Shown one piece after another: positions 1 through 64,000 of a DNA stretch of 64,000 bases. Where the stretch lies: positions 160,001 to 224,000 of IMG/VR virus record IMGVR_UViG_3300035208_002098. One strand, written 5' to 3'. The notes below the pieces were generated by a model that made no database searches, was not told where the DNA came from, and was given only the letters and a program-made list of their open reading frames with translations. Numbering within the stretch: position 1 is the stretch's first letter; each line of letters begins with the position of its first letter. The translations under genes and the position numbers were made by a program. This stretch comes from a virus. Lineage: Duplodnaviria; Caudoviricetes.

Positions 1-156
1 GCAAAGCATGACAAATCCACTTCTTTCTTCAACTGTTGAACAATCAAAGTTATTAATACTGGCTGCTTTTGTGTAGATATTTTTCATTTCACCTACAAGC
101 AGTTTTGCATCGGCACCGCCTTCAGCATCTCTAAGTTCTAAAAATAGTTTTTTCAT
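1..156 (-). CDS. Peptide chain release factor-like protein (PCRF domain), 5' part only, runs off the window
   Basis: Not in ORF track. Translates MKKLFLELRDAEGGADAKLLVGEMKNIYTKAA..., resembling the RF1/RF2 segment LEIRAGxGGxEAxxFAxxLxRMY. Starts directly at this domain, as PrfH does. GGQ motif not visible in the window. Confidence 0.7.
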   Translation of the reverse strand, partial: MKKLFLELRDAEGGADAKLLVGEMKNIYTKAASINNFDCSTVEERSGFVMLC

Positions 157-190
157 TTGGTGAAATTTTAATTAATTATTAATACAGTTA

Positions 191-277
191 TTATTGTCTA
201 GAATTTATTATCAATATTGTAAATGCAATAACATATGGTGCTGCAATACATATTCCCGTTATAATAGCTGGTGTCAT
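191..277 (-). CDS. 28-aa hydrophobic peptide (MTPAIITGICIAAPYVIAFTILIINSRQ)
   Basis: ATG..TAA with one TM-like stretch and an A-rich leader; fills the gap between the RNA cluster and the RF gene. Confidence 0.4.
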   Translation of the reverse strand: MTPAIITGICIAAPYVIAFTILIINSRQ

Positions 278-294
278 ATTTTTATTTTAAAAAA

Positions 295-348
295 CAGGAA
301 GAACTTTTTTTTCTTAACCATAGAATTTAATTGCTGAACTCTTCCTTT
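295..348 (-). ncRNA. Terminal-stem RNA, CNGCAA family, copy 1
   Basis: Sense TAAAGGAAGAGTTCAGCAATT...AAAAGTTCTTCCTG; 5' and 3' ends pair; both ends identical to 767..830. Confidence 0.6.
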
Positions 349-354
349 ATTTTG

Positions 355-405
355 TGGAAGTGATTGGTATTGCTCCAATATTACGTACTCTCTACGTACA
401 CTTCC
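355..405 (-). ncRNA. D-armless tRNA-like mini-RNA 1
   Basis: GGAAGTG/CACTTCC 7-bp acceptor-like stem plus A, one hairpin TACGTA-GAGAG-TACGTA, 5-bp arm ATTGG/CCAAT with 7-nt loop. Confidence 0.5.
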
Positions 406-410
406 ATTTG

Positions 411-494
411 TTGCGGAGACAGGATTCGAACCTATACTAGCATTAACTGTCTCTTGGTTATGAGCCAAGAATGTTACCCTTACACCACCCCACG
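411..494 (-). tRNA. tRNA-Met (CAT), initiator-like, with 17-nt variable region
   Basis: CGTGGGG/CTCCGCA acceptor with C1:A72 mismatch, anticodon arm CTTGG-CTCATAA-CCAAG, T-loop TTCGAAT. Confidence 0.85.
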
Positions 495-554
495 ATATAT
501 TTTATAAGCTCCCCAAAGTGTGCTTCCAAAGGATAGGCATGGGGAGGATTGTTG

Positions 555-628
555 TAGCGAAGAGTGGACTCGAACCACTGACCTTTAGGTTATGAGCCTA
601 ACGAGCTACCAACTGCTACCACCTCGCA
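555..628 (-). tRNA. tRNA-Met (CAT), initiator-like
   Basis: TGCGAGG/CTTCGCT acceptor with 1:72 mismatch, anticodon arm TTAGG-CTCATAA-CCTAA, T arm AGTGG-TTCGAGT-CCACT; CCA not encoded. Confidence 0.92.
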
Positions 629-695
629 AATTTTTACCTACTGTGTGAACATAAGTTAATAACTTATATCCAGTGAACCAGTTAGGATTTATATG

Positions 696-760
696 TGCCC
701 TTGGGTGATAATGAATCACCAATATTATCTCGTATTGTTACATACAAATAATACAAGGGC
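696..760 (-). ncRNA. D-armless tRNA-like mini-RNA 2
   Basis: GCCCTTG/CAAGGGC acceptor-like stem plus A, one long hairpin, T arm GGTGA-TTCATTA-TCACC. Confidence 0.55.
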
Positions 761-766
761 AAAAAA

Positions 767-830
767 CAGGAAGAACTTTTAAGTTAAATTTTCAATTTTA
801 ATTTTTTTTAATTGCTGAACTCTTCCTTTA
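767..830 (-). ncRNA. Terminal-stem RNA, CNGCAA family, copy 2
   Basis: Same 5' 21 nt and 3' 14 nt as 295..348 with a different interior (AT-rich hairpin, GAAA loop). Confidence 0.6.
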
Positions 831-844
831 TTTATATTTTGTGA

Positions 845-1104
845 CGGAATGACGGTAAACGTTACGATTTAAGTTCTCATATACCTAGTACTGGGATTAA
901 CTCTATCTGAATACCAAACTATTTAACCAATGTTTTAAACTGGGAATATTTAGCCACTTTCATAGTGAGATTACCTTTTTTTTTCTTCATATTAAGGAGA
1001 AGTTTTTAACCTTCTTGTTTCTTAATAGTTAAGAGGACTATAATCAAACCTCTCATTTGCTTTTCATATTTGTGTAATTTTTAATTTGCGGTAATCATTC
1101 CTTA
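845..1104 (-). ncRNA. Terminal-stem RNA, CNGCAA family, copy 3 (long form)
   Basis: 5' TAAGGAATGATTACCGCAAA pairs with 3' TCATTCCG at 845-852; several internal hairpins; no ORF. Confidence 0.5.
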
Positions 1105-1227
1105 CACCTTTTTTATTAATCAATGAACTTTTTGTACTTTATAAATATAACATTAATCGTTAAAATCTAAGTACACTGCAAAATTACTAAAAATTTTTTA
1201 ACTTGTCAAGGTTTTTAGTAATTATTT

Positions 1228-1473
1228 TTAAATTATTTTTTCAACTGAAACCCAAATAACATGAAATGTATTGATATTATGTGTAATACCAGTGACTTTA
1301 TAAAAAGGACCATTAACATCAAAGTATATTTTATCATCTATTACCGGTGATACTTTAAATTTAACATATTCTTTTACAATGATAGGTTTACTATCTTCAT
1401 TTGGTATTATAAGATGAAATATTGGTTTATTACCAGTTAATAATTTATATATTTTATATAAAAATAGTTTCAT
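1228..1473 (-). CDS. Hypothetical protein
   Basis: ORF track 1228..1515; likely start MKLFLY at 1473, just after the upstream stop. Confidence 0.65.
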   Translation of the reverse strand: MKLFLYKIYKLLTGNKPIFHLIIPNEDSKPIIVKEYVKFKVSPVIDDKIYFDVNGPFYKVTGITHNINTFHVIWVSVEKII

Positions 1474-1474
1474 A

Positions 1475-2278
1475 TTATCTTTTAGCTCTTTCAAAGAACA
1501 TTTTATTATTTCCAACGGTTGTTAATAATTCATAACCCATATCAATTGATTTTTCAACATCTTCAATGAAAATAAATTCACGTTTATTAGAGTGTTGGTT
1601 ATAATAACCAGCAAATACGTTTAAACAACATACATCAAAATTACATCTTAATATTGCAACATCTGTATAAGGGTCGTTACTAAAATTATCTACATTATAT
1701 TTTTGAAACACCGGTTTAACTAAATCAAACATTTCATCATTATATAGTTTAATACCGGAACAAAATTCACTACACCAATTATCTGTTGGTGCATCAAATT
1801 CTATGAAATACCCTACCTTATCTAATATAGTTTTATCAGCATTTTTAGAACCTTTACAACCAAACTCTTCTTCAACGAAAAATGCGGCAATTAATTTATC
1901 ACATTTTAATATTAATTCTAAACATATAGCAATACCACATTTATCATCACCACCAATACCATTATTTTCTGCATATAATATAGTTTTAATAGTGTTATCA
2001 AATGTATTTGGTATTTGCGATTCCATAATAACCAATCTATTATTAGTTTCAATCAATGGAAGATGATGTTGGTACACAGTGTCCATATGTGCTGCAATAC
2101 ATGGATAATATTCACCCTCATCTAATGTTCCTTTTATTAGATATACATTACCTATATCATCAACATGGACCACAATGTTATTATCGAATCCAAAGTTTAC
2201 TATAAACTCTCTTATTAATTGTTCACTACCAGTATAAGACGGTAATGACAATAATTCTTTAAATCTATCTTTATTCAT
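1475..2278 (-). CDS. M20/M28-family zinc peptidase
   Basis: AHMDTV, GGDDKCG, VEEEFG and late His motifs; start moved to MNKDRF because the upstream extension overlaps the promoter. Confidence 0.85.
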   Translation of the reverse strand: MNKDRFKELLSLPSYTGSEQLIREFIVNFGFDNNIVVHVDDIGNVYLIKGTLDEGEYYPCIAAHMDTVYQHHLPLIETNNRLVIMESQIPNTFDNTIKTILYAENNGIGGDDKCGIAICLELILKCDKLIAAFFVEEEFGCKGSKNADKTILDKVGYFIEFDAPTDNWCSEFCSGIKLYNDEMFDLVKPVFQKYNVDNFSNDPYTDVAILRCNFDVCCLNVFAGYYNQHSNKREFIFIEDVEKSIDMGYELLTTVGNNKMFFERAKR

Positions 2279-2282
2279 TTGA

Positions 2283-2313
2283 CAAAGATATAACAAAAAA
2301 ATAAGAAATGCAA
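2283..2313 (-). promoter_or_regulatory. Bacteroidota housekeeping-type promoter
   Basis: TTG-N20-TATCTTTG, 4 nt before the ATG. Confidence 0.75.
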
Positions 2314-2384
2314 ATTTACTTTAAATTAATTTGTGATATATTTATATATAACAGATAATAACAATCATTTAAAAATATAAAACT

Positions 2385-2441
2385 ATGTGTGGATGTAAAG
2401 GTGGTAATGGTAAACCAAATGTAAAAGTGGTTAAAAAATAA
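2385..2441 (+). CDS. 18-aa basic Cys peptide MCGCKGGNGKPNVKVVKK
   Basis: Preceded by ATATTTATA (2338-2346) and an A-rich leader, followed by a terminator. Confidence 0.55.
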   Translation: MCGCKGGNGKPNVKVVKK

Positions 2442-2465
2442 TTAAATTATTTATCATTAAAAACT

Positions 2466-2492
2466 AAAAAGGGGTCATAAAACCCCTTTTTT
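2466..2492. terminator. Bidirectional intrinsic terminator
   Basis: AAAAA-GGGGT-cataaa-ACCCC-TTTTTT between tmRNA (-) and the small ORF (+). Confidence 0.85.
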
Positions 2493-2504
2493 CGTTTATT
2501 CTAG

Positions 2505-2870
2505 TGGAGCATCGGGAATTCGAACCCCGGTCTTTCATATTCTTCAATACCTTTCTACATGTTTAGGATAAAGATTTCTATCTTTCCAATATATTCAGTT
2601 TAATATAGCTTCAACTGATACCTACGCTATTGACCCTAGATTAACCACTTGGAACAATTTTAAAGTGGGTTCTTGGTTGTATGCTTCGTATACTTAGGCA
2701 GCTACAGCCTCTCCAGCAAGCACTTCAAAAGAAGCCTCAGCAAGGAAGTTTTCGGAAATATTTAACATATTGCCATTTGAACTTTTAACTACTCGTTTAA
2801 AGTGAATTTAGTTATTTCACTACATGCTTACCACTTACGATTATACAAAATCTAAAGCCAGTTATGCCCC
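2505..2870 (-). ncRNA. ssrA: tmRNA
   Basis: GGGGCAT/ATGCTCC-A acceptor with G3:U70, T arm with TTCGAAT loop, tag ORF 2774..2694 ending AVAA-stop; close to smpB. Confidence 0.95.
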
Positions 2871-2897
2871 ATAAATTAATGAACTCTTTTATAAATA

Positions 2898-2928
2898 CAA
2901 AGATACTATTAAAAAATTAAAAAATCAA
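2898..2928 (-). promoter_or_regulatory. Bacteroidota-type promoter for tmRNA
   Basis: TTG-N20-TATCTTTG. Confidence 0.75.
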
Positions 2929-2933
2929 GTATT

Positions 2934-3146
2934 TTAATCAATTTTATATACGTAAACTGAATCAATTTTATTATTTTTTTCAATAACTAATTCAACTCGA
3001 ATTGGTTTAAGTGGTTCTTTTACTTTTATTTCGTCTGATGAAAATAACCATATACCTAACCAGATAAAACCACATATAATTATTGTTATAACAACACCAA
3101 TACCAATCAAACCTTCAACTAATCCATTCATATTATAATCACTCAT
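2934..3146 (-). CDS. Small membrane protein
   Basis: 70 aa, one N-terminal TM helix. Confidence 0.7.
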   Translation of the reverse strand: MSDYNMNGLVEGLIGIGVVITIIICGFIWLGIWLFSSDEIKVKEPLKPIRVELVIEKNNKIDSVYVYKID

Positions 3147-3583
3147 TATAATACCCTCTCCATTTCTCGTTTAGCATCTTTAAGTTTCAAATCTTCACGT
3201 TTATCGTAACTTTTTTTACCTTTAGCTAAAGCAATTTCTAATTTTAATAAACCCTTATCCGTTGTGAATAAACGTACAGGTACTATTGTTAACCCAGATT
3301 GTTTTACATTATATGAAAGTTTAGATAATTCTTTCTTTGTTAATAATAGTTTCCTATGACGTTTTTCTTCGTGTGCATCACCAAATTTATATTGTGAAAT
3401 ATGTAGTCCGGTGAGCCATAATTCATTATCAATGAATACACAGTAACTATCAACAAAACTAACATTACCATCCCTAATAGCTTTAACTTCGGTACCTATT
3501 AACATTATACCAGCAACATATTTATCTAAGAATTGATAATTAAAAGAACCTTTTTTATTTTGAAGATTTACTGTCGTTTTCAT
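3146..3583 (-). CDS. smpB: SsrA-binding protein SmpB
   Basis: NKKG..AGIMLIGTEVKAIR..RKLLL..LAKGKKSYDKRE; start MKTTVN at 3583. Confidence 0.97.
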   Translation of the reverse strand: MKTTVNLQNKKGSFNYQFLDKYVAGIMLIGTEVKAIRDGNVSFVDSYCVFIDNELWLTGLHISQYKFGDAHEEKRHRKLLLTKKELSKLSYNVKQSGLTIVPVRLFTTDKGLLKLEIALAKGKKSYDKREDLKLKDAKREMERVL

Positions 3584-3584
3584 A

Positions 3585-4289
3585 TTATTTACGTTTTGTA
3601 ATAACCGAATCAATTATACCATAAGTAACTGCTTCTTGACTGGTTAACCATTTATCTCTTTCTGTATCTAACATAACTTCTTCAACTGATTTACCACAAT
3701 ACGATGCAAGTTTTGAAAAAAGTTCTAAGTTAATTTTTTCAGTTTCAATCATAGATATTCTCATATCTTGTATATTTCCTTCACTACCAGAAGACACTTG
3801 ATGTAACATAACTCTACTTGATGGTAAACTAGAACGTTTACCTTTAGTTCCAGCACCTAATAATACAGACCCCATTGATGCTGCCATACCAGTATTAATG
3901 GTTGCAATATCTGATTTAATATAATCCATAACATCAACCATTGATAATCCAGATTTAACACTTCCTCCGGGTGTATCTATATGCATTGTAATATCTTCAT
4001 TATTTACGTTGTCTAGAAACATTAATTGTGCTTGTACAACAGTACTCATAGCGTCATTAACAACACCAGCAATCCATAAAATTCTATCCATCATTAAACG
4101 TGAAAAGATATCCATTTGAGTTACACGCATTTCTCTTTCTTCAAGAATATATGGTGTCATTGATGCTTGTGTATACAATCTTGTTTGAAGTTGTTCCCAA
4201 GCTCTAAATTGCATTTGAGAAACACCTAGATGTCTACAAGCGTAGTTTTTAAATTCTCCGTAATAATCTACATTACTATAATTGTCCAT
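3585..4289 (-). CDS. clpP: Clp protease proteolytic subunit
   Basis: DIFSRLMMDRI, TPGGSV, AASMG (Ser), MLHQ (His); N-terminal extension of the Bacteroidota type. Confidence 0.96.
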   Translation of the reverse strand: MDNYSNVDYYGEFKNYACRHLGVSQMQFRAWEQLQTRLYTQASMTPYILEEREMRVTQMDIFSRLMMDRILWIAGVVNDAMSTVVQAQLMFLDNVNNEDITMHIDTPGGSVKSGLSMVDVMDYIKSDIATINTGMAASMGSVLLGAGTKGKRSSLPSSRVMLHQVSSGSEGNIQDMRISMIETEKINLELFSKLASYCGKSVEEVMLDTERDKWLTSQEAVTYGIIDSVITKRK

Positions 4290-4312
4290 TTAATTTTTAT
4301 TTAAAGTTAATA

Positions 4313-4567
4313 CTATTCTTCATCGTCCATTAAAAACATTGGGGTGTTTTCACCCATATAAGCACCTAATACGTTAAAATCGAAGTATTCCATAGCTTCT
4401 TCAAAACTCATACCGTCTCTTTCAACTAAAATAGAAAGACATTTAGCTTGACTGTATAAAGCTATTGGTCCTAAACCACATCTTTGCACTGCACCTATAA
4501 GTGCATCTTCAAACCCATCAGCCGTTAAGGCATCTGGGTTTAATTCTGCTAATGTTTCGACATCCAT
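4313..4567 (-). CDS. Conserved phage hypothetical protein
   Basis: ADGFEDALIG...EEAMEYFDFNVLGAYMGENTP, a pattern common in large phages. Confidence 0.75.
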   Translation of the reverse strand: MDVETLAELNPDALTADGFEDALIGAVQRCGLGPIALYSQAKCLSILVERDGMSFEEAMEYFDFNVLGAYMGENTPMFLMDDEE

Positions 4568-4788
4568 TATTGTTGTTGTTGTGGTTTACCATCAGGACCT
4601 AAACCTTGTGAAGCATAATATTCGTCTCTAGCTTTCAATTGTGCTAGCGTTTTTTCTTTAGCTTCAACAGCTTTAGCATACATATAATCTCTATCAGTAA
4701 TAGTTAGTGATTTAATTTCGTGCCAAGGCATACCTGTTAATACAAATATATCCCAATTTTTCTCAAAGATTGCTTTTTCGTCTTCCAT
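4567..4788 (-). CDS. Hypothetical protein
   Basis: 73-aa ORF, translationally coupled. Confidence 0.7.
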   Translation of the reverse strand: MEDEKAIFEKNWDIFVLTGMPWHEIKSLTITDRDYMYAKAVEAKEKTLAQLKARDEYYASQGLGPDGKPQQQQ

Positions 4789-4809
4789 TTTAATTTTTTT
4801 ACGGATACG

Positions 4810-5253
4810 TTATTGTTCTGCTGGTGCTTCACCAGCATTTTCTTCATTTTGTTTTTTATCGTATAGTGATTTAATTGATTCAACCGTTCTTTCATACGCC
4901 TCATAACCATATTTTTTCAATATAGTGCTAAATGTATTTACGTCAGGTTTAGCAATAACTACTCTTTCTTTATCACTATCATAACCAATATAAGTTATTA
5001 ATTCGATTGCAACCATTTCTTGCATATCTTCTGGTAATTGTTCGAATATAAGTTGATTTAATATTACAACCACATCAACATCATCACTTAAGTATTTAGT
5101 CAAATCATTTGTTTTAACTACTTTACCTATTTCTTTTTGTCTGTCGTTACCAACAATTTTAATGTTAACTTTTTGTTCTAAATCAGTACAGTTAATTACC
5201 AAATCAAAGATTTTTTCAACATCCTTTTCTAATTCATCAAATTTTTGTCCCAT
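4810..5253 (-). CDS. Hypothetical protein, weakly like putative phage metallopeptidases but without HExxH
   Basis: FEQLPEDMQEMVAIELITYI...IAKPDV. Confidence 0.5.
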   Translation of the reverse strand: MGQKFDELEKDVEKIFDLVINCTDLEQKVNIKIVGNDRQKEIGKVVKTNDLTKYLSDDVDVVVILNQLIFEQLPEDMQEMVAIELITYIGYDSDKERVVIAKPDVNTFSTILKKYGYEAYERTVESIKSLYDKKQNEENAGEAPAEQ

Positions 5254-5310
5254 TTTTTTCTATTTTAATTATTATTATTTACTTAGATTGCAAAAATATA
5301 TATAATATCT

Positions 5311-6324
5311 TTAATTTTCAAGTTTTTCTTGTATTTCTTTTATTTTTTCTAATAATTGACGTTCTTCTGGTGATATTTCCTTTGGCATTAATATATTAAT
5401 TTGGATTAAATAATCCCCACGTTCTGTATTATTAACTATAGTCATACCTTTACCTTTTAAACGCAATATACTTTCATTATCACTATAAGGTGGTACATCT
5501 AATTTAATTGTGGTACCTTCAATTGTTGGAATCTCAATTTTAACACCTAAAATAGCATCAGGATAACTTATTTCTTTAATATATTTTAAATCCGATAACA
5601 CCCTTAAAAACTTTTCATGTTTGAATACATTAATAACAATTATTAAATTACCGCTATCACCATTTTTACATGCATTACCTTTACTATATTTTATCATACT
5701 ATCACCATCACTAATACCAGCTGGTATATTAATAGTTACTTCATCATTGATTGGTACAACACCATTACCGTTACAGGTTTTACATTGTGTTTTATACGTT
5801 TTACCATTACCACCACAATGATTACAAGGATATACATTTTGAACAACACCAACTTGTGTATTATAAACTTCTCTAATGATACCACTACCATGACATACAT
5901 TACAAGTTACTTCATCTTCACCACCAACACCTTTACAATCATTACAACTATCATATCTATTATATTTAAAAGTTTTATTAACACCATTAAATGCTTCTTC
6001 TAAACTTAATTTAATATTTAATCTAATATTTTGGCCGACTGGTCTAGTTTGTTGATTAAATTGTTGACGGAATCGTTCACCCCATTTAACAAAATCATCA
6101 TTATAGCCACCACGATTTGTCTGATGTCCATACTTATCGTAATTAGCTTTTTTATCAGGGTCTTTTAAAACTTCGTAAGCTTCATTAATTTCTTTGAAGG
6201 CATTAGCATCACCACCTTTATCCGGGTGGTGTTCTTTAGCTAAATTACGGTATGATTTTTTAATTTCTTTATCTGAAGCACCATTTTTAAGTCCAAGCAC
6301 TTCATAATAATCTCGTTTAGACAT
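5311..6324 (-). CDS. dnaJ: DnaJ chaperone
   Basis: J domain with HPD, four CxxCxGxG repeats, C-terminal domain. Confidence 0.96.
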   Translation of the reverse strand: MSKRDYYEVLGLKNGASDKEIKKSYRNLAKEHHPDKGGDANAFKEINEAYEVLKDPDKKANYDKYGHQTNRGGYNDDFVKWGERFRQQFNQQTRPVGQNIRLNIKLSLEEAFNGVNKTFKYNRYDSCNDCKGVGGEDEVTCNVCHGSGIIREVYNTQVGVVQNVYPCNHCGGNGKTYKTQCKTCNGNGVVPINDEVTINIPAGISDGDSMIKYSKGNACKNGDSGNLIIVINVFKHEKFLRVLSDLKYIKEISYPDAILGVKIEIPTIEGTTIKLDVPPYSDNESILRLKGKGMTIVNNTERGDYLIQINILMPKEISPEERQLLEKIKEIQEKLEN

Positions 6325-6538
6325 TATTAGTATCTTTTTTTAATAAAACACAATTAATTTTTGTATTACCAAAAAATCTATTATTTAATACACCAATAAA
6401 TTGATTATTTGGATTACTATTCTCATCGAATGGCTTTGATGGTATAGTTGGTAACCCATTACTATCATCTTCGTTTCTAGTGGTGAAATATTCTAACATT
6501 GAATAAAATTCAACACTCTCTTGCAATAATTTTTTCAT
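6317..6538 (-). CDS. Small protein, possible major-capsid-protein fragment
   Basis: FYSMLEYF...FIGVLNNRF resembles the gp23-family LEY...FAGVLNGRY segment; first gene behind a host-type promoter. Confidence 0.4.
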   Translation of the reverse strand: MKKLLQESVEFYSMLEYFTTRNEDDSNGLPTIPSKPFDENSNPNNQFIGVLNNRFFGNTKINCVLLKKDTNNV

Positions 6539-6567
6539 ATTTATTTATGTTTCTATTTATTATTTTA

Positions 6568-6598
6568 CAAAAATACATAAATTAAATGAAACTTTCAA
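6568..6598 (-). promoter_or_regulatory. Bacteroidota-type promoter
   Basis: TTG-N20-TATTTTTG. Confidence 0.7.
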
Positions 6599-6602
6599 GT
6601 TT

Positions 6603-7262
6603 ATGAGGTATAGAATTGTATTAGTTAAAAATAAAATTAAAAAGAAGGTTCTTTTAAAATCAAGTTCATTCGAATTCATTAACAATATGTTTAGAGAATT
6701 ACGAAAGGATAATAAAATTGACATGCCCCAAAAACATATTAACTATAAAGATATAATACCAGTTGAATACGAAATATTATTAATTAAAGAACGTGGTGAA
6801 ACTGATGAAAATAGAATTGTTCGTGATAAATTAGGTAAGTTAGTAGAAGAAAAAAATGATTCACCTAAATGGGTTATAATTGATTCGGCACCGTATCAAC
6901 TAGAAGAAACATTTTGGGTATATGGTTACGATAATAGATTTGAACGATTCACCGTAAGAGATATTATTAAAAAAATATTAATGAAGGGTATTAGGACCAA
7001 GAATGGTACTAAAGAAATTATTGTAGTTAAAAATAAATTAATTATTCGTGGTGATGAATTAGATTTCATTATTTGTAAATGTCCTGATGACTGTCTTAGA
7101 TTACATAATAAACTAAAAGAAATAGCAAAAGATAGTAAAACTAATAAATTACTATTTTTAGGTATAGCATCAGAAAAAACAGCCGGTGATATCTATGACT
7201 TAATCAAAGAGAAAACCGGCTGGAATATGACAAAAATATGGAGAACTACTACTCGTCCTTAA
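6603..7262 (+). CDS. Hypothetical basic protein
   Basis: 219-aa ORF filling the gap between minus-strand genes. Confidence 0.8.
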   Translation: MRYRIVLVKNKIKKKVLLKSSSFEFINNMFRELRKDNKIDMPQKHINYKDIIPVEYEILLIKERGETDENRIVRDKLGKLVEEKNDSPKWVIIDSAPYQLEETFWVYGYDNRFERFTVRDIIKKILMKGIRTKNGTKEIIVVKNKLIIRGDELDFIICKCPDDCLRLHNKLKEIAKDSKTNKLLFLGIASEKTAGDIYDLIKEKTGWNMTKIWRTTTRP

Positions 7263-8187
7263 TATTACCGATATCAAATAATTTTTTAGATGTTTCTAGT
7301 ACTTCAATTACTTTTTGGTAATCTTCTTTACTGATTAATTGTGGATTAATACATTCAACATGTTCATCACCATCAGTTGGTAAGAAAAAAGCTAATGCAT
7401 TAAAATGTCTTTCATCAAATACTTTATCAACAGATTTAGCAAATTGATGTACAATTTCACGATTATTTAATATTTCTCTATCTAGATAAAATACTATCAC
7501 TTTTGGCTCGTTAATGTTTTTTACGTTATTACCTTCAATAGCAAATACTTCATTACGAATTTTATTTAATGTATCTAAATCAATTTCTTTGATTAATTCA
7601 TCTGTAGAGTCAATTAGAGCGATTCTAAGACGTTTTGACCACTCAAGGCGTGTTACGTTAACACCATGGATGAAATACTCTCTTAAATCACCTATTTCGA
7701 TTACTGGACCAGTTAAAGAATGGAATTCTAAATTATCATCGATGTCGTAAAATTTTTCAGGCTTTTCGATAAGTATTAATTCATCTTCTAATTCAATAAA
7801 CCCAAATATATTAAACATTACATCATAAAGTAAGTCAAATTGTTTATGTTTAGAATCATAAATTTCAAACATAGTTTTATTTACCTCGGTTACATCGTGA
7901 GCTAATAAATTAATGAATGTTGTGTAGAAATACACCCAATTTATGTTACCTATGGTTGTTATGATTTCAGTTTCCTCAAAAAATTCATTTTTAACATCGG
8001 TAAGTGTGTACCAAGTTATATGTGGTAATGGTTTATCCATAGCATTATATAATTCGGTAATCCGAGTAGTTATATCTGGTTTTGTAAGTATAACTGATTT
8101 ATTACTCAAATAAAGTTCCATTTCTTGTTTGTAATCACTTGAATACGTATTAAAGTAATTCCTAAAATGTTTGTCGTGTATTTTCAT
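7249..8187 (-). CDS. Two-domain hypothetical protein; C-terminal part resembles a portal-protein segment
   Basis: N-part ends FHSLTGPVIE..YFIHGVNV; C-part VIVFYLD...FFLPTDGDEHVECINP. Confidence 0.55.
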   Translation of the reverse strand: MKIHDKHFRNYFNTYSSDYKQEMELYLSNKSVILTKPDITTRITELYNAMDKPLPHITWYTLTDVKNEFFEETEIITTIGNINWVYFYTTFINLLAHDVTEVNKTMFEIYDSKHKQFDLLYDVMFNIFGFIELEDELILIEKPEKFYDIDDNLEFHSLTGPVIEIGDLREYFIHGVNVTRLEWSKRLRIALIDSTDELIKEIDLDTLNKIRNEVFAIEGNNVKNINEPKVIVFYLDREILNNREIVHQFAKSVDKVFDERHFNALAFFLPTDGDEHVECINPQLISKEDYQKVIEVLETSKKLFDIGNIKDE

Positions 8188-8203
8188 ATATTTTAAATTT
8201 ATT

Positions 8204-8234
8204 CAAAAATACTAAAAATTATTAACACTTTCAA
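8204..8234 (-). promoter_or_regulatory. Bacteroidota-type promoter
   Basis: TTG-N20-TATTTTTG. Confidence 0.7.
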
Positions 8235-8245
8235 GTTATTATAAC

Positions 8246-8270
8246 AAAAAAAGGACCGAAGTCCCTTTTT
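8246..8270 (-). terminator. Intrinsic terminator
   Basis: GGAC-TTCG-GTCC followed by a T tract on the minus strand. Confidence 0.85.
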
Positions 8271-8284
8271 ATTTTTATTTGTAT

Positions 8285-8429
8285 CAGAATGCTGGGCCAT
8301 TTTTTGTCTTCTCTTACCATTAACGAGAGTTTTTGTTAGTTTTTTTTCAAAGGGTGTACACAATTTTTAAACCACCTGTTTCACTAATTTAATTTGCTTT
8401 TTTTTTAAGATTGCAGTATGCATCCTTTA
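8285..8429 (-). ncRNA. Terminal-stem RNA, CNGCAA family, copy 4
   Basis: 5' TAAAGGATGCATACTGCAAT pairs with 3' GCATTCTG; lies between the DUF2828 stop codon (and a GAAA hairpin) and the terminator. Confidence 0.6.
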
Positions 8430-8470
8430 GCTACAAATACGGGGGGTATCTTTCGATACCCACCTTAAAA

Positions 8471-9904
8471 TTATATCGTTACTTTTGAGTAACGTTCTGA
8501 GTTAACAACCTCTAACATCATTGATATTGGAGTAAGGTCTTTACCAGCCAATAACGATGTTAATAAACTTGGACTAAAACCAGATACTAACGCTGTATTT
8601 TGTTTATCAAATCTAACTGGTGAATCACTATTATGAGCGTTTAAATTCCAGAATACTACTTTTGGTATTTTATACCCAGCTTTAGTGTATTGAGCTTCAA
8701 TCATTTGTTGTGCAGTTGGATTCCATGAATCACTACCACATCTATCAAATTGCATATCCGAAAATATAACAATCATAGTTGGCATTTCAAGTTCTGGTAC
8801 ATTATATGTAACCGCTTTATTTAAAAGCATTTTAAATGCTGCTTCTAAGTTGGTATTCATATCCCATTGAGCTCTATGTAATTGTGCATATCTTTCAGAT
8901 AAAGTACCTTTAAGTACTTGTATCTCAGGACGAGCTGAAAATGTCATAAAAGCATCTTTAAAAGCACCTTCATTTCTTTCAGAAATATATAACCCTAAAG
9001 AAATACATACATCCAAACAACTTACATTAGGGTTTTGTCCAGCTGGACAATCCATTGACCCCGATACATCACACATAGGCATTAATCTTTCAGTATTACC
9101 AATCATATAGTTTGGTAATGCATTCCATTGTGCGTTTGCACCTTGAGCAACACCATTTTTCATTGATTTAACAACGTCATATGGGTATACAGCACCAGCA
9201 TTTATTTTAGTTTCACCTTTATCAAGTGCATCCATATATGCTTGGAATCTAATTGAGTCATTTTTACTAAATGCTTTCATATAATCTGCCATAGCTCTTG
9301 ATGGTAATTTACTATATTCAATAACTTCCCAGTTTTTAGCACACATAGCTTGTTCAACTGTGTTAGATAACTCAGATAACATTTTTCTATACTCTTTTGG
9401 AGTTAATTTTAAATGTTTTCTAACTAATTCAGCTTGAGCTTTTTTATCTCTACTGTTTACTGATGGTCTTGGCATCCATTTAGCACATAAACCATTTTTG
9501 TTAGCTAGACCAGTTGCTATTGTTTCCAACGCAGCACTTTCAAGTCCAGTACCAAGTAATGATAATACATCATCCCATCTACCAAATTCAGAAATTAATT
9601 GAATATTTTTAGCGATTGATGCTTTATGGTTTTTAGCCATATAAGATACGATATCTCTGAAAATTTGTCTTTCTCCAGCACCACCACGAATATCACGAGC
9701 CCAAAATAATAATTTCATAGCTACCAACGGATTTTCACCATATGCTTTAGTGAATGAATTAATAAGTCTAGTTTTATCTTGACCTCTCATTGCACCAATT
9801 TGGAAAAATAAATCAACACAATTATTCAACGATGTTGAGTTTGTTGTCATACCATTTTCTGTTAATACGTCTTCAGTACGTAAAGCATCTACTAATTTAG
9901 TCAT
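8471..9904 (-). CDS. DUF2828-family helical + vWA protein (Ro60/TROVE-like architecture)
   Basis: TENG, LFWARDIRGGAGER, GRWDD, AKWMPR, MIDAS motif CDVSGSM, IFSDMQFD, VFWNL, VSGFSP. Confidence 0.88.
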   Translation of the reverse strand: MTKLVDALRTEDVLTENGMTTNSTSLNNCVDLFFQIGAMRGQDKTRLINSFTKAYGENPLVAMKLLFWARDIRGGAGERQIFRDIVSYMAKNHKASIAKNIQLISEFGRWDDVLSLLGTGLESAALETIATGLANKNGLCAKWMPRPSVNSRDKKAQAELVRKHLKLTPKEYRKMLSELSNTVEQAMCAKNWEVIEYSKLPSRAMADYMKAFSKNDSIRFQAYMDALDKGETKINAGAVYPYDVVKSMKNGVAQGANAQWNALPNYMIGNTERLMPMCDVSGSMDCPAGQNPNVSCLDVCISLGLYISERNEGAFKDAFMTFSARPEIQVLKGTLSERYAQLHRAQWDMNTNLEAAFKMLLNKAVTYNVPELEMPTMIVIFSDMQFDRCGSDSWNPTAQQMIEAQYTKAGYKIPKVVFWNLNAHNSDSPVRFDKQNTALVSGFSPSLLTSLLAGKDLTPISMMLEVVNSERYSKVTI

Positions 9905-9979
9905 AGTGTTAAATTTTAAAGTTAAATATTTTTTTTATTATTTTGACAATTTTATATCCGTTTTATCGGAAATGTTTTG

Positions 9980-10010
9980 CAAAGATATGAAATAATTTTT
10001 AATTTGTCAA
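9980..10010 (-). promoter_or_regulatory. Bacteroidota-type promoter for the DUF2828 gene
   Basis: TTG-N20-TATCTTTG. Confidence 0.75.
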
Positions 10011-10013
10011 GTA

Positions 10014-10639
10014 TTAAATGAAATTTCTTACAAATAATTTTCTATGTGCTTGTATTAAACCAACCTCTTTTATAGATTTAATATGGGCTGCGGTACCATA
10101 ACCCTTGTTTGAAAAAAAATCATATTGTGGGTGAATTTCATGTAATCGTTTCATATAATTATCTCTTTCTACCTTAGCAAGAATTGCTGCTGCTGCTATA
10201 CAAGTGTATGTATTATCACCTTTAGCTACACATGTGTGTTCAATTCCTTTGTAAGGAGAAAATACGATACCATCAACTAATATATGTTTAATATCTTGGT
10301 TTTTAGTGATTATTAGGTCATCCAGACATTTATGCATAGCTATAAATGTTGCTTCGTTTATATTATATTTATCAATTAATTTAACTGAGGATGCTTGAAC
10401 AGAATAAGCTATTGCGTTTTTTATTATGATTTCATACGCTTCATCACGTTGTTTTTCTGATAATGTTTTAGAATCTCTAATTAATTTATGATTAAAATCA
10501 TTAGGTAGGATAACAGCACCTGTAACAACAGGTCCGGCTAAACAACCTCTACTAATTAGCCCACCTCGTCTATACCAACTATAAAATCTAGTTCGGATAG
10601 GCAAGGTGGACAATGTGTTAATAATTTATTATTCTTCAT
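10014..10639 (-). CDS. rnhB: Ribonuclease HII with discontinuous reading frame (pseudogene or recoded)
   Basis: Body RGCLAGPVV..DSKTL..LVDG..KGD..IAAAAILAKVERD..NKGYGT at 10550..10014. Catalytic N-terminus IVGIDEVG is in another frame (10639..10556), separated by 8 extra nt. Confidence 0.85.
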
Positions 10640-11576
10640 TTATGTAACTCTTAATAAAATTTTTACAAATATTTATATTTTCTTCGATTGGTGTATCAGA
10701 CCATATTGTCAATGTTGTGAAACCAAATTCCCTCGCTAATTTATTTTTAAATTTATCATTTTCAATAGCATCAAAATAATTAATCTTTTTAAATGGGTGT
10801 ACCCAATTTTCCTTTATTCTATCAGACCAAGATTCATTAACATGAAATTTAACACCATTAAATTCTATAATTATATTTAGTTTTTTAATTGTAAAATCAT
10901 AAAGATACGTTTTACCGTCTTTAACAATAAAAAACTCTCTACTATTATTATCACCATAGTAAATATCGTTAATATCAACGTAATTAATCAACCAATCTAC
11001 CAATGGTTTAAAAACCAATAACGATTGTTTTGATGCCTTACCAATATGTTTCTTGAAATTTTTATACTTAATCTTACCTTCAATTTCACCATATTTTGTA
11101 ATAAAAAATGTTAAATTCCTAGCACAAGTACGTTTATAATTATCATACTTAAACTTACCTTCATTTTCACCATATCGTTTAATGTATTTTTCTAATGTAT
11201 GACCACAATTATTAGATATATTATCATTTTTTTTATTATACATTAAAAGTCCGTCAATTTCACCATACATATTAATATACCATTCTTTATTTCGTATTAT
11301 TCGTTTATATGCAGCTGTTTTTTCATTCCACCCACGTTTAATCCAATACGATAATTCTTGCTTACGATATATCCTTTCTAAGTTAAATATATTTTCGGAA
11401 ATGTATTTAATAGTTCGTTTTTTAGAATATTCGTTATGGTTATTTATTGTTAACAAATACTTATATATTAATTCATCTAAAAATTTAGGTTCAAAATCAT
11501 CACCATATCGTTCAATTACCCAACATTTAACCATATTTTCAGTGGGTGGTGTAGTAATTCTACTTGTTTTTTTCAT
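10629..11576 (-). CDS. Free-standing homing-endonuclease-like protein, C-terminal Vsr/PD-(D/E)xK domain
   Basis: Repeated KYGExEG units, YDFTIKKLNIIIEFNGVKFH...DKFKNKLA...IW; inserted at the rnhB active-site codons. Confidence 0.8.
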   Translation of the reverse strand: MKKTSRITTPPTENMVKCWVIERYGDDFEPKFLDELIYKYLLTINNHNEYSKKRTIKYISENIFNLERIYRKQELSYWIKRGWNEKTAAYKRIIRNKEWYINMYGEIDGLLMYNKKNDNISNNCGHTLEKYIKRYGENEGKFKYDNYKRTCARNLTFFITKYGEIEGKIKYKNFKKHIGKASKQSLLVFKPLVDWLINYVDINDIYYGDNNSREFFIVKDGKTYLYDFTIKKLNIIIEFNGVKFHVNESWSDRIKENWVHPFKKINYFDAIENDKFKNKLAREFGFTTLTIWSDTPIEENINICKNFIKSYINEE

Positions 11577-11579
11577 GTT

Positions 11580-11614
11580 CTTTTTATTATAAATATGATA
11601 TTTATAATAAAAAG
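11580..11614. repeat. Perfect 17-bp inverted repeat over the endonuclease translation start region
   Basis: CTTTTTATTATAAATAT-G-ATATTTATAATAAAAAG; contains ATATTTATA on both strands. Confidence 0.9.
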
Positions 11615-11619
11615 TTCAT

Positions 11620-11685
11620 CTAAACCATTAAAACTTCATCGAGGCCGACTTCTAATACACCTATATTTTTATATTCTTTTAACAT
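11620..11685 (-). pseudogene. Stranded original 5' end of rnhB (MLKEYKNIGVLEVGLDEVLMV*)
   Basis: Carries the RNase HII motif VGLDEV; preceded by a TACCTTTG -7 box. Confidence 0.8.
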
Positions 11686-11714
11686 AGGGCAAAGGTAATC
11701 AAAAAATTTTAGAA

Positions 11715-11951
11715 TTACAACTCTTTTTGAATAAATTTAATTACAAAATCATCAAATGGTATTTCGAAAACATCTGTATGATTAAACTTAATACCCGGAA
11801 TATCCTTATTTGACCTATAAAATAAATCTTCATCTAATTTTCTATGGTTTTCCTCGTCTAATTCATATACTATAACAAGACCATCTTTAGGTATTAATTT
11901 ATTATTCGCTATTTCAGTAGCAATTTCTATAATTGTATTATATGTCATCAT
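11715..11951 (-). CDS. Hypothetical protein
   Basis: 78-aa ORF in operon. Confidence 0.7.
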   Translation of the reverse strand: MMTYNTIIEIATEIANNKLIPKDGLVIVYELDEENHRKLDEDLFYRSNKDIPGIKFNHTDVFEIPFDDFVIKFIQKEL

Positions 11952-11952
11952 A

Positions 11953-12174
11953 TTAAAACTTTGTAAATAAATTTTTAAAGAAATTACTTAATTTCTTTTT
12001 AGTTTGTTTTTCTATTTTAACCTTATTAGGGTTTTTTTTGATATCATCACCTAAACCACATTTTATTTCATTAATAAAGGCTCTCTTTTTTAAGTTAGTT
12101 AATTCCATATCAGCTAACATAGCTTTCCTTTCTAAATCAACTTCTCTACTTAAACCATCTCTAAACTCATTCAT
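11953..12174 (-). CDS. Hypothetical protein
   Basis: 73-aa ORF in operon. Confidence 0.7.
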   Translation of the reverse strand: MNEFRDGLSREVDLERKAMLADMELTNLKKRAFINEIKCGLGDDIKKNPNKVKIEKQTKKKLSNFFKNLFTKF

Positions 12175-12179
12175 AATAA

Positions 12180-12500
12180 TTATTTTTCAAAATGTTCTTG
12201 TATTGTATGTATTAACCAAACCACACCAGATGTTAAACACCCATCGAGGAATGTCCTTAACCATATTATTTCAACCCCTATTGACCCAAATGGTGTTATA
12301 CTTACATACCCTAAATAAGTTAATGTAAGTGATAATATAAACCCCACCCATGTTGGTAAACATATCATACACGTGAATAATTGTCCTAAGAACTTTGGAT
12401 TCCATTTTTGGAAGAAAGTTCTCATACCATCAAATATTGACCCGAAAACTATTATATTCGATATACCATAACTAACTAATAAAAATAATAGTATACTCAT
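12180..12500 (-). CDS. Membrane protein, DUF1360-like
   Basis: TM helices around LFTCMICLPTWVG. Confidence 0.65.
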   Translation of the reverse strand: MSILLFLLVSYGISNIIVFGSIFDGMRTFFQKWNPKFLGQLFTCMICLPTWVGFILSLTLTYLGYVSITPFGSIGVEIIWLRTFLDGCLTSGVVWLIHTIQEHFEK

Positions 12501-13178
12501 TTACATTCCTTTTCCATCCATACATTTAGGACAATATTCGTCTGGCCCACAATTACATGGACCCGTTGTCATTTCAACCGGTAGTTCATGAATTTCAACT
12601 TCAATTTTCTTACCTTTTGGTGGTAATTCGACTATTGGTTTATTACCAATTTTTTTAGTTGTTTGAATTGGTTCTTCTATTTTATGTGTGATATCTTCAA
12701 CTTCAATTATACTTTTAATCTCAGGTTCGTTTACATTTTCAGTATCAGTTGATGGTATATTATCCACTGGTTCTATTTGATTTAAAATATCTTCCGGTTC
12801 CATGTTATCAGTTATAAAAGATTCTGACCCTAAAACAAATTTTAATGTTTTAAGTTTGTTTAATGAATTTTTAGAAAATAATATTTGTAATTCTTTAACC
12901 TTAGTTTTCAGATATTCATGTTTTTGTTCACGTTCAGTATTAATTTTAATAATACTTTCAACATAATCTAATAATTCATCAACACCAATACCTTCAGCTT
13001 GACTATAAATTACTAAATGATTACCACCTTCTTCGATAGGAGCACTTTTAATTATATTAGATGTTGGAGTTACCCACTCTGCTTTAAATACTGCTTCCAC
13101 CACCAAAATATCTTCAGCATATCTAATACCTACGACATATGGTTTTAATTTATTTAATTTATCTTGTATTGTTGACAT
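12501..13178 (-). CDS. Hypothetical protein with C-terminal Cys cluster
   Basis: Ends CNCGPDEYCPKC. Confidence 0.75.
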   Translation of the reverse strand: MSTIQDKLNKLKPYVVGIRYAEDILVVEAVFKAEWVTPTSNIIKSAPIEEGGNHLVIYSQAEGIGVDELLDYVESIIKINTEREQKHEYLKTKVKELQILFSKNSLNKLKTLKFVLGSESFITDNMEPEDILNQIEPVDNIPSTDTENVNEPEIKSIIEVEDITHKIEEPIQTTKKIGNKPIVELPPKGKKIEVEIHELPVEMTTGPCNCGPDEYCPKCMDGKGM

Positions 13179-13191
13179 ATATAAAACTTTT

Positions 13192-13389
13192 TTAAATTGT
13201 TATACCCGTAAAAATACAGGCTATTGAGAATGCTAATGATATACCAAGTAAAATCAAGTCCATATTATTTAATTTATATTTTTCATCAGTGATGAATGAT
13301 TGAATTAAAAAGTAACCTCTTCTTATAATATTTAGTACAGATACGAAAAATAATACATACAATATTTTATTTAATAATAATATTAACAT
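13192..13389 (-). CDS. Small two-TM membrane protein
   Basis: Hydrophobicity pattern. Confidence 0.65.
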   Translation of the reverse strand: MLILLLNKILYVLFFVSVLNIIRRGYFLIQSFITDEKYKLNNMDLILLGISLAFSIACIFTGITI

Positions 13390-13391
13390 AA

Positions 13392-13607
13392 TTATATTTT
13401 TTTAGCTTTTTTTATTTTTGTTGATTTTCTAACCACTCTTATTTCTGATATCTCATCACGCACAGCTTGTGCAGCGGTTTTAATTTCTTGCATATTAAGT
13501 CTAATTCTAGTAGCTGCAGTATTATTATTTCTATCATAAAATTTAGTAATATCCCCACTTGAGTCGATTCTTAATAATAATTCTTTTAATTCTTCAAATT
13601 TATTCAT
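13392..13607 (-). CDS. Histone H1-like (Hc1-type) protein
   Basis: KFYDRNNNTAATRIRLNMQEIKTAAQAVRDEI plus Lys-rich tail; start MNKFEEL. Confidence 0.7.
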   Translation of the reverse strand: MNKFEELKELLLRIDSSGDITKFYDRNNNTAATRIRLNMQEIKTAAQAVRDEISEIRVVRKSTKIKKAKKI

Positions 13608-13833
13608 TATCTTTTTTACTTTCAATATCATTATTTAAATTTGTCTGAGGATAGTAAGTCATTAATTTACTAAATATTAATTGTGAATTAATTATTTGAT
13701 TTAAATTTGTTTTAATTAAATCAATTTTTTCTTGTGTTTGAAGTCCATCTTCGTTAATTAATCTTTCAACCTCTTCTTCAGCTGTTAATATATCAATCTC
13801 AATTGATTTTGCTATTATATCTAATATTCTCAT
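13600..13833 (-). CDS. Hypothetical protein
   Basis: 77-aa ORF. Confidence 0.7.
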   Translation of the reverse strand: MRILDIIAKSIEIDILTAEEEVERLINEDGLQTQEKIDLIKTNLNQIINSQLIFSKLMTYYPQTNLNNDIESKKDNE

Positions 13834-13885
13834 AACTTAAAGATAATAAAACTTTTTTATAAATAAACAGTAAAATCTTACTTTT

Positions 13886-14356
13886 TTATACTTTTTTTAA
13901 GGATAATTTAAATAATTTATATATCTCAATAATTGTATCGACATCAGACCTTGATTTAGACAACCCATGGTTAAACATAAATTCCCACATTTTTAAAATA
14001 TTCCCTTGTGAATTAGTATCTTTATTATCAGAATTATAATACACCTCATATAAAAATTCCATGAAGTAATTATATAAATCTTGATTATCATTTATGGTGA
14101 TGCCCTCATTACTAAAATTAGTACGTACTTTATTCCAGCACCACTTAAAATGTTCTTTTTGTGATTTTTCATTCATAATATCATCACCTAAATACGTATT
14201 GAATATTAACATATTCAATGATATTATATAATCGTATAATAAATCACAATAATCTATATCAATATTATTCGCTTCGTATAATGTTGATATCGTACTATGA
14301 TTTAACGGTGCGTTAATGTATTTTAAAAAATCTGAAGTTCTGTATGACCTTTTCAT
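13886..14356 (-). CDS. Hypothetical protein
   Basis: 156-aa ORF. Confidence 0.8.
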   Translation of the reverse strand: MKRSYRTSDFLKYINAPLNHSTISTLYEANNIDIDYCDLLYDYIISLNMLIFNTYLGDDIMNEKSQKEHFKWCWNKVRTNFSNEGITINDNQDLYNYFMEFLYEVYYNSDNKDTNSQGNILKMWEFMFNHGLSKSRSDVDTIIEIYKLFKLSLKKV

Positions 14357-14362
14357 AAAAAA

Positions 14363-14394
14363 TTATCCCTTATATTAATAAATATAAGGGATAA
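14363..14394 (-). terminator. 14-bp inverted repeat, probable terminator containing an ATATTTAT motif
   Basis: TTATCCCTTATATT-aata-AATATAAGGGATAA followed by a T tract on the minus strand. Confidence 0.6.
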
Positions 14395-14425
14395 AAATTA
14401 TAATTAAAGTATATTATATGAGTTT

Positions 14426-15298
14426 TTATTTTTTAGTTGTAACTTTTTCTTTACTTGAGACCATTTTAGCTAATTCTTTATGTTTATCTTTATTAGCATA
14501 AATGTTAACCTTTGCTTTTTCTTCAGTCATATCTTCATTTTTATCTGAGTCACCTTGTTTTATAGCTTTAGCTTTTAACGCTTCACCAGCTAATTTATAG
14601 ATATATGCCTCGACATTATGAGTGTTTAAACCTCTTTTTTCAGTGAAATCATGGATATCATCATCTTTAATTTCTCCAAGTTTAGCTATTAATAACTGTT
14701 CTAAAGCGGTTTTAACTTCATCAGATAATTCTACCGCACCACCTTCTTTACCCGGCTCATCAATATCAGTTTTTAATTTATCTTCACCAGAATCTTCTGA
14801 TTCACCATGAATACCATATTTTTGTGCTCTAGATTCTTTTTCATAACCTTCACCATTATTATAATCACCTTTCTTAGGCGTGTTTTCTTCAGGTGATTTA
14901 TGTTTAGGGTTATTAAGGAAATTACCAATTGCATCACCCATATTCATAGGTGCCATTTTACCGTTTTTATCTTGACCAATACCTTGGTTATTTTCAGTCA
15001 TTAATGATTTAGTTAAAATTTCATTTTCTGCTAAACGTTCTTTACCAGTAGCGGTACCTAAAGTAGTTTCTGATTTATATTTCATTAACTCTTTTAATCT
15101 ACCAAGGCTTTCGCTAACCATTGTTTTATCAGATGCCTCTAATATATGTCCTTTACCATCTGACCATGTAACACGATATGTTTCATTACCATCAGTCATT
15201 TCAAATGCGTCTATTCCATTTACTCTATAACCTTCTGGTATAAGGTTTAATACATTGCCGAAACCGTTAAATGGTTTTTTAAATTTAAGTCTTTTCAT
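14426..15298 (-). CDS. Putative internal head protein; N-terminal domain duplicated in the next gene
   Basis: MKRLKFKKPFNG..LIPEGYRV..FEMTDGNETYRVTW shared with 15302..16423. Confidence 0.6.
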   Translation of the reverse strand: MKRLKFKKPFNGFGNVLNLIPEGYRVNGIDAFEMTDGNETYRVTWSDGKGHILEASDKTMVSESLGRLKELMKYKSETTLGTATGKERLAENEILTKSLMTENNQGIGQDKNGKMAPMNMGDAIGNFLNNPKHKSPEENTPKKGDYNNGEGYEKESRAQKYGIHGESEDSGEDKLKTDIDEPGKEGGAVELSDEVKTALEQLLIAKLGEIKDDDIHDFTEKRGLNTHNVEAYIYKLAGEALKAKAIKQGDSDKNEDMTEEKAKVNIYANKDKHKELAKMVSSKEKVTTKK

Positions 15299-15301
15299 TG
15301 T

Positions 15302-16423
15302 TTATTTATTTTTTAATAACCACAATGCTTCTTTAGTTGCAGCCTCTTTATTATCTATTTGTTTAGTTTCAACTAATTTTTGAGCTAAAGCATCTGAATT
15401 TAATTTTAAATCACTTTCAGTTAACCCATAGCCTTTAATAGTCTTTTCAACATCTTCTTGTAATCTAAGAGATTTTGTTTTAGACCAAACATTACCAAAT
15501 TCTTTGTTTTCATCAATTCTAGCTTGACCTTTAACAATACCTAAAGTATCATTAGATTTATAATTGAATAAATGTTTAATTTTAGCCATATCTTCGTTAA
15601 CCAATGTTTTATTTTCGCCACGTAATACAATAGCCTGACCTTCGGTTAAAGAACCTTCCCATCTAACACGATATGTCTCATTACCATCAGTCATTTCAAA
15701 TTCTTTATTATCCACTCTATAACCTTCTGGAATAAGTGTTAATGCTTTTTCCATTCCGTTAAATGGACTTTTAAATTTAAGTCTTTTCATTTTATCTTCT
15801 TTTATAGTAGTTTTATTTTCTGTATTTTCAACTGCAACTTTTTTAGTAGAGCCAATTGTTTTGCCTTTAGCAGATTCAATATCATTACCGAATTGTCTAA
15901 GAGCTGGGATATTATCTTTAAGTTCTTTTGTTTTTTTAGTTTGTTTAACTAAATTTTTACCAAAATCAGCATTAGATGCACCCCACACAGGTTCTGTATT
16001 ACCATTACCCTCACCAGTTTTAGGATTCCATTTACCAGTTTTAGTTTCATTACCCATTTTAGAATCACCCTCAATAGCCATTTCTTGTCTTTTTTTGAAT
16101 GTAGGGTTAACTTCACTATCATATTGTAAGTCTTCCATACCACCATCAAGTTCAGATGTGTTATGAATTTCTTCTTCTTTTTTACTTAATTCACGTTTAG
16201 GTGGTACAATAGCATCTTTAGCTTTACTACCAGTTGCTTTATCATATTCACCAAATTTTTTCCCAATTTCAGTTTGGGCAGCTTTATTAACTTTACCCTC
16301 TTCACCTTGTACTTTTTTAGTTACATCAATACCCGGTACACTACCTTCACTGATAAAACGATTACGTAATTGGTTCTTAATAGATTCTTGCATAGTATAT
16401 ATTTTTACAAAAGTTTTATTCAT
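15302..16423 (-). CDS. Putative internal head protein
   Basis: Charged, low-complexity; ATATTTATA upstream; shared domain begins at 15790. Confidence 0.6.
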   Translation of the reverse strand: MNKTFVKIYTMQESIKNQLRNRFISEGSVPGIDVTKKVQGEEGKVNKAAQTEIGKKFGEYDKATGSKAKDAIVPPKRELSKKEEEIHNTSELDGGMEDLQYDSEVNPTFKKRQEMAIEGDSKMGNETKTGKWNPKTGEGNGNTEPVWGASNADFGKNLVKQTKKTKELKDNIPALRQFGNDIESAKGKTIGSTKKVAVENTENKTTIKEDKMKRLKFKSPFNGMEKALTLIPEGYRVDNKEFEMTDGNETYRVRWEGSLTEGQAIVLRGENKTLVNEDMAKIKHLFNYKSNDTLGIVKGQARIDENKEFGNVWSKTKSLRLQEDVEKTIKGYGLTESDLKLNSDALAQKLVETKQIDNKEAATKEALWLLKNK

Positions 16424-16458
16424 TTATTATAAATATCAAATAAATATTATAAATTTCA

Positions 16459-18096
16459 TTATTTTAATGGTTTCTTATAGTTTGAAATTATTGAAGTAAC
16501 TTCTTCTATCGTTTTACCAGTCTTTTTAGCTATTTCATTGTAAATACCTTCTTTAGAAATTACTGAATTTTTAGAAGATTTCATTTTAACTACATTATCT
16601 ACAGAACCTTGACTACACCCACCATTTTGTGCTTCTTTATTATTATTTAATTTAGTACAATCATCTAATTTAACAAACTCACCTTTAGGGTATTGGGTAT
16701 CTGATTGTGCATCCTCGTGAATACCTTCAATCGCATTCTCCGTATCTTGTCCAACCATTTTACCATTTGGCCAAAATGATTTTCTAGCTAACTTATGGTC
16801 TTTTTTACTTTTAGCCCAAATTTTAGGTTGTATATATGGTCCAGAACTACCACCATCACCACTAGCACCAGCAACAGTTGTTTCTTTAATACCATTATTT
16901 GTACTCCATTGTTGGTCATCATTAGGATTTATACCTTTACTAACTAAATATTTTAATGTGTAAACACCTATATTTTTATCTGGGTACATTTCTTTTAACT
17001 CATTAAAATAATCAACCACATCTTCTTTATACTCATTACCACCTAAAATTTTTCTATCATCTCTATTAAGTATAAAAAATAAATACCCATCTTGATTAAT
17101 TGTAGTAGTTGTTTCTAACTCACCTAATTGTAATTTACCAACAAATGCACCAGAAGAACCAGCGGCACCAGTTGTTTCGATAACTTGTGATAATACTTCA
17201 GCTAATTTTTCGTTAGGCCAAGTACTTAAAATAGCATCTTTAACTTCTTTATCAATTTTAATGAAATCAACACCTTGTTCGAAATCATCTAAACCACTAC
17301 CCATACTCAAATGTTTAATATTATCATTTACATACCCTTGTATTGCCTCACCATCAATATCGAAATCGTAATATTCATAACCATCTCTAGTATGCTCATA
17401 CGGTACCTCAGAATAATCAATGAAGTCTTTTTCATCTATATTCTCATAATAAAAATAATATAACCCACCATTATTTTCTAATATAGCTATTTCTGGATTA
17501 TAATATATAACTTTATATGTAATTGGGACTTTCTTTCTTTGAGTGTATTCTGAATTATCATTATACGGTGCACTTGGGTCGTTCTCTGCTCCAGATGGGT
17601 AATAACCACTATCTTCATCAATATCCGTTACAGGTTTGTTATTTTGAGTCAAAGAATCGTATAAATTTTTAATTTTACGTTTTAAATTTTTTCTAATAAC
17701 TCTAAATTCTTTACCACTACCATTCTCTACAATACTAACAATACCTAAATCACGCATTAATTTATACACATCGTTTCTAGTACTACCCATTTGTTCCCAT
17801 ACTGGAGTAAAACCAGCTTCACCCGGTTTTATCATTAAACCTTTTAAAAATTCAATAATTTCTTTTGCGAAATCGTATAATTCAACAATTTGTTGATTAT
17901 ACACTAATGGTGTTTGTGCTGCTTCAACCCTAAACCCTTTGATTTGTTTACCGTATTTTTTAAAATTACTACTAACTTGTTGACCCAATGATTCTAACAC
18001 TAGATTAAGTTGTCTTTCTGTTATTTTAATATTTTTTGGTGTATCAAACATTTGAAGCATCTTTGCTTGATTCTCGGTTACTTTAATTTTTTTCAT
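16459..18096 (-). CDS. Putative head-associated protein
   Basis: Repeated KITExQ and ETTxAxxSSG motifs. Confidence 0.55.
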   Translation of the reverse strand: MKKIKVTENQAKMLQMFDTPKNIKITERQLNLVLESLGQQVSSNFKKYGKQIKGFRVEAAQTPLVYNQQIVELYDFAKEIIEFLKGLMIKPGEAGFTPVWEQMGSTRNDVYKLMRDLGIVSIVENGSGKEFRVIRKNLKRKIKNLYDSLTQNNKPVTDIDEDSGYYPSGAENDPSAPYNDNSEYTQRKKVPITYKVIYYNPEIAILENNGGLYYFYYENIDEKDFIDYSEVPYEHTRDGYEYYDFDIDGEAIQGYVNDNIKHLSMGSGLDDFEQGVDFIKIDKEVKDAILSTWPNEKLAEVLSQVIETTGAAGSSGAFVGKLQLGELETTTTINQDGYLFFILNRDDRKILGGNEYKEDVVDYFNELKEMYPDKNIGVYTLKYLVSKGINPNDDQQWSTNNGIKETTVAGASGDGGSSGPYIQPKIWAKSKKDHKLARKSFWPNGKMVGQDTENAIEGIHEDAQSDTQYPKGEFVKLDDCTKLNNNKEAQNGGCSQGSVDNVVKMKSSKNSVISKEGIYNEIAKKTGKTIEEVTSIISNYKKPLK

Positions 18097-18098
18097 AT

Positions 18099-18365
18099 TT
18101 ATGAAGATTTATTACTTAACATTGTTTGCCAAAAACCTTTTTTTACCCATAAAGCTTTGAATAACTGAGTTATTACGTTTCTGGTAATATCAACGGTTTG
18201 ATTCTCTAAATCCTTATTCCCTTTAATTTCTTTTGAAACTAATTTAGAAATAATGTCTTTTAAATCTGATGATTTAATGGTTTTAGTAACCTCATCTTTA
18301 ATTTGGTCCTTTTCTTCCTTAGAGAAAGTTTCACTCAATCTTTGTTTAATTAGGTTTTGATACAT
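18099..18365 (-). CDS. Hypothetical protein
   Basis: 88 aa; ATATTTAT upstream; IKQRLSE leader. Confidence 0.7.
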   Translation of the reverse strand: MYQNLIKQRLSETFSKEEKDQIKDEVTKTIKSSDLKDIISKLVSKEIKGNKDLENQTVDITRNVITQLFKALWVKKGFWQTMLSNKSS

Positions 18366-18409
18366 ATTTTCTTTTATAATAAATATGTAAAAAGATATAA
18401 AAAAGGTAA

Positions 18410-18654
18410 TTATATAGTCATATTAATTGTAATGTGTTCTACTGGAGTTTCTGGTTGAACTAATAAATTATAGTAATTATCGTTTAACTCTGTTAATTCA
18501 TATCGAGAGTATAATAATCTAGATGGTGTAAACCCACATCACACATAACTGGAGTAGTTTGTACTGGAATATATGGCATCCAAACTAAACCTTCCGATAA
18601 TGTTGGGTTTGTAAAACTTAATTTTCTTCGTGATTTATAACCTAACCCAAACAT
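18410..18654 (-). CDS. FGxGYK-tagged capsid C-terminal fragment, split by a -1 frameshift
   Basis: Not in ORF track. Frame 0 (18654..18493): MFGLGYKSRRKLSF..GLVWMPYIPVQTTPV. Frame -1 continues FTPSRLLYSRY..NYY..VQPETPVEHITINMTI to the stop at 18410. Confidence 0.65.
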
Positions 18655-18848
18655 TAATTATTTTTTAAATCATTAAAAGCTTTAGCAAATTCACCAGAAC
18701 ATATAATAAAATTAGCACTACCATTCCTAGTTGCGTCATGCATTATTTTACAAGCTTTTTCAATTTTTTCTTGTAATTCTGACAATAATTTCTTTTGGTC
18801 TTTAAATGTTAAATCTTTTTTAGATTTATAACCTTCACCGAATGACAT
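18654..18848 (-). CDS. FGxGYK-tagged major-capsid-protein fragment
   Basis: MSFGEGYKSKKDLTF then LQEKIEKACKIMHDATRNGSANFIICSGEFAKAF, like the gp23 segment TRRGxGNFIICSxxVAxAL. Confidence 0.7.
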   Translation of the reverse strand: MSFGEGYKSKKDLTFKDQKKLLSELQEKIEKACKIMHDATRNGSANFIICSGEFAKAFNDLKNN

Positions 18849-18850
18849 AA

Positions 18851-19648
18851 TTAAAATCTTAAAAGCGAATAATGAATACCAATACCTATTTGTAACGATG
18901 GTTTTAAATTAGAACCAATACCAACACCTAAATAAGGACCAACACCCCATTTTTTCTGTACAACATATTTATTAAACACAGGGTTTTTTTTAGGGTCTAT
19001 AATAGCACCATCAATATTTAAAGCATTAAAACCCGGATAATCTGACCTAATAAAAATTTCTAAATTATCACCCTTTTCTCTTAAACCTGTAACTAAACTA
19101 AAATTAATTTCATCTTTTGTAATTAATGTTTGAGTTGGTATCACGGTTGAATCTTTTAATCTAAATTTACTTACACCTATAATATTTCTACTATTATTTG
19201 CACTATATATTGTATCGTGATGCCAAGCTAAACCATATTCACCATTAGGATAAATAATTACAGTATTTGTAATTTTAATGGTATCACCCGGTTTATTTTT
19301 AATACCTAATATAAATTTATTTAATTCATATACACGTCCTTTTTCTTTTTTAAGTTCTGAAGCTAAATCAGCATTAAGTTCTTTAAGACCATTTTTTTCT
19401 GTAATTAAAACATTTTTAGATGCTTCTAATTGACCAACTTTATTTTTAGATACTCTTACCGAATCAGATAACGCTTTATTATTTTGATTACTTATCTGTA
19501 AATCGTTTTTATTAGTACTACAGCTCCTAAGACTAAAAAACAATATTATACTCATACCAATTAACATAATTAATAAAGTATTACGTTGTTTATCAGTATT
19601 AAACCAACTAACAGCTTTTTTTTCAATTTCTTCTTTAATATCTGACAT
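18851..19648 (-). CDS. Membrane-anchored coiled-coil protein with C-terminal beta strands (spanin-like)
   Basis: TM/lipobox LRSCS, coiled coil, C-terminal WGVGPYLGVG..IGIGIHYSLLRF; near the amidase. Confidence 0.55.
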   Translation of the reverse strand: MSDIKEEIEKKAVSWFNTDKQRNTLLIMLIGMSIILFFSLRSCSTNKNDLQISNQNNKALSDSVRVSKNKVGQLEASKNVLITEKNGLKELNADLASELKKEKGRVYELNKFILGIKNKPGDTIKITNTVIIYPNGEYGLAWHHDTIYSANNSRNIIGVSKFRLKDSTVIPTQTLITKDEINFSLVTGLREKGDNLEIFIRSDYPGFNALNIDGAIIDPKKNPVFNKYVVQKKWGVGPYLGVGIGSNLKPSLQIGIGIHYSLLRF

Positions 19649-19665
19649 AATAAAACTTTTTTAAT

Positions 19666-20052
19666 TTATAATTTTGGTTTATAATCGGTTGCTAACTTTT
19701 GAGCCCAATCATCATGCCAACGTTTATAGTAACCAGTTAAGTGTTGTAACACTTCCATTGAATCATCACTTAATTGCATATTATTAACATTAATATATAG
19801 GCCATTAATACCTTCTAATGTACATTGGAATTCCATATTTAAATCTGGTATTGTACCGGATAATACAGCGTTACGTGCATTAGGATATACCTTAAATACA
19901 TTAAATTGGACCGATTTTGATACAATTTGCATAAATTGTGCTTGTTCTTCTTTTAATTCAGGACCTGTAACATCAATAGCGTCATTCGTTGCGTTTTCTC
20001 TAATAATGTTTAACATTCTTTTAGTCATGTCATGTTCGTCTATATTATTCAT
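19666..20052 (-). CDS. Hypothetical protein
   Basis: 128-aa ORF. Confidence 0.75.
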   Translation of the reverse strand: MNNIDEHDMTKRMLNIIRENATNDAIDVTGPELKEEQAQFMQIVSKSVQFNVFKVYPNARNAVLSGTIPDLNMEFQCTLEGINGLYINVNNMQLSDDSMEVLQHLTGYYKRWHDDWAQKLATDYKPKL

Positions 20053-20674
20053 AGTTTTCTAATTTATTTTTAAATAATTCGTAATTAAAAGCCGGACTTA
20101 AATCCGTGCTCTGTCTTTGATAATTGCTTTTGAAAACAATACCACGATATTCATAAATATCATCAACTTTTGTGTTGTGTCCAATTGTTTGTAACGGTAT
20201 CTTAAATTTATTTGATAAATATTTCGAAAGATATATTAATGATTCAATTTGTTTATCTGTATACCCATCCCAATATTCATGTGTTCTCCAAAGTCTTTTA
20301 AACATAGTATCAATATCATTATATTCATTACCTACCCATGTTGTTACCACACCATTTAATACATCATTAATTAACCACCCATTATTTTCCATAACTACAG
20401 GAATTATATGGTCATTAAGATTTTTATTATTTAAAAAATCTGAAGTATATTTCGGGTCATAATGCTGATATATATTACCATCTTTACTTATAGTAAACGC
20501 AGCGGTTTTTTTATATTCACCATAATATCTAGTTAACCAACCATTATAATGGTTCATACCACTAGAAAATGAATTACCTACAACTATTTGTGACTTTTTT
20601 TTAGCCGACCTACGATAATTACATTTAGGTAATTTATAACTTACATCATCTATTTTAATATCAGTTTCAACCAT
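20045..20674 (-). CDS. N-acetylmuramoyl-L-alanine amidase-like protein
   Basis: FTISKDGNIYQ, YTDKQIESL, IGHN, DLSPAF; first Zn-binding His appears missing. Confidence 0.7.
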   Translation of the reverse strand: MVETDIKIDDVSYKLPKCNYRRSAKKKSQIVVGNSFSSGMNHYNGWLTRYYGEYKKTAAFTISKDGNIYQHYDPKYTSDFLNNKNLNDHIIPVVMENNGWLINDVLNGVVTTWVGNEYNDIDTMFKRLWRTHEYWDGYTDKQIESLIYLSKYLSNKFKIPLQTIGHNTKVDDIYEYRGIVFKSNYQRQSTDLSPAFNYELFKNKLENYE

Positions 20675-21675
20675 TATTTATCTCTAAAAAATATAGTTTT
20701 TTTCTCATTATGTGGTCCAACTCTCATGATTTGGTTATTATTTACTGGTGTAGACTTAATATTTTGGTGTGGTGTTACACTATCAGTTACGACTTCATTA
20801 CCAGATATTACCGGTTCTTCATCTACAACATCAGTAGAAACCTCATCCACAACATCGATAACATCATCAGATATTACCGGTTCTTCAATTATTTCTTCGG
20901 TTTGTTTAACAGGGATAAAAAAATCTTCATTAACGGGTTCAACTTCTTTTATATCATTAATAAATTCTCTCGCAATTTCTTTAGCTTCATCTTCCGACAT
21001 TTTACCAACAGGAACTTTGAATATTCTTTTTCCCGTACTAGAAAACCCCGGTTCTGGTTGTAACAAATTCATAATGTTTTCATCATTAAAATAATCAATT
21101 TCTTCAATATCTGATGATACACCCTTTGGTTCATCATTTATTGGTGTTTCGGGAAATGGTATTGGGTCAGTGGTTTCTACTTTTAATTCATCACCTTCTT
21201 TATCATTAAAGTTAACTAATAAATGTAAGAATGATAGTGATATTATTGGTAATAAAGCCCCAGCAAATGCTGCTAACCACCTTCTATGTCCATCAATATC
21301 ACCAGTATCTACCATACTTAACATACTGAATAATGGGTCAACTAATATAACCCAATCTTTAAATAATTTACTTGTTACATCAACATATTGAAATACAAAA
21401 AACATATTACCTATTAATTGAATAAATGTTACTATTATAAATGGTAGGTATATTGCTTTATTATTTTTAACCGCTAATCCAGCTAAAGCACTTAAAGCCG
21501 CTATTTCAATACCAACCGATAAATATATTGCCCAGCTCATCGGATTTGTCATTGAATACCAAGTTATAACGTGTGATATCGATACAAATGCAACGAATAA
21601 TATAGGTATAATATAAGATAATCTTATGATTGTCTTATAATTATTTGTGAACCAATTTCTAATACTACTATACAT
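20674..21675 (-). CDS. Four-TM membrane protein with an acidic tail containing a portal-like insert
   Basis: TM helices in residues 15-155; KRIFKVPVGKM..EDFFIPVK at 21033..20905. Confidence 0.75.
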   Translation of the reverse strand: MYSSIRNWFTNNYKTIIRLSYIIPILFVAFVSISHVITWYSMTNPMSWAIYLSVGIEIAALSALAGLAVKNNKAIYLPFIIVTFIQLIGNMFFVFQYVDVTSKLFKDWVILVDPLFSMLSMVDTGDIDGHRRWLAAFAGALLPIISLSFLHLLVNFNDKEGDELKVETTDPIPFPETPINDEPKGVSSDIEEIDYFNDENIMNLLQPEPGFSSTGKRIFKVPVGKMSEDEAKEIAREFINDIKEVEPVNEDFFIPVKQTEEIIEEPVISDDVIDVVDEVSTDVVDEEPVISGNEVVTDSVTPHQNIKSTPVNNNQIMRVGPHNEKKTIFFRDK

Positions 21676-21677
21676 AA

Positions 21678-21971
21678 TTATTTATTTTCTAATTTATTTA
21701 TTTCCTTCTCATTATCACTTTGACGATTAACATCTAATAATTTTCTATCCGTTGCTTGAATAAATCTATTTTCCGTTTTAAGACCTTCTATTTTAATTGT
21801 TTTATTGATTTTTTCTATAGCTACAGCATTTGAATCAATAGCTTTCTTATTCACTACAGATAGTTGTTCTATTTTACTATTTGTTGAACATGTTCTAAAG
21901 AACATGATAAATATTAATGGTACTATAATTACCATCCCATATTCATTTAAAAAATTTCTAAGTTTTTTCAT
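21678..21971 (-). CDS. Putative lipoprotein
   Basis: Hydrophobic N-terminus ending FRTCS. Confidence 0.6.
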   Translation of the reverse strand: MKKLRNFLNEYGMVIIVPLIFIMFFRTCSTNSKIEQLSVVNKKAIDSNAVAIEKINKTIKIEGLKTENRFIQATDRKLLDVNRQSDNEKEINKLENK

Positions 21972-22033
21972 AATTTAAAGTTTTATTATAAATATATAAA
22001 CATATATTATTCTTTTGTAAAGTTTATTAACAT

Positions 22034-22057
22034 AAAAAAGGCCTCAGTTGAGGCCTT
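22034..22057 (-). terminator. Intrinsic terminator
   Basis: AGGCCTCA/TGAGGCCT stem plus T tract after the sigma gene. Confidence 0.85.
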
Positions 22058-22060
22058 AAT

Positions 22061-22894
22061 TTATTCTTTTTCATTATATATTAAATTATATAAATCGGTC
22101 ATATTATGTCTTAACTTTCTAATAGCCTTTTCTTTAATTTGACGAATTCGTTCTTTAGTTAAATTATATTTTTCACCAATACCTTCTAAAGTCATTGGCT
22201 CGTATAATTCATTTAATCCAAAATATAAAATAATGATGTCTTTTTCTCTATTAGTAAGGTCGGCCAGCATTTTATCTAACTCTTTTCTTATTAATTTATC
22301 ACTTTCTTCATCTTTTTCAGTTTCGTATGTTTCATAATTAAAAATCTCAATTAACTCATCGCCACTTTCATTTATGATAGTACTTAAAGATGTTGGACGT
22401 TCATTTAAAACTAAATCACTTAATTTTATATCAGCTAATTCACCAATACATGGACCATGCTCATGAGTTATCTCATAACGGTCAATATTCTTCTTAATTT
22501 GATTTAAACTATTAATAACGTTAGCTGGTAATCTAATTAACCTTGAATTGCAGTTTAATCCGTGTATAATAGATTGACGAACCCACCATACAGCATATGA
22601 TATAAATCTAAAACCTCTCGTATGGTCAAACTTAATCGCTGCTTTAATTAATCCTTCATTACCATCATTGATTAAATCATTAATATTTGTTCCTTGGTAT
22701 TGGTATTCCTTTGCTATGGAAATAACAAATTTAAGATTTGCTGTAACTAATTCTTCTATAGCACTAGCATCACCATCTTGTATTCTAATAGCTAACGCAA
22801 CTTCTTCTTCAGGTGTTAATAAATTAGTTTTTTTTATATCCTTAAAATACCTTGATAAAGTATCATCATTTCCATTAATAAATTTTTTTGACAT
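22061..22894 (-). CDS. RNA polymerase sigma factor, RpoD/SigA family without region 1.1
   Basis: ANLKFVISIAK, DLINDGNEGLIKAAIKFD, RFISYAVWWVRQ, LTKERIRQIKEKAIRKLR. Confidence 0.95.
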   Translation of the reverse strand: MSKKFINGNDDTLSRYFKDIKKTNLLTPEEEVALAIRIQDGDASAIEELVTANLKFVISIAKEYQYQGTNINDLINDGNEGLIKAAIKFDHTRGFRFISYAVWWVRQSIIHGLNCNSRLIRLPANVINSLNQIKKNIDRYEITHEHGPCIGELADIKLSDLVLNERPTSLSTIINESGDELIEIFNYETYETEKDEESDKLIRKELDKMLADLTNREKDIIILYFGLNELYEPMTLEGIGEKYNLTKERIRQIKEKAIRKLRHNMTDLYNLIYNEKE

Positions 22895-22986
22895 TCATAA
22901 AATCTTATAACTATTGTTATTTATACTCAATATAACATGAATATCACCCAATATACTATGTATATTGGATAAAGTCAATAGTTTTA

Positions 22987-23532
22987 CTAAGATTTTTTTG
23001 TTAAACACGATAAATATTTTTTATCATAATCAGTTAGTTTGTCTAACCCTTTATCAATCAATTTATTAATTTCAACTTGTTTTTCATTACTACTCATTTT
23101 TTTTATTGATTCCACCATAATTTTATCATCTGTGACTATAATAGCATCACTAACCGATGTACCACTATATTTAGATACGTGTTTTATATCTTTAAGTGAA
23201 GTAACTATATCTTTAAGTAATTTAACACTCATATCTTCTAGAATATCCGGGTTATTTTTAATTATCTTCTCAAAAAGTTTTTCATTCGTATCTTTACCAT
23301 CATTAATAAATGCTGCATAGGAACCACGATTCATTTCGAATAAAATAAAACTCCTATTATTCAACTTGAAATAGTCATTTAATTCATTTACCGAAACGGC
23401 ACTTGAAAATGTTGCTATTATTAAACCTTTAGCTTGTAATAGATTAACTGATGATTCTGAAATTTTTGTTATCTCATCTTTACCACCATTAATATCACCC
23501 AACATTATTAAACAATAATTTGTAAATTTCAT
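22987..23532 (-). CDS. Hypothetical protein
   Basis: 181-aa ORF. Confidence 0.75.
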   Translation of the reverse strand: MKFTNYCLIMLGDINGGKDEITKISESSVNLLQAKGLIIATFSSAVSVNELNDYFKLNNRSFILFEMNRGSYAAFINDGKDTNEKLFEKIIKNNPDILEDMSVKLLKDIVTSLKDIKHVSKYSGTSVSDAIIVTDDKIMVESIKKMSSNEKQVEINKLIDKGLDKLTDYDKKYLSCLTKKS

Positions 23533-23577
23533 ATTCTTTTTATTTAAAAATACTAACTTTTTTACTATTTCGCAACT

Positions 23578-25929
23578 TTATTTAGTAGAAATTGTTGAAA
23601 TATTGTTAACTTTTTTAATAGTAATAATATTATCGGCCCAATCTCTTATTATTGGGTTGTGGGTTATTAATAAAACGATATCAAACATATCTCTAATTTT
23701 ATCAAATAATAATTTCATATAATCTAAATTCTCATTTGCGACCTTACCTAAGACCTCATCAAATCCGATGAAGTTTGGTTTAGGTAAATTAGAAACTCGG
23801 CTTAAAACGCATCTTAATGCTAATGAGGCAGCTGTTTTCTCTAACCCGGAACCAGATTTAAGGAACTTACGAACATCATCTTTAATTATAATGAAATCTA
23901 AGTCATTTTTAGAGTTAATTTCCAATTCAATATCAAAATCAGTTACTTCATCTAATAAACGATGTAATTCAAAGTTAATTAATGGTAATACAGTACGTAA
24001 TACTAGTTTACTAATACCTTTTTTACCAACCATATCAATATAAATCTTATAAATTTGTTCAACCTTATCTTCTTTCTTAATAACCTCAATTATTTTAGTT
24101 TTATTTTCGATTTCAACCTTATTTTGTTCAATATCAGCTTTACATTTTTGTATTTTATTTAATGTAATATCACGGTCACCTTCATTACGTTGAATTTTAC
24201 CATTAACACCCATAATTTCAACATCTAATTGACGATTAAGTTCTATCGCACTATTATTTAGATTATATTTGTTTAAATCATTCCTTTTAGCTTTTAAATC
24301 ATTCCTTAATGAATTAATAACTACATCACATCGGTCTTTTTTTAATTCTAATTTATCTTTTTCATCAGATAATTCTTTAGACTGTTTCATAACAGTTAAA
24401 ACTTCAGATAATTTACTTAATTTTTTAATATATTCACTAATATTTTTTTTAAGTGTGTCTATTTTGGTAGAATTTTCACTTATGTGGTCAGTGTGGTCAA
24501 TACCAACTAATGGTCTTTTACACATAGTGCATATTTCACTATCTCTTAATTCAATATTTAAATTTTCAAGTCGTGTTATCTCCCTCTCACTAGTTTCTTT
24601 ATCTAATTTAGAGCTTCTTTGTTGTGATAAAGTATCTTCGTATATTAATTCATCAAACACCACATCGCCTATTTCAGTTATTCTTTTACTATATGTTTCT
24701 AGATTAACAGCCTCTAATTTACCTTTTGCAATAATTTCATCTATATCACGATTTATTTTATTTGGGTCTAATTGTATTATAGCATCATCAATTTCTTGTT
24801 TACTGGTTAATAATTTTTCTTTTTGACTATTTAATACAACCAATTCTTCATTAATTCTTTTTAGATTAGTTTCATTTGTTTCTAATGCAACACCAATGGA
24901 TATAATATTTTCTCCATGTTCATCAACTTCATGTCCAAGGTCAATAATATTATAATGATTTGATTTCATTGTTTTACTAAACGCATTATACATATCTCTA
25001 GCAGCTTGTTCTTTTTGTTCTATAATCTCCAACCCAATAAATCTAGTTAATAATTTACCTCTAGCAGTCGCTTGAGTATCTATTAAATCTTCTAAATTTT
25101 TACCTGTGGCTACTATTGTGGTCATGAAATCACTTTCGGTTCCAATAGTCTCAATTATTCTTTGAGTTGTTTCAATACCATCCTTACCATCTAATAATTT
25201 TTCTTCACCATCTGGTAAAATTTCATAATAGTTTACAGTATTTTTTATTGTATACCCACTACCGTCTCTTTTAGGGCTTCTAGTCATAAGTCTTTCAATA
25301 ATGAAATCATCACCACTAATATCTACCATACCCCTAACAGATAATTCATTACTACTACTAAATTGATTAAATATATCTTCGTTTTTATCTGTTTTTGTTG
25401 TTGTACCAAAGAATAAAAATAGTAACGCATCAATACTAAACGTTGTTTTACCACCTTGATTTAATGGCTCTGATGTGATAACATTAATACCTTTTAATTT
25501 ACTAAATGGTATATTATTATCTTCACCAAAACATAAAAAATTATTAATTACTAAGTGTTTTAAACTCCATGTCCTAAAATCGAATTCATTTTGTTTAAAA
25601 TCAATTGAATCATTAACTTTCTTATCTAACGCTAGTAATCTATCAAAATCAACTATTTTATTTTCACGGGCTATCCATTCTTTAAATAACTGATGTTGAT
25701 AATTAATATCCATAATATTTTCAATCCCTACACCAGTTAATTGAATGATATTACCATCTTTGTCTTTTTTAACAGGTCTAAAAATTACATTTACCGAATT
25801 TTTTGGAACACCATATTTATTCGAAAAATAATTTCTAACTCTATTTCTATCTTCTCTTGAATACTTCTCTGGTTTATCATCCCAATATATTCTAAGTGAT
25901 GCTTTATTTGGTATATCTATTTTACTCAT
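23578..25929 (-). CDS. SbcC/Rad50 (T4 gp46-like) ATPase
   Basis: Walker A NQGGKTT, CTMC hook, signature SGLE, Walker B FDEV, LITH. Confidence 0.92.
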   Translation of the reverse strand: MSKIDIPNKASLRIYWDDKPEKYSREDRNRVRNYFSNKYGVPKNSVNVIFRPVKKDKDGNIIQLTGVGIENIMDINYQHQLFKEWIARENKIVDFDRLLALDKKVNDSIDFKQNEFDFRTWSLKHLVINNFLCFGEDNNIPFSKLKGINVITSEPLNQGGKTTFSIDALLFLFFGTTTKTDKNEDIFNQFSSSNELSVRGMVDISGDDFIIERLMTRSPKRDGSGYTIKNTVNYYEILPDGEEKLLDGKDGIETTQRIIETIGTESDFMTTIVATGKNLEDLIDTQATARGKLLTRFIGLEIIEQKEQAARDMYNAFSKTMKSNHYNIIDLGHEVDEHGENIISIGVALETNETNLKRINEELVVLNSQKEKLLTSKQEIDDAIIQLDPNKINRDIDEIIAKGKLEAVNLETYSKRITEIGDVVFDELIYEDTLSQQRSSKLDKETSEREITRLENLNIELRDSEICTMCKRPLVGIDHTDHISENSTKIDTLKKNISEYIKKLSKLSEVLTVMKQSKELSDEKDKLELKKDRCDVVINSLRNDLKAKRNDLNKYNLNNSAIELNRQLDVEIMGVNGKIQRNEGDRDITLNKIQKCKADIEQNKVEIENKTKIIEVIKKEDKVEQIYKIYIDMVGKKGISKLVLRTVLPLINFELHRLLDEVTDFDIELEINSKNDLDFIIIKDDVRKFLKSGSGLEKTAASLALRCVLSRVSNLPKPNFIGFDEVLGKVANENLDYMKLLFDKIRDMFDIVLLITHNPIIRDWADNIITIKKVNNISTISTK

Positions 25930-26224
25930 CGTATATATCTGTCTTTAAATTGTTTTTATCTTTTTTAATAATAATGTCCTGTTTGTCCGGATTAATGTCC
26001 GGATTAATAAGTAAATCAAGAATAGGTACTGGTGGTGATAAACTTATTACTGGTATTATTTCATTAGCTATTGTTGGGTTTGTTCTACCTTGGAACATTT
26101 CTGGTTTATACCCATATTTTTCTATTGTAAAGGCCCTTTTTAATAATTTATCTTTAAAACCTTCAATATCAGTAATATTATTCGCATTACAATATTGTAA
26201 TATTTCATCGTGTATACTAGACAT
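25922..26224 (-). CDS. Hypothetical protein
   Basis: 100-aa ORF between the sbcD- and sbcC-like genes. Confidence 0.65.
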   Translation of the reverse strand: MSSIHDEILQYCNANNITDIEGFKDKLLKRAFTIEKYGYKPEMFQGRTNPTIANEIIPVISLSPPVPILDLLINPDINPDKQDIIIKKDKNNLKTDIYDE

Positions 26225-26227
26225 AGT

Positions 26228-27037
26228 TTACGGGTTTAATAATTCTTCACCGTTATTTTCTATATCATCTAGTGATGATATTTTAAATTTATAGAATCCG
26301 TATTCTGATATAATATCCTTTTCTTCAGGTACCTTAGTTTCAATATCCCATAATAAGTAACCATGTTTACTAATACTTTCACCGAAATCTTGTTGTATTA
26401 AACTAGATGGATACCAAATAGGTACATTATCTTTATTTATTTGTTGCCTTTTATGAATATCACCCAACATTACAATATCACAACCATCAAAATTGTCTAC
26501 TTCTACACCATCTTCAAATTCATACCCTAAATTTGTTGTTGCACCAACCATTGGTGCATGAAGTAAACCAATAAATGTTTTATTTGGATTTTCAAGTCTT
26601 GCAGCCTCGATATCAGGTCTTTTATTCTCTTCAAAAATAGAATAATTACACCAAACAATATTATCGTCAACATAACATAAACTTTCCTTATAAAACTTAA
26701 TATCTGGGTTATCCATTAATGTTATTACTGGTGTTAAACTATCTAATCTATCTTTATTATTCTCTAATAAATCGTGATTACCGGCTATAATTATTGTAGG
26801 TGCTAACTTAGCACATCGTTTAAGAAACCAAGCTATAAAAGTTAATTGTTCATTAGATATAGTTATTTTTTGGTGAACCAAATCACCTACTATAACTATT
26901 CTAATCTCTTCCTTAGAAAAACCACTAATTTCTTTTTTAACACTTTTAAAGAATTCAACAGAAATTTCTTGGTATTCTTCGTGTCGTTTAAATGTTCGAA
27001 CATGAAGGTCCGAAATATGTATTACCTTTTTTATCAT
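26228..27037 (-). CDS. SbcD/Mre11 (T4 gp47-like) metallophosphoesterase nuclease
   Basis: SDLH, GDLVH, GNHD, LGDIH motifs. Confidence 0.92.
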   Translation of the reverse strand: MIKKVIHISDLHVRTFKRHEEYQEISVEFFKSVKKEISGFSKEEIRIVIVGDLVHQKITISNEQLTFIAWFLKRCAKLAPTIIIAGNHDLLENNKDRLDSLTPVITLMDNPDIKFYKESLCYVDDNIVWCNYSIFEENKRPDIEAARLENPNKTFIGLLHAPMVGATTNLGYEFEDGVEVDNFDGCDIVMLGDIHKRQQINKDNVPIWYPSSLIQQDFGESISKHGYLLWDIETKVPEEKDIISEYGFYKFKISSLDDIENNGEELLNP

Positions 27038-27549
27038 TATATATGTAAATAATTATTCATAAGTAGTAATGTACTCATTAGATTAGCGAAACATATCACT
27101 TCTATATTCCAAATCATATGTTCTTTATTACCGATTAAATATAATATAAGTGTTTCAATTAATATAAACCCACCTACAATTAATCCAAGATTAAAATTTA
27201 ATAATGTTATACCAATATAACACCCTAATATACCACCAATAGCACCCACCATGTGAATGATAAATTTCCATTTAGTTTGTATTCTACTAAATATACCAAC
27301 TAAAGATAATAACAAACCCGATATTAAAAATGCTGGGCTACCCCAACCAATACCACTTAATATAATGGCCGTAGCTAATATCCAAATGAAAAAACGAAAT
27401 GTGTTCCTATATCTCCATTCTAAATCATAAAATGAAATTGATATAGATTTCTGTATACCGTATCTACCCCATATATATGAGATATATTCTAAAAAATCGA
27501 CAATACCTAATAACAATGCAATATTTTTAATCAATTCTAGTGTCACCAT
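27037..27549 (-). CDS. Multi-pass membrane protein
   Basis: About six hydrophobic segments. Confidence 0.75.
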   Translation of the reverse strand: MVTLELIKNIALLLGIVDFLEYISYIWGRYGIQKSISISFYDLEWRYRNTFRFFIWILATAIILSGIGWGSPAFLISGLLLSLVGIFSRIQTKWKFIIHMVGAIGGILGCYIGITLLNFNLGLIVGGFILIETLILYLIGNKEHMIWNIEVICFANLMSTLLLMNNYLHI

Positions 27550-27551
27550 AC

Positions 27552-28118
27552 TTACTTAATATTATTTAATTTGTTATGACATTCTCTAATAATAAAAGCG
27601 TCCCACATTGCATTATGTTTAATTTTTTTAAATTTACGTGGTATTGTAATTTCACCAACAAATTCTTCTCTTGAAATATCTGGGTCAATACCTTTTTCTC
27701 TAAAAGATGTACAAATATCAAATGGAATATAATATACGTTCTCAGGTATGTTAAATGCATGACCAAATATTTGGTTAAATAACATCCAATCATATGTTAA
27801 ACAATCTGACCACATTTCAATTTCCCCAAATTGGTCCAACCATTTAATTAATTCAATGTGTAATGAATCTATATCTCCAAAATGTTGTATATCACCCGTT
27901 TTTTTATCTTCTATTGTAGTCCAAGGGTCTTCTTTTAGTATTAGATTTTCTATTACATTTGTTTTAATCCATTCATCTATTTGTAATTCATCATAATCAA
28001 ATAACTCAGCATAAAATGTTTTACCACACTCAGATATTAAACCAATCGATATTAATGTTGTTTTTTGATGCAAACCAGTAAATTCGGTGTCAAAAAAAAT
28101 TTTTTTCTTAATAGTCAT
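27552..28118 (-). CDS. DEDDh 3'-5' exoribonuclease (Rv2179c-like)
   Basis: FFDTEFTGL, LISIGL, YDW, HNAMWDA. Confidence 0.85.
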   Translation of the reverse strand: MTIKKKIFFDTEFTGLHQKTTLISIGLISECGKTFYAELFDYDELQIDEWIKTNVIENLILKEDPWTTIEDKKTGDIQHFGDIDSLHIELIKWLDQFGEIEMWSDCLTYDWMLFNQIFGHAFNIPENVYYIPFDICTSFREKGIDPDISREEFVGEITIPRKFKKIKHNAMWDAFIIRECHNKLNNIK

Positions 28119-28488
28119 AATTTTTTATTTTAATTAGTTTTTCGTTATATATGTTATAAATTTTTATTATATTATTTTCAATATTATTTGTAAACTGTAC
28201 TTCGTAACGACCACATAATATTGATGATTCAGCATTATAATATTCAAACTCATAAAAAAGTGGAGCAAGAATATGATGAGTTAAAATATTAGTACCACCC
28301 ATTATACCACTACTCTTAAAAATTTTAGCTGATTGTTGATTTATTTTAGTTAATAAAGTTTTATTCCAATTCATTTGATTGTATAAATTATTACCAACCC
28401 ATTGTTTATAATCCCATGAATTTGAATCAAATAGAATATAATCATATTTAAAACTAAAATTTTTGGTTTTATAATCAATAAAATCCAT
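28108..28488 (-). CDS. Major-capsid-protein fragment-like protein
   Basis: WDY..WNKTLLTKINQQSAKIFKSSGIMGG..FEYY..LCGRYEV; aligns with 18654..18848. Confidence 0.65.
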   Translation of the reverse strand: MDFIDYKTKNFSFKYDYILFDSNSWDYKQWVGNNLYNQMNWNKTLLTKINQQSAKIFKSSGIMGGTNILTHHILAPLFYEFEYYNAESSILCGRYEVQFTNNIENNIIKIYNIYNEKLIKIKNYDY

Positions 28489-28489
28489 G

Positions 28490-29248
28490 TTATTTACCAG
28501 CTAATTCCATTTGATATTTATGATGTTTTAATAACTTTTCAGCCTCATGTTTCATATACATCAAATTTATTTTAGAGAATTTCTCAGTCTTTTTATCGAA
28601 ATATAAAGCATATAATTGTCTACATTTTCTACCAGTTGAAACCTCATACATATAAGCATATACACTTAATTGTAGTGTATATACCACAAATTGACAATCC
28701 TGTAAATGTGAAAATGGTTGTTTTAATGTTTGTTTGTATTGTGAATAAAAGTTAAAAACTTTATTTGTTTTAAAATCACCAACATCAAAAAATACATCAT
28801 CTATGTCTATAACTAAATCCGATGTACCAGCTAATTTATACTCTTCTGAAAATAAAGCTAGTTCTGGGTGTACTTGAATACCTTCATCTAATTCTAATTC
28901 ATCAAATGCACGACAAACCCTAACATCAAAATCATTATCCGGGAAAAACCATTTTTTAGCTAATAAATATTTTTCGAGTACTTCGTGTACGTGTGTACCA
29001 TAAGCATTTGCAGTATCATTAATTTCTTGCCAATAAGCTATTAACCTATCTTTAGACATACCAATATAATCCTTATTTTTCTTTGGGTCTAAATCAGATT
29101 GTTTTGATATTGCAGTTGCTACAGCTTCTGTATCAAATTCGTGTTCTATACTTGATATTACAGTAGTAACTGATGTAAAAATTTCACCAGTTTCAATATG
29201 ATGATATTTATGAGCTATTGGTTCTAATACTACCTTTGATTTATACAT
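28490..29248 (-). CDS. PD-(D/E)xK (RecB/Cas4-like) exonuclease
   Basis: SVTT, GTHVH, AGTSDL, DFKTNK, LQLSVYA. Confidence 0.88.
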   Translation of the reverse strand: MYKSKVVLEPIAHKYHHIETGEIFTSVTTVISSIEHEFDTEAVATAISKQSDLDPKKNKDYIGMSKDRLIAYWQEINDTANAYGTHVHEVLEKYLLAKKWFFPDNDFDVRVCRAFDELELDEGIQVHPELALFSEEYKLAGTSDLVIDIDDVFFDVGDFKTNKVFNFYSQYKQTLKQPFSHLQDCQFVVYTLQLSVYAYMYEVSTGRKCRQLYALYFDKKTEKFSKINLMYMKHEAEKLLKHHKYQMELAGK

Positions 29249-29267
29249 ATTTCTATTTAATTAATAA

Positions 29268-29298
29268 CAAAGATATATAATATTTTATATTATTTCAA
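29268..29298 (-). promoter_or_regulatory. Bacteroidota-type promoter
   Basis: TTG-N20-TATCTTTG. Confidence 0.75.
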
Positions 29299-29321
29299 GA
29301 TATTTATGTAAAAAGAACTTA

Positions 29322-29858
29322 ATGGATAACTATATTAAAAAATTACTTAGAGAATACTATGATGACTACAACGATATAGATATTAGCTCATTCACAGATG
29401 CTGATATGGATAATATGGCATACCAAACAGTTAAACAACTTAAAATAGATAATAAAACTAAAGAGTTACTTAAAAATATTAATTGGACTGAAATTAAAGT
29501 TTCTAGAAAAAGTAATGACTTTTTACGTATTATTTTACCGTATGGTAAATTTTCTGAAGGTATATACGTGATGATTTCAGTTGATTCTGATGGGTTAAAT
29601 CATATGCATATAGAATTAGCTAAATCATTACAAAGTTTAGGCTTAGGTTATAAGATTCATAAAGCAGTTATAAATTATATAGGTCATATTTATTCACCAG
29701 TAGCTGATAGGAAAAATAAATTAATTAATAATGTATATAATCGTCTATCTAACGACCCAGATTTAGAATGTTTTAGAAATAAAGCTAATAGTGATATTTG
29801 TTTTATGAAAAATAAGGTAAATAAGATTTTATTAAGTAAATTCTCTAAGTTAACTTAA
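29322..29858 (+). CDS. GNAT-like protein with IKKLLRE leader
   Basis: HIELAKSLQSLGLGYKIH resembles the acetyl-CoA motif QxxGxG; ATATTTAT at 29300. Confidence 0.5.
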   Translation: MDNYIKKLLREYYDDYNDIDISSFTDADMDNMAYQTVKQLKIDNKTKELLKNINWTEIKVSRKSNDFLRIILPYGKFSEGIYVMISVDSDGLNHMHIELAKSLQSLGLGYKIHKAVINYIGHIYSPVADRKNKLINNVYNRLSNDPDLECFRNKANSDICFMKNKVNKILLSKFSKLT

Positions 29859-30808
29859 TATTTAAACCGGGTTAACCTCTTAGCTGTTCGTAATACTTTA
29901 ATTACTTCCTTCCTACCAAAATCTTGGTGAATTTTAGCGATATCGTAATCACGTGGTAATATAACTATCTTAACTAAATGACCTATTGGTGTATAAAATA
30001 ATTGTTTATATAAATTTTCAGCATCTTTCTCGGCATCAGCATCTAATACAATGACTATATTACCCTTTGCTTTAGTAATTAATGTTTCTAATAATAAATC
30101 TGATATATATTTTCCTAATAACGGTATTGAGTTAGGTGTTACAATGTGGTCAAATGGTCCTTCAACTAAATAAATTGTCGCATCCCATTTTATTTTATTT
30201 TCGTTAAATATTATAAAACTTTTATCACTTTCATCATTCATGTATTTTGGTTTAACCCAAGAAAATGCTCTGCCAACAAAATAATTTAATTCTTCACAAC
30301 TATCATACGATGGTATTACAACACGTAAAAAATGTTTACCACTACTTGTATACCCAATGTTATAATAATCTATTATATCTTGTGTAATACGCCTTCCTTT
30401 TAAATACTTCATAGCTTCTTGGTATCTGCTATCGTAAATGTATTTATCTTTAAGTGATAAAAAAGTTTCTGGTAATTTAACCTCAACTAATTGCTTTTCT
30501 TCAGAACCATATTTATCTATTTTGGAATCTGGTTTTATTATAAGGTATTGTTTTAGATGTTTTTTCTGACCATATTTCCTAATTAACGATGGTATATACC
30601 CACTCATATGGTTGGTGTCCTTACAAGACCAACATTTATAAACACCCTTTTCGTAATTTACTTCTAAGTTACCCTTACCGTCACCACCAATTAAATCTTT
30701 ATCTGCAGCACAGGCTGGACAGTCAAAAGAAATTTGTCCTTTTTCTTCTGTATGTTTCCTAGGTTCACCTAAAAAATCGGATAATATATCTACTATAAAC
30801 GAGCTCAT
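29855..30808 (-). CDS. DNA primase
   Basis: CPAC...CWSC zinc finger, TOPRIM VEGPFD and LDADA. Confidence 0.92.
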   Translation of the reverse strand: MSSFIVDILSDFLGEPRKHTEEKGQISFDCPACAADKDLIGGDGKGNLEVNYEKGVYKCWSCKDTNHMSGYIPSLIRKYGQKKHLKQYLIIKPDSKIDKYGSEEKQLVEVKLPETFLSLKDKYIYDSRYQEAMKYLKGRRITQDIIDYYNIGYTSSGKHFLRVVIPSYDSCEELNYFVGRAFSWVKPKYMNDESDKSFIIFNENKIKWDATIYLVEGPFDHIVTPNSIPLLGKYISDLLLETLITKAKGNIVIVLDADAEKDAENLYKQLFYTPIGHLVKIVILPRDYDIAKIHQDFGRKEVIKVLRTAKRLTRFKY

Positions 30809-30814
30809 TATCTG

Positions 30815-30845
30815 CAAAGATACTAAAAAAAAATAAAAGTAACAA
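30815..30845 (-). promoter_or_regulatory. Bacteroidota-type promoter
   Basis: TTG-N20-TATCTTTG. Confidence 0.75.
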
Positions 30846-30875
30846 TATTTTTAGATATTTATATAAAAATTAAAT

Positions 30876-31289
30876 ATGAATTTAAGTAAATTACTTCGTG
30901 AACGATTATTAGAATATGATAATAATATATTAACTGTATATCATGGTACTAATTCAAAACATTTAAATAATATTTTGAATAATGGTTTAGTTGATAAAAC
31001 TAGTAATTATAATAGTGCTTCGTGGTATATGGTTTCAACTGATTTAAATAGTGCTTTATTTCACGCAACCCCACAAGATGAAGACGATGTTGTATATGTA
31101 ATTGAATTTAATATACCGGTAACCGATAATGATAGGTGGTTTGGGTTTCCATATTTATGGAAAGGTTATGTTAGAAATGATAAATCGACTTGGTTTGCGT
31201 TAAAACAACCATTAACTAAAAATATGATTAATAAGGTACATAAAATAGGTAAAGATATTTGGTTAAAACAGAAAAACGATAAGTATTAA
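30876..31289 (+). CDS. ADP-ribosyltransferase-fold protein with KLLRE leader
   Basis: VYHGT..ILNNGL..YMVSTDLNSALFHA; ATATTTATA at 30855. Confidence 0.6.
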   Translation: MNLSKLLRERLLEYDNNILTVYHGTNSKHLNNILNNGLVDKTSNYNSASWYMVSTDLNSALFHATPQDEDDVVYVIEFNIPVTDNDRWFGFPYLWKGYVRNDKSTWFALKQPLTKNMINKVHKIGKDIWLKQKNDKY

Positions 31290-31759
31290 AAAGTTAATAT
31301 ACAGTTTAATGGTTCAACGACTATCTTTATGGTTTGTATATCATCATTTTCATAAGATAATTCACCAAAATCTATCAATTTAATCCTTTTAACATTAATT
31401 AACCAATCTTCAATTACAACACCAGTCACATCCAAACTTTTAATATTAAAAGAAAATAAAGGTCCTCTAGTAAAAATACTCCTTTTTTTAGGTAATGAAT
31501 TATATAAATATTGTGACATAGATGGATGTATAGGGTCATACAATTCAATAATAATATCTTCCCATTTTTCACTATATTTAGGTTTACTTATACTAGATAT
31601 AAAAAATTCGTCAATATTCCTGAAATTAATTAGAAATCTACTAGTTCTTTTCGGTTCATACATTGGTTGTAATGGTATACCAGAAAATTTTGTCGTTGTA
31701 TCTCTAAAGAAACTAAATACTTTTGTAAACTTATATCCGGAACCAAATATTAGTCCCAT
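31286..31759 (-). CDS. FGxGYK-tagged divergent tail-tube-like protein
   Basis: MGLIFGSGYKFTKVFSF then YEPKRTSRF..LYDPIHPS..LDVTGVVIEDW..DFGELSY..CIL (gp19-like); lies among replication genes. Confidence 0.7.
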   Translation of the reverse strand: MGLIFGSGYKFTKVFSFFRDTTTKFSGIPLQPMYEPKRTSRFLINFRNIDEFFISSISKPKYSEKWEDIIIELYDPIHPSMSQYLYNSLPKKRSIFTRGPLFSFNIKSLDVTGVVIEDWLINVKRIKLIDFGELSYENDDIQTIKIVVEPLNCILTF

Positions 31760-32421
31760 AAACCGTCTTTTCTCATTTTACCCATAACTGCAGCATATGC
31801 ATCAGTCATATCGTAATTTTCCTTCATTAAGACTTTGTTTTTATCGTATAACCAAATTATTTGTGGTTCCAAATCAAATACTTTTTTCCAAATAACCTCT
31901 TTTTTATCAATATCATAAGCATAACCACCAAATAAAACCGGGTCTTTCTTAGCAATAGCAGCTGGAGTGAATCTATTACCTTTTTTATCTTCAGTTCTTT
32001 TTTGCATTAATTCTGGAAACCCATATGCTCTAGCATCATATGATGATATAAATTCAGGTACTATACCAAGTAAATCGTAACATGCTTTACTAACCATACC
32101 ATTAAATCGTAATAATGTAGCTACTGTATTAACATTATTAGACCCTAATAATGGTTCCTCAATTATAATCTTTTTAATACCAATATCAGTATATTTCATC
32201 AAAAATTCATCACGAAATATGTTTGACTTAATGAATAATTCTTCCATTTTACTTTCAACCTTCGGTTTAACCTTTGGTGCAATATGATGTAATAATTTTA
32301 ATTCACCTTTTCTACCTTTATCTTCAAATAAAGAAACTCCAATTGTTTTTGTTGACACATCTAGGCCCATTATAAAATTTTTCCCTTTATTAATTTTATC
32401 TTCAAACGTTTTATCTTCCAT
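31750..32421 (-). CDS. RuvC-like Holliday junction resolvase
   Basis: GLDVSTKTIG, IIIEEP, DMTDAYA; start MEDKTF at 32421. Confidence 0.85.
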   Translation of the reverse strand: MEDKTFEDKINKGKNFIMGLDVSTKTIGVSLFEDKGRKGELKLLHHIAPKVKPKVESKMEELFIKSNIFRDEFLMKYTDIGIKKIIIEEPLLGSNNVNTVATLLRFNGMVSKACYDLLGIVPEFISSYDARAYGFPELMQKRTEDKKGNRFTPAAIAKKDPVLFGGYAYDIDKKEVIWKKVFDLEPQIIWLYDKNKVLMKENYDMTDAYAAVMGKMRKDGLWD

Positions 32422-32425
32422 ATTT

Positions 32426-33205
32426 TTAATTTTTATATTCCCATTTATAATTACCAGCTGTTTTTTGTTTATCGTTACAAACTTTAGTAATACCACTTTT
32501 AATATTAACACCTATTTGAGCTTCCTTTATTGATTCCCAAATTTTAATTATATTACCATCTAAATCTAATTGAATAACTTCTTTATGTAAAGCTTTAGCT
32601 ATTTTATTTTTCGTTTCTTTATTATGTTCTTTACCATACATTGGATGTTTATCACCTGAATATTTACCTTTGTGTGCTTCACTTAATTTAACCTTTAATT
32701 TAATCCCTTCATTAACACCATAAATTTCTTCATATGTCTTACCAGTTTTTTCTGATTTTTTACCCTTTAATGATTTAGTTAAATTATTTTGGTGTTCTAC
32801 GGACCTAGGTTTTTCATTTAACCATGGAATTGGTTTACCACTTTTATTTTGAGACATTTTCTTCTTAGTTTCATCACTATGTTTCCTACCTTTAGTTGAT
32901 GGTGGTTGGTCACCACCAATGGTAGAATTTGTTAGTCTAGCACCAACCATTTTAAAATACGAAATATAAAATTGTTCCCAAAAACACCAATTATCATTTA
33001 AAACTTCATCAATAATTATTATTTCAGGTTTAGTATCATTACTAATTATTTTTCTAATCCACCTATCTTTATAACTATCATGTTTAAATCGTTCTGAGAT
33101 GTGTTTTCTTAATCTCATTATTGGATTCACACTTTTACCAACATATCTTATTTCATTATTAATAGGGTCAATTAAACCATAAATATATACTTTCACATTT
33201 TCCAT
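32426..33205 (-). CDS. GIY-YIG homing endonuclease with NUMOD-type repeats
   Basis: YIYGL..RYVGKS..R..H, HSDETKKKMS repeats, C-terminal KTAGNYKWEY. Confidence 0.9.
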   Translation of the reverse strand: MENVKVYIYGLIDPINNEIRYVGKSVNPIMRLRKHISERFKHDSYKDRWIRKIISNDTKPEIIIIDEVLNDNWCFWEQFYISYFKMVGARLTNSTIGGDQPPSTKGRKHSDETKKKMSQNKSGKPIPWLNEKPRSVEHQNNLTKSLKGKKSEKTGKTYEEIYGVNEGIKLKVKLSEAHKGKYSGDKHPMYGKEHNKETKNKIAKALHKEVIQLDLDGNIIKIWESIKEAQIGVNIKSGITKVCNDKQKTAGNYKWEYKN

Positions 33206-33235
33206 ATATTATAAATATATTAAAAATTGTGAAAA

Positions 33236-33268
33236 TCATTTTGTTGACACATCTAATCCTAAAATCAT
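33236..33268 (-). pseudogene. Stranded 5' end of the RuvC-like gene (MILGLDVSTK*)
   Basis: 17-bp exact repeat 33239..33255 = 32347..32363. Confidence 0.85.
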
Positions 33269-33289
33269 AAAACTTTTTTTAAATATTTA

Positions 33290-34495
33290 TTATACCGTGA
33301 TTTTAACCTCTACTCTGAAATACATATTGTTAAGTAGATGAGCTTCACTCAATTTGGCTATTGCGACTAACATTTTATCTTTATCATATAACCCAATTTC
33401 AGTTAATTTAGGTGTATCAACACCATAAGTAAAGGTTGGGTTGGTAGATTTTCTAAATTCACTTGTTTGAGCATCGCAAACTATTGATTGACTAATATCT
33501 GTTACAATACTATTAAATGAAATAGTTGTTGCTGTTGAATCAATTCCTTCAACAAAACTATTAACTATTTCTGGTTGTGTTATAACTATAAACCCTTTAT
33601 CTAAATAAGCTACACCTACTGAAGTATCAGCAGTATACCCTTGTGAAACACTGGTGGTGTAATTAAATAATGACTTATTACCAAGACTAAAGGGTTTAGT
33701 TGCGTCATAACCGGTTGCCCAACTATTAGTAATAGTACCATTAGGTCGTTTAATAACATCTGAGAATAATAATGTAATATTATCACCAATTGTTGGCGTT
33801 ATATCACTAGATGTTTCTCTAATATTAGTATCTTGTGTTATATAACTAGTATAATTTCTTTGATATGTACCATAACAAGTATATGTTGCAGCACTTGTTG
33901 TTATATCTAATTTAATTGTTTTTCCATCAATTATTTCACCATATTGTGAATTTGGTATCGCAATAACTAAAATATTAGTATTTACTAACCCAGAAATAGC
34001 GGTATCAAGATAACCACCATTAATATTTAATGTATTATATTTATTAATATCAGTATTTTTTAGTGGTAATCCAAATGTATTGAAAAGATTAACTAATGAA
34101 TCAGTTGTATAATTTGACTTATTAACTATGTTTTGTTCTAATGTATTACCAGATATGGTTGTTAACCCTAAATAACCTACACTTTCAATAACATCAAATG
34201 ACCCACTACCAACAGGTTTATATAAATCCCCAACACTATTATATATTAATTTATTTCTAACACTAATATTATTGGTTACACTATTAGTTGAACCACTATA
34301 GTAATTTAAGTTACCACCATCACCCGGTACTTCACCACCACTTAAGGTTTTAATTGTTTGGTAATTAGCGTCAGAATCACCTAGTGAAAAATATGAAACA
34401 AAGTCTACATTACTAGTTGATAAAAGTTTTTTTCTTCCGTATGGAGTTAGTCTCGCTGTAACGGTCATTGTTGTTGAACTTGATATATATCCCAT
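33290..34495 (-). CDS. Virion structural (tail/baseplate) protein
   Basis: LTPYGR..FSLGDSD N-motif and TEIGLYD..LVAIAKL C-motif; paralog of the next gene. Confidence 0.7.
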   Translation of the reverse strand: MGYISSSTTMTVTARLTPYGRKKLLSTSNVDFVSYFSLGDSDANYQTIKTLSGGEVPGDGGNLNYYSGSTNSVTNNISVRNKLIYNSVGDLYKPVGSGSFDVIESVGYLGLTTISGNTLEQNIVNKSNYTTDSLVNLFNTFGLPLKNTDINKYNTLNINGGYLDTAISGLVNTNILVIAIPNSQYGEIIDGKTIKLDITTSAATYTCYGTYQRNYTSYITQDTNIRETSSDITPTIGDNITLLFSDVIKRPNGTITNSWATGYDATKPFSLGNKSLFNYTTSVSQGYTADTSVGVAYLDKGFIVITQPEIVNSFVEGIDSTATTISFNSIVTDISQSIVCDAQTSEFRKSTNPTFTYGVDTPKLTEIGLYDKDKMLVAIAKLSEAHLLNNMYFRVEVKITV

Positions 34496-34496
34496 T

Positions 34497-36605
34497 TTAA
34501 AAATCTAACGACATTTCGATTGTTATTGTTTCACCATTAGCTAATACTATTGGTTGACTTAATTTACCTATAGCTACTAATGATTGTGTTGTATCATAAA
34601 TACCAACTTCTGTAACTCTAAGGTCTACTTCTGAATTACCTTTAGTTGGGTTTGATGTTTGATTAAAATTATCACCTAAATTTACTGAAAAAATAGTTTT
34701 ATATATTGATGAGCCGATATATGTTTTAATATTACCGTAGAAAAACCTTTCATCACCAAAATTAAGCTCTTCCGGTGTTGAATTTAAGGGCATATTTAAT
34801 TTATTATTCAGACTATATATATTACCAGAGTTTGAAATACCTAATGCATTGGTCAATATAAAACCATTTGTTGCTGGTGTTTGACTTTCTAATAATGATG
34901 GGTTTATTGTCTCACCACTATTTGTTGTTATAGCTGAACTTGTGAAATCAACCTCTATCCAAGCATCTGTAGATGGTCTAGTATTTACATCACTAACTAT
35001 TTGGTATAAAAGTTTAAAATTATAAGCATAAAACCCAATACCATCATAACCACTATTTTCAATTTTTCTCATATATGGTAATAAATCAACATCTTCTAAA
35101 ATAAATTCGATATCTTTTGATGATGCCGTACTATTAGTTACTTTAGTATATTTTTGACATATTAAACTATTTGTTAAACCAGAACCAGTATTATTTTCTA
35201 AAGCGTATGTTAAGTATATTGTTTCATCACGACCTAAAATACCTTCTGTTAAACCAGCTGATGGAGCTTTAGTTTTAGCCTCTAAACTTGGTAATGTCCA
35301 GTTTCTATTTGATTTATAAGACATTGCCGCTATTATTTCCTCATCATGTATTGAAACAATTTTTAATTGTGGATAAACCCTACCAATAACTAATGGTGTT
35401 CTACCATTTACTAATGTTGGGTCTTCAATTAAATCAACGTATTGTATTTGACTTTCACCAACTATTTGGGTTGACCCAGTAGCTATAAATTTCATACCCA
35501 TTGTTGTTCCACTACCAGATGTAGCAGTTCTTCTATGATACATTAATGTTGGTAGTTCAATTTCGAATATTTTACCTTCAGCACCATTAATATAGAAAAA
35601 CTCACCATAGAAATTTGAAATTGTGTTATTAGTATAATGAATTAACGCTAGTGATTTACTTGCGGTATCTAATGAACTAGTACCATCACAAACTACCGTA
35701 TTTAATTGATTATTTGTTGTATTATTTAAACCAAATTCTAAATATGCTTCCTTTTCACCTAAATATTGGTATGAACCAAAACGTTTATAATCTTCATAGC
35801 TAGAAGTTACTGCAGTTATTCCAGCAATATTTTCACTCCACACACTATTCATACACCACACTTTACAGTCATTAATAGAAACTGTACAATTATTTACAAA
35901 TGATAATGTTCCTGTGTTCCAATAAGCTGATGTTGTTCCAGTACCAAAAACATCTTTAACTTCACCACATTGGTATATATAATATTGTATATCAACAATA
36001 CCGCCAGAATTGATATTTGGTAATTCTCTATCAACAGTTATTTCATCATTATTAATTGATTTGATTTTATACCATAAATTTGGTGCTGCAACATCGTTTG
36101 CATCTATTTCTAAATTACCTAAAATATCGTTAGTTATTTTAAACATAATAAAATCACCAATAGTTAATCCTGATTCTATTATAATTACGGTACCACCACT
36201 CATACTAGTATTTTCTATTACACCAGTTGATTTAATATAATCATTAGTTGTTAATGTAAAATAACTATCTGTTGTACCAGTAAAGAATCCTCTTTCTTCA
36301 GCTTTATTATTAATTATTGCTTTAACAGTTCTAATATTTGTCATTGAATTTAAAACACTTGTACCAGTTGATACAAAATATTTAATATCTGGTTGAACGT
36401 CCTTTGGTCTTAATACTTTACTAGCACCCGATAATGCTATAACAGATGGGTTATCTTCTACAATAATTTCTCTATTATAATCAATTTCAGAATCACCAAC
36501 AGCCCAATAAGTGAAGTTTAATCCACCCATAGCTAATTTTTCTCTACCAGTTTCAGTTAGTTTAACACTAACAAATGGGTCGTTTGAATTTATAATATAA
36601 CTCAT
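34497..36605 (-). CDS. Virion structural (tail/baseplate) protein
   Basis: LTETGR..WAVGDSE; TEVGIYD..LVAIGKL. Confidence 0.7.
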   Translation of the reverse strand: MSYIINSNDPFVSVKLTETGREKLAMGGLNFTYWAVGDSEIDYNREIIVEDNPSVIALSGASKVLRPKDVQPDIKYFVSTGTSVLNSMTNIRTVKAIINNKAEERGFFTGTTDSYFTLTTNDYIKSTGVIENTSMSGGTVIIIESGLTIGDFIMFKITNDILGNLEIDANDVAAPNLWYKIKSINNDEITVDRELPNINSGGIVDIQYYIYQCGEVKDVFGTGTTSAYWNTGTLSFVNNCTVSINDCKVWCMNSVWSENIAGITAVTSSYEDYKRFGSYQYLGEKEAYLEFGLNNTTNNQLNTVVCDGTSSLDTASKSLALIHYTNNTISNFYGEFFYINGAEGKIFEIELPTLMYHRRTATSGSGTTMGMKFIATGSTQIVGESQIQYVDLIEDPTLVNGRTPLVIGRVYPQLKIVSIHDEEIIAAMSYKSNRNWTLPSLEAKTKAPSAGLTEGILGRDETIYLTYALENNTGSGLTNSLICQKYTKVTNSTASSKDIEFILEDVDLLPYMRKIENSGYDGIGFYAYNFKLLYQIVSDVNTRPSTDAWIEVDFTSSAITTNSGETINPSLLESQTPATNGFILTNALGISNSGNIYSLNNKLNMPLNSTPEELNFGDERFFYGNIKTYIGSSIYKTIFSVNLGDNFNQTSNPTKGNSEVDLRVTEVGIYDTTQSLVAIGKLSQPIVLANGETITIEMSLDF

Positions 36606-36658
36606 TTTATCTATTTATTTAATCTTATTTTAATAATAAATACATTGAAAGTAAATAA

Positions 36659-38500
36659 TTAATATGAATTAATAGCATTACTTTGGATTTGTATTGGTAT
36701 TATCTCACTATAATTTATTGTTGTAATAGTATCACCAATGATTGTAGTGTAATTTTTTTGATTTTTAACTCTATAAATATATTTAGTACCGGCTAAACCA
36801 GAAAGTAATATATTAGATGAATACACTGTTTGGTTTTCAATATATTGTGTTTCCCCACTAAATAATATATTATTGAAATTAGTATCGTATATATCACTAA
36901 CTTCAATTGTAAATAAACCGTTAATATTTTCTGGTTTATTAGCTATCACCCAAGAAATTGTCGGTGTGTTTGTAAAAATATCACCAACATATTCAACACC
37001 ACTATTATAATAGATATTAATTAAATCATCAATCATTAAATCACCATTTAATATAATTCTTTTTTGATTTGTTATTGATTTATAATAATCTATATTTGGT
37101 GCTAACGTTAAACCATTTAATGTGATAACAATATTATCATTTACACTAGATGATAATGTAGTATATATCTCGTACTTACTTTCGGTAGTATTAAAATATA
37201 CTATATTATTACCTTGATTATTTGTTACACCACTAATAATTGGTGATGACACTTCTATTATATCATTTGTAAACCCATGTGTGTTATTACCATTACTAAT
37301 AATAATTACTGAAATTATGTCATCTAATTCGGTACCACCACTTATAGTTAATGTATTTGATGATAATTCATATTCTACATGATTAATTAATGTTAACCCA
37401 TTTAAAGTTACTATTGGTGAGTCGTAATACCCATAATTAAAGATAAAATCTGTTTGCCCAGAATAATCTGGAAATAATGAATAACCAAATATTGTCCCAA
37501 CGCTTTGATATTCAACAGTATTAAAACTAAATATTGGTTTATCGGCTTCCTTTATAGCTAAGAAATAATAATCTGAAGACTTTTTATATAAACCATAAGA
37601 ATCACCATTTTTATTTAATGTATTACCTTTAACCCCTAATCTATTTAAAAATTCAGTACCATAATTATATATGTTATAACCTTTAATTATGTATTCACCA
37701 TCAATCAATAAATTATTGATTGGGATTGACTGAGTTATTGCACTTGAAGCACTAAACGTTGTATATTCAAATTCATTACTAGTATATGTTGGTGTATCAA
37801 AGAATATATGATTGTTATTATCATATTTGTATATTTCATAACCAAATGTGGAATTATTACTTATAAACGATTCAGTATTTGCTGTGAATTCAAAAATTAA
37901 ATCAATTGTTGTTGCTGTATTTATAATATAAACACCCGTATCACCCGTATTTAAGATTTGATATACATTACCACATAAAATAGTACATAACATAGGGCAA
38001 TCACCGGATATTGTACAACCAGTTATTGGATTAATATCTAAACATAATAATACCTCTAAATTCTCAACACCATATGGTTTTTGAATTGAAAATGAACTAC
38101 CAGTATATGAATATTTATAGTTAAGAGCATCAAATGCAGTTATAATACTAGTATCTATTTGGTCTTGTGTTATTGTATTAGCTGTTAAGTTAGATGTTGT
38201 TATTATATCAGAATATATCATAGAACTATCTATATTAACCTCTAAATACCAGATTAAACTATCAAAACAGCTTGTATTACCAGAAAAACAATTATTCATT
38301 GATAATATCACCAAATCATTATAATTAGTACCACTAAAAGTACAAGTTATAACCTCTTCACTTATTTTAGTACAACCACTAATATTAAATTTAGGTGTTA
38401 TGAAAGTTGAAATGTCTGAACTCATGTTAACATTTAAAATATCACTATTTCTAACGCATGAGTTATCATTTTGTACATATATATTTTGTTCGTATCTCAT
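36659..38500 (-). CDS. Putative tail-associated beta-rich protein
   Basis: Two VTLNGLTL repeats, S/T/N-rich. Confidence 0.6.
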   Translation of the reverse strand: MRYEQNIYVQNDNSCVRNSDILNVNMSSDISTFITPKFNISGCTKISEEVITCTFSGTNYNDLVILSMNNCFSGNTSCFDSLIWYLEVNIDSSMIYSDIITTSNLTANTITQDQIDTSIITAFDALNYKYSYTGSSFSIQKPYGVENLEVLLCLDINPITGCTISGDCPMLCTILCGNVYQILNTGDTGVYIINTATTIDLIFEFTANTESFISNNSTFGYEIYKYDNNNHIFFDTPTYTSNEFEYTTFSASSAITQSIPINNLLIDGEYIIKGYNIYNYGTEFLNRLGVKGNTLNKNGDSYGLYKKSSDYYFLAIKEADKPIFSFNTVEYQSVGTIFGYSLFPDYSGQTDFIFNYGYYDSPIVTLNGLTLINHVEYELSSNTLTISGGTELDDIISVIIISNGNNTHGFTNDIIEVSSPIISGVTNNQGNNIVYFNTTESKYEIYTTLSSSVNDNIVITLNGLTLAPNIDYYKSITNQKRIILNGDLMIDDLINIYYNSGVEYVGDIFTNTPTISWVIANKPENINGLFTIEVSDIYDTNFNNILFSGETQYIENQTVYSSNILLSGLAGTKYIYRVKNQKNYTTIIGDTITTINYSEIIPIQIQSNAINSY

Positions 38501-38736
38501 TAATATGATATATTTAATTCAATAAAACTTGTATTATTTTTTAAACCTAAGTTTTTTGGTGTATCATATTCTATAACATTAGTTGCATACGATAATTCTA
38601 CAAAATACCCAGTAAATCTAAATAATTTCATATAATCACCAATACCTACAGATGTTTGAACTAACTTTTCGTTTGAAATAGTCCCAACCTTAGTATCGAG
38701 TATTAAACCTTCTATATTTATTAATAATTTTGGCAT
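38500..38736 (-). CDS. Hypothetical protein
   Basis: 78-aa ORF. Confidence 0.65.
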   Translation of the reverse strand: MPKLLINIEGLILDTKVGTISNEKLVQTSVGIGDYMKLFRFTGYFVELSYATNVIEYDTPKNLGLKNNTSFIELNISY

Positions 38737-38748
38737 ATAATATAAATA

Positions 38749-40350
38749 TTAATCTGATATTAAAGATATGTGATTACCACTATTATTTATTGTATTAGGA
38801 CCTGTTATTATAACTGTACCCCTGAATTCATTACTATTATTTATGTCTACTATATAAAGAGAATCACAACTAATCGTTTCAACACCATTTTCATAGTATT
38901 TAACTGATACATTACCAGATGTTTCTGAAGCAATTGTAGTACCAATCCCATCTAAACTTGGGTCACTACATGTAAATAACGTATATTGTTTATATCTAAA
39001 TTTACTTTCATCGAATATATTATTTCGGTAGATATATGATGACCCCCAAATAGTAGTTGCCGGTATTAATTGTTCAATTATATCAATCCAATAAGTACCT
39101 AAAGACTTACTATATTTAATTAAATCATCGTATTTAAATCTACCACTAATAGGGCAATTATAATCAGATGATGTCATATATTTATCATATAGATATCGTA
39201 AAGTTGGATAACTTTGAATTGTTTGTCTATTTTTAACATCAATTAACTCACTTTTAATTAATTTAGTAAATTCATCAGTTGAAGTAATATCATCTATTGA
39301 TGAAGTTAAAATATTATCTAAATTAACTGTTTCACCAGTTAATAAACAACCATTAGATGATTTAAGATATGAAAATAGATTTTCTTCAATGGCTAATGCT
39401 GGGTCTACTTGTAAATCTAATTCTTTAGTGTTAATAATTAATTTATCATCATTAGCACTATAATTTGTTTCTCTTAATAATAAATCATATTTTCTTTCAT
39501 CAGTTGATGCAGTATAAGACCATGATTTTCTATTATCTATAATTCTTTCTAGATTAAATCCCGGACATTTCGTAATTGATTTATTAGATACATCTAAATG
39601 AGTACAAACCCTATTAACGGTTATTTTATCAATTAATAATGAAAAATCAATAATTAAATTATTAATATCAATCCCTAATTTAATTTTTTTATTAGTAAAT
39701 TTACTAATGGTTTCAATATCATTTATTGTAAATTTATGTGTTATCCAACAAGATGAAAATGTGTTAGCTGAAACACTAGAACCTTTATCACCTAATAAAT
39801 TAATAACCCTATTAGTAGTTTCAGTTATATTATCACCAACTAGTCTTAAACCAGTATTAGTATTACCACTAATATAATCACCTAAATCAGTTATAGTTAA
39901 AAAATTATTTGAATACACAGTTGTTAATTTATTTGGACTTTCATATTTAATAAATTCATCAACAGGGTTTAATTCTACACATTCAATTGTAGCTGTTAAT
40001 GAAAGTCCATTGAAACCATTTAAAGTGTTTGGTTCTTCAGGTATATCATTTGTATTAAATTCTAATAAATAATCAAACTCTACCTCAAGACTACACTCAT
40101 CACCATCATTTACAACAAACATTTCACCATCATTATCATTAGGGTTAAATATTAATTTTAAATAATCTGTATTACACGATAAATCCTTCCAAGTACACTT
40201 ACATAAATCATCATTATATGTAAGACCAGAATATGATAAACAACATTCACGATTTAATGGTGCACCAACATTTGGTAAATCATCAAGACTAGTGTAACCA
40301 TATACGGTACCATTATCTTTTAATATTATTTTATTTATTTCACAACTCAC
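38749..40350 (-). CDS. Putative tail/baseplate protein
   Basis: Cys-rich 533-aa protein in the structural block. Confidence 0.6.
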   Translation of the reverse strand: MSCEINKIILKDNGTVYGYTSLDDLPNVGAPLNRECCLSYSGLTYNDDLCKCTWKDLSCNTDYLKLIFNPNDNDGEMFVVNDGDECSLEVEFDYLLEFNTNDIPEEPNTLNGFNGLSLTATIECVELNPVDEFIKYESPNKLTTVYSNNFLTITDLGDYISGNTNTGLRLVGDNITETTNRVINLLGDKGSSVSANTFSSCWITHKFTINDIETISKFTNKKIKLGIDINNLIIDFSLLIDKITVNRVCTHLDVSNKSITKCPGFNLERIIDNRKSWSYTASTDERKYDLLLRETNYSANDDKLIINTKELDLQVDPALAIEENLFSYLKSSNGCLLTGETVNLDNILTSSIDDITSTDEFTKLIKSELIDVKNRQTIQSYPTLRYLYDKYMTSSDYNCPISGRFKYDDLIKYSKSLGTYWIDIIEQLIPATTIWGSSYIYRNNIFDESKFRYKQYTLFTCSDPSLDGIGTTIASETSGNVSVKYYENGVETISCDSLYIVDINNSNEFRGTVIITGPNTINNSGNHISLISD

Positions 40351-40384
40351 AATTATTCTTTATTATAAATATTAACTTATTATT

Positions 40385-43300
40385 TTATAGTTTAATACAA
40401 TACCCATCTGTTATTAAATTAGACCACATGGTATCATCTTGAACTAATGTTATAGGTGTCCCATCATTATAATGAGTTACTATTAAATTACCAACCATCC
40501 ACACTTGATTACCTATCTTTACTTGACCATATTGATTACCATCATAATCAAAAACACCAGTTTCTGATAATATAGCATCATCTTTGATACAAATAATAGA
40601 ACAACCATATCTTTTATCGTTAGCGGCACCAGTAAATTGATTAATAGCACTATTATTCAATAATCGATTATATGCGTCAGTTCCATTGTAATCTGTTGAT
40701 GTCCAACTATTAAATTGACTATTATAACCAATATATGTACCATTAGTTAATCTATAACCCTTTCCTAATAATGATAAACCACTTTTATTTCTATATTCCT
40801 CATAATCAACATTACCAACAGAACCTACAACACCACTATTAGTCCAACAAGTATCTAATGCTAATGATTTAGCAACTAATGGTGTACCACCAATAGAACC
40901 ATCATAATTATAACCATTATTAGTTAAATAATCAACTAATGTGTTAAATTCAACTAAAGTTGGTACGTGCCACCCTATTGGTGCTAATTTACCAGTACCA
41001 ACTGCATACCAATTATAGTAATATGATGGATAATCACAAGTTATTGGTGGTGGTATTTGAATAGGGTTTTTCTGACATCTAGTTTCACAAGATTTTTCAT
41101 CTACTGGTGAATACCCTTCTGGACAACAAGTAGGTGATACAGTTTCTTTAGTCGTACCATTTTCCATTATAAATACCGCATACCCATCAACATCACTATA
41201 ACTAACGTATTCAGAACCACAATTAAAACTTATTGGTGATTTCTTTATATCTATTCTAATTGAATTATCACAATCAGCACATGGACAACCACATATAGTT
41301 GTTTCTATAGTTGGACATGGGTCTGAAATTACTATTGGTGTAATACTAAAACAAGGAGATGTTGTATTAGTCTCATCTACAACATCAATATATAATGTAG
41401 GTTGCATTGGACTACTGAAATTAGTATCACAAATATCTAATATCGACTCACAGTAATTGGTATAACCCGATAAAGTTAATGAAGTATTTAAATGTAACTT
41501 TGTTTCAAATGTTTTACCATTATATATACCATCACAATCACCAACTTCAGGTGTTTTAGTATAAATAACTTCATCATTAATAAATTCCAAAGAAAGTTTT
41601 AATGAATCACCACCCAATTGTAAACTATTTGTATAGTCTATTTGAGAAGGTGTGTCTATCCTATCACTACTAGAATAAAATACAGGGCTTGTGTATACTA
41701 ATTCATTATCTATATAATATAAAGTCCTCCAATCAACATTAAATGTATATGCTGATATTGGTTCGTTAGGTCTATTTACATCTGTATGAATTAATTTAGT
41801 ACAAACAGGTGTTTCACCACACGTATCTAACACATAACCCTCAGTTGTACAAGACCAACCTAAATTAGGTCCAAAATCAAAATATTCACCCCTTTTTTCT
41901 TTTGTACTCCAAATAACGTTAGCCCCCGTTGAACCACTATCTGTTGCCCCCGTTAATGTAGCAAAATCAATAGGGTCATATATCTCAAAACCAAATGATG
42001 ACGTATTATCTAAATTTCTACCCTCCATTTCGATAATATATTTACCATATTTGAAATCATATGGGAAAACATACCAATAACTATGATTATAATCTGGTTG
42101 TGTTGAAAAATCTACTATTAATTCATGATTAATATAGAATCTACTGTAATTATCTGCAGCTAACCCAATATAATAAGTTTTATCTTCAGTAAATTCATAA
42201 CATTGAGCAAATCCATTCCAACTAGTAGCCGGATTACCTTTAACACCAATAGTATTTAATCTACTTTTCCAAAAAGTATTAGTACTTGTCGCTGAATAAG
42301 GTAATAAAACATTACTTGAATCATATGGGTTATGTGGTGATGAACTTCTTTTAATAATTGGTAAATCAACATTAGTTATATTAGTATAAAATTTACTACC
42401 TAAGCTACCATATGATAAGTGTGTATCACCAGCTGTTATTACTGAACCATCTCCTAAAAATACCGCTGACATTGAATCAGAATATAAACATTCCGTTCCA
42501 TCAGGACTTAAAACATACCCATCAGGACATTCTTGTGTTTCACCACTAGTAACATTATTATTATAACAATTTTCTGTTTCACCAGATAATATAGTACCCC
42601 AATCAATTAATGTTGCACAACTAGCTGTTGATGTTACATCTAATATGCCGTTAATAACACCATTATTATAATTACTAAATAAATTAGTTGAACCAGTTAA
42701 AATAGTTTCTTGAATTAATGTTGTACTAGAAAAATTAGGTATTAAACATCTAAATTGATTCATATATTCATTACCACCGTCATATGGGCCAATATGTGGG
42801 TTATTACCACCTAAAATGTCAATATTTGATTCTGGTCCAGCAGTTTGTCTATACCATAAACCGGCTTTTTGAAAATACATATTAGGTGTATTCCCCAATA
42901 TTTTAGGATAACCGTCACTATCTATTGGTATATTGGTGATATCAGTATTATTAGTATTAATTTCTAACACTTTTAGAAATGTATCCATATTAATTTTACC
43001 ATCGGCCTTATAAACATGTTCATTAAATCTAATTAAACCATTTGGTGCTCCAATAAATTTAAAAAAGAATTCTATTGCTTTTCTAGTACCTTTTGATTTC
43101 CAAATCCATGGTGTATTAAGAATTATTCTTCTCCACATTTCAATTTCAGCCTCTGCTGGTGTTAAACCAGTTGTTTCACCACTAAAATCAGTTGTTGATG
43201 GAGTTAAAAACGATGTTATAAAATCATTACCTTCTAAAGAAGATGTCAAATCCCAACCTAATGTTCTAGCTAAGGCCTTTAACGTGGCATCTGGTGTATT

Positions 43301-44491
43301 ATCTTGTTTATTATAGCTAACTGCATTAACTAAAGCTAAACCGTCTGTAAAATGCTTTATTTCGTCAAATTCTCTACCGTATATTTTTAATGTTTTATCC
43401 ATTTTTTGTTCTGTCTCATCATCATTGTCTTTAGAAACAGTATCAAAATCAGATATAGCATTACTAACTAAGAATCTAGATATTATATTTGTTTGAATAG
43501 AATCTGATGCATCGGATAAATCTAATAAATCTGTAACAAAATTAGTATAATTTGTTGTGTTAAAATCTATATTATAACCATCTGTTGATGGCCATGTTAT
43601 TTGTTTTTTAGATTCAATAGCTAACCCTTCATCACTCTTAACGGTATATACGAATGTTGATGTGTATATAGGTGTTGTTCTTCTATTTAATAGATATTTC
43701 TCAAAATCTGGTAATGTAACAAAAAATTCATTAATTTTAACATCACTTGGTTTTATATGAAAATATTGTATTTGATTTAACGTACCACCAGTAAATGGAT
43801 TACCAATCACTTGGAAATAAATATAATCATTATTAGATGATGTTGCCCCAGTATAACCAATAATATTATATTCACCTGTAGAACCAGAAATAACATAGTT
43901 ATTATAGTTAACGGTTAAATTTCTTTTATCATTTTCACTAGTATATGTATCTAACGTAACACCATTTTTTAAATATTTAATACCGTATTTATTATCTAAA
44001 GTATTGGTGTTAGTTTTAAATGTAGATATGTTTGTTATATTATCATAGGAATAATTTTCAACGGTATTTTCAACGTTATTAATTACTAATGGATTAACAA
44101 ATATTGATGCCGGCCAATTAGAAATTATATGTTCTAAAGAAATACGTACAAATTCTCTTAATGAACCAAAATAAGCATAATTACTTAAATTACTTTTATC
44201 TAAATTTAATTTAATTTTAATATTATCATTTATAACTGCTAATTGTGTTTCAGTTAATTCTAATGTATTTAAAGTTACAAAATTAGAAAACTTATTAGTT
44301 TTAAATAATTTACTTACTTTAGGGTCATTATTAATTGTAACATTAAAACTACCACTAGTAAATAATGTTGTACCATCAGAACTTGTGATTTGTTGGCCAA
44401 CAAGTGAATCTGAAAAATTACGATATTCGATGTTACCATCATAAAACACTCGTTTAGCATAACCAACAACCTTTATTTTCCCATTACCCAT
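40385..44491 (-). CDS. Large baseplate/fibre protein with C-terminal Fib_succ_major (C-type lectin fold) domain
   Basis: WKSKGTRKAIEFF baseplate-like motif; YNWYAV..GWHVPT..SIICIKD and DGNQY..KIGNQVWM..NL. Confidence 0.75.
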   Translation of the reverse strand: MGNGKIKVVGYAKRVFYDGNIEYRNFSDSLVGQQITSSDGTTLFTSGSFNVTINNDPKVSKLFKTNKFSNFVTLNTLELTETQLAVINDNIKIKLNLDKSNLSNYAYFGSLREFVRISLEHIISNWPASIFVNPLVINNVENTVENYSYDNITNISTFKTNTNTLDNKYGIKYLKNGVTLDTYTSENDKRNLTVNYNNYVISGSTGEYNIIGYTGATSSNNDYIYFQVIGNPFTGGTLNQIQYFHIKPSDVKINEFFVTLPDFEKYLLNRRTTPIYTSTFVYTVKSDEGLAIESKKQITWPSTDGYNIDFNTTNYTNFVTDLLDLSDASDSIQTNIISRFLVSNAISDFDTVSKDNDDETEQKMDKTLKIYGREFDEIKHFTDGLALVNAVSYNKQDNTPDATLKALARTLGWDLTSSLEGNDFITSFLTPSTTDFSGETTGLTPAEAEIEMWRRIILNTPWIWKSKGTRKAIEFFFKFIGAPNGLIRFNEHVYKADGKINMDTFLKVLEINTNNTDITNIPIDSDGYPKILGNTPNMYFQKAGLWYRQTAGPESNIDILGGNNPHIGPYDGGNEYMNQFRCLIPNFSSTTLIQETILTGSTNLFSNYNNGVINGILDVTSTASCATLIDWGTILSGETENCYNNNVTSGETQECPDGYVLSPDGTECLYSDSMSAVFLGDGSVITAGDTHLSYGSLGSKFYTNITNVDLPIIKRSSSPHNPYDSSNVLLPYSATSTNTFWKSRLNTIGVKGNPATSWNGFAQCYEFTEDKTYYIGLAADNYSRFYINHELIVDFSTQPDYNHSYWYVFPYDFKYGKYIIEMEGRNLDNTSSFGFEIYDPIDFATLTGATDSGSTGANVIWSTKEKRGEYFDFGPNLGWSCTTEGYVLDTCGETPVCTKLIHTDVNRPNEPISAYTFNVDWRTLYYIDNELVYTSPVFYSSSDRIDTPSQIDYTNSLQLGGDSLKLSLEFINDEVIYTKTPEVGDCDGIYNGKTFETKLHLNTSLTLSGYTNYCESILDICDTNFSSPMQPTLYIDVVDETNTTSPCFSITPIVISDPCPTIETTICGCPCADCDNSIRIDIKKSPISFNCGSEYVSYSDVDGYAVFIMENGTTKETVSPTCCPEGYSPVDEKSCETRCQKNPIQIPPPITCDYPSYYYNWYAVGTGKLAPIGWHVPTLVEFNTLVDYLTNNGYNYDGSIGGTPLVAKSLALDTCWTNSGVVGSVGNVDYEEYRNKSGLSLLGKGYRLTNGTYIGYNSQFNSWTSTDYNGTDAYNRLLNNSAINQFTGAANDKRYGCSIICIKDDAILSETGVFDYDGNQYGQVKIGNQVWMVGNLIVTHYNDGTPITLVQDDTMWSNLITDGYCIKL

Positions 44492-45573
44492 TTTTTATTA
44501 TCGTTTAACACTTTTATAATATCCTCAAAATAAGATATTCTTATTAATTTTATTTTATTTTTAGAACAAAAATCATTTTTTATTTCATCATTAATTTTAC
44601 CCCTTTTAAAACCAAGTTCACCACCAAATCTATTAATTGGTTTATAATGTTGAATACCATCATATTCAATACAAGTATTAGTTTTAGGTAAATAAAAATC
44701 AAATGGTAATAATTTCTCATTATAACACTCATTAAATTTATATTCACTAATAAACTCAATATTATTTAATAATAAATATCGTCTAATATTTTTTTCACCT
44801 TTAGATTCTTTACATATTGGACAACCCTGACCTTGTAAATGATTACAAGGGGTTTGTTTAAATAACCCATGTTTATCACAAATTATTTTAATCTTAGTAT
44901 TACTATTTATATAATTAATATTAGAATAATTATATTTATCACCATGTATTAATTTAGCTTTTTCAATAAACTTATCATTATTTAATTTAAGTTTACCACC
45001 ACACTCAGGGCAACCATATTTAAAAATATGTGAACTTGGTTTTTGATAGAATTCACCATGTATTGGACACACTATTTTGACATCTAAATCATATTTAATA
45101 TTATTTTGTGTAATAAATTCATAATTATATTTAAAATTATGTTTTTTATTGGATATATTAACGAAATCGTTGATTGTTTTATCTCTACCAGCACATTTTG
45201 GGCAACCATCACCACTTAAATGTCTATTTGGTGATTGTTCAAAAACACCGTGTTCTGTACATATTATTTTAATTTTTGTTTTAGCATTAATATAATCTAC
45301 CTCAGAATAATTATATTTATCGCCATGTATTAATTTAGCTTTTTCAATAAACTTATCATTATTTAATTTAGTTTTAATATTTTGATTTAATCTAGCACAT
45401 TTTTGACACCCACAACCATTTAAATGATTAATGGGTTTTTGTTTAAATTCACCATGAATAAGGCAAACGATTGATACTAATGTAGTGTTATTTATATAAA
45501 TAACATTATCATAATTGTATTTACTACCATGAATATTAATAGATTTTTCTATAAATTTTTTTACATTACTCAT
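44473..45573 (-). CDS. Homing-endonuclease-like protein with Zn-binding repeats and Vsr-like domain
   Basis: Four units FIEKAxxxHGxKYxY..CxxHG..HL.G.GCPxC, then SKGE..FDFYLP..IEYDGIQH. Confidence 0.85.
   Translation of the reverse strand: MSNVKKFIEKSINIHGSKYNYDNVIYINNTTLVSIVCLIHGEFKQKPINHLNGCGCQKCARLNQNIKTKLNNDKFIEKAKLIHGDKYNYSEVDYINAKTKIKIICTEHGVFEQSPNRHLSGDGCPKCAGRDKTINDFVNISNKKHNFKYNYEFITQNNIKYDLDVKIVCPIHGEFYQKPSSHIFKYGCPECGGKLKLNNDKFIEKAKLIHGDKYNYSNINYINSNTKIKIICDKHGLFKQTPCNHLQGQGCPICKESKGEKNIRRYLLLNNIEFISEYKFNECYNEKLLPFDFYLPKTNTCIEYDGIQHYKPINRFGGELGFKRGKINDEIKNDFCSKNKIKLIRISYFEDIIKVLNDNKKWVMGK
44923..45370. repeat. 67-nt direct repeat with 1 mismatch (44923..44989 and 45304..45370)
   Basis: Encodes KLNNDKFIEKAKLIHGDKYNYS twice. 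Confidence 0.9.
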
Positions 45574-45646
45574 AACTATTTTACTTTAATATAAATATCA
45601 TGAATTAAAAATAATTACAAAAAAATCTATACTATATTCCATTTAA

Positions 45647-46561
45647 TTAAACATTTGATATATCGTTAAATTGTTTTGTAAAATCTATACTTGCTCTTTC
45701 TTCTCTAACCTCAAATAATGGTTTACCACTATATTGGTCTTTAATTTCATAAAGATTCCATTGTTTATAAATTTCTTCATTAAAATTATAAACTGTGTAA
45801 ACACCATCTTCAAGTGATTTAGTTTGAGGTCCTAATATACCATATGCTAATGTTTCAATATCATGTTCAACCATTTCTATTTCAATCATTATCGGATTGA
45901 AGAAAGTATTGGTAATTATAATTTCTTGATTTGTTTCACCTATATACGGTACGGCATTTGGTTTTACATTTGGTGCCGAACTTGGTGATACACTAAGAAA
46001 CGTTAAATTAGAGTTATCATTAAATCTATAACGTAAAGCTTTTTGATTCGAATTACTTAAATTCGAATTTACTGGCTCAACTTTATTATTAGATGTTATA
46101 ATTCTGAAAAAATTTCTTATTTTACGTTCAGTTGCTGACGGGTCAGTACTAAGATATTCTATTCTATAACCAGTTAACCCACCATTTTCAAATAAACTAC
46201 TAAATGTACTAGGTACTGTAGACATATCTAATACTAAACCTTTAACATTTGGATATGCTGATAATACACCACAATCAGTGATAGTTGTTCTAATTTCAAT
46301 AGGTTTAATTATTATAGTGTAAATACCCTTTTCACCAAAATCTTTTGTTAATAATTTTAATGTATATAAACCACCAAATATTTCATTAGTACCACTCGTT
46401 TTATTTGGATTTTCCATTTTTATTAATACCTCACTAGGTACTAATTTTATTAATTCAGTATTACCTATTACACCTCTAGAAGGTGTGTAATGCATAAATA
46501 TCTCACAATCGTTAGGTGAAATATCTGCTGGTCTTATATTACCGTATGTTCCATTTGCCAT
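45647..46561 (-). CDS. Putative virion structural protein
   Basis: 304 aa in the baseplate block. Confidence 0.6.
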   Translation of the reverse strand: MANGTYGNIRPADISPNDCEIFMHYTPSRGVIGNTELIKLVPSEVLIKMENPNKTSGTNEIFGGLYTLKLLTKDFGEKGIYTIIIKPIEIRTTITDCGVLSAYPNVKGLVLDMSTVPSTFSSLFENGGLTGYRIEYLSTDPSATERKIRNFFRIITSNNKVEPVNSNLSNSNQKALRYRFNDNSNLTFLSVSPSSAPNVKPNAVPYIGETNQEIIITNTFFNPIMIEIEMVEHDIETLAYGILGPQTKSLEDGVYTVYNFNEEIYKQWNLYEIKDQYSGKPLFEVREERASIDFTKQFNDISNV

Positions 46562-46562
46562 A

Positions 46563-47390
46563 TTATATTATATTATTTAATGTTATCGAACAGTTACACC
46601 TTTTAGATAAATTATCTTCCCAAGGTATGAATTCTAAATTAGTTATATTACCTATAATTTCAGGTTTAATACCTTGTTTAAAACCTTCATTTATTGAAAA
46701 TTTATGGTCTAAATGATAAGCACCTTCTTTACCACTTACACCTCTTTTATTATAATTATCCAATAATTTAATTACTTGTTTATTAGTTATATATAACACC
46801 TCTCGCTTATATTTATTATATTCGGGTAGTAATTCAAGATATTTATCATATGAAATACCTTTATATCTTTTAATTAACCCAACACTAACACCTTTACTTT
46901 TATCACGTCTATACCCAGATAAACCTATGTATTTACTTACATATGATTCAGTTAAATTTAATTTTTGAGATATTTGTAAATAATTATTATATTCTTCTTT
47001 ATATAAATATTCAATCATTTCTTTCTGGTCTTCAGATAATATTACTTTTTTACCATTACTATTTGAATTAATATTAACACCATTAGATTTTAATAATCTA
47101 ACTATTGATGGTCTACTACTACTATATAACTCAGATATTTTAGTACATGATAGACCTTCATCTAAAAATAATTTTTTAATTTTATTAATGTCAGAATCAG
47201 ATAATTCAATTTTAATATTATCTCGGTCATTAACAAAAATATTATTCTCTATTAATATTATTTTAATACTGTTTTTACTCCTTTTCAACACAACACCTAT
47301 TTTAGTAATTGACATACCTGATTCGTATAAAGAAATTATTTCATTAATTTCCTCATCATTATATTTTTTCATGGTGTGTTGATTACTCAT
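46563..47390 (-). CDS. HNH homing endonuclease with N-terminal HTH repeats
   Basis: YHLDHKFS..NLEFIPWEDNLSK; three HTH-like units. Confidence 0.8.
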   Translation of the reverse strand: MSNQHTMKKYNDEEINEIISLYESGMSITKIGVVLKRSKNSIKIILIENNIFVNDRDNIKIELSDSDINKIKKLFLDEGLSCTKISELYSSSRPSIVRLLKSNGVNINSNSNGKKVILSEDQKEMIEYLYKEEYNNYLQISQKLNLTESYVSKYIGLSGYRRDKSKGVSVGLIKRYKGISYDKYLELLPEYNKYKREVLYITNKQVIKLLDNYNKRGVSGKEGAYHLDHKFSINEGFKQGIKPEIIGNITNLEFIPWEDNLSKRCNCSITLNNII

Positions 47391-47393
47391 TTA

Positions 47394-47597
47394 TTATTTA
47401 TTTTCAGTTATATATTTTTCTACTTTATTAATATCTAATACCATTAAATATTGTTTGTAAATTCTATTTAGTGAATTTAAAGAATTAGTTATATCTTTAT
47501 TTTCATTAATTTTTCGATTAATAATTTTAAGTTTAAATTCAACTTTATTCTTAAAATATTTAACGTTTTCATTTGTACTTAATGTTGCACCCATCAT
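47394..47597 (-). CDS. Hypothetical protein
   Basis: 67-aa ORF filling the gap exactly. Confidence 0.5.
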   Translation of the reverse strand: MMGATLSTNENVKYFKNKVEFKLKIINRKINENKDITNSLNSLNRIYKQYLMVLDINKVEKYITENK

Positions 47598-47598
47598 T

Positions 47599-48405
47599 TT
47601 ATTTAATTAATTTATAATATCCATTACCATATATTTCAAGGTGGTCAATACTTTCAATTTCAGATAACTTTAAATGCGGTTCTAAAACTGAAGTATTTCC
47701 TCTTTCTATAAATACATCACTTTTTACTTCTGGTGGAGAAATTATACCTAAATATATTTCTTCTTTAGTTAAAGCCGATAAACTTATATTTGTTTCGTTC
47801 CAGCCTTCACTTTTAATTTTAAATGTTGATAGCGGAATCCTTACACTACCATTAATAACATCTTGTTTCCTAACAATTCTTATAGAATTATAATCATTAT
47901 ATAATATACCACCATTCTGATTTTCAGTTCCAAGATATGTATCATTATTACCATCTACTGTATAACCAGTTGGACCAATTAAACTTGTTATTTTACTAAT
48001 ACCATCAATAGTTTCACCTTTATAATTTATATATTCACCACTATTAGGAATAAATGATGTATTATATGGGGTAATTCTATTATATGATTGATATGATGTA
48101 ATTTTAGAATCAGTATAACCAGTAATTACTGGATTAATAGTACTAAAATAATCTTCAACAGTTAATGGTATATCAGTTGAAACTGATGTTGTAGCACTAA
48201 ATGTTGCATTAATAGTATCGATTTCATAATTATACATAACACCGTTTAATGGGGTATAATCCGCATCAGTAAACATACCCATATCATCCATATTTTGTGT
48301 AATCATAAGATTGACATATATAGTTGATGCCATGGTACCATAATTAACACCCGGTTGTCTACTAATTAAATCCTCGATTAATATTTTTCTTCTAATTAAT
48401 TCCAT
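47599..48405 (-). CDS. Putative virion structural protein
   Basis: 268 aa in the baseplate block. Confidence 0.6.
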   Translation of the reverse strand: MELIRRKILIEDLISRQPGVNYGTMASTIYVNLMITQNMDDMGMFTDADYTPLNGVMYNYEIDTINATFSATTSVSTDIPLTVEDYFSTINPVITGYTDSKITSYQSYNRITPYNTSFIPNSGEYINYKGETIDGISKITSLIGPTGYTVDGNNDTYLGTENQNGGILYNDYNSIRIVRKQDVINGSVRIPLSTFKIKSEGWNETNISLSALTKEEIYLGIISPPEVKSDVFIERGNTSVLEPHLKLSEIESIDHLEIYGNGYYKLIK

Positions 48406-49190
48406 TAAAGTACTTTAATTTCATATAAATTTATTGTTGCTGAATCATTATCTAATATTATATTATTAACATCATCTAATTGATAATAATATTTACCATT
48501 AATGTCAATCTTTAACGTGTATTTAATATGTAATTTATTAACTAAATTATCAATCGTTTGAGGTGTATTGCTAATCATTAAATTATAAGTTTTTCCATCT
48601 TTTGCATTGTTAAAACTACATTTCATATAAATTTCTTTTGGTGTATTATATGAGATATCTTCTTTATAATCATATATATAATAACCTTCTGTAACACCAC
48701 TTGGTATTGAAATTGGGTCATCTAATTTAAATTCTAATGGTATAATACTAACATCTTTTAATTTATTCGCTGTTGTGTACATATCATTTAAAACTCGACA
48801 ATATAATGTTGAAGAAAATAAATAATTTTGGCTCGTTAATATAGGACTATCATAAAAATCTAATTTTAAAAAAGATTTTTTCAAAACATTTCTCCTATAA
48901 TAAAAATCATCGTTTTCAAACCAAGCGTTATCATAATTACCACCATTATTCAATATAATCTTATAGATAATAGTTATTAATTCATTATTATTAAAATCTA
49001 CTGGTGAAAATCTAACCATCTCATAATCTATTATTGGATTTATTGATTTAGTCATTTCAATATCAACAAAAGTCGTTTCAATTAGTTCAGATTGGTCAAT
49101 AGGGTATGCTTCTAAATTAATAGGAATATTAATAGTGCTAGCACTTGTTGAATCATTCAACTTAAAAGTATATCTATGAACAATATCCAT
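48405..49190 (-). CDS. Putative virion structural protein
   Basis: 261 aa in the baseplate block. Confidence 0.6.
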   Translation of the reverse strand: MDIVHRYTFKLNDSTSASTINIPINLEAYPIDQSELIETTFVDIEMTKSINPIIDYEMVRFSPVDFNNNELITIIYKIILNNGGNYDNAWFENDDFYYRRNVLKKSFLKLDFYDSPILTSQNYLFSSTLYCRVLNDMYTTANKLKDVSIIPLEFKLDDPISIPSGVTEGYYIYDYKEDISYNTPKEIYMKCSFNNAKDGKTYNLMISNTPQTIDNLVNKLHIKYTLKIDINGKYYYQLDDVNNIILDNDSATINLYEIKVL

Positions 49191-50784
49191 CCACGTTTTT
49201 TTTAATTGTATTATTGTCTAAATTTATTTTATTACCAAAAATATCTGTTGGTTCTATTGTTTTATATAAACCATATATATTAAAAGGGTCTTGTCTCCTT
49301 AATTTTAAAATCACATTACTATATGGGTAATGCGAACCATTTAGAAATGGATAATCTAAAATTTTAGATTGACCATCGTTCATACCAATATCTAACAAAT
49401 CTCTCCATAAATATCTGTTACCATCTATTTTTTCAGCATAATCAGGTATACCAATAGTATTATTATCACCTTCTTCAACAAATGTTGACCAATACCTTAA
49501 TTCTATCTTATGATGAGGTTTATAATAATAACCTTCAGCATGTTTCATTACGTCTCTATTAACTCTATTAAATCTATGTCTAACTTCACCTAATAACACT
49601 TCAGATACATTTAATTTATTATATTCAACGACATCACCATAAAAAACATTATCATTACTTAAAACATTGTTTTCAATACTATCATTACTTATAGTAGTAA
49701 TATTACTATTATGAATTCTATTAATATCTGGTATATCTAATGGAACTGTATTAAAAAATGGGATTTCAATACCTGAATCAATATTACTAAAACCATTATT
49801 ATTTTCTTTTATTATTGTTAAATAAACCTCAGATATTGGCCGTCCTAAATTATCTTTATAAATTGATGTATCAATATCTTTATTAAAAACTACCTGACAT
49901 AAATTATCACTAAATAAATTTTTACTAAATGCTATCGGATAAACTTCATAATCATCCTGACCACTTAATTTTTCAAATACCCTAAAATAATATTCAGATT
50001 CTTGTCCATTATATACTCTTTTCATTCTAGAATTAATACCAACAATATTTGATGGTGATGGTAATTCTATAATAAACACATAATCTTGATTATCACCATT
50101 ATCTTCACCTGTCCTTAACACGTTATAGTTATTATTATCGATATTAACAACATCACCTTTATTTAAACCATGTTTTACTGGTGTGGTTAAAGAAATGTAT
50201 TCTTTAGACCCAATATTACCAACATTTTTGTTTATAATTAATAAACCACCATTAACTAGTGTATGTGTTTTATCAGTTGTTGATGGATACGTTAAAAACA
50301 TATTCCAGTTTTTAATTTTATTCTTCGGTGCAAAATTAAAAACTTCCCTTTTAGGATATAAATCTATAAATTTACATGTGTTATTAGTTACCCAAGCTGG
50401 GTTAGTATAACCTATCCAACCATTTGAATCAATTCTATAATTTTTAATACAATCAACTGAATTATTAAATAATGTGTTACCATCACCATCAACCATGAAA
50501 GTATTACCACTTAAATACCATAACGTATCAGTATTATTAATACCATTATTATTAATATCAGTTAACACATTTGTTAATAAGCCGTTTAATGAAATTATAA
50601 ATCTATAATTGGTTGATGAATTTCTCTCTTTATTAAATTGTTCACTAACATCCAAAATTCTATTCATATCACCAGATGGTAATAGTCGATTATTTTGTGT
50701 TATATTTACACCAATACCAGTATCTGTATTAACAGATGATTTAGATAATTCTTTACCTAATCTATGTTTTATTCTATCACTCAT
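49174..50784 (-). CDS. Putative virion structural protein
   Basis: Likely start MSDRIK at 50784. Confidence 0.6.
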   Translation of the reverse strand: MSDRIKHRLGKELSKSSVNTDTGIGVNITQNNRLLPSGDMNRILDVSEQFNKERNSSTNYRFIISLNGLLTNVLTDINNNGINNTDTLWYLSGNTFMVDGDGNTLFNNSVDCIKNYRIDSNGWIGYTNPAWVTNNTCKFIDLYPKREVFNFAPKNKIKNWNMFLTYPSTTDKTHTLVNGGLLIINKNVGNIGSKEYISLTTPVKHGLNKGDVVNIDNNNYNVLRTGEDNGDNQDYVFIIELPSPSNIVGINSRMKRVYNGQESEYYFRVFEKLSGQDDYEVYPIAFSKNLFSDNLCQVVFNKDIDTSIYKDNLGRPISEVYLTIIKENNNGFSNIDSGIEIPFFNTVPLDIPDINRIHNSNITTISNDSIENNVLSNDNVFYGDVVEYNKLNVSEVLLGEVRHRFNRVNRDVMKHAEGYYYKPHHKIELRYWSTFVEEGDNNTIGIPDYAEKIDGNRYLWRDLLDIGMNDGQSKILDYPFLNGSHYPYSNVILKLRRQDPFNIYGLYKTIEPTDIFGNKINLDNNTIKKNVDGYCS

Positions 50785-50785
50785 A

Positions 50786-53293
50786 TTATTTACAGTTAGT
50801 GAAAAATTTAGAATTAGCTTTATCAATTGCTGACTTACCCGGTATAATACCAAAATAAAAGAATAATGAGCCACCTCTCGGTATATTTAATGTACCTCTC
50901 AAATCTCTATATAAATTATAACCGCTATTTATATCATTGTATCCAGTATGTTTATAATAATAACCACTATTATCATAAAAATTATCCGTTTTACTTGTAA
51001 AATCATTCATGGTTAATCCCGGAGTATTCATACAAATAATTTGTTTTCTTAATGTTGTATCATTTATATTATCATTATCAATTAATGATTTACTATTATT
51101 ACCTAAATCAATACCTAATTCACAACAAGTATTAATATTGAATCTATTATTATTACTAACATCAAATCTAATACAACTTATATTATCAAAAAATAATGGT
51201 ACCATTGTTTGCTCATCAGTAGCATCAGTAGCATCATTAATATATTCTGGTAGTTGGTAAGTTGTTGGTATTAATGATTTATATATATTTGGTATACCAT
51301 CAGCATCACATTCTTTTATACTACCTAATAATAAAATATCTGTTGGGTACAATAGCCCATTATCATATAACGATGGGTAATACAACTCATCATTATATTT
51401 TTTAATAATACCATTATTTAAAGGTAGTGAACCATCATCATTATGTTCGTCAATACAAGTGTCTAGAATATATGCATTATTACAGTCAATATCTGGATTT
51501 GTCGCACAATCATAATCACAAAACTTTTCCTTTTCATTTTTTTTATGCTTATATTTTAATAAAGGAAAATATAACGAACCATTAATCCAATCATTATAAA
51601 AATCAAATTCAAATATATTTAAATAATCACCTAAAATTAATTTTAAACTATTTTTTAAATTTTCTTTGTCGTTAGGACTACCATCACAACCCGGTTTATA
51701 TAATACAGTATCTATAGTTATTGGTATACATTCAATTGTATTTACACTAAAATCTTTTGGTCCATCCCCACCAAATAATGAGGAAATTGCACCAATAATT
51801 TTATTAATAACATGTATTATATCGTTTATAGCACCAATAATTTTATTCATAGCCCAAATTATTGTACTATTTATTATAGCTATTGTATCAATTAATATTG
51901 TTATCATTGTACATATAACCATGAATAATGGGTTTATATCAGTATCAATTCTATTATATGGAAAAGGTGTGTGGCTACCACAATCATCAACATTTTTAAT
52001 ACCAACGAAATTTCTATTATTTTTATTATTATTATTAGGTTGATACCTAGTTATAAGGTTTTTAACAGTATATAATTTATTCCATTTTAATTCAACAAAA
52101 CTTTTATCATTAATTGTTGTTTCATCAAATGTATAATCAACGTCATTTATATTACTTGGGTTATTTGGTATTAAATAAGCTGCTCTAGTTCTTAATCTAC
52201 CTTCATCACCCGTTACATCCATACTTACCCTAAATCTAACTTCAGCTCTAGTTGGAACACCTTTATTAGGGTCTTCAGAAATAACTAAGTTACCAAATTC
52301 ATCAGTAATCATATAATCTAAATTCATAGGTATTTGATAACTCCATGTACCATCATCATCTATTACACGTCCACCTTCAACATCAAATCTTTCAACTTCA
52401 TTATCTATTGTTCTACGAATCATCTCAATTGTACCTTCACTAGTTACAGTTTCACATAAATCACCACTTTTTTTACGTGGTCTACAGTTTTTATTTATAC
52501 TATGTTTATCGTTATCACTAAATAAACTACCTATGAATATTGCGGAAGGTTGAAAAAAATAAGGTATATTAAAATCAACTCTAGATATCCCAACTTCACA
52601 ACTATCAACATCACCCCAAAATGGTTGAACATTGACACCTATATTAGATGATTTAACTTGAGTTAAAGAGTCTAAATTATTACCACTTTTAAATTTAGTT
52701 GGTGATTCAAATTGTTTTAATGTTGAACCTTGTCTAGTCATATCATAAGGCCTTTGTGTCAATAAACCTAAATCGGATAAGTCACAATCCATATGTAATA
52801 TTTGTTGACCGGTTGGTACACCAAATATCATATAATCACCAGAATTATTAGTTGTTGTTGTAAATTTATAATATTTTTCGAAAATTTCTAATAATATATC
52901 ATTATCTAGAATTTCTCGTTTAGTTGGCATGGTTCCAACTGGTACATGACATTCGTTCTGAGGTTCATTGGTTAATAAATTATATCTAACACCATTACTG
53001 TTTTTATCAGTAACAAATTCATATGGATATAAACCAATTATTTCTTGATTTTCTTTATCATCATCACTAATAGGTATAAAAACAGATATTTTAGCATTTG
53101 GTACACCAAATCCATTATTAGCTATTACTCTACCAGTAATAACACCATAATCAGCACAAAATTTACGATACACTTCATCCTGTGATATTTTTAATGATAA
53201 AATTTCAATAAAATCAAAATCTTGTTCAAGTTTAACTTTAATAAATTTATCACCACCACCGGGTGTTGTTCGTATTCTTATATTTTTATCCAT
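50786..53293 (-). CDS. Putative baseplate protein with internal hydrophobic helices
   Basis: 835 aa; N-terminal GRVIANNGFGVPNAKISVF beta-sandwich-like region. Confidence 0.6.
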   Translation of the reverse strand: MDKNIRIRTTPGGGDKFIKVKLEQDFDFIEILSLKISQDEVYRKFCADYGVITGRVIANNGFGVPNAKISVFIPISDDDKENQEIIGLYPYEFVTDKNSNGVRYNLLTNEPQNECHVPVGTMPTKREILDNDILLEIFEKYYKFTTTTNNSGDYMIFGVPTGQQILHMDCDLSDLGLLTQRPYDMTRQGSTLKQFESPTKFKSGNNLDSLTQVKSSNIGVNVQPFWGDVDSCEVGISRVDFNIPYFFQPSAIFIGSLFSDNDKHSINKNCRPRKKSGDLCETVTSEGTIEMIRRTIDNEVERFDVEGGRVIDDDGTWSYQIPMNLDYMITDEFGNLVISEDPNKGVPTRAEVRFRVSMDVTGDEGRLRTRAAYLIPNNPSNINDVDYTFDETTINDKSFVELKWNKLYTVKNLITRYQPNNNNKNNRNFVGIKNVDDCGSHTPFPYNRIDTDINPLFMVICTMITILIDTIAIINSTIIWAMNKIIGAINDIIHVINKIIGAISSLFGGDGPKDFSVNTIECIPITIDTVLYKPGCDGSPNDKENLKNSLKLILGDYLNIFEFDFYNDWINGSLYFPLLKYKHKKNEKEKFCDYDCATNPDIDCNNAYILDTCIDEHNDDGSLPLNNGIIKKYNDELYYPSLYDNGLLYPTDILLLGSIKECDADGIPNIYKSLIPTTYQLPEYINDATDATDEQTMVPLFFDNISCIRFDVSNNNRFNINTCCELGIDLGNNSKSLIDNDNINDTTLRKQIICMNTPGLTMNDFTSKTDNFYDNSGYYYKHTGYNDINSGYNLYRDLRGTLNIPRGGSLFFYFGIIPGKSAIDKANSKFFTNCK

Positions 53294-53299
53294 ATTATT

Positions 53300-53611
53300 T
53301 TATTTTACAACCTCAACACCAATTAATTCATAATCTTCATTGTTTATTGGTTCTTGGTCATCAATCTCAACTTTTTTTATATTTTTATCTTTTATTTTTT
53401 TTATTATACTTAATAAATCTAATGCATCATTACCACTAGTAAAATAATGTTTAAATATAACCACTACTATTACTGGATATAATATAAAACTCATCGCTAT
53501 AGTAACTAAAAATAATAATATCTTTATTAATATATTACGACCATTTCTTTTTTCCGTTAATTCACCAGTTATATCATCATTAACTATCTTTTTTTTACAA
53601 TTACATCCCAT
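53300..53611 (-). CDS. Small membrane protein with MGCNCK N-terminus
   Basis: One long hydrophobic segment. Confidence 0.7.
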   Translation of the reverse strand: MGCNCKKKIVNDDITGELTEKRNGRNILIKILLFLVTIAMSFILYPVIVVVIFKHYFTSGNDALDLLSIIKKIKDKNIKKVEIDDQEPINNEDYELIGVEVVK

Positions 53612-53664
53612 ACTATTAATTTTATACTAAAATATACACTTTTTAAATTAAAAGGAAATTATAA

Positions 53665-55485
53665 TTATGATTTAACCCTAATTTTTATATCTGTTTCAGG
53701 TATTTTAATTTCGAACATTGAAATTGGGTCACCGAATAAAGTATATTCACCTAATAAATCTATTTGTTTTGTATCTTCATCAACATATGGTTGTGCTATT
53801 TCATTTATAGAATAGTTTGCACCACCAACTTTATTATACACACGTAAATCGATTACATTCAATACACCACCAACATTATTAATATCTTCAATTAATTGAC
53901 TTAAATAAATATTCTGACCCATTTCGTGGTCATTGATATCCATATACGTTTTTATTTTATTAATAACTTCAGAAATTATTTGAGATTGTTGAAACTCCTT
54001 TTGTATAAATAAATCCACTTCAAAACCTAAATTTATTATTTTACCATTAGATATTTCAACATAATCATTAAGCATTCTATAATCGTTTAAATATTCGGCT
54101 ATATTATCTCTTAAAGTATTTGTAGATATATTTGTTAATTTAGTGCTAGCATCTAATGCTAATATAGCAACCTTTATTTTATTTTGTTCCTCGTACACAC
54201 CACATCTAAATGGGACACCAAATTTACCCGGCATTAAAGCAATTCTAGATTGATAATCTTTAATAGTAACAGCTCTATTTTGTGCCGCAAAATTATATCT
54301 AACTAAATTTCTAATTTCTTCAACAGATGGTTCGTCTCTACCACCTAAACAAGGTATTGGATTGTTTACTGTTAATGAGTTTTTAACAGCTGTATTTATT
54401 GTTTGAGATGGTCCATTAATTACCATATCAATAATACCAACTGATTTTAATGTATTAGGCCCTAGATTTGTATTACTACCACCACCAGTTCTATATTGTA
54501 TAAACATAGTTTGATTTGGTGAAACTGTTATACCTAATGATAAATTATTAATGAAATCACCTATTTTATCAATTAAACTACCATTAACACCAAATTGTGT
54601 AATAGAGTCAATATCTTGTGTACCACCACCAAAAATTAATTTTGTAAACCCTTTATCTGTTTTTTCAGTTATGAAACGTTTCATAACTTTTAAGTATTTA
54701 CCTGTTTTAATACCAGCATTGTCACTATTTTTAGTCTTATCCTCAACAAATATTTTATCCTCAGCTAAAGCATCAACTTCATACCATCTAAGATTTTCAT
54801 CTAGAAATTGTGATATACTTGGTGTTTTAGTATAATCAGTACCCTCTAAATTTATCACGTAATCAACTGATAATACATCGTTATCTGGTAATAAAACTTC
54901 TAAAAATGGTTTCACATCTTCAGATTTTAATATACGTTTATATACTTTAGTTACACCATTCAATACAATTTCTCGTTTTGTTATAGTATAATTTTGGATA
55001 GTACCATTACTATCAACATTTGGTATTATTAACCTATTTGGTAACCCACCAGTAGTAAATGGTGATGAAAAATCAATATCATCAATTGTTTCAAATACTT
55101 TACCGGCTCCAATTGCTTGTGCACCTTGTCTAATAACAGGTGCATATGATAAATCAAAGGTATCACCATATACAGGAACTTTAACTGACCAATCAACTAT
55201 ACTAATAGAAGGTCGTTTACCCGGAACTTTTAATCCAAATGTTCTAGCCATAGCAAGAACTGATTTTTTCTCTTGAGCGTAATCTATTTGAGTTTCTTGA
55301 AACATCCTATCTGTATGAAAACTTAACACATCAGCTACAGCGGCATTAAGTTCTATCATCATCATACCAACAGATGCATCATTAAAATCTGATAATATAT
55401 CTGGATAATATTGTTGAATAAATCCAATTAATTCTGTACGTATCTCAGCGAAATTTCGTGAATTGTAGTTAATTTTTCTAGGCAT
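53665..55485 (-). CDS. Baseplate wedge subunit (T4 gp6-like)
   Basis: YRTGGG, GGRDEPSVEEIR, AQNRAVTIKDY. Confidence 0.88.
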   Translation of the reverse strand: MPRKINYNSRNFAEIRTELIGFIQQYYPDILSDFNDASVGMMMIELNAAVADVLSFHTDRMFQETQIDYAQEKKSVLAMARTFGLKVPGKRPSISIVDWSVKVPVYGDTFDLSYAPVIRQGAQAIGAGKVFETIDDIDFSSPFTTGGLPNRLIIPNVDSNGTIQNYTITKREIVLNGVTKVYKRILKSEDVKPFLEVLLPDNDVLSVDYVINLEGTDYTKTPSISQFLDENLRWYEVDALAEDKIFVEDKTKNSDNAGIKTGKYLKVMKRFITEKTDKGFTKLIFGGGTQDIDSITQFGVNGSLIDKIGDFINNLSLGITVSPNQTMFIQYRTGGGSNTNLGPNTLKSVGIIDMVINGPSQTINTAVKNSLTVNNPIPCLGGRDEPSVEEIRNLVRYNFAAQNRAVTIKDYQSRIALMPGKFGVPFRCGVYEEQNKIKVAILALDASTKLTNISTNTLRDNIAEYLNDYRMLNDYVEISNGKIINLGFEVDLFIQKEFQQSQIISEVINKIKTYMDINDHEMGQNIYLSQLIEDINNVGGVLNVIDLRVYNKVGGANYSINEIAQPYVDEDTKQIDLLGEYTLFGDPISMFEIKIPETDIKIRVKS

Positions 55486-55491
55486 AATATT

Positions 55492-55875
55492 TTATATATT
55501 TATAATTACAAAATCTGATGTATTAAATACATCTTCTGTTATTGTATAATCTATTCTAACAATAGCGGTATACTCGTTATCAGTATCTTTATCGATAGTT
55601 ACATCATTAACTACCAAATTAGGTAAATAAGTTTTAACTACAGTGGTTATTTCTTCTTTAATTCCAACCTCAGTATACCCATCAAGTGGTTCGAAAATAT
55701 ATTTAAGTAAATTGGTACCAAAATTAGGCATGTAAAATCTTTCACCTTTTGTGGTTAAAATTAAATGCATTAAATCAGATTTAATAGCTTCTTTATCAGT
55801 TTCAGTCAATTCAAGAAAGAAACCTTTTTTACTATTAACAAATGGAAATTGGATATTTATGTATTTTTTAGCCAT
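55492..55875 (-). CDS. Baseplate protein, gp25/GPW family
   Basis: LILTTKGERFYMPNFGTNLLKYIFEP. Confidence 0.92.
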   Translation of the reverse strand: MAKKYINIQFPFVNSKKGFFLELTETDKEAIKSDLMHLILTTKGERFYMPNFGTNLLKYIFEPLDGYTEVGIKEEITTVVKTYLPNLVVNDVTIDKDTDNEYTAIVRIDYTITEDVFNTSDFVIINI

Positions 55876-55939
55876 TATAATTCTTTATTACATAAATATA
55901 ATAATAAATTATTTTAAAAAATAAATAGTGATAAAAAAC

Positions 55940-55972
55940 AAAAAAAGCGTCAAGATTTCTCTAAACGCTTTT
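55940..55972 (-). terminator. Probable terminator after nrdJ
   Basis: AAAAGCGT...ACGCTTTT with T tract. Confidence 0.65.
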
Positions 55973-56001
55973 ATATTGTTAAATAATTATGTTTTTAATA
56001 T

Positions 56002-58548
56002 TTAAGAGCATTTGCTCCAACCACAATCACAAGATACACACCCATCTTGATATTTCAATTTATCATTAGAACAATCCGGGCATTTTAATCCTTTAACTTC
56101 GGTACCATTTTTAATGTATTTTTTCAACATTCTTTTAATACCAGTTTTCCACGATGAAATACCGTCTTCATCTAGATGTAATGTATCCACTAAACTAATC
56201 ACATTTGGAATTGGCATACCATGTCGTAAAATCCCAGATATTAGCCTAGCATAATTCCAAAACGCTGAATTAAATGCTCTATTAAGACCTTTCATAGTTT
56301 GTTCGTAACCATCTTTATCCGTATAAATAAAATCATATCTTGAATTTTCAGAACCGGCTTCTTTAACTTTAAGAATCCAACCCTTTTCAACATAATTAGG
56401 TATAGGAAAAGATTCTTGTATACCAGTAAATATCTCATATGGTCTTTTTTCTAATAACCCAGTGAATCCAATCCATTTTTCATGATTATTTTGAAATCTT
56501 AAAATATCACACTCTAATTTTTCAGGTCTTTTAGGTGCATTAGTTTCTTTAATTATCTCAGACACTGTTTTATCTTGTTTTTTATCAGAAATTAACACAC
56601 CAGAGCGTGACCCATCTCTATAAACTGTTATACCTTTACAACCAGATTCCCAAGCCGCAATATAAACTTTAGCTACAATATCTTCAGTTGTTTCTTCAGG
56701 TAAATTAACTGTTACACTTATTGAATGGTCTACCCATTTTTGAACACCACCTTGCATGGTTACTTTTTCTACCCAATCAACATCAGCTGATGTAGCTTTA
56801 TGATAAGGAGATTTTGCTATAAGTTCTTTAAGTTCATTTTCAGAATATTTTTTAACTTCATCAAGGTCATAACCTTTAACTCTTAACCATTTTAGAAATT
56901 TTGGGTGTATTACAACATACTCTTCCCAACTATCACCATTTTCATCAGTAAAATCAACTCTAGCGTTTTTATCATTAGGATTAATTTTTCTTCTACGTTT
57001 ATAAATTGGTAAAAATACTGGCTCAATACCTGATGTTGTTTGTGTCATTAATGAAACAGTACCAGTTGGTGCTATAGTTAATAATGCTATATTTCTTCTA
57101 CCTATTTTTAGTAATTCCTTTAATTCACCATCAGCTTCGCATAACCTTTGAATCATTGGGTTATTAACTTCTCTTTCGTAATCCCAAACTTCAAATGAAC
57201 CTCTTTCTTGTGCCATATAACAAGATGACTTATAAGCATTTATTGCTAATATTTTATGGGTTTCAATAGAAAATTCAGTAGCTTTAGGTGTACCATACGT
57301 TAAACCTAATGCAGCTATCATATCACCTTCAGCTGTTACACCAACACCAGTTCTACGACCTTTAACTGCCATAATCTTAACATTTTCCCATAAATTTCTT
57401 TCAATAACCTTAATTTCATCTGGTTCAGGGTCATTATCTAATTTTTCAATTATAGAATCAATTTTTTCTAATTCTAAATCAATTATATCATCCATCATTC
57501 TTTGGGCCATTTGTACGTGTTTAGCAAATAATACATAGTTAAATTTAGCTTCAGGTGTGAATGGATTTTCAACATACGAATATAAATTTAAAGATAATAA
57601 TCTACAAGAATCATATGGACATAAAGGTATTTCACCACATGGGTTTGTTGAAACTGTTTTAAACCCAGAATCACTATAACAATCTGGTATTGATTCATTA
57701 ATTATAGTATCCCAAAATAAAATACCGGGTTCAGCTGATTTCCATGCATTATGAATAACTTTACCCCATATACTTTTAGGGTCGGCAAGTTTAATCACTG
57801 TTGGATTTGTAGAATCAACTGGATATTGTTGTGTAAATGATGTGTTATTTTTAACAGCATTCATAAAATCATTACTCATTTTTAATGATATATTAGCACC
57901 AGTAACTTTACCAGCAGTTAATTTAGCATCAATAAATTTTTCAGAATCTGGGTGTTTAACTGAACATGATAACATTAATGCACCTCGTCTACCATCTTGT
58001 GCAACCTCACGAGTTGTATTTGAATAACGTTCCATAAATGGTACTAAACCAGTACTAGTTAACGCAGAATTTTTTACTGAACTACCACTTGGTCTGATAT
58101 GTGATAAATCATGACCAACACCACCCCTACGTTTCATTAATTGAACTTGTTCTTCATCTATTCGTAATATAGCACCATACGAATCATATGGATGACCTAA
58201 TACAAAACAATTTGATAATGAAACTATTTGTTTTGTATTACCTATACCCGACATAGGTCCACCTTGTGGTACGATATATCTGAAACCTTTAATAACATCA
58301 AAAATTTCATCTTCTGAAAGTGGGTTAGGATAATTTTTTTCAACTCTAGCAATTTCACTAGCTAATCTTCTATGCATATCATCAGGTGTTTTTTCATATA
58401 AATTACCATCTGAATCTTTTAAGGCGTATTTATTAATCCACGCATCAGCTGCTAATGTATCACCTTTAAAATATTTAATTGTTTCTTTTAATACCTCTTC
58501 TCGACTATAGGTATTATTTATATTTGTTATTATTTCGTTTTTTTCCAT
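56002..58548 (-). CDS. nrdJ: Class II (adenosylcobalamin-dependent) ribonucleotide reductase
   Basis: SNCFV, TNPCGEIPL, TIAPTGT, KGITVYRDGSR, C-terminal Cys cluster; no NrdB nearby. Confidence 0.93.
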   Translation of the reverse strand: MEKNEIITNINNTYSREEVLKETIKYFKGDTLAADAWINKYALKDSDGNLYEKTPDDMHRRLASEIARVEKNYPNPLSEDEIFDVIKGFRYIVPQGGPMSGIGNTKQIVSLSNCFVLGHPYDSYGAILRIDEEQVQLMKRRGGVGHDLSHIRPSGSSVKNSALTSTGLVPFMERYSNTTREVAQDGRRGALMLSCSVKHPDSEKFIDAKLTAGKVTGANISLKMSNDFMNAVKNNTSFTQQYPVDSTNPTVIKLADPKSIWGKVIHNAWKSAEPGILFWDTIINESIPDCYSDSGFKTVSTNPCGEIPLCPYDSCRLLSLNLYSYVENPFTPEAKFNYVLFAKHVQMAQRMMDDIIDLELEKIDSIIEKLDNDPEPDEIKVIERNLWENVKIMAVKGRRTGVGVTAEGDMIAALGLTYGTPKATEFSIETHKILAINAYKSSCYMAQERGSFEVWDYEREVNNPMIQRLCEADGELKELLKIGRRNIALLTIAPTGTVSLMTQTTSGIEPVFLPIYKRRRKINPNDKNARVDFTDENGDSWEEYVVIHPKFLKWLRVKGYDLDEVKKYSENELKELIAKSPYHKATSADVDWVEKVTMQGGVQKWVDHSISVTVNLPEETTEDIVAKVYIAAWESGCKGITVYRDGSRSGVLISDKKQDKTVSEIIKETNAPKRPEKLECDILRFQNNHEKWIGFTGLLEKRPYEIFTGIQESFPIPNYVEKGWILKVKEAGSENSRYDFIYTDKDGYEQTMKGLNRAFNSAFWNYARLISGILRHGMPIPNVISLVDTLHLDEDGISSWKTGIKRMLKKYIKNGTEVKGLKCPDCSNDKLKYQDGCVSCDCGWSKCS

Positions 58549-58571
58549 TATTTTTTATATTAAAACTATTA

Positions 58572-60017
58572 TTACTCTTTACTATTATCCCCCTCATCTG
58601 GTCCGGTAAGGTCCAAATCTTTAGCATTTTTAATTCTATCTTTTAAAATATGATGAGCTAACAATGCTTCATTAATAATTGCTTGTTCTTCAACACCCTT
58701 TATTTCTTGTGCTTTTGAAAATGGTATACCACCATCGTTATCATATGTCGCAATATGAACTTTTGAATTATCAAATGTACAATTTCTAAATATAATACCA
58801 TCAGCACCAAAACGAGATTTTAATATTGCCATAGTTGCTGAATGGTCTTCTTTTTGTGCTAATGTTTTAGCTATAGATACTATAAAGTGACCAATTTGTC
58901 CTTTTTTAATTGAACCACCAATTTGATTAGCTTCAACTAACTCAGCACCAATAGAACTTCTATTACCTTGGACTGCAGTCCAACCAACTAATTGTAATTC
59001 ATCAAGCATTGATTCAAATTGTCTCATAATATTACCCTCAGCTATATTATTATCTGTAAAAGTACGACTAGGTGCTACACAATCTATATAATCTAATAAA
59101 ATAACGTCTGGTTTAAAACCTTGTGATATTTGTTTTTTTATATATTGTCTAATCATTGGAATTGTAGTACCGTCACTAGGGAATTTTTTAAGTTTAATTT
59201 TACCAGCCTCAGCTTGTCTCTCACTTACAATTTTTTTAACCTCAGCCTTTTTATCTTGAAGACTATTTAATCCAATACCAGTCCAACAAGAATAATGCTT
59301 TCTTTGTATTACTTTAGGATTATCCTCAAAGAATATTTGTAATACATTACATCCATAATTTTTAGCAGTATTAGCTATTTTAGTAATCATTGTTGTTTTA
59401 CCAACACCAAATGGTGCTAATATAACTCCTAATTCACCTTTAGATAAACCACCGCCCATATTAGAATCTAAACCTTCTATACCAGTTGGTACAGGTTTTC
59501 TAAAATCATCTGATAGTACAGCATCAATATTATCAAATACATCAATAACCTCATCTTTATCGGCTCCAAAGTCTAACGCCTTTTTAAGTAATCCCTCACA
59601 TAAATGATATTTATTTGTATCACCTTCTTCTGCTATTTTAAGTATTTCTCTAGCAACTTTAACCGTCTCTTGTTGTTTAAAAAATGTTTTTGCAACATCT
59701 TGTACTTGTAATGCATTATTAAAACCATATTCTTTAGCTTTAGATAATAAAGCTAAACAATGTTCTAACTGATACCCAGAAGTTTCTTTTCTTAGTATCC
59801 CTTCCATACTAATATAATCGGGTATATTATCGTATTGCTCATGATTATCTTTAATGAGCATTACAATACACCTCAATTTTTCATCATCAAAATATTCTGG
59901 TTTAACTATGTCAATAACGGATTGGGCATATTTCCCATCCGTTAACAATTGACCTATGAATTTTATTTGAAATGCTTGTCCGAGATATCCTAAAGTGTTT
60001 CTATCTTTTTTTTCCAT
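58572..60017 (-). CDS. Replicative helicase, DnaB/gp41 family
   Basis: APFGVGKTT, LLDYID, AVQGNR, LKSRFG. Confidence 0.92.
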   Translation of the reverse strand: MEKKDRNTLGYLGQAFQIKFIGQLLTDGKYAQSVIDIVKPEYFDDEKLRCIVMLIKDNHEQYDNIPDYISMEGILRKETSGYQLEHCLALLSKAKEYGFNNALQVQDVAKTFFKQQETVKVAREILKIAEEGDTNKYHLCEGLLKKALDFGADKDEVIDVFDNIDAVLSDDFRKPVPTGIEGLDSNMGGGLSKGELGVILAPFGVGKTTMITKIANTAKNYGCNVLQIFFEDNPKVIQRKHYSCWTGIGLNSLQDKKAEVKKIVSERQAEAGKIKLKKFPSDGTTIPMIRQYIKKQISQGFKPDVILLDYIDCVAPSRTFTDNNIAEGNIMRQFESMLDELQLVGWTAVQGNRSSIGAELVEANQIGGSIKKGQIGHFIVSIAKTLAQKEDHSATMAILKSRFGADGIIFRNCTFDNSKVHIATYDNDGGIPFSKAQEIKGVEEQAIINEALLAHHILKDRIKNAKDLDLTGPDEGDNSKE

Positions 60018-60047
60018 TATTAAAAACTTATTTTAAAATAAATATCT

Positions 60048-60524
60048 CTAAAATTCAACAACACTTTCACTATCTTCAAATTTATATGTATATTTTTCTT
60101 TTGTTAAATAATACCTAACAGAATCAATAATATCATGTATAATATCTTTAATATCAACCTGATATCTAACTTTTGGTGGGAATGGATTACCACTAAATTG
60201 GCGTGTAATCACGGTTTTTTTATCTACACGAACTTCAAATTGAAAATTATCAATTTTCTCATAAATACTTCGTTTATTTACTTCTTCAACATCAACTCTA
60301 TCTTTATAAGGTTGATAATATTTCCACAGATATTCTCTCGTTTTTTCTGTTAAATCTTTTTTAATTGTTTGTACACATTCAAATGCCATGTTATGCAATT
60401 CAAATGAATTTAATGCTTTTTCATTATACCCTTTAATATGAAAATATCTTTGGCAGATAATTTTACCATTAATGTGTAATAAGAATTCAAATCTTTGTTC
60501 TTCAATTTTTGGTTTTAATTCCAT
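60048..60524 (-). CDS. Hypothetical protein
   Basis: 158-aa ORF. Confidence 0.8.
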   Translation of the reverse strand: MELKPKIEEQRFEFLLHINGKIICQRYFHIKGYNEKALNSFELHNMAFECVQTIKKDLTEKTREYLWKYYQPYKDRVDVEEVNKRSIYEKIDNFQFEVRVDKKTVITRQFSGNPFPPKVRYQVDIKDIIHDIIDSVRYYLTKEKYTYKFEDSESVVEF

Positions 60525-60548
60525 CTTTATAAATTTATTTATTAATAA

Positions 60549-61631
60549 TTATTCTTCGTCTTTATTTCTTTCGAGCCAGATATTATAATAATCTTTCTCT
60601 TTATTTATTATTTTTTTAAAAGGTAACATATATTTCTCCCATTGATGTTCATTAATCAATCTATCAAGACCATTTTGTTTCATCTTAGTATAAATATTCT
60701 TAACGCTTCTACCTTCAGGGTCTATAGGTAATAATGTCATATCTTCAAACTTCTCAATAGCTGATTCACTCATCATAGGGTTTTTTAGGTTCATTATACG
60801 ATTATTTATTTCGTATAACTTATTACCTTGTATACCATCAGTTCGTGCCTCTATGATGTTCTCAATGGCCTGTAATGGTGGTTTCTTATTATCAATTCTT
60901 TCTTGTCTAATTCTTTTAGCCTCTTCAAGAATTTCAATTAAAGTAACAGGTCTTTCTTTTAACATTGGGAATAATTTTAAAAGTAATGTCTCTTTAACAC
61001 CTTTAACACCTTTAATACAATCGGAATCATCACCAGCTAAAATTTTAATTAATAATGAATTACTTTGGTGATGGGGAAAAAACTCATTATAATTTTCTAA
61101 TGTTACAATTTCTTTTAAATCGCAAAAATAGATTTGTACATTTTTATTGATTAATTGAGATAAATCTCTATCTAATGTACATATTGTAATATCATATATG
61201 TTTGAATGGTTTTTACAGAAATAAGCAATCATATCATCACTTTCAACTACATAATCTTCTAATTGTCTAATACATAATTGTTCTAGATAATTCCAGATTA
61301 ATTTTTTTTCTCTAACTAAATCTTTGTCTTGTGAAAATGTTCCAGTTTCAAAATTTTTGTCTCTGTTACTTTTATAATTTTTGTAGATATTGTATCGAAG
61401 TTTACCACTAAGTGGTCCGTCCCAAAAGACAAACACACTATGGTAAATTCCACTATCCAATAATTTTCTTAAGATTGTAAGGAATTGGTACAAACCACCA
61501 ATATGTTCACCGAAATGATTATATTCGTTTTTTGCACCGTGGAACCCAAATTTTAATAAAGCGTTACCGTCTATTACTAATGCATTCCTTTTTAATTCTT
61601 TATCACCATATTTAGATGGTCTTTTTTTCAC
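60549..61631 (-). CDS. 5'-3' exonuclease / flap endonuclease
   Basis: IDGN, YKSNR, ESDD, DRDLSQL, GDDSDCIKGVKG. Confidence 0.92.
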   Translation of the reverse strand: MKKRPSKYGDKELKRNALVIDGNALLKFGFHGAKNEYNHFGEHIGGLYQFLTILRKLLDSGIYHSVFVFWDGPLSGKLRYNIYKNYKSNRDKNFETGTFSQDKDLVREKKLIWNYLEQLCIRQLEDYVVESDDMIAYFCKNHSNIYDITICTLDRDLSQLINKNVQIYFCDLKEIVTLENYNEFFPHHQSNSLLIKILAGDDSDCIKGVKGVKETLLLKLFPMLKERPVTLIEILEEAKRIRQERIDNKKPPLQAIENIIEARTDGIQGNKLYEINNRIMNLKNPMMSESAIEKFEDMTLLPIDPEGRSVKNIYTKMKQNGLDRLINEHQWEKYMLPFKKIINKEKDYYNIWLERNKDEE

Positions 61632-61663
61632 TTTTTTACCTATTAAAGGTTAATACTAAAATA

Positions 61664-61689
61664 AATGTCCTTACATACATAAGGACATT
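61664..61689 (-). terminator. 10-bp hairpin between recA and the exonuclease
   Basis: AATGTCCTTA/TAAGGACATT. Confidence 0.6.
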
Positions 61690-61760
61690 ACAAAACTATC
61701 TCAATTAATATGAAATATCAACTTTTTTATCTATTATTTTAAACAAAATTAGACATATCT

Positions 61761-62885
61761 TTAATTGCTATCACTGATATACATATCTCTAATATCATCT
61801 TCAGTTGGTTCTGACGCAATAATTTCAATATCACCACTAATAACACCTAATTTACTTAATAACAAATCTTTATTTTCTTTAGTGTATTCAGCTTTTTTAA
61901 GTGGATTCATAAAACCAGTTGGTGCAGATGCAATAACACCTTCAAATTCAATACCATTAACTTGGTTTTTTTCACATTTAATTTTAGTTTCAATACCAAA
62001 AGAATATGTTTTACCACCACTTGTAGCGGTTAATGATTTTGTTCCGTGTGATGTAACACCACCAAAATGTATAATAAATCTAGCAGCATAGAAGAACGCT
62101 TCACCACCTTTATGTTTTATAACACCTTTACCTTGCATACTATCTAACCATATTTTTTGAACTGCAATAAAAGTGTTAGTATATTCTTTACCTTCTTTTC
62201 TAGAAGCCGGTATTTTATGGTTTATAATAGCCTTAAATGTATTCTCTAACGCACCAGCATTCCACATGTTATTCTTAGATTTTGATTTAATTGATTTAAA
62301 ACAATTAAGTGACCCAATAGAATCCCATATAAAACATAATTCATACGGTAGTTTTCCAGCTGATTGAGCATCTATTAAATCATCTATTAAAGATGAAACA
62401 TCCTCAACACAAGCTTCACTTCTACGGTCTTTAACGTCTTTAGCTTCATCGTAATCATATTTACCATATTTTTTAAGTAATGCATCATTATCGATATACA
62501 TAAAAAACCCTTTGTAATCAATAATTTCACCAGTTTCTTCATTAACAACAGGTTCGAATTGAATACCTAAATCTTTAGCGTGTTCCCAACTAAAATTATT
62601 TTCTGTATCAATAAAAATAGGTAAAACACCTATCTTTTGACAAGATACCATAGCTTCGTATGCACCGGTTGATTTACCCGTATTACTGAAACCTCTTAAT
62701 AGTGATACATATCCTTTTGGTAAACCCGGTATTCCTAACGCATCATGAAATGCTGAAGAAAACGGTATCCAACCAATTTCTTTATCTTTAACGGTACTAT
62801 CTAGACCATTTGATTTTTGAAATCCTTGTAAATCAAATTCATTAACTTTAATCGGTCCTTTTTTCTTTTCTGGTATTTTAGCCAT
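61761..62885 (-). CDS. RecA/UvsX-like recombinase
   Basis: GFSNTGKS, FIDTE, IWDSIG, KGGEA, KNQV. Confidence 0.9.
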   Translation of the reverse strand: MAKIPEKKKGPIKVNEFDLQGFQKSNGLDSTVKDKEIGWIPFSSAFHDALGIPGLPKGYVSLLRGFSNTGKSTGAYEAMVSCQKIGVLPIFIDTENNFSWEHAKDLGIQFEPVVNEETGEIIDYKGFFMYIDNDALLKKYGKYDYDEAKDVKDRRSEACVEDVSSLIDDLIDAQSAGKLPYELCFIWDSIGSLNCFKSIKSKSKNNMWNAGALENTFKAIINHKIPASRKEGKEYTNTFIAVQKIWLDSMQGKGVIKHKGGEAFFYAARFIIHFGGVTSHGTKSLTATSGGKTYSFGIETKIKCEKNQVNGIEFEGVIASAPTGFMNPLKKAEYTKENKDLLLSKLGVISGDIEIIASEPTEDDIRDMYISDSN

Positions 62886-62909
62886 TTTAAAACATTTATT
62901 TTTTTCTTG

Positions 62910-63455
62910 TTATTTTTCAAAATTTAATTTACAATACTCAAAATATTGTAAGTGTCTTTCTTTTGTATCTAATAATATACCATCTAATTGACGATACATC
63001 ATCCTTTCTTGGTCGTAAATTATAAATCTATGTAAAAACCCATGGTCTTTAATTGATAATTGTATTATATCTAACCAATCTTCTTGATTATATGACCAGT
63101 GATGTAAATTATACTCAGGTATTTTACTTAAATAAATTTCAGTATATTTAGAAGCTAATATTTTTTCAGGGAATTTTCTACTATATCTATTAATAATTTC
63201 ACGTTTATGTTCTGTCGTTGGTTTATATAAATCTTTATAACCTAACCTATGATATTTTTCACGATGTCGTTTTTTCTCATTTAAAACCCAATCATTATCT
63301 TCTTTTAAACGTTCTTCATTTATTTTAACATCATTTTTAGTACATACCTTACACTTATTTAAGTAACCATCAGACATTTGTTTATGTTTGTAAAATTCAT
63401 TTAATGGTAACTCATTACCACATTTAAAACATATTTTTGTTTTTAACTCTGCCAT
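62910..63455 (-). CDS. HNH-like homing endonuclease with N-terminal zinc ribbon
   Basis: [24 protein letters not shown]. Confidence 0.75.
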
Positions 63456-63514
63456 TTAAACTTTCTAGATTATTAATTAATTTTTATATTATATAAATAT
63501 CTAGAAAGTTTAAA
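63455..63514. repeat. Perfect 16-bp inverted repeat over the endonuclease start
   Basis: TTTAAACTTTCTAGAT...ATCTAGAAAGTTTAAA, overlapping the ATATTTATA motif. Confidence 0.9.
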
Positions 63515-63536
63515 AAGGTAGAATTATTTTACCATT

Positions 63537-64000
63537 TTAAAATGGCAAATCATCAACTTCTTCTTCTTGTGTTACAACTGTTTTAGATTTCGTTGATTTC
63601 TTAGTTTCAATAACATCATTATCCATTGTAATTTCAGAACTTTCATCATTTGCCTCAGCATCTGTTAATGTTGCTTTATCAACCCATTGTTTGTTAACTT
63701 TATCCCAAGCTGGTTCGAAACCTTTAACAACAAGTAAAAGATAATCATAATCTTTAACTGAATAAACATCTTCCCATGTTCTACTATCTTCGATTAATGT
63801 TTTTAATTGTTCTTTATCTTCAAGTGTTGGAGATTTATCACAATGTACTACACCAGATACTACACCGTTATTTTTATGGTCACGAGCTATATCAATAACT
63901 AAATCACGACCTGTTTCAGGGTCTGTAATATTACCATTTTGTTTAATAATAGAGATTATTTTATCAAAAATACCTTGACTTGTATAATCATGATTAAATC
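63537..64000 (-). CDS. Single-stranded DNA-binding protein (gp32-like), 3' part
   Basis: Not in ORF track; ITDPETGRDLVI motif and acidic tail ending DDLPF. Confidence 0.8.
   Translation of the reverse strand, partial: FNHDYTSQGIFDKIISIIKQNGNITDPETGRDLVIDIARDHKNNGVVSGVVHCDKSPTLEDKEQLKTLIEDSRTWEDVYSVKDYDYLLLVVKGFEPAWDKVNKQWVDKATLTDAEANDESSEITMDNDVIETKKSTKSKTVVTQEEEVDDLPF

Follow-up and report, generated by a model that had tools for sequence, protein, structure and literature searches.

The RNase HII gene (rnhB) of a giant phage is occupied by a mobile cassette, inserted precisely at the boundary of the GTT (Val) and GGT (Gly) codons in the DEVGRG motif. This cassette is composed of a leader, a Vsr-like homing endonuclease gene and a substitute rnhB 5′ end that runs up to DEVG, where a stop codon is encountered. 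Comparison with related phage loci leads us to lean towards a short programmed stop-hop, in which ribosomes would cross this stop and rejoin the RNase HII frame, and which would also shield the endonuclease target site, as in T4 MobA/gene 60. The analysis concerns one stretch of 64,000 nucleotides (the window) that is part of a 248-kb phage record with 27% GC, and its relatives. The samples in which the phage occurs are from landfill or groundwater.

A homing endonuclease cassette in rnhB

All features described here lie on the minus strand. The RNase HII body (10014..10550; 178 codons and a stop) begins at the Arg codon of GRG, reads AGA GGT TGT from 10550 and is open as far as 10014. It matches Pfam PF01351 (RNase_HII) at 3.5e-28, the sole RNase HII match in the record, which holds a single rnhB. 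The body keeps LVDG and KGD, while D-E is supplied by the substitute N-terminus in another frame, and an intact relative aligns to solved RNase HII structures. The profile match and the catalytic D-E...D...D set thus point to a member of the RNase HII family.

The first of two alternative starts, an ATG at 11685, opens a relic (11620..11685) of 18 codons, MLKEYKNIGVLEVGLDEV, with GAA GTT at 11637-11632, followed by three junk codons and TAG (11622-11620). Directly 5′ of this start lies a TAccTTTG box (11690..11697), which also precedes the native or relic start in L014, L025, L010 and L034 and which we take to resemble TAnnTTTG, the Bacteroidota -7 promoter motif. The 55-nt cassette leader (11577..11631), aligned across 12 loci, contains a conserved box, GGTTTAGATGAACTTTT (11626-11610), and an invariant ATATTTA (11596-11590) 5′ of the endonuclease start. 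RNAalifold returned no consensus structure for the 12-locus leader alignment; by eye, a 5-7-bp inverted repeat surrounds the ATATTTA box in most loci. The endonuclease gene (10629..11576; 315 aa) is overlapped at its 3′ end by the second start, an ATG at 10639, from which a replacement N-terminus of 27 codons, MKNNKLLTHCPPCLSELDFIVGIDEVG (10559..10639), reads ..IVGIDEVG and then TAA (10558-10556). Take-off is proposed to occur at its final codon, GGC (10561-10559). There follow the stop-led gap TAA TT (10554..10558), identical in independent contigs, and AGT (10551..10553), the proposed imperfect landing codon, which stands where the native Gly codon was. The palindrome CTAATTAG occupies 10559-10552.

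An earlier note on this DNA had described both starts, the palindrome, a hairpin and the body, and its minus-strand readings proved correct to the base. The 8 nt that it saw as a break in the motif are real and no assembly error: contigs from three separate studies span the stretch without an indel, two of them identical and the third with 14 substitutions and 0 gaps. That the locus is a mobile cassette with the stop-led gap as its right end was a point absent from the note.

The upstream start is the native N-terminus of the phage, stranded as a relic. L034/P0093, whose body is 88% identical, has no endonuclease and encodes MLKEYKNIGVLEVGIDEVGRG in one frame; its N-terminus equals the window relic, and its empty site reads GAA GTT GGT AGA (L034-type empty-site sequence, GATGAAGTTGGTAGAGG). 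On the strength of this in-frame fusion, and of the retention of the gap in L031 and L032, which have neither upstream piece nor endonuclease, we reject a proposal of the note in which the upstream piece is joined to the body to give DEVSRG.

Evidence for mobility came from loci L007 and L008, which share a perfectly identical run of 1,078 nt, from GAAGTT to GGTAGAGGTTG, between flanks that are only 57% and 70% identical; dS is 0 for the endonuclease gene and 1.5 for the body. Likewise, a strain variant of the window differs by 13 substitutions in the body and 0 in the cassette. These sequence comparisons indicate that endonuclease and gap travel together into one site of diverged genomes, in the manner of MobA. 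In many phage contigs, a gene upstream of rnhB encodes a close homologue of the endonuclease (60-70% identity). When ordered by body similarity, interrupted and intact alleles are interleaved; the endonuclease tree is star-like and places seamless and interrupted forms in no order. In L031 and L032/L033 the endonuclease and relic have been lost, with gap, hairpin and intact body kept. Blastn against phage GenBank matched only the neighbouring DUF2828 gene; two junction patterns had no match in IMG/VR, and a third found one contig, L035, from the same sample as L028 and equal to it in length; and an IMG/VR search with the body recovered one intact relative without an endonuclease gene. A loose junction pattern gave 22 matches in prokaryote genomes, none ahead of an RNase HII-like frame, and all are therefore regarded as chance. 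Among the sequencing runs listed as containing the stretch, none is an RNA run.

The endonuclease matched no Pfam family at default thresholds (DUF559 was weak and below cut-off in 13 of 22 members), and when PDB sequences were searched with its family profile, nothing beyond a chance match appeared. An AF2 model (pLDDT 79) was matched by Foldseek to 3r3p (prob 1.00, TM 0.6 by target) and 1vsr (prob 0.99), with E-values of only 0.015-0.06. E238 is invariant and H245 nearly so, and a conserved E and H fall within E-x-N-G-x-x-F-H. The C-terminal domain is thus predicted to share the catalytic fold of Vsr and of EDxHD homing endonucleases such as I-Bth0305I, which is encoded within a group I intron of a recA gene. 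Unlike I-Bth0305I, the window enzyme is free-standing and has a helical N-terminal region of repeated YGE..G..KY units.

Junction variants and a conserved hairpin

We compared nine interrupted loci (the window, L031, L032, L017, L014, L020, L025, L028 and L022), few in number and phylogenetically related, with seamless relatives. In the latter the cassette joins the body directly, with homologous N-termini in frame, the motif DECGRG and no hairpin. The interrupted form reads Gly-TAA, 0-2 nt, a Gly or AGY codon and then Arg, with TAA directly 3′ of the Gly codon in 9/9 loci and a displacement of 6, 7 or 8 nt. Displacement is 8 in GGY TAA TT AGY MGA (the window, L031 and L032) and in GGT TAA TT GGA AGA (L017), 7 in GGY TAA T GGN MGN (L014, L020, L025 and L028) and 6 in GGT TAA GGA CGT (L022). 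At the landing position, L031 and L032 have AGT or AGC, and six further loci have GGN. Take-off and landing codons match or wobble-match in L014, L020 and L025, pair GGY with GGA in L017, L022 and L028, and pair GGY with AGY at two of three positions in the window, L031 and L032. Judged from these junctions, only a Gly-to-Gly hop would yield DE(V/M/A)GRG in every interrupted variant.

In the substitute N-terminus the frame is open, GxDExG is kept and all indels are multiples of 3; in the 7-nt clade, conservation at synonymous sites is higher there than in the body (p 0.001-0.006). In the window, GAG GTG GGC forms a run of three rare codons (12.6%, 6.4% and 2.7% usage), and among the tRNAs encoded by the phage are tRNA-Gly species with GCC, ACC and UCC anticodons.

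A hairpin of about 20 pairs (10559..10611) ends on the take-off codon, its 3′ arm being formed by the D-E-V-G codons; folding supports this observation of the note. Its energy is -31.3 kcal/mol in a 121-nt context (z -2.8) and -25.6 kcal/mol for the 56-nt arm-to-arm segment (z -5.2). By folding, every interrupted locus (9/9) has a hairpin (-21 to -32 kcal/mol, z -3.9 to -9), which is absent from 7/7 seamless and 2/2 native loci. RNAalifold recovered it independently. Of the cells, 94% are paired, and 0/500 shuffles reached either the pairing value or the covariation score. Compensatory changes affect two pairs of helix 1, one of which is GC in four loci, AU in four and GU in one, the other changing from AU to GC. 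A 5′ stem-loop of the kind that accompanies gene 60-type bypass is thus present, and would be the candidate driver of a hop. A PPxL motif is also conserved 15 codons ahead of take-off, but the hairpin arm dictates its presence.

Removal of the gap from RNA, either by a group I intron joining relic to body or by a micro-intron of 6-8 nt, is highly improbable. An endonuclease inside a gene is what phage group I introns show, and a U precedes the left junction. However, seamless relatives need no splicing, and L031 and L032 carry the gap without relic or endonuclease. As the note had held, the flanks are too small for a group I core: non-coding sequence amounts to 55 nt on the left and none on the right. 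When 3 kb were scanned against Rfam with E up to 10, the only matches were four chance ones to unrelated families, none reaching E = 1; no catalytic intron core or other relevant family was found. With no such core and with seamless relatives, a group I intron was rejected; for the shorter version, we know of no bacterial mechanism that excises 6-8 nt.

Selection on the body and proposed translation across the stop

The bodies of interrupted genes are intact and, from substitution patterns, appear to be under strong purifying selection, with dN/dS of 0.06-0.13 at dS about 1 (window-L031, 0.056 at dS 1.22; window-L032, 0.126). Terminal-branch synonymous to nonsynonymous changes number 22:7 for the window and 25:7 for L031, and 20:7 for the intact L034. 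This bears out the note in calling the body undecayed. It also bears on the possibility that the stop-led gap simply kills rnhB, the cassette homing on while phage RNase HII is dispensable and bodies being intact only through recent arrivals. We regard this rival as unlikely. In its favour, the cassette is clearly mobile, and recently so, close relatives mix intact and interrupted alleles, the stop context is strong and one locus (L026) is in full decay. The interleaving of alleles, together with a window relic that looks recently functional, means that the cassette may have arrived recently in the window phage, in which case the intact body says little for that phage alone.

Several findings across the family speak against a dead gene. 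A full-length body was found in every fully covered interrupted locus (six different bodies of 176-178 codons; contigs L020 and L022 end within the open body frame and L017 ends at the junction), and the catalytic motifs are retained in the bodies inspected. L025 and L028 share one relic junction, and their endonuclease genes and bodies have diverged in parallel (dS 0.78 and 0.85), with a body dN/dS of 0.061. In L031 and L032, enough time has passed for the endonuclease to be lost, and the bodies are still intact. Nor would a dead gene have reason to keep an open substitute N-terminus, the D-E pair, a Gly before Arg and a compensated hairpin. Recent pseudogenisation, one of five readings offered in the note, may apply to the window phage but fits this family-wide conservation poorly, and of the five the comparative evidence favours ribosomal bypass with take-off at GGC and landing at AGT.

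In the proposed stop-hop, the ribosome would pause after the 27-residue start, when peptidyl-tRNA-Gly is paired with GGC and the A site contains UAA. On the exiting mRNA, directly behind the ribosome, the strong hairpin would re-form and pull the message forward, allowing the tRNA to re-pair on AGU 8 nt downstream at two of three positions; in most relatives, landing would be on a full Gly codon 6-7 nt downstream. Decoding would then restart at AGA and produce the canonical DEVGRG. The gap lies at the exact insertion point of the cassette, where seamless alleles also differ from the empty site (GTT to TGT). We propose that the extra bases are probably present because they split the endonuclease's own target site; by analogy, this would protect the cassette carrier, just as T4 gene 60 is guarded from MobA by its 50-nt gap. 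The loci may thus constitute a natural family of short-range hops, by peptidyl-tRNA-Gly over 6-8 nt including UAA, hairpin-driven, and created and spread by a Vsr-like homing endonuclease, a view that we hold to be somewhat better supported than not.

Several features count against the hop. UAA followed by U is the usual stop context in this phage and an efficient terminator in E. coli, and much translation should therefore end at UAA. With a gap of only 3-5 nt there is no room for an A-site stem-loop that excludes release factors, unlike in gene 60, and the window's clade would land on AGY instead of a Gly codon. Read in the body frame, the gap encodes Leu-Ile-Ser in 3/3 members of this clade, and its two variable positions are synonymous; a -1 shift therefore fits the clade equally well. 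Frameshifting or readthrough with a small insertion would then explain the family as -1 here (DEVG-LIS-RG), +1 in the 7-nt loci (DEVG-N-GRG) and readthrough in L022. The stop after the shift site and the close upstream SD-like GAGGUG resemble the prfB +1 site. Such a reading nevertheless seems rather improbable, as it needs three different mechanisms among homologous cassettes and the junctions have neither a slippery heptamer nor a prfB-type shift codon. It would also place 1-3 residues between DEVG and RG, a motif invariant in 113 of the best 120 homologues, and leaves the constant Gly/AGY codon before Arg unexplained.

Equally far-fetched as RNA-level removal is a two-piece or truncated protein, in which a body with its own start is complemented by the 27-residue peptide, or a body without D-E serves in a non-catalytic role. 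Phage genes split by homing endonucleases can work, the examples given being Aeh1 nrdA and T4 genes 39/60 (cited in 10.1101/2022.08.31.505936). The split enzyme suggested in the note is unlikely here, since in relatives the body lacks a start codon: in L031 and L032, as read from the DNA (L031 with a TGA=W flag), the body frame is closed by a TGA a few codons 5′ of the junction, beyond which ATG, GTG and TTG are all absent. Moreover, a fragment of 27 residues with one strand and two catalytic carboxylates is implausible as a subunit. Three further candidates were ruled out: transcriptional slippage (no homopolymer run), TAA reassignment (TAA ends 85% of long ORFs) and reinitiation at the ATG within TAATG (wrong frame).

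Relation to known systems

Phages and islands that integrate in tRNA genes carry a replacement end of the target gene, inserting by site-specific recombination at 3′ ends. The rnhB cassette is alike in that insertion disrupts a gene and the element supplies a copy of the displaced end; it differs in that double-strand-break homing would be used, at the 5′ end of a protein gene.

The closest parallel is T4 gene 60/MobA, as described by Manning and Atkins (10.1101/2022.08.31.505936, citing Huang 1988 and Bonocora 2011) and by Wills et al. (10.1101/2024.12.09.627546). There too, a homing endonuclease and a stop-led non-coding insert form one cassette in a conserved enzyme gene, the insert lies at the endonuclease target and the gap outlasts endonuclease loss. 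Both systems have a Gly take-off codon with an immediate stop, a Gly landing codon (in most members here), a 5′ stem-loop and an SD-like GAG(GUG) 7-8 nt before the landing codon. In those accounts of T4, 47 nt separate the codons; here there are only 3-5 nt, no A-site stem-loop exists and the hairpin abuts the take-off codon instead of lying 9 nt upstream. The host gene is rnhB rather than a topoisomerase gene and the nuclease Vsr-like rather than HNH, with no sequence homology. Furthermore, instead of being divided between two working proteins, the host gene has had its 5′ end replaced. The cassette also recalls MobE in Aeh1 nrdA, as cited in 10.1101/2022.08.31.505936, where a free-standing endonuclease lies inside a conserved gene without intron or intein and cassette-added sequence rescues host function. 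However, in Aeh1 the two halves assemble as proteins, whereas here a complete substitute 5′ end is supplied and the old one discarded.

Synthetic stop-hops in E. coli used matched codons around a stop, 9 nt being read as one amino acid (Weiss et al. 1987, in PMC5009743), and GGT TAA GGA of L022 has exactly this form. According to that 2016 review, they were low-level, in constructs without stimulators, and no natural case was known. The rnhB loci differ from these descriptions in the conserved hairpin, the displacement of 6, 7 or 8 nt and the imperfect landing codon of the window. Phage programmed bypassing is known from one element, T4 gene 60 with its topoisomerase-gene homologues, a cassette that Manning and Atkins (10.1101/2022.08.31.505936) describe as unique.

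If the stop-hop reading is true, rnhB would provide the first natural stop-hop and the second independent pairing of a homing endonuclease with translational bypassing. The locus and its relatives would represent a much simpler, independently evolved system, made up of one hairpin and a Gly codon followed by a stop, 0-2 bases and a landing codon. Its nine natural variants almost resemble a designed mutant series, and the system offers a direct test of whether pairing of the exiting mRNA can drive the ribosome forward. It would also explain how homing endonucleases can reside in the best-conserved region of an enzyme gene when neither intron nor intein is present. For annotation, it carries the warning that "truncated" phage genes beside endonucleases may be whole.

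Structure and setting of the interrupted gene

The RNase HII gene (rnhB) of the window proved to be in pieces, as the earlier note had described it. On the minus strand, a short frame starting at 11685 reads MLKEYKNIGVLEVGLDEV and is followed by the endonuclease gene, an ORF of 315 codons (11576-10629). Overlapping the 3′ end of this ORF, a second start at 10639 gives MKNNKLLTHCPPCLSELDFIVGIDEVG and then a TAA stop. The body of the enzyme begins in a different frame with AGA GGT at 10550, is open as far as 10014 and matches Pfam RNase_HII (3.5e-28). Deleting the 8 nt CTAATTAG (10559-10552) does give back the motif DEVGRG, and folding confirmed the hairpin proposed at 10611-10559. The 8 nt are also present in contigs from three studies (landfill, groundwater and a third metagenome), which span this stretch with no indel; one of these contigs, a strain variant, differs by 14 substitutions without any indel, so an assembly error can be rejected as the source of the 8 nt.

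The closest intact relative of the window's gene (L034/P0093, body identity 88%) lacks the endonuclease and starts MLKEYKNIGVLEVGIDEVGRG in a single frame; therefore the "first start" of the window is the native N-terminus, left upstream as a relic. The empty site is GAA GTT GGT AGA, with the insertion point between GTT and GGT. The inserted cassette consists of a 55-nt leader, the endonuclease gene, a foreign N-terminus of 27 codons and TAA TT, and the native Gly codon position now reads AGT. Many homologues of the endonuclease were found at 60-70% identity, always directly upstream of rnhB, and its C-terminal domain is modelled to fold like the I-Bth0305I and Vsr nucleases. A distant second copy of the Vsr-like nuclease domain, 37% identical over 88 residues, is located outside the window, in a 289-aa open frame at another place in the phage (L002, G000:C1:242454-242690).

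The leader (window 11577-11631; also L007, L010, L014, L025, L028 and L021) has two conserved boxes. The first, GGTTTAGATGAAC-TTTT, repeats the left half of the target site in a second copy that looks older. The second, ATATTTA, is invariant, lies 8-20 nt upstream of the endonuclease start codon and in most relatives is located in the loop of an inverted repeat of 5-7 bp whose arms co-vary (TTCGTT/AACGAA, ATTTGT/ACAAAT, CTGTG/CACAG). This arrangement recalls the T4 late-promoter and hairpin control of endonuclease translation.

The virus record (248 kb, 27% GC) contains a single RNase HII gene, that of the window. Its 48 tRNA genes, all outside the window, include tRNA-Gly with anticodons GCC, ACC and UCC, of which ACC is unusual, and a suppressor tRNA with anticodon CUA; ARAGORN placed a tmRNA gene with tag peptide EAYNQEPTLKLFQVVNLGSIA at window 2504-2870 (genome 162504-162870, minus strand). 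The next gene after rnhB (8471-9904, minus strand) was annotated by profile and homology as a DUF2828/DUF7788 protein; it adjoins rnhB in nearly all related contigs, and its homologues in Felixounavirus phages are annotated as RNA-binding or vWFA proteins. The TAnnTTTG boxes preceding the native rnhB start, which we take to be a Bacteroidota motif, point to a host in that phylum.

Proposed decoding across a stop-led gap

Two right ends of the cassette were found among related loci. In L007-L013, L015/16, L023, L027 and L030 the junction of substitute N-terminus and body is seamless, with the motif DECGRG and TGT in place of the Val codon. In nine interrupted loci there is an additional Gly codon, TAA and 0-2 bases. 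The displacement is 8 nt in the window (GGC TAA TT AGT AGA), L031 (GGT TAA TT AGT CGA), L032/33 (GGT TAA TT AGC CGA) and L017 (GGT TAA TT GGA AGA), 7 nt in L014 (GGT TAA T GGT CGT), L020 (GGC TAA T GGC CGT), L025 (GGC TAA T GGT AGA) and L028 (GGC TAA T GGA AGG), and 6 nt in L022 (GGT TAA GGA CGT), so that across loci the body occupies each of the three possible frames with respect to the start. Judged from these sequences, the sole decoding that would give DE(V/M/A)GRG at nine of nine loci has peptidyl-tRNA-Gly hop from the first Gly codon onto the codon that precedes Arg. A -1 shift is a possible substitute for the hop in the window's clade, where the landing codon is AGY and those gap positions that vary do so synonymously in the body frame as well (Leu-Ile-Ser).

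Every interrupted locus has a hairpin of -21 to -32 kcal/mol (z -3.9 to -9.0), while the equivalent segment of seven seamless and two native genes gives -1 to -12 kcal/mol (z +1.4 to -1.6). Its 3′ arm is formed by the D-E-V-G codons and terminates on the take-off codon. RNAalifold predicted the helix independently. Within the alignment 94% of cells are paired. In 500 shuffles neither this value nor the covariation score was reached, and pairing falls to 32-53% when the partners are slid out of register. The Asp codon co-varies at its third base with the 5′ arm (GAC with CGT, GAT with CAT), a pattern in which the Arg to His change in the N-terminus would serve to keep the pair, and in L022 an A-U pair is replaced by G-C. 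Since GAG GTG GGC are three low-usage codons (12.6%, 6.4% and 2.7% of their codon families in the phage), the arm appears to be selected at the nucleotide level.

For the hop, we propose that decoding would be slow when the P site is occupied by GGC and the A site by UAA. At least 13 nt upstream, the upper portion of the hairpin could already form outside the ribosome, and zipping of the lower helix (11 bp) would then draw the mRNA several bases forward, near the 6-8 nt skipped. Pairing of exiting mRNA has the same proposed role in the bypassed T4 topoisomerase gene, gene 60 (10.1101/2024.12.09.627546). The 3′ arm also contains the SD-like GAGGUG, 7-8 nt upstream of the landing codon; the mini-SD of gene 60 lies 6 nt before its landing codon (10.1101/2024.12.09.627546). 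The stop lies in UAAU, the usual stop context of the phage. The stop-led gap has no A-site structure to keep out release factors, and hop efficiency may therefore be low. In-frame stop-hops were not known in nature according to a 2016 review (PMC5009743).

Probable maintenance of the interrupted gene

The body is full length (176-178 codons) in every interrupted locus where it is wholly covered, and LVDG and KGD are retained in the bodies inspected. Pairwise dN/dS between bodies was 0.056 for the window and L031 (dS 1.22), 0.126 for the window and L032 (dS 1.16) and 0.061 for L025 and L028 (dS 0.85). L025 and L028 share an identical relic junction, and because their endonucleases (dS 0.78) have diverged about as much as their bodies, the interruption was probably in place throughout their divergence. 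On terminal branches the counts of synonymous to nonsynonymous changes were 22:7 for the window, 25:7 for L031 and 20:7 for the intact L034. The frame of the substitute N-terminus has stayed open, GxDExG is retained in it, and all of its indels preserve the frame; within the 7-nt clade, its synonymous sites show stronger conservation than the body's.

In L031 and L032/L033 the endonuclease and the relic are gone, yet the gap and its hairpin remain, as do the substitute N-terminus and the body. In L031 and L032 a TGA closes the body frame just upstream of the junction, and no start codon was found in this frame between the TGA and the junction; thus the body cannot be made alone. At L031 339-431, where the endonuclease would be expected, a 30-codon ORF with a leader-like box upstream has a stop that overlaps the substitute start, and may be a remnant of the deleted gene.

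Mobility and proposed target protection

For this one phage, the intact body of the window could reflect recent arrival of the cassette: among close relatives, interrupted alleles occur interspersed with intact ones, and the sequences show the cassette to be mobile. L007 and L008 share a perfectly identical run of 1,078 nt that starts at GAAGTT, the last codons of the relic, spans the leader, endonuclease and substitute N-terminus and extends to GGTAGAGGTTG, between flanks of 57% and 70% identity and with a dS of 1.5 between bodies. In the strain variant of the window the cassette has no substitutions, and all but one of the 14 fall in the body (9 of 13 synonymous).

The gap would split the endonuclease target exactly at the insertion point, and by analogy with gene 60, where protection from the associated homing endonuclease MobA is a demonstrated function of the gap (10.1101/2022.08.31.505936), this is its likely reason. 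Seamless alleles differ at this same point by substitution, with TGT in place of GTT. Intact alleles in which the Arg of GRG is replaced (DEVGWG in L021, with an endonuclease upstream; DEVGLG and DEVGIG; proteins P0160 and P0185) may represent a third way to spoil the site.

Manning and Atkins called the gene 60 cassette unique and described topoisomerase genes as its only location (10.1101/2022.08.31.505936), and we came across no paper in which rnhB, a homing endonuclease and bypassing are combined. A decayed locus, L026 (1501-3200), has an endonuclease reduced to 298 aa, no substitute N-terminus and an RNase HII called only as a 141-aa fragment. Every other endonuclease-bearing locus has kept the relic of its own native N-terminus. 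The cassette is a homing element that supplies a substitute 5′ end to the gene that it interrupts.

Follow-up and report, generated by a model that had tools for sequence, protein, structure and literature searches.

N-terminally tagged fragments of capsid and tail-tube proteins encoded outside the structural block of a jumbo phage

Four small genes in a 64,000-nt stretch of caudoviral DNA (the window; positions 160,001 to 224,000 of record IMGVR_UViG_3300035208_002098) were found to carry a short N-terminal tag on trimmed pieces of virion proteins. Judged by sequence, all four payloads derive from virion proteins, and the tag is appended to them modularly. Homology to capsid and tube was accompanied by trimming, modularity, patchy distribution, purifying selection and allele exchange. 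The first-pass annotation had proposed a modular family of tag plus payload; a portable tag on capsid and tube fragments outside the structural block was supported, but the family is not defined by the tag across the clade, where the same payload classes are common untagged and one tagged group lacks detectable virion homology. As a gene architecture it fell outside every known family considered, and its function is putative. No description of such a family was found in a search of mostly open-access literature. The genes and their parts, all on the minus strand, were as follows.

18654..18848, minus: 64-aa protein, tag plus capsid A-domain helix-strand-helix (clade major capsid protein, MCP, 439-483; BLASTP E 6e-4 against clade MCP)
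18804..18842, minus: its 13-residue tag, strict pattern
18493..18654, minus: 53-aa frame-0 ORF, tag plus capsid C-terminal segment to PY-x-P (MCP 534-552)
18613..18651, minus: its 13-residue tag, strict pattern
18410..18535, minus: -1 frame, in which the capsid match extends as far as MCP 578 (read-through of 81 aa with X at the break)
18529..18535, minus: heptamer GGGTTTA where the frame breaks, in X XXY YYZ phase
28108..28488, minus: 126-aa protein, N/D-type tag plus stand-alone capsid A-domain (MCP 422-~520; BLASTP E 6e-10)
28450-28482, minus: its N/D-type tag
31286..31759, minus: 157-aa protein, tag plus tail-tube core (BLASTP E 2e-13 to G000:243430-243918)
31709-31747, minus: its 13-residue tag, strict pattern
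31559..31579, minus: hairpin deletion site in the tube copy, placed by conserved Pro-Asp anchor spacing

The tag peptide

The 13-residue motif first reported for three genes was present at the N-terminus of each of these minus-strand ORFs. Six-frame translation of the 248,412-nt contig G000 contained exactly three matches to the strict pattern FG.GYK.{4}[LF][ST]F, all of them N-terminal. They begin at residue 2 (ORF ending at 18654), residue 3 (ORF ending at 18848) and residue 5 (ORF ending at 31759); composition predicts 1.2e-6 matches at N-termini and 3.6e-5 at any position. Synonymous differences separate the three tags, and no DNA is shared upstream of them; the constraint is therefore on the peptide, and a nucleotide-level cassette (shared promoter/RBS) was rejected.

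The strict motif is a variant of a wider tag, F-x2/3-Y-x5-[LF]-x-F, which heads further genes as a short conserved leader on diverse small proteins (15 genes in G000 and 6 in L171/L172, two other phages). Four tag positions were invariant across these 21 genes of three phages, whose bodies are 26-39% identical. With a profile built from only 11 distant tagged genes, the tag of the 64-aa protein ranked 16 among 5645 N-termini. The tag of the tube copy did not score with this profile (rank 1684), and this gene joins the family through the strict pattern only. The chance ceiling of the profile was set by a tag-like match in genome G002 that proved to be an antisense chance ORF. In the C-terminal-fragment gene, F..GYK of the tag coincides in register with strand FTVGYK of T4 gp23, and in sister strain X3 this tag is identical in protein and carries two synonymous changes.

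The tag is specific to a sub-lineage, and the orthologue of 28108-28488 in the closest relative, G032, occupies the same operon untagged. DNA-pattern scans of IMG/VR for tags gave five chance matches or none. Used as queries in locus searches, neither the tagged tube nor P0018 nor the group alignment brought up a confirmed relative, exact-word methods being apt to overlook fast-evolving genes. Interpretation of the tag as a clamp-binding peptide, a ClpP IGF loop or a membrane anchor was set aside as not fitting both variants.

Capsid- and tube-derived payloads

Profile and BLAST tests against the gp23-type capsid were positive, as anticipated in the first-pass annotation, and the capsid payloads do lie outside the structural block and far below subunit length. 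Each covers 45-100 of 595 residues; homology to PF07068/PHROG 138 was found in the capsid fragments, but none holds the complete HK97 fold (N-arm, E-loop, P- and A-domain). The clade MCP itself aligns to T4 gp23 at E 1e-24. Three payloads can be aligned with the gp23-type MCPs (T4 gp23, PDB 5VF3/6UZC; paralogue gp24) over A-domain and C-terminal strands; unlike these MCPs, they are single blocks of 64-126 aa, tagged, patchily distributed and outside the head cluster.

The 64-aa protein matched Pfam Gp23 (E 0.007) and PHROG major head (E 0.0015), with weak matches to 96 phage records, mainly gp23-type capsids. The gene at 28108-28488, set apart earlier as a looser fourth member, is itself the best capsid fragment (E 6e-10). 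It covers the same capsid segment as 18654-18848, and the payloads are thus not all independent. Homologue searches with these two genes each returned only the query. For the 126-aa protein, model quality was poor (pLDDT 43) and insufficient for fold search; the pieces of 64 aa and 81/84 aa are each probably too short to form an A-domain by themselves.

The 53-aa ORF overlaps the 64-aa gene stop to start and is called at 18493-18654 by public gene callers, contrary to the remark that the ORF track had missed it. Its assignment to the gp23 C-terminus held for PY-x-P, but the FxP...[ST]RY segment occurs only in the -1 frame, which is open to a stop at 18410-18412; the capsid match had E 1.5e-4 with read-through vs 0.33 without. 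GGGTTTA at the break is either a one-base lesion or a programmed -1 site. The heptamer is slippery and in phase, heptamers of this kind occurring at 0.0086 per base; no strong stimulatory RNA structure was found downstream of it (-6.5 kcal/mol). The break is not conserved: strain X3 has an intact 84-aa allele and G032 a 112-aa orthologue at the same slot, both single ORFs. Assembly error is an unlikely source, separate assemblies (possibly from a shared sample) giving the 53-aa product.

The tube copy is 29% identical to the phage's own tube and matched PHROG tail tube at E 1e-7. Its top Foldseek hits were tube, Hcp and eCIS tube chains (best E 7.5e-5), in agreement with a tube/Hcp beta-sandwich. 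It is not the only tail-tube gene of this phage: the BLASTP comparison proposed at first pass paired it with a canonical tube gene (G000:243430-243918). The earlier description as a nearly complete gp19-type tube was right in homology and fold; functionally the copy is incomplete, most of the ring-stacking hairpin being gone. Between the Pro and Asp anchors it has 14 residues vs 32 in the true tube (18/32 hairpin residues missing), and a second loop is also shortened. In all 23 tube copies the hairpin was shortened or remodelled, in relatives by replacement with aromatic/basic tips resembling membrane-dipping loops; residues conserved among the copies sit on both ring-forming faces. The copy thus resembles the gp19/Hcp family (structural paralogues gp3, gp48, gp54) in fold and ring-forming faces; it differs in its mostly deleted hairpin, its non-universal presence, its fast evolution and its position among replication or lysis genes.

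The tube copy was modelled as docking side by side on the true tube. With two true tubes the score was 0.70 (best control 0.01), at least 80% of contacts agreed between runs, and partner pLDDT was 76; the mark was reached by 58/80 solved pairs and 2/110 mismatched pairs. Because tube rings are solved, this pass is read as likeness to the ring interface, not as binding.

The main rival of the reading preferred below is that the copies co-assemble and end growth, sabotaging co-infecting relatives (subunits 67-90% identical) or tuning the phage's own assembly. We consider such poisoning somewhat unlikely. It would suit the combination of conserved ring faces with a curtailed hairpin in 23/23 tube copies, payloads closer to the clade's own proteins than to any cultured phage's, and a putative late promoter on two of the three operons. 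Hairpin-loop deletion halts tube growth in SPP1 and T5 and leaves free rings in YSD1 (PMC8718954). A poison fitting relatives at 80-90% identity should, however, strike the phage's own subunits, and no immunity determinant is apparent; the complete relatives G001 and G002 yielded no second tube copy, and the docking pass may reflect memory of solved rings. The Tab and Tai tail-assembly blockers (PMC10884400, PMC11364771) share this logic, and only the logic is compared: they are small proteins derailing competitors' virion assembly, but are prophage or host defence genes, unlike proteins derived from own subunits in an apparently lytic jumbo phage.

Stand-alone A-domains are the commonest tagged payload. 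In the tagged group located at G000:12200-12782 and 22310-23400, the Atlas model of one member matches capsid A-domains (TM 0.61-0.66 by query, 79-90 residues), the sequence link of this distant group being not significant in profile-profile comparison; by sequence, such tests connected none of the distant groups with either virion protein. No virion homology was detectable in the tagged group at G000:10464-13326. The Atlas search was blank for the second tagged group, whose weak matches to paralogues of the tube (E 0.2-1.3) amount to no more than a hint.

That capsid and tube pieces are stable scaffolds exapted for unrelated functions (e.g. membrane or host-protein binding), with the tag as a host-docking or degradation motif, seems doubtful. 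Many copies are far diverged, the distant A-domain group having no significant sequence link; the hairpin tips of relatives look membrane-dipping, the tag also heads a non-virion group, and ClpP and DnaJ are encoded by the phage. Yet the residues retained are ring-interface and capsid core motifs, and exaptation would leave the repeated independent choice of capsid as donor unexplained.

Distribution, selection and operon context

Capsid is the dominant fragment donor in this genome. Untagged capsid fragments occur clade-wide, and five fragment classes recur in relatives (7/9 near-complete genomes). Intact orthologues occupy conserved slots in relatives that are 50-76% identical. Untagged tube paralogues were found in 22/97 relatives at one non-tail slot, so the tube copy lacks the universal presence within a tail cluster of a true tube; tube copies are on average 32% identical to one another vs 80-90% for true tubes.

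The strain comparison shows purifying selection plus allele swapping in the payload genes. Pooled pN/pS was 0.24 (binomial p about 0.005; 19 changes, one strain), and the 64-aa gene and the tube copy were intact in X3 (pN/pS 0.21 and 0.24, respectively); the neutral decay considered at first pass was not borne out. Neighbouring genes gave 0-0.08, so selection on the payload genes is looser. A payload-gene 3' half is 28% diverged between strains, adjoining DNA differing by 2.7%, and dN/dS in this swapped half was 0.6. Runs X4 and X6 gave short pieces only.

Neutral debris, i.e. duplicated fragments heading to loss with a functionless tag spread by local duplication, is very improbable and already largely refuted. 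It could account for the frameshifted window allele, a second frame break in capsid fragment G000:126405-126843, one low-depth contig of run X5 that joins 28135 to 28490 and so lacks 28108-28488, and the near-singleton status of the payload genes in protein databases. Against it stand the pN/pS value, the invariant tag positions on diverged bodies, the intact orthologues at conserved slots and tight translational coupling.

Three promoter-like motifs were found upstream of the payload genes.

21988..21995, minus: ATATTTAT motif, putative late promoter, heading a lysis operon that ends in two capsid-fragment genes
29268..29275, minus: TAnnTTTG motif of Bacteroidota -7 type, putative host-polymerase promoter, heading a nuclease operon with 28108-28488
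33211..33218, minus: ATATTTAT motif, putative promoter, ahead of the run of endonuclease, RuvC and tagged tube

The putative late motif thus precedes two operons and the host-type motif the third; the former also lies upstream of the tube and sheath genes. A sigma-70 scan stayed below shuffled background. No RNA sample was listed as carrying this DNA. PADLOC returned one CARF match (E 0.0075), taken as chance. A separate Glu-ended leader, K..IK..L(R)E, heads >10 genes clade-wide, many with their own ATATTTAT motif.

The T4 internal proteins IPI-III, with their capsid targeting sequence (CTS), are close in design: a conserved leader heads small accessory proteins that are hypervariable and partly arranged in tandem (PMC3012670). 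T4 targeting depends on two residues three apart, as are the aromatic F..Y of the commoner tag variant, and is possible without cleavage (PMC9026906). A T4-type signal by which payloads are head-loaded and injected with the DNA nevertheless fits poorly and is unlikely. None of the 21 tags contains an L/I-x-E prohead-protease site, which closes the leader in T4 (PMC9026906); the phage has the separate Glu-ended leader family; the tag occurs in one sub-lineage only, and one orthologous payload lacks it; the bodies are virion-protein pieces; and 28108-28488 lies behind a host-type promoter motif.

Possible roles

Tentatively, we favour the reading that the payloads may be accessory self-mimics, which keep binding surfaces, are unable to polymerise and shield capsid and tube from host sensors. 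Parts of the phage's capsid and tube genes would have been copied and cut back to a single interaction-bearing block (A-domain, C-terminal strands or a tube core without the hairpin). Maintained as small proteins in their own right, the copies would keep the surfaces that bind subunits and build no shell or tube. A-domain copies might occupy a sensor without activating it; the tube copy might bind and mask the phage's own unassembled subunits. The tag would be a later, lineage-specific docking peptide, probably binding a single shared partner, which would localise, stabilise or remove the payloads. Expression, binding in cells, the anti-sensor role and the partner of the tag are what we infer here.

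Non-essential, patchy, fast-diverging and allele-swapping, the genes behave like conflict genes, which speaks for self-mimicry. The proposed logic is that of DSAD1 (anti-DSR2) and other competitive anti-sensor proteins, small phage proteins competing with a virion trigger at the sensor; DSAD1 differs in not being reported as a trimmed tube copy, and sensor binding of the payloads here is proposed. A copy of the trigger could equally activate the sensor, and selection looser than in neighbours, the frameshifted window allele, the non-virion tagged group and operons of differing predicted timing also speak against self-mimics. Because the hairpin bound by Avs16 is lost, the tube copy is no decoy for the Avs16 family.

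Bacteria are known to have sensors for the shapes of the capsid A-domain and the tail tube, core folds that a phage can hardly mutate away, and this clade repeatedly keeps exactly those blocks as separate small proteins. A modular counter-immunity toolkit, in which self-derived domains (A-domain and termini of the capsid, tube without hairpin) serve as baits or masks for structure-sensing receptors and a swappable tag leads to a common neutralising effector (scaffold, membrane site or protease), is a more speculative extension that we regard as improbable. The genes form a clonable panel of 64-157 aa that would allow testing of trimmed self-copies as decoys, masks or assembly poisons.

Tagged genes and their capsid payloads

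The tag, a 13-residue motif (FG.GYK.{4}[LF][ST]F), was sought in six frames of the 248,412-nt contig that contains the window (G000). It occurs exactly three times, always at an N-terminus (chance expectation about 1e-6), so the exact tag that the first-pass annotation had placed on three genes was confirmed across the contig. These tags are conserved at the peptide level, not at the DNA level. A looser scan added 28108-28488 and 11 more genes (G000:10464-13326 and 22310-23400). Ranked by a profile built from those 11 distant genes alone, 28488, 18848 and 18654 took places 15, 16 and 17 of 5,645 N-termini; above them stood the training genes themselves and a single chance ORF. The tube copy 31286-31759 belongs to the family through the strict pattern only, not through the profile. 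The common frame of the tags is F-x2/3-Y-x4-6-[LFMI]-x-F. Six tagged genes lie in two other phages (L171 and L172), where one variant has the same Y-K-S...L-S-F spacing as the window's tags.

The window occupies positions 160,001-224,000 of a linear virus contig (about 70% complete) and stops shortly past the sheath gene. The contig holds no capsid gene; reference gp23-type major capsid proteins (MCP) were taken from relatives with tubes 80-90% identical to this phage's. No cultured phage is close to the clade: the best MCP matches are about 40-43% across half of the length. Shine-Dalgarno motifs are not enriched before genes (2.2% vs 3.1% background) and upstream positions -3 and -11 to -13 are A-rich, which we take to point to a Bacteroidota host. 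Clade MCP was compared with all ORFs of the genome by BLASTP. The top matches were five fragments, three of them tagged window genes.

Tagged genes and capsid fragments, with BLASTP matches to clade MCP
28108-28488, minus strand: looser tag, 126 aa; MCP 422-490, E 6e-10
18654-18848, minus strand: strict tag, 64 aa; MCP 439-483, E 6e-4
18493-18654, minus strand: strict tag, 53 aa (-1 frame to 18410); MCP 534-552, E 0.055
31286-31759, minus strand: strict tag, 157 aa; tail-tube copy
G000:126405-127399: two untagged-type capsid fragments

From a GGGTTTA heptamer onwards, the match of 18493-18654 passes into the -1 frame; with X placed at the break, the joined reading extends over MCP 534-578 (E 1.5e-4). 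The gene is a single 84-aa ORF in the sister strain X3. Its orthologue in G032, the closest IMG/VR relative, occupies the corresponding slot, is 112 aa long, starts with an FG-type tag that has diverged, and matches this capsid segment too (E 4e-4). Because of these intact versions, a lesion or recombination scar is more likely than a conserved recoding site, and programmed frameshifting is rather unlikely. The final 16 residues read in the -1 frame (18410-18460) are not capsid-derived; the X3 allele keeps them as QPE.PVE..TINM, and a search for likeness to the sheath C-terminal strand gave no significant match.

The F..GYK of this gene's tag aligns in register with the FTVGYK strand of T4 gp23, immediately ahead of the PY motif; the glycine variant may therefore derive from capsid sequence. 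The two distant tagged groups adjoin each other in three phages (G000, with the eleven genes, locus L004; L171; L172). One looks like stand-alone capsid A-domains, judging by a member whose predicted structure matches them; for the other, structure search and profile-profile comparison found no link to a virion protein.

The tail-tube copy

The true tail-tube gene lies outside the window (G000:243430-243918), so 31286-31759 is not the sole tube gene. It had been described as a nearly complete gp19-type tube. The predicted fold is indeed a tube/Hcp domain (tag part unmodelled), with 29% identity to the phage's own tube, but the hairpin is cut from 32 residues to 14. In other phages, rings no longer stack once the hairpin is lost (PMC8718954). 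A model places the copy side-on against the true tube, scoring 0.70 where the best control scored 0.01, with contact agreement of at least 80% and pLDDT 76; this passes a mark reached by 58/80 solved and 2/110 mismatched pairs. Solved tube rings may explain this pass.

Variation among strains and relatives

Selection was measured against X3, about 97-98% identical. The strictly tagged genes gave pN/pS of 0.21, 0.27 and 0.24, against 0-0.08 for their neighbours (pooled p about 0.005, resting on 19 changes). Divergence in the 3' half of the C-terminal-fragment gene is 28%, against 2.7% in the flank; this swapped half has dN/dS 0.6 and retains the motif pattern. Another sequencing run, X5, carries the X3-type allele, and in one low-depth X5 contig 28108-28488 is missing as a unit. 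This is how non-essential genes in a conflict behave: they stay intact and are exchanged, acquired and lost. Neutral debris is very improbable.

The genes of 18410-18848 are the last two of a lysis-like operon (18851-21971: membrane protein, Amidase_2, spanin-like), which a strong terminator precedes (22038-22057). At the equivalent slot, 22 of 97 distinct relatives have a tube paralogue; in every one the hairpin is shortened or remodelled (19-29 residues), and the window's tag is absent from them all. Many relatives' tube paralogues share another N-terminal module, IP.YD..TGE.N..YE.LTG..NPL (upstream of 4001 in L190, L196, L204, L208, L214, L250 and others), and their hairpins end in aromatic/basic tips (e.g. 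WWNFW or LGIK). Capsid fragments without a tag (N-arm, Gol region, spine helix, A-domain) are present in 7/9 near-complete relatives, the A-domain gene of the corresponding nuclease operon in G032 carries no tag, and five further relatives, covered completely or for the most part, lack tagged genes. The payloads are thus the older feature, kept across the clade, and the tag is a separable extra in one sub-lineage.

Other leader-sharing genes were seen. Three tandem genes at G000:126059-127399 (L001:505-1845) share a ~55-aa N-terminal domain; one bears the capsid spine-helix segment (E 1e-7) and another the capsid N-arm, which is split by a +1 frame break at a G5 run. This design recurs in many relatives, once with the Gol region (L361). 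Four tandem genes at G000:122055-123432 have a common N-terminal (H)S.VDVITNSS motif and divergent bodies. Short near-identical duplicates of the capsid-gene 3' end downstream of the capsid locus (L123:1498-1602 and L126; G004, G001) are compatible with scars of intron/endonuclease insertion, as opposed to diverged fragments.

Possible functions

The blocks retained in the payloads are ones through which subunits touch each other and which host sensors recognise. The A-domain is bound by Avs7/8/10 and the tube hairpin by Avs16 (10.64898/2026.01.04.697583); monomeric tube is bound by DSR2 (PMC11087589). Payloads could be decoys or masks against capsid- and tube-sensing immunity, the leading though tentative reading; poisoning or tuning of assembly is somewhat less probable, and exaptation of capsid and tube pieces is unlikely. 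The tube copy would mask or cap, which is more coherent than decoying since the Avs16 epitope is missing from it.

Loading of payloads into the head by the tag is unlikely. A T4-type targeting role is a poor fit: the tag lacks the Glu site, and the phage has a separate Glu-ended leader family. This second leader, K..IK..L(R)E (18099-18365, 29322-29858, 30876-31289 and others genome-wide), is a probable head-loading signal; many of its genes have their own ATATTTAT motif. Gene 30876-31289 gives weak ADP-ribosyltransferase-like/Tpt1 matches and has zero amino-acid changes in 75 codons against X3. Candidate tag partners encoded by the phage are a ClpP-like protease, 63% to its counterpart in a relative, and DnaJ (3585-4289 and 5311-6324).

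The design of the tagged genes recalls T4 internal proteins, and their possible logic that of DSAD1 or Tab/Tai; they fail membership of each family tested. A literature search found no paper describing such a tagged family. The feature is real and selected, undescribed as far as that search reached, and the function of these tagged virion-protein copies is directly testable.

Follow-up and report, generated by a model that had tools for sequence, protein, structure and literature searches.

A portal clip-like segment in the acidic tail of a lysis-block membrane protein of a giant phage

Introduction

In bacteriophage T4, residues 279-358 of the portal protein gp20 make up the clip, the site to which the terminase and later the neck attach, and four of its residues (N291, M292, R295 and K296) point at the terminase (PMC4493910). 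The clip sheet mixes the strands of neighbouring subunits, and a synthetic peptide of gp20 residues 288-311 binds gp17 and inhibits packaging (PMC4493910). The T4 portal attaches to and assembles at the inner membrane with gp40/YidC (PMC9958956). Gpi of the Vibrio satellite PLE is, according to the abstract that describes it, a small protein that binds the large terminase of the rival and blocks packaging (PMC11417361). Several host systems sense portals, namely Avs4, Avs11 (10.64898/2026.01.04.697583), RAZR (PMC13017515) and SpbK (PMC13728456), which means that portal decoys could be favoured by selection. No published natural portal-fragment mimic or decoy was found in the literature searched, outside which most subscription papers lie.

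Here we describe a clip-like segment in the tail of a membrane protein encoded in a stretch of 64,000 nucleotides (positions 160,001 to 224,000 of IMG/VR record IMGVR_UViG_3300035208_002098), hereafter the window, whose coordinates are used unless stated otherwise. The window is part of a 248-kb linear virus record (G000) of 27.7% G+C that is 70% complete. The nearest complete relative found (G001) is a 362-kb genome with terminal repeats that is colinear with the record, with a median protein identity of 51%, and has its head module (capsid, scaffold, protease, portal and terminase) at 242-252 kb. No portal gene was present in the 70% complete record, and the phage's own portal is unseen because the head module of G001 maps to the stretch missing from the record.

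Results

The segment lies in a 333-aa membrane protein (20674..21675, minus strand) encoded directly upstream of an endolysin gene, in a holin-like position. Four hydrophobic segments (about residues 13-41, 49-70, 74-98 and 132-156) give four predicted transmembrane helices (21208..21639 (-); residues 13-156), as an earlier note on this DNA had placed them upstream of the segment. They are followed by an acidic, disordered and indel-rich tail (20677..21207 (-); residues 157-333) with three copies of an EP-x-x-S repeat, and the protein ends in a short basic C-terminus. The charges flanking the helices would, by the positive-inside rule, place both termini in the cytoplasm. An AlphaFold model gives a helical bundle to residue 161 and a low-confidence tail with one helix at residues 228-243, inside the segment. 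The carrier family comprises 4,608 homologues and is viral and conserved in phages; Pfam, PHROG and NCBIfam searches matched no named family, comparison of the membrane domain by structure returned only generic helical bundles and no specific fold, and family searches gave no match to a known holin family. Both holin-like traits, membrane helices and a gene adjoining the endolysin, are present.

In every locus examined, the block runs in the order sigma factor, small membrane protein, carrier gene, Amidase_2 endolysin, 128-aa gene and DUF6808 gene. In the window it includes, upstream of the carrier gene, a conserved protein of 97 aa with a hydrophobic segment near its N-terminus (21678..21971 (-)), then the Amidase_2 endolysin (20045..20674 (-); E 2.4e-10), whose start overlaps the stop of the membrane gene, and, as the last of the conserved block, a 265-aa DUF6808 protein (18851..19648 (-)) with a weak Rz-like spanin match. 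The core role of the carrier protein is probably lysis, with the insert probably dispensable for it. In some relatives (L008, 4768-4947; L203, 2618-2833; L204, 973-1173), a small lipoprotein-like gene that is absent from the window separates the membrane gene from the 97-aa-type gene; it could encode an outer spanin. A promoter scan found no excess over shuffles.

The 43 residues encoded at 20905-21033 (-) (residues 215-257 of the ORF), whose translation had been given correctly in the earlier note, sit after the first EP-x-x-S copy of the tail and fall into two blocks. Block 1 (20941..21033 (-); residues 215-245) corresponds to T4 gp20 residues 281-311, that is, a beta-strand, the tip and helix alpha6, and block 2 (20905..20931 (-); residues 249-257) to T4 gp20 residues 331-339, the T4 numbering being obtained through an alignment of kin portals to T4 gp20; the hairpin between the two, 19 residues in T4 gp20, is reduced to 3 in the window. 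The earlier note rightly located the segment in the acidic tail but described it as a break in E/P/D/V richness, which it is not, as the content is 42% in both the segment and the upstream tail (65% in the downstream tail); it is K/R content that marks the segment out (19%, versus 5% in the upstream and 0% in the downstream tail).

In profile searches, the top Pfam match of the segment was Portal_T4 (PF07230; E 0.0053; model positions 206-234 of 433; 16 bits, below the cut-off of 22.9) and its sole PHROG match was the portal family phrog_213 (E 0.038), matches that are weak when taken alone. The whole 333-aa protein gave no match to Portal_T4, and stem, wing and crown are absent, so it is not a whole T4-type portal. 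When the first nine sampled portals of related phages were aligned locally to the tail, the best alignment fell on the clip in all nine, with a gap of ~16 residues between the blocks. A two-block profile, built from 12 real portals with the blocks picked after the segment had been seen, scored 80.4 on the segment against a mean of 12.3 and a maximum of 37 for shuffles, none of 2000 reaching the segment score. Each block was also, on its own, the best match among the 65,000-76,000 positions of the genome's ORFs (block 2 was the best of 75,966), and block 2 follows block 1 after 3 residues, in the portal order. The second-best block-1 match in the genome (159478-159741) was rejected, as it is release-factor-like by eye and has no block 2; this region (G000 159478-160156 (-)), which spans the window start, holds two short ORFs of 87 and 53 aa that resemble, by eye, pieces of a release factor.

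The segment has diverged considerably, with an identity of at most 18/40 to any sampled portal, which together with a Logan contig that matches 7,002 bases with one mismatch argues against an assembly echo. It keeps 10 of 23 near-invariant portal positions. At the equivalents of T4 N291, M292, R295 and K296 the window has K, M, D and E, and kin portals have, at the first three, N, M or I, and mostly acidic residues; relative to kin portals, the terminase-facing tip has thus kept M and its acidic character and lost N. Used alone as a query against protein sets of 5.8 billion and 1.8 billion sequences, a phage collection and PDB sequences, a 48-mer retrieved only itself or repeats and no portal, because it is too short for the thresholds of those searches.

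The orthologue L123 carries the entire 57-aa clip in its tail, gapless and with the hairpin included, and this copy matches Pfam Portal_T4 above the cut-off (39.7 bits, E 3.3e-10; E 1.3e-16 in a second search). A single-sequence model of the L123 clip has the order strand-helix-strand-strand, and Foldseek did not return gp20 for it. That a low-complexity tail resembles a portal motif by chance, a reading to which the modest single-sequence E-values and the failure of the 48-mer to retrieve a portal might point, has a practically negligible probability in view of this whole clip in an orthologous tail and of the two blocks being the top-scoring sites in the genome. At the level of sequence, the segment is confirmed as a diverged piece of a T4-type portal clip domain, and both the portal-like origin and the two-motif pattern proposed in the earlier note hold.

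Clip pieces occur in other tails of the family in several arrangements. P0009 and P0029 have, like the window, block 1 and block 2 with the hairpin removed, the three differing in their short junctions; in P0174, from which the hairpin is also removed, block 2 precedes block 1; P0007 and P0011 have block 1 only; P0123, from G001, has the hairpin and block 2 ahead of block 1; and P0130 has the hairpin and block 2. The positions that are invariant among the inserts are the V-G tip and the D-F-x-P block of portals. Counted with three motifs that were written once the positives had been seen, clip pieces are found in about 9 of 36 tails of the window's subclade versus 0 of 262 tails of the sister group. 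The three closest orthologues (P0002, P0004 and P0005), the nearest of which is 88% identical over the membrane domain, have no recognisable copy either, in keeping with the graft described in the earlier note, and P0002 and P0004 may retain a few clip residues. On a tree of the membrane domain, the insert carriers do not group together (7 changes, of which at least 4 are forced), and a single clade of carriers, a group defined once a first tree had been seen, was rejected (p-AU 0.0002). This spread would fit either a single ancient insertion that was later lost many times or tails that were exchanged repeatedly.

A proline stands before the V-G tip in 7 of 8 inserts, at a position where kin portals have F or Y, and the same proline occurs in portals of other giant phages. 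In G001 it is present in the insert remnant and absent from the phage's own portal, and block 1 of P0174 scores best against the distant LR756500-type clip. The window copy is nearest (18/40) to portals of other giant phages, a set chosen by its own motif, and the L123 copy has its closest match (26/61) among portals from kin of this phage (L209-L211). These comparisons hint that the insert may be tuned towards non-self portals, and a single early substitution would explain the proline equally well. A distant homologue of the carrier (31% over 21-163) is encoded by the 462-kb huge phage LR756500.1 (L006); its tail has no insert, and the phage's own portal has a proline-type clip.

The inserts of the window, P0007 and L123 are mutually closer (BLOSUM 79-80) than any of them is to a sampled portal (at most 74), and they have common residues that are absent from kin portals; both observations suggest that they descend from one captured copy. 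Across the 29 codons of block 1, the window and L123 differ at 7 first, 5 second and 16 third positions (0.24/0.17/0.55 per position), as against 20, 11 and 41 across 105 codons of the membrane domain (0.19/0.10/0.39); 15 of the 29 residues are retained, whereas the flanks can hardly be aligned. For this pair, block 1 gives pN 0.25 and pS 0.61 (Fisher p 0.006), constraint is also indicated for P0007 versus L123 (p 0.017) and is not significant for the window versus P0007 (p 0.20), and most other, more eroded pairs have pN/pS near 1, all in tests that use small blocks, a motif-anchored alignment and near-saturated synonymous sites. A neutral simulation gave P 0.002 at a difference of 0.45 per site and 0.08 at 0.35, and separate captures from real portals could imitate the third-position excess. 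The comparisons suggest a constraint on the insert that is partial, lineage-dependent and much looser than that on a true portal.

The clip insert appears to be one instance of a genome-wide habit, given the capsid-fragment genes of this genome, at least four in number (window 18493-18654, 18654-18848 and 28108-28488; genome 126866-127399), and the capsid and portal-stem pieces found in the variable slot after the DUF6808 gene. In the window, this slot holds a 64-aa mini-gene with a major-capsid fragment (18654..18848 (-); 439-483 of the G001 capsid protein) and a 53-aa mini-gene with a C-terminal major-capsid fragment (18493..18654 (-)); L003-5 and L206 also have capsid fragments there, and the slot of L008 and L203 is occupied by a portal-stem fragment. 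Elsewhere in the window, a 126-aa gene (28108..28488 (-)) carries a major-capsid fragment (421-489 of the G001 capsid protein; E 1.7e-10).

Further fragments and related genes were observed around these. Outside the window, a 177-aa gene (G000 126866-127399 (-)) with a fragment of gp23 153-198 (E 2.8e-11) has a G001 counterpart at 52504-52992, and the 126-aa gene has a 179-aa counterpart in L004 and L005. The tandem mini-genes at 18493-18848 (-) begin with a common FGxGYK; the second is intact in L206 (69 aa), and the window's 53-aa version is frameshifted or recoded, since its capsid likeness moves to another frame after about residue 40. An FGxGYK leader is also found on a 157-aa, near-full-length tail-tube-like protein (31286-31759 (-); phrog_4542, E 9.5e-8) encoded outside the tail gene run. 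The mini-genes of L008 (7942-8115; 57 aa) and L203 (6003-6212; 69 aa) end with a portal stem-helix fragment (Portal_T4 281-307; E 0.01-0.03). In G001, a 249-aa gene (253424-254173 (-)) holds a 55-residue terminase ATPase fragment (E 3e-8) and a 77-aa gene (214738-214971 (+)) a capsid N-terminal fragment (E 1.4e-4).

Discussion

Our tentative reading, to which we give a probability of about 40%, is that the insert may be an accessory membrane-tethered bait for clip-binding proteins, either the terminase or neck of a rival phage or a host sensor. The four helices would tether the tail to the inner membrane on its cytoplasmic side, and the strand-helix-strand core would present the docking surface of a real portal for terminase and neck proteins, acting as a low-affinity bait that pulls a clip-binding protein off portals; cytoplasmic display, late expression and binding are steps that we infer. 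The likeliest binders would come either from another giant phage infecting the same cell (its terminase, neck or portal subunits) or from the host, as a sensor of a short portal motif, and the insert would be an accessory, fast-turnover mimic within the genome's wider set of virion-fragment genes. The bait reading is favoured because the part that has been retained is the surface to which terminase and neck are known to bind, and because the turnover is like that of conflict genes. The partial constraint, the recurrence of block 1 and block 2 without the hairpin in four tails and the proline of 7 of 8 inserts also speak for it; the segment covers the span of T4 288-311, the peptide that binds gp17, and the slot after DUF6808 turns over as expected of conflict genes. 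Against the bait reading stand the restriction of clip pieces to about 9/36 subclade tails, their absence from the three closest orthologues, the retention of just 10/23 near-invariant positions and the loss of the N291 equivalent, together with the non-significant constraint between the window and P0007, pN/pS near 1 in most other pairs and a third-position excess that separate captures could imitate. A wider version is unlikely, namely that giant phages of this clade use a tethered packaging-inhibitory clip peptide, retuned to the portals of other giant phages, which would capture at the membrane either the terminase or neck of a rival or a motif sensor of the host, as part of a fragment-based interference spanning portal and capsid pieces.

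The earlier note had proposed a membrane-tethered portal mimic, either a decoy for Avs4 or an anchor for prohead initiation. A portal-derived piece behind four helices is what we find, and mimicry would be a reasonable interpretation of it. An Avs4 decoy is disfavoured by mechanism, because Avs sensors envelop a folded core via broad interfaces (10.64898/2026.01.04.697583), a core that 43 residues cannot present; the segment comprises only the strand-helix-strand of the clip and not the folded portal core that Avs4/Avs11-type sensors need. The segment spans the terminase-binding peptide of T4, and the earlier note named terminase only among the partners to be checked. The packaging parts of a rival, or a sensor of a short motif, would fit better than Avs4, since RAZR requires a ring and sensors of the Avs type close around folded cores. 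Inhibition of RelA/SpoT by portals was rejected as a role of the insert, as the clip is dispensable for it and a ring is needed (PMC13483052).

Possible, though doubtful, is that the insert is a decaying passenger, a copy of part of the lineage's portal gene that entered a tolerant tail, rich in repeats, by illegitimate recombination and is now eroding there without doing anything specific. The copies are scattered, permuted and partial, with a single clade rejected and at least 4 changes, the possible remnants in the closest orthologues would point to loss by deletion, and the insert sits after the tail repeat unit in the window and L123 alike. The proximity of the L123 copy to kin portals agrees with such an origin, and the preference for the clip may be a detection bias, only conserved pieces being recognisable. 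However, the third-position excess between the window and L123 approaches that of the membrane domain, the 15 kept residues of block 1 lie between flanks that barely align, the same minimal core has been retained several times, and neutrality fits the simulation poorly at the higher divergence, though less so at the lower. Equally concerned with the terminase and neck site, but improbable, is a coupling of lysis to packaging, in which the carrier would act as a holin, or regulate one, and free terminase or neck protein of the same phage would bind the tail copy and tune lysis time; the carrier gene abuts the endolysin in every locus seen, and four helices and a short basic C-terminus would suit it, whereas the putative holin has no family match, the insert is missing from most orthologues and would compete with the phage's own packaging, and the G001 remnant differs from the G001 portal at the motif.

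It is quite improbable that the segment has been co-opted as a structural element, a small helix or generic binding patch unrelated to portal partners: it contains the tail's only predicted helix of moderate confidence, and the conserved common residues include non-portal ones, but the invariant positions (the V-G tip and the D-F-x-P block) extend beyond a helix face alone. As to the anchor, a membrane protein that nucleates, by exchanging strands with portal clips, the prohead or the portal ring on the inner membrane would recall the assembly of the T4 portal on the inner membrane with gp40 and YidC (PMC9958956) and a clip sheet composed of strands of neighbouring subunits (PMC4493910). This is very improbable, because such an essential role fits poorly with absence from 262/262 sister-group tails and from the closest orthologues; in addition, the carrier gene belongs to the lysis block, which in the complete relative is separated by about 145 kb from the head module, and clip strands in a closed ring would already be paired.

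If the bait reading is true, the most conserved assembly surfaces of phages have given rise to natural fragments that act as decoys or dominant negatives, and such fragments would reveal the epitopes recognised by hosts and rival phages. The case is unusually testable, as a conserved carrier comes with natural alleles in which the clip is whole (L123), reduced to its minimal core (window, P0009 and P0029), present as permuted pieces (P0123 and P0174) or absent (P0002, P0004 and P0005), and a T4 in vitro packaging assay exists in which the matching peptide already inhibits. If the insert is neutral, it still documents the capture of pieces of core virion genes into disordered tails. It also warns that weak portal or capsid matches in the annotation of giant phages can be fragments.

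Compared with the described systems, gp40 and YidC of T4 are chaperones with no description as a portal copy, whereas the insert of the window protein is accessory and patchy. The targets of portal sensors also differ from it, in that Avs needs wrapped folded cores and RAZR needs a ring, and a piece of 43 residues supplies neither. Gpi of PLE would have the same role as that proposed for the rival-phage version of the bait (PMC11417361); Gpi is satellite-encoded and tested, and its abstract gives no description of a portal copy. The closest counterpart is the T4 gp20 clip (PF07230), with which the window piece has in common the sequence of strand, tip, helix and strand (T4 281-311 and 331-339). 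Unlike that clip, it is a natural piece of 43 residues without stem, wing or crown, unable to form a ring, which has no hairpin, has lost the N291 equivalent and is fused behind four membrane helices. For what a clip piece can do, the T4 peptide 288-311 is the direct precedent (PMC4493910).
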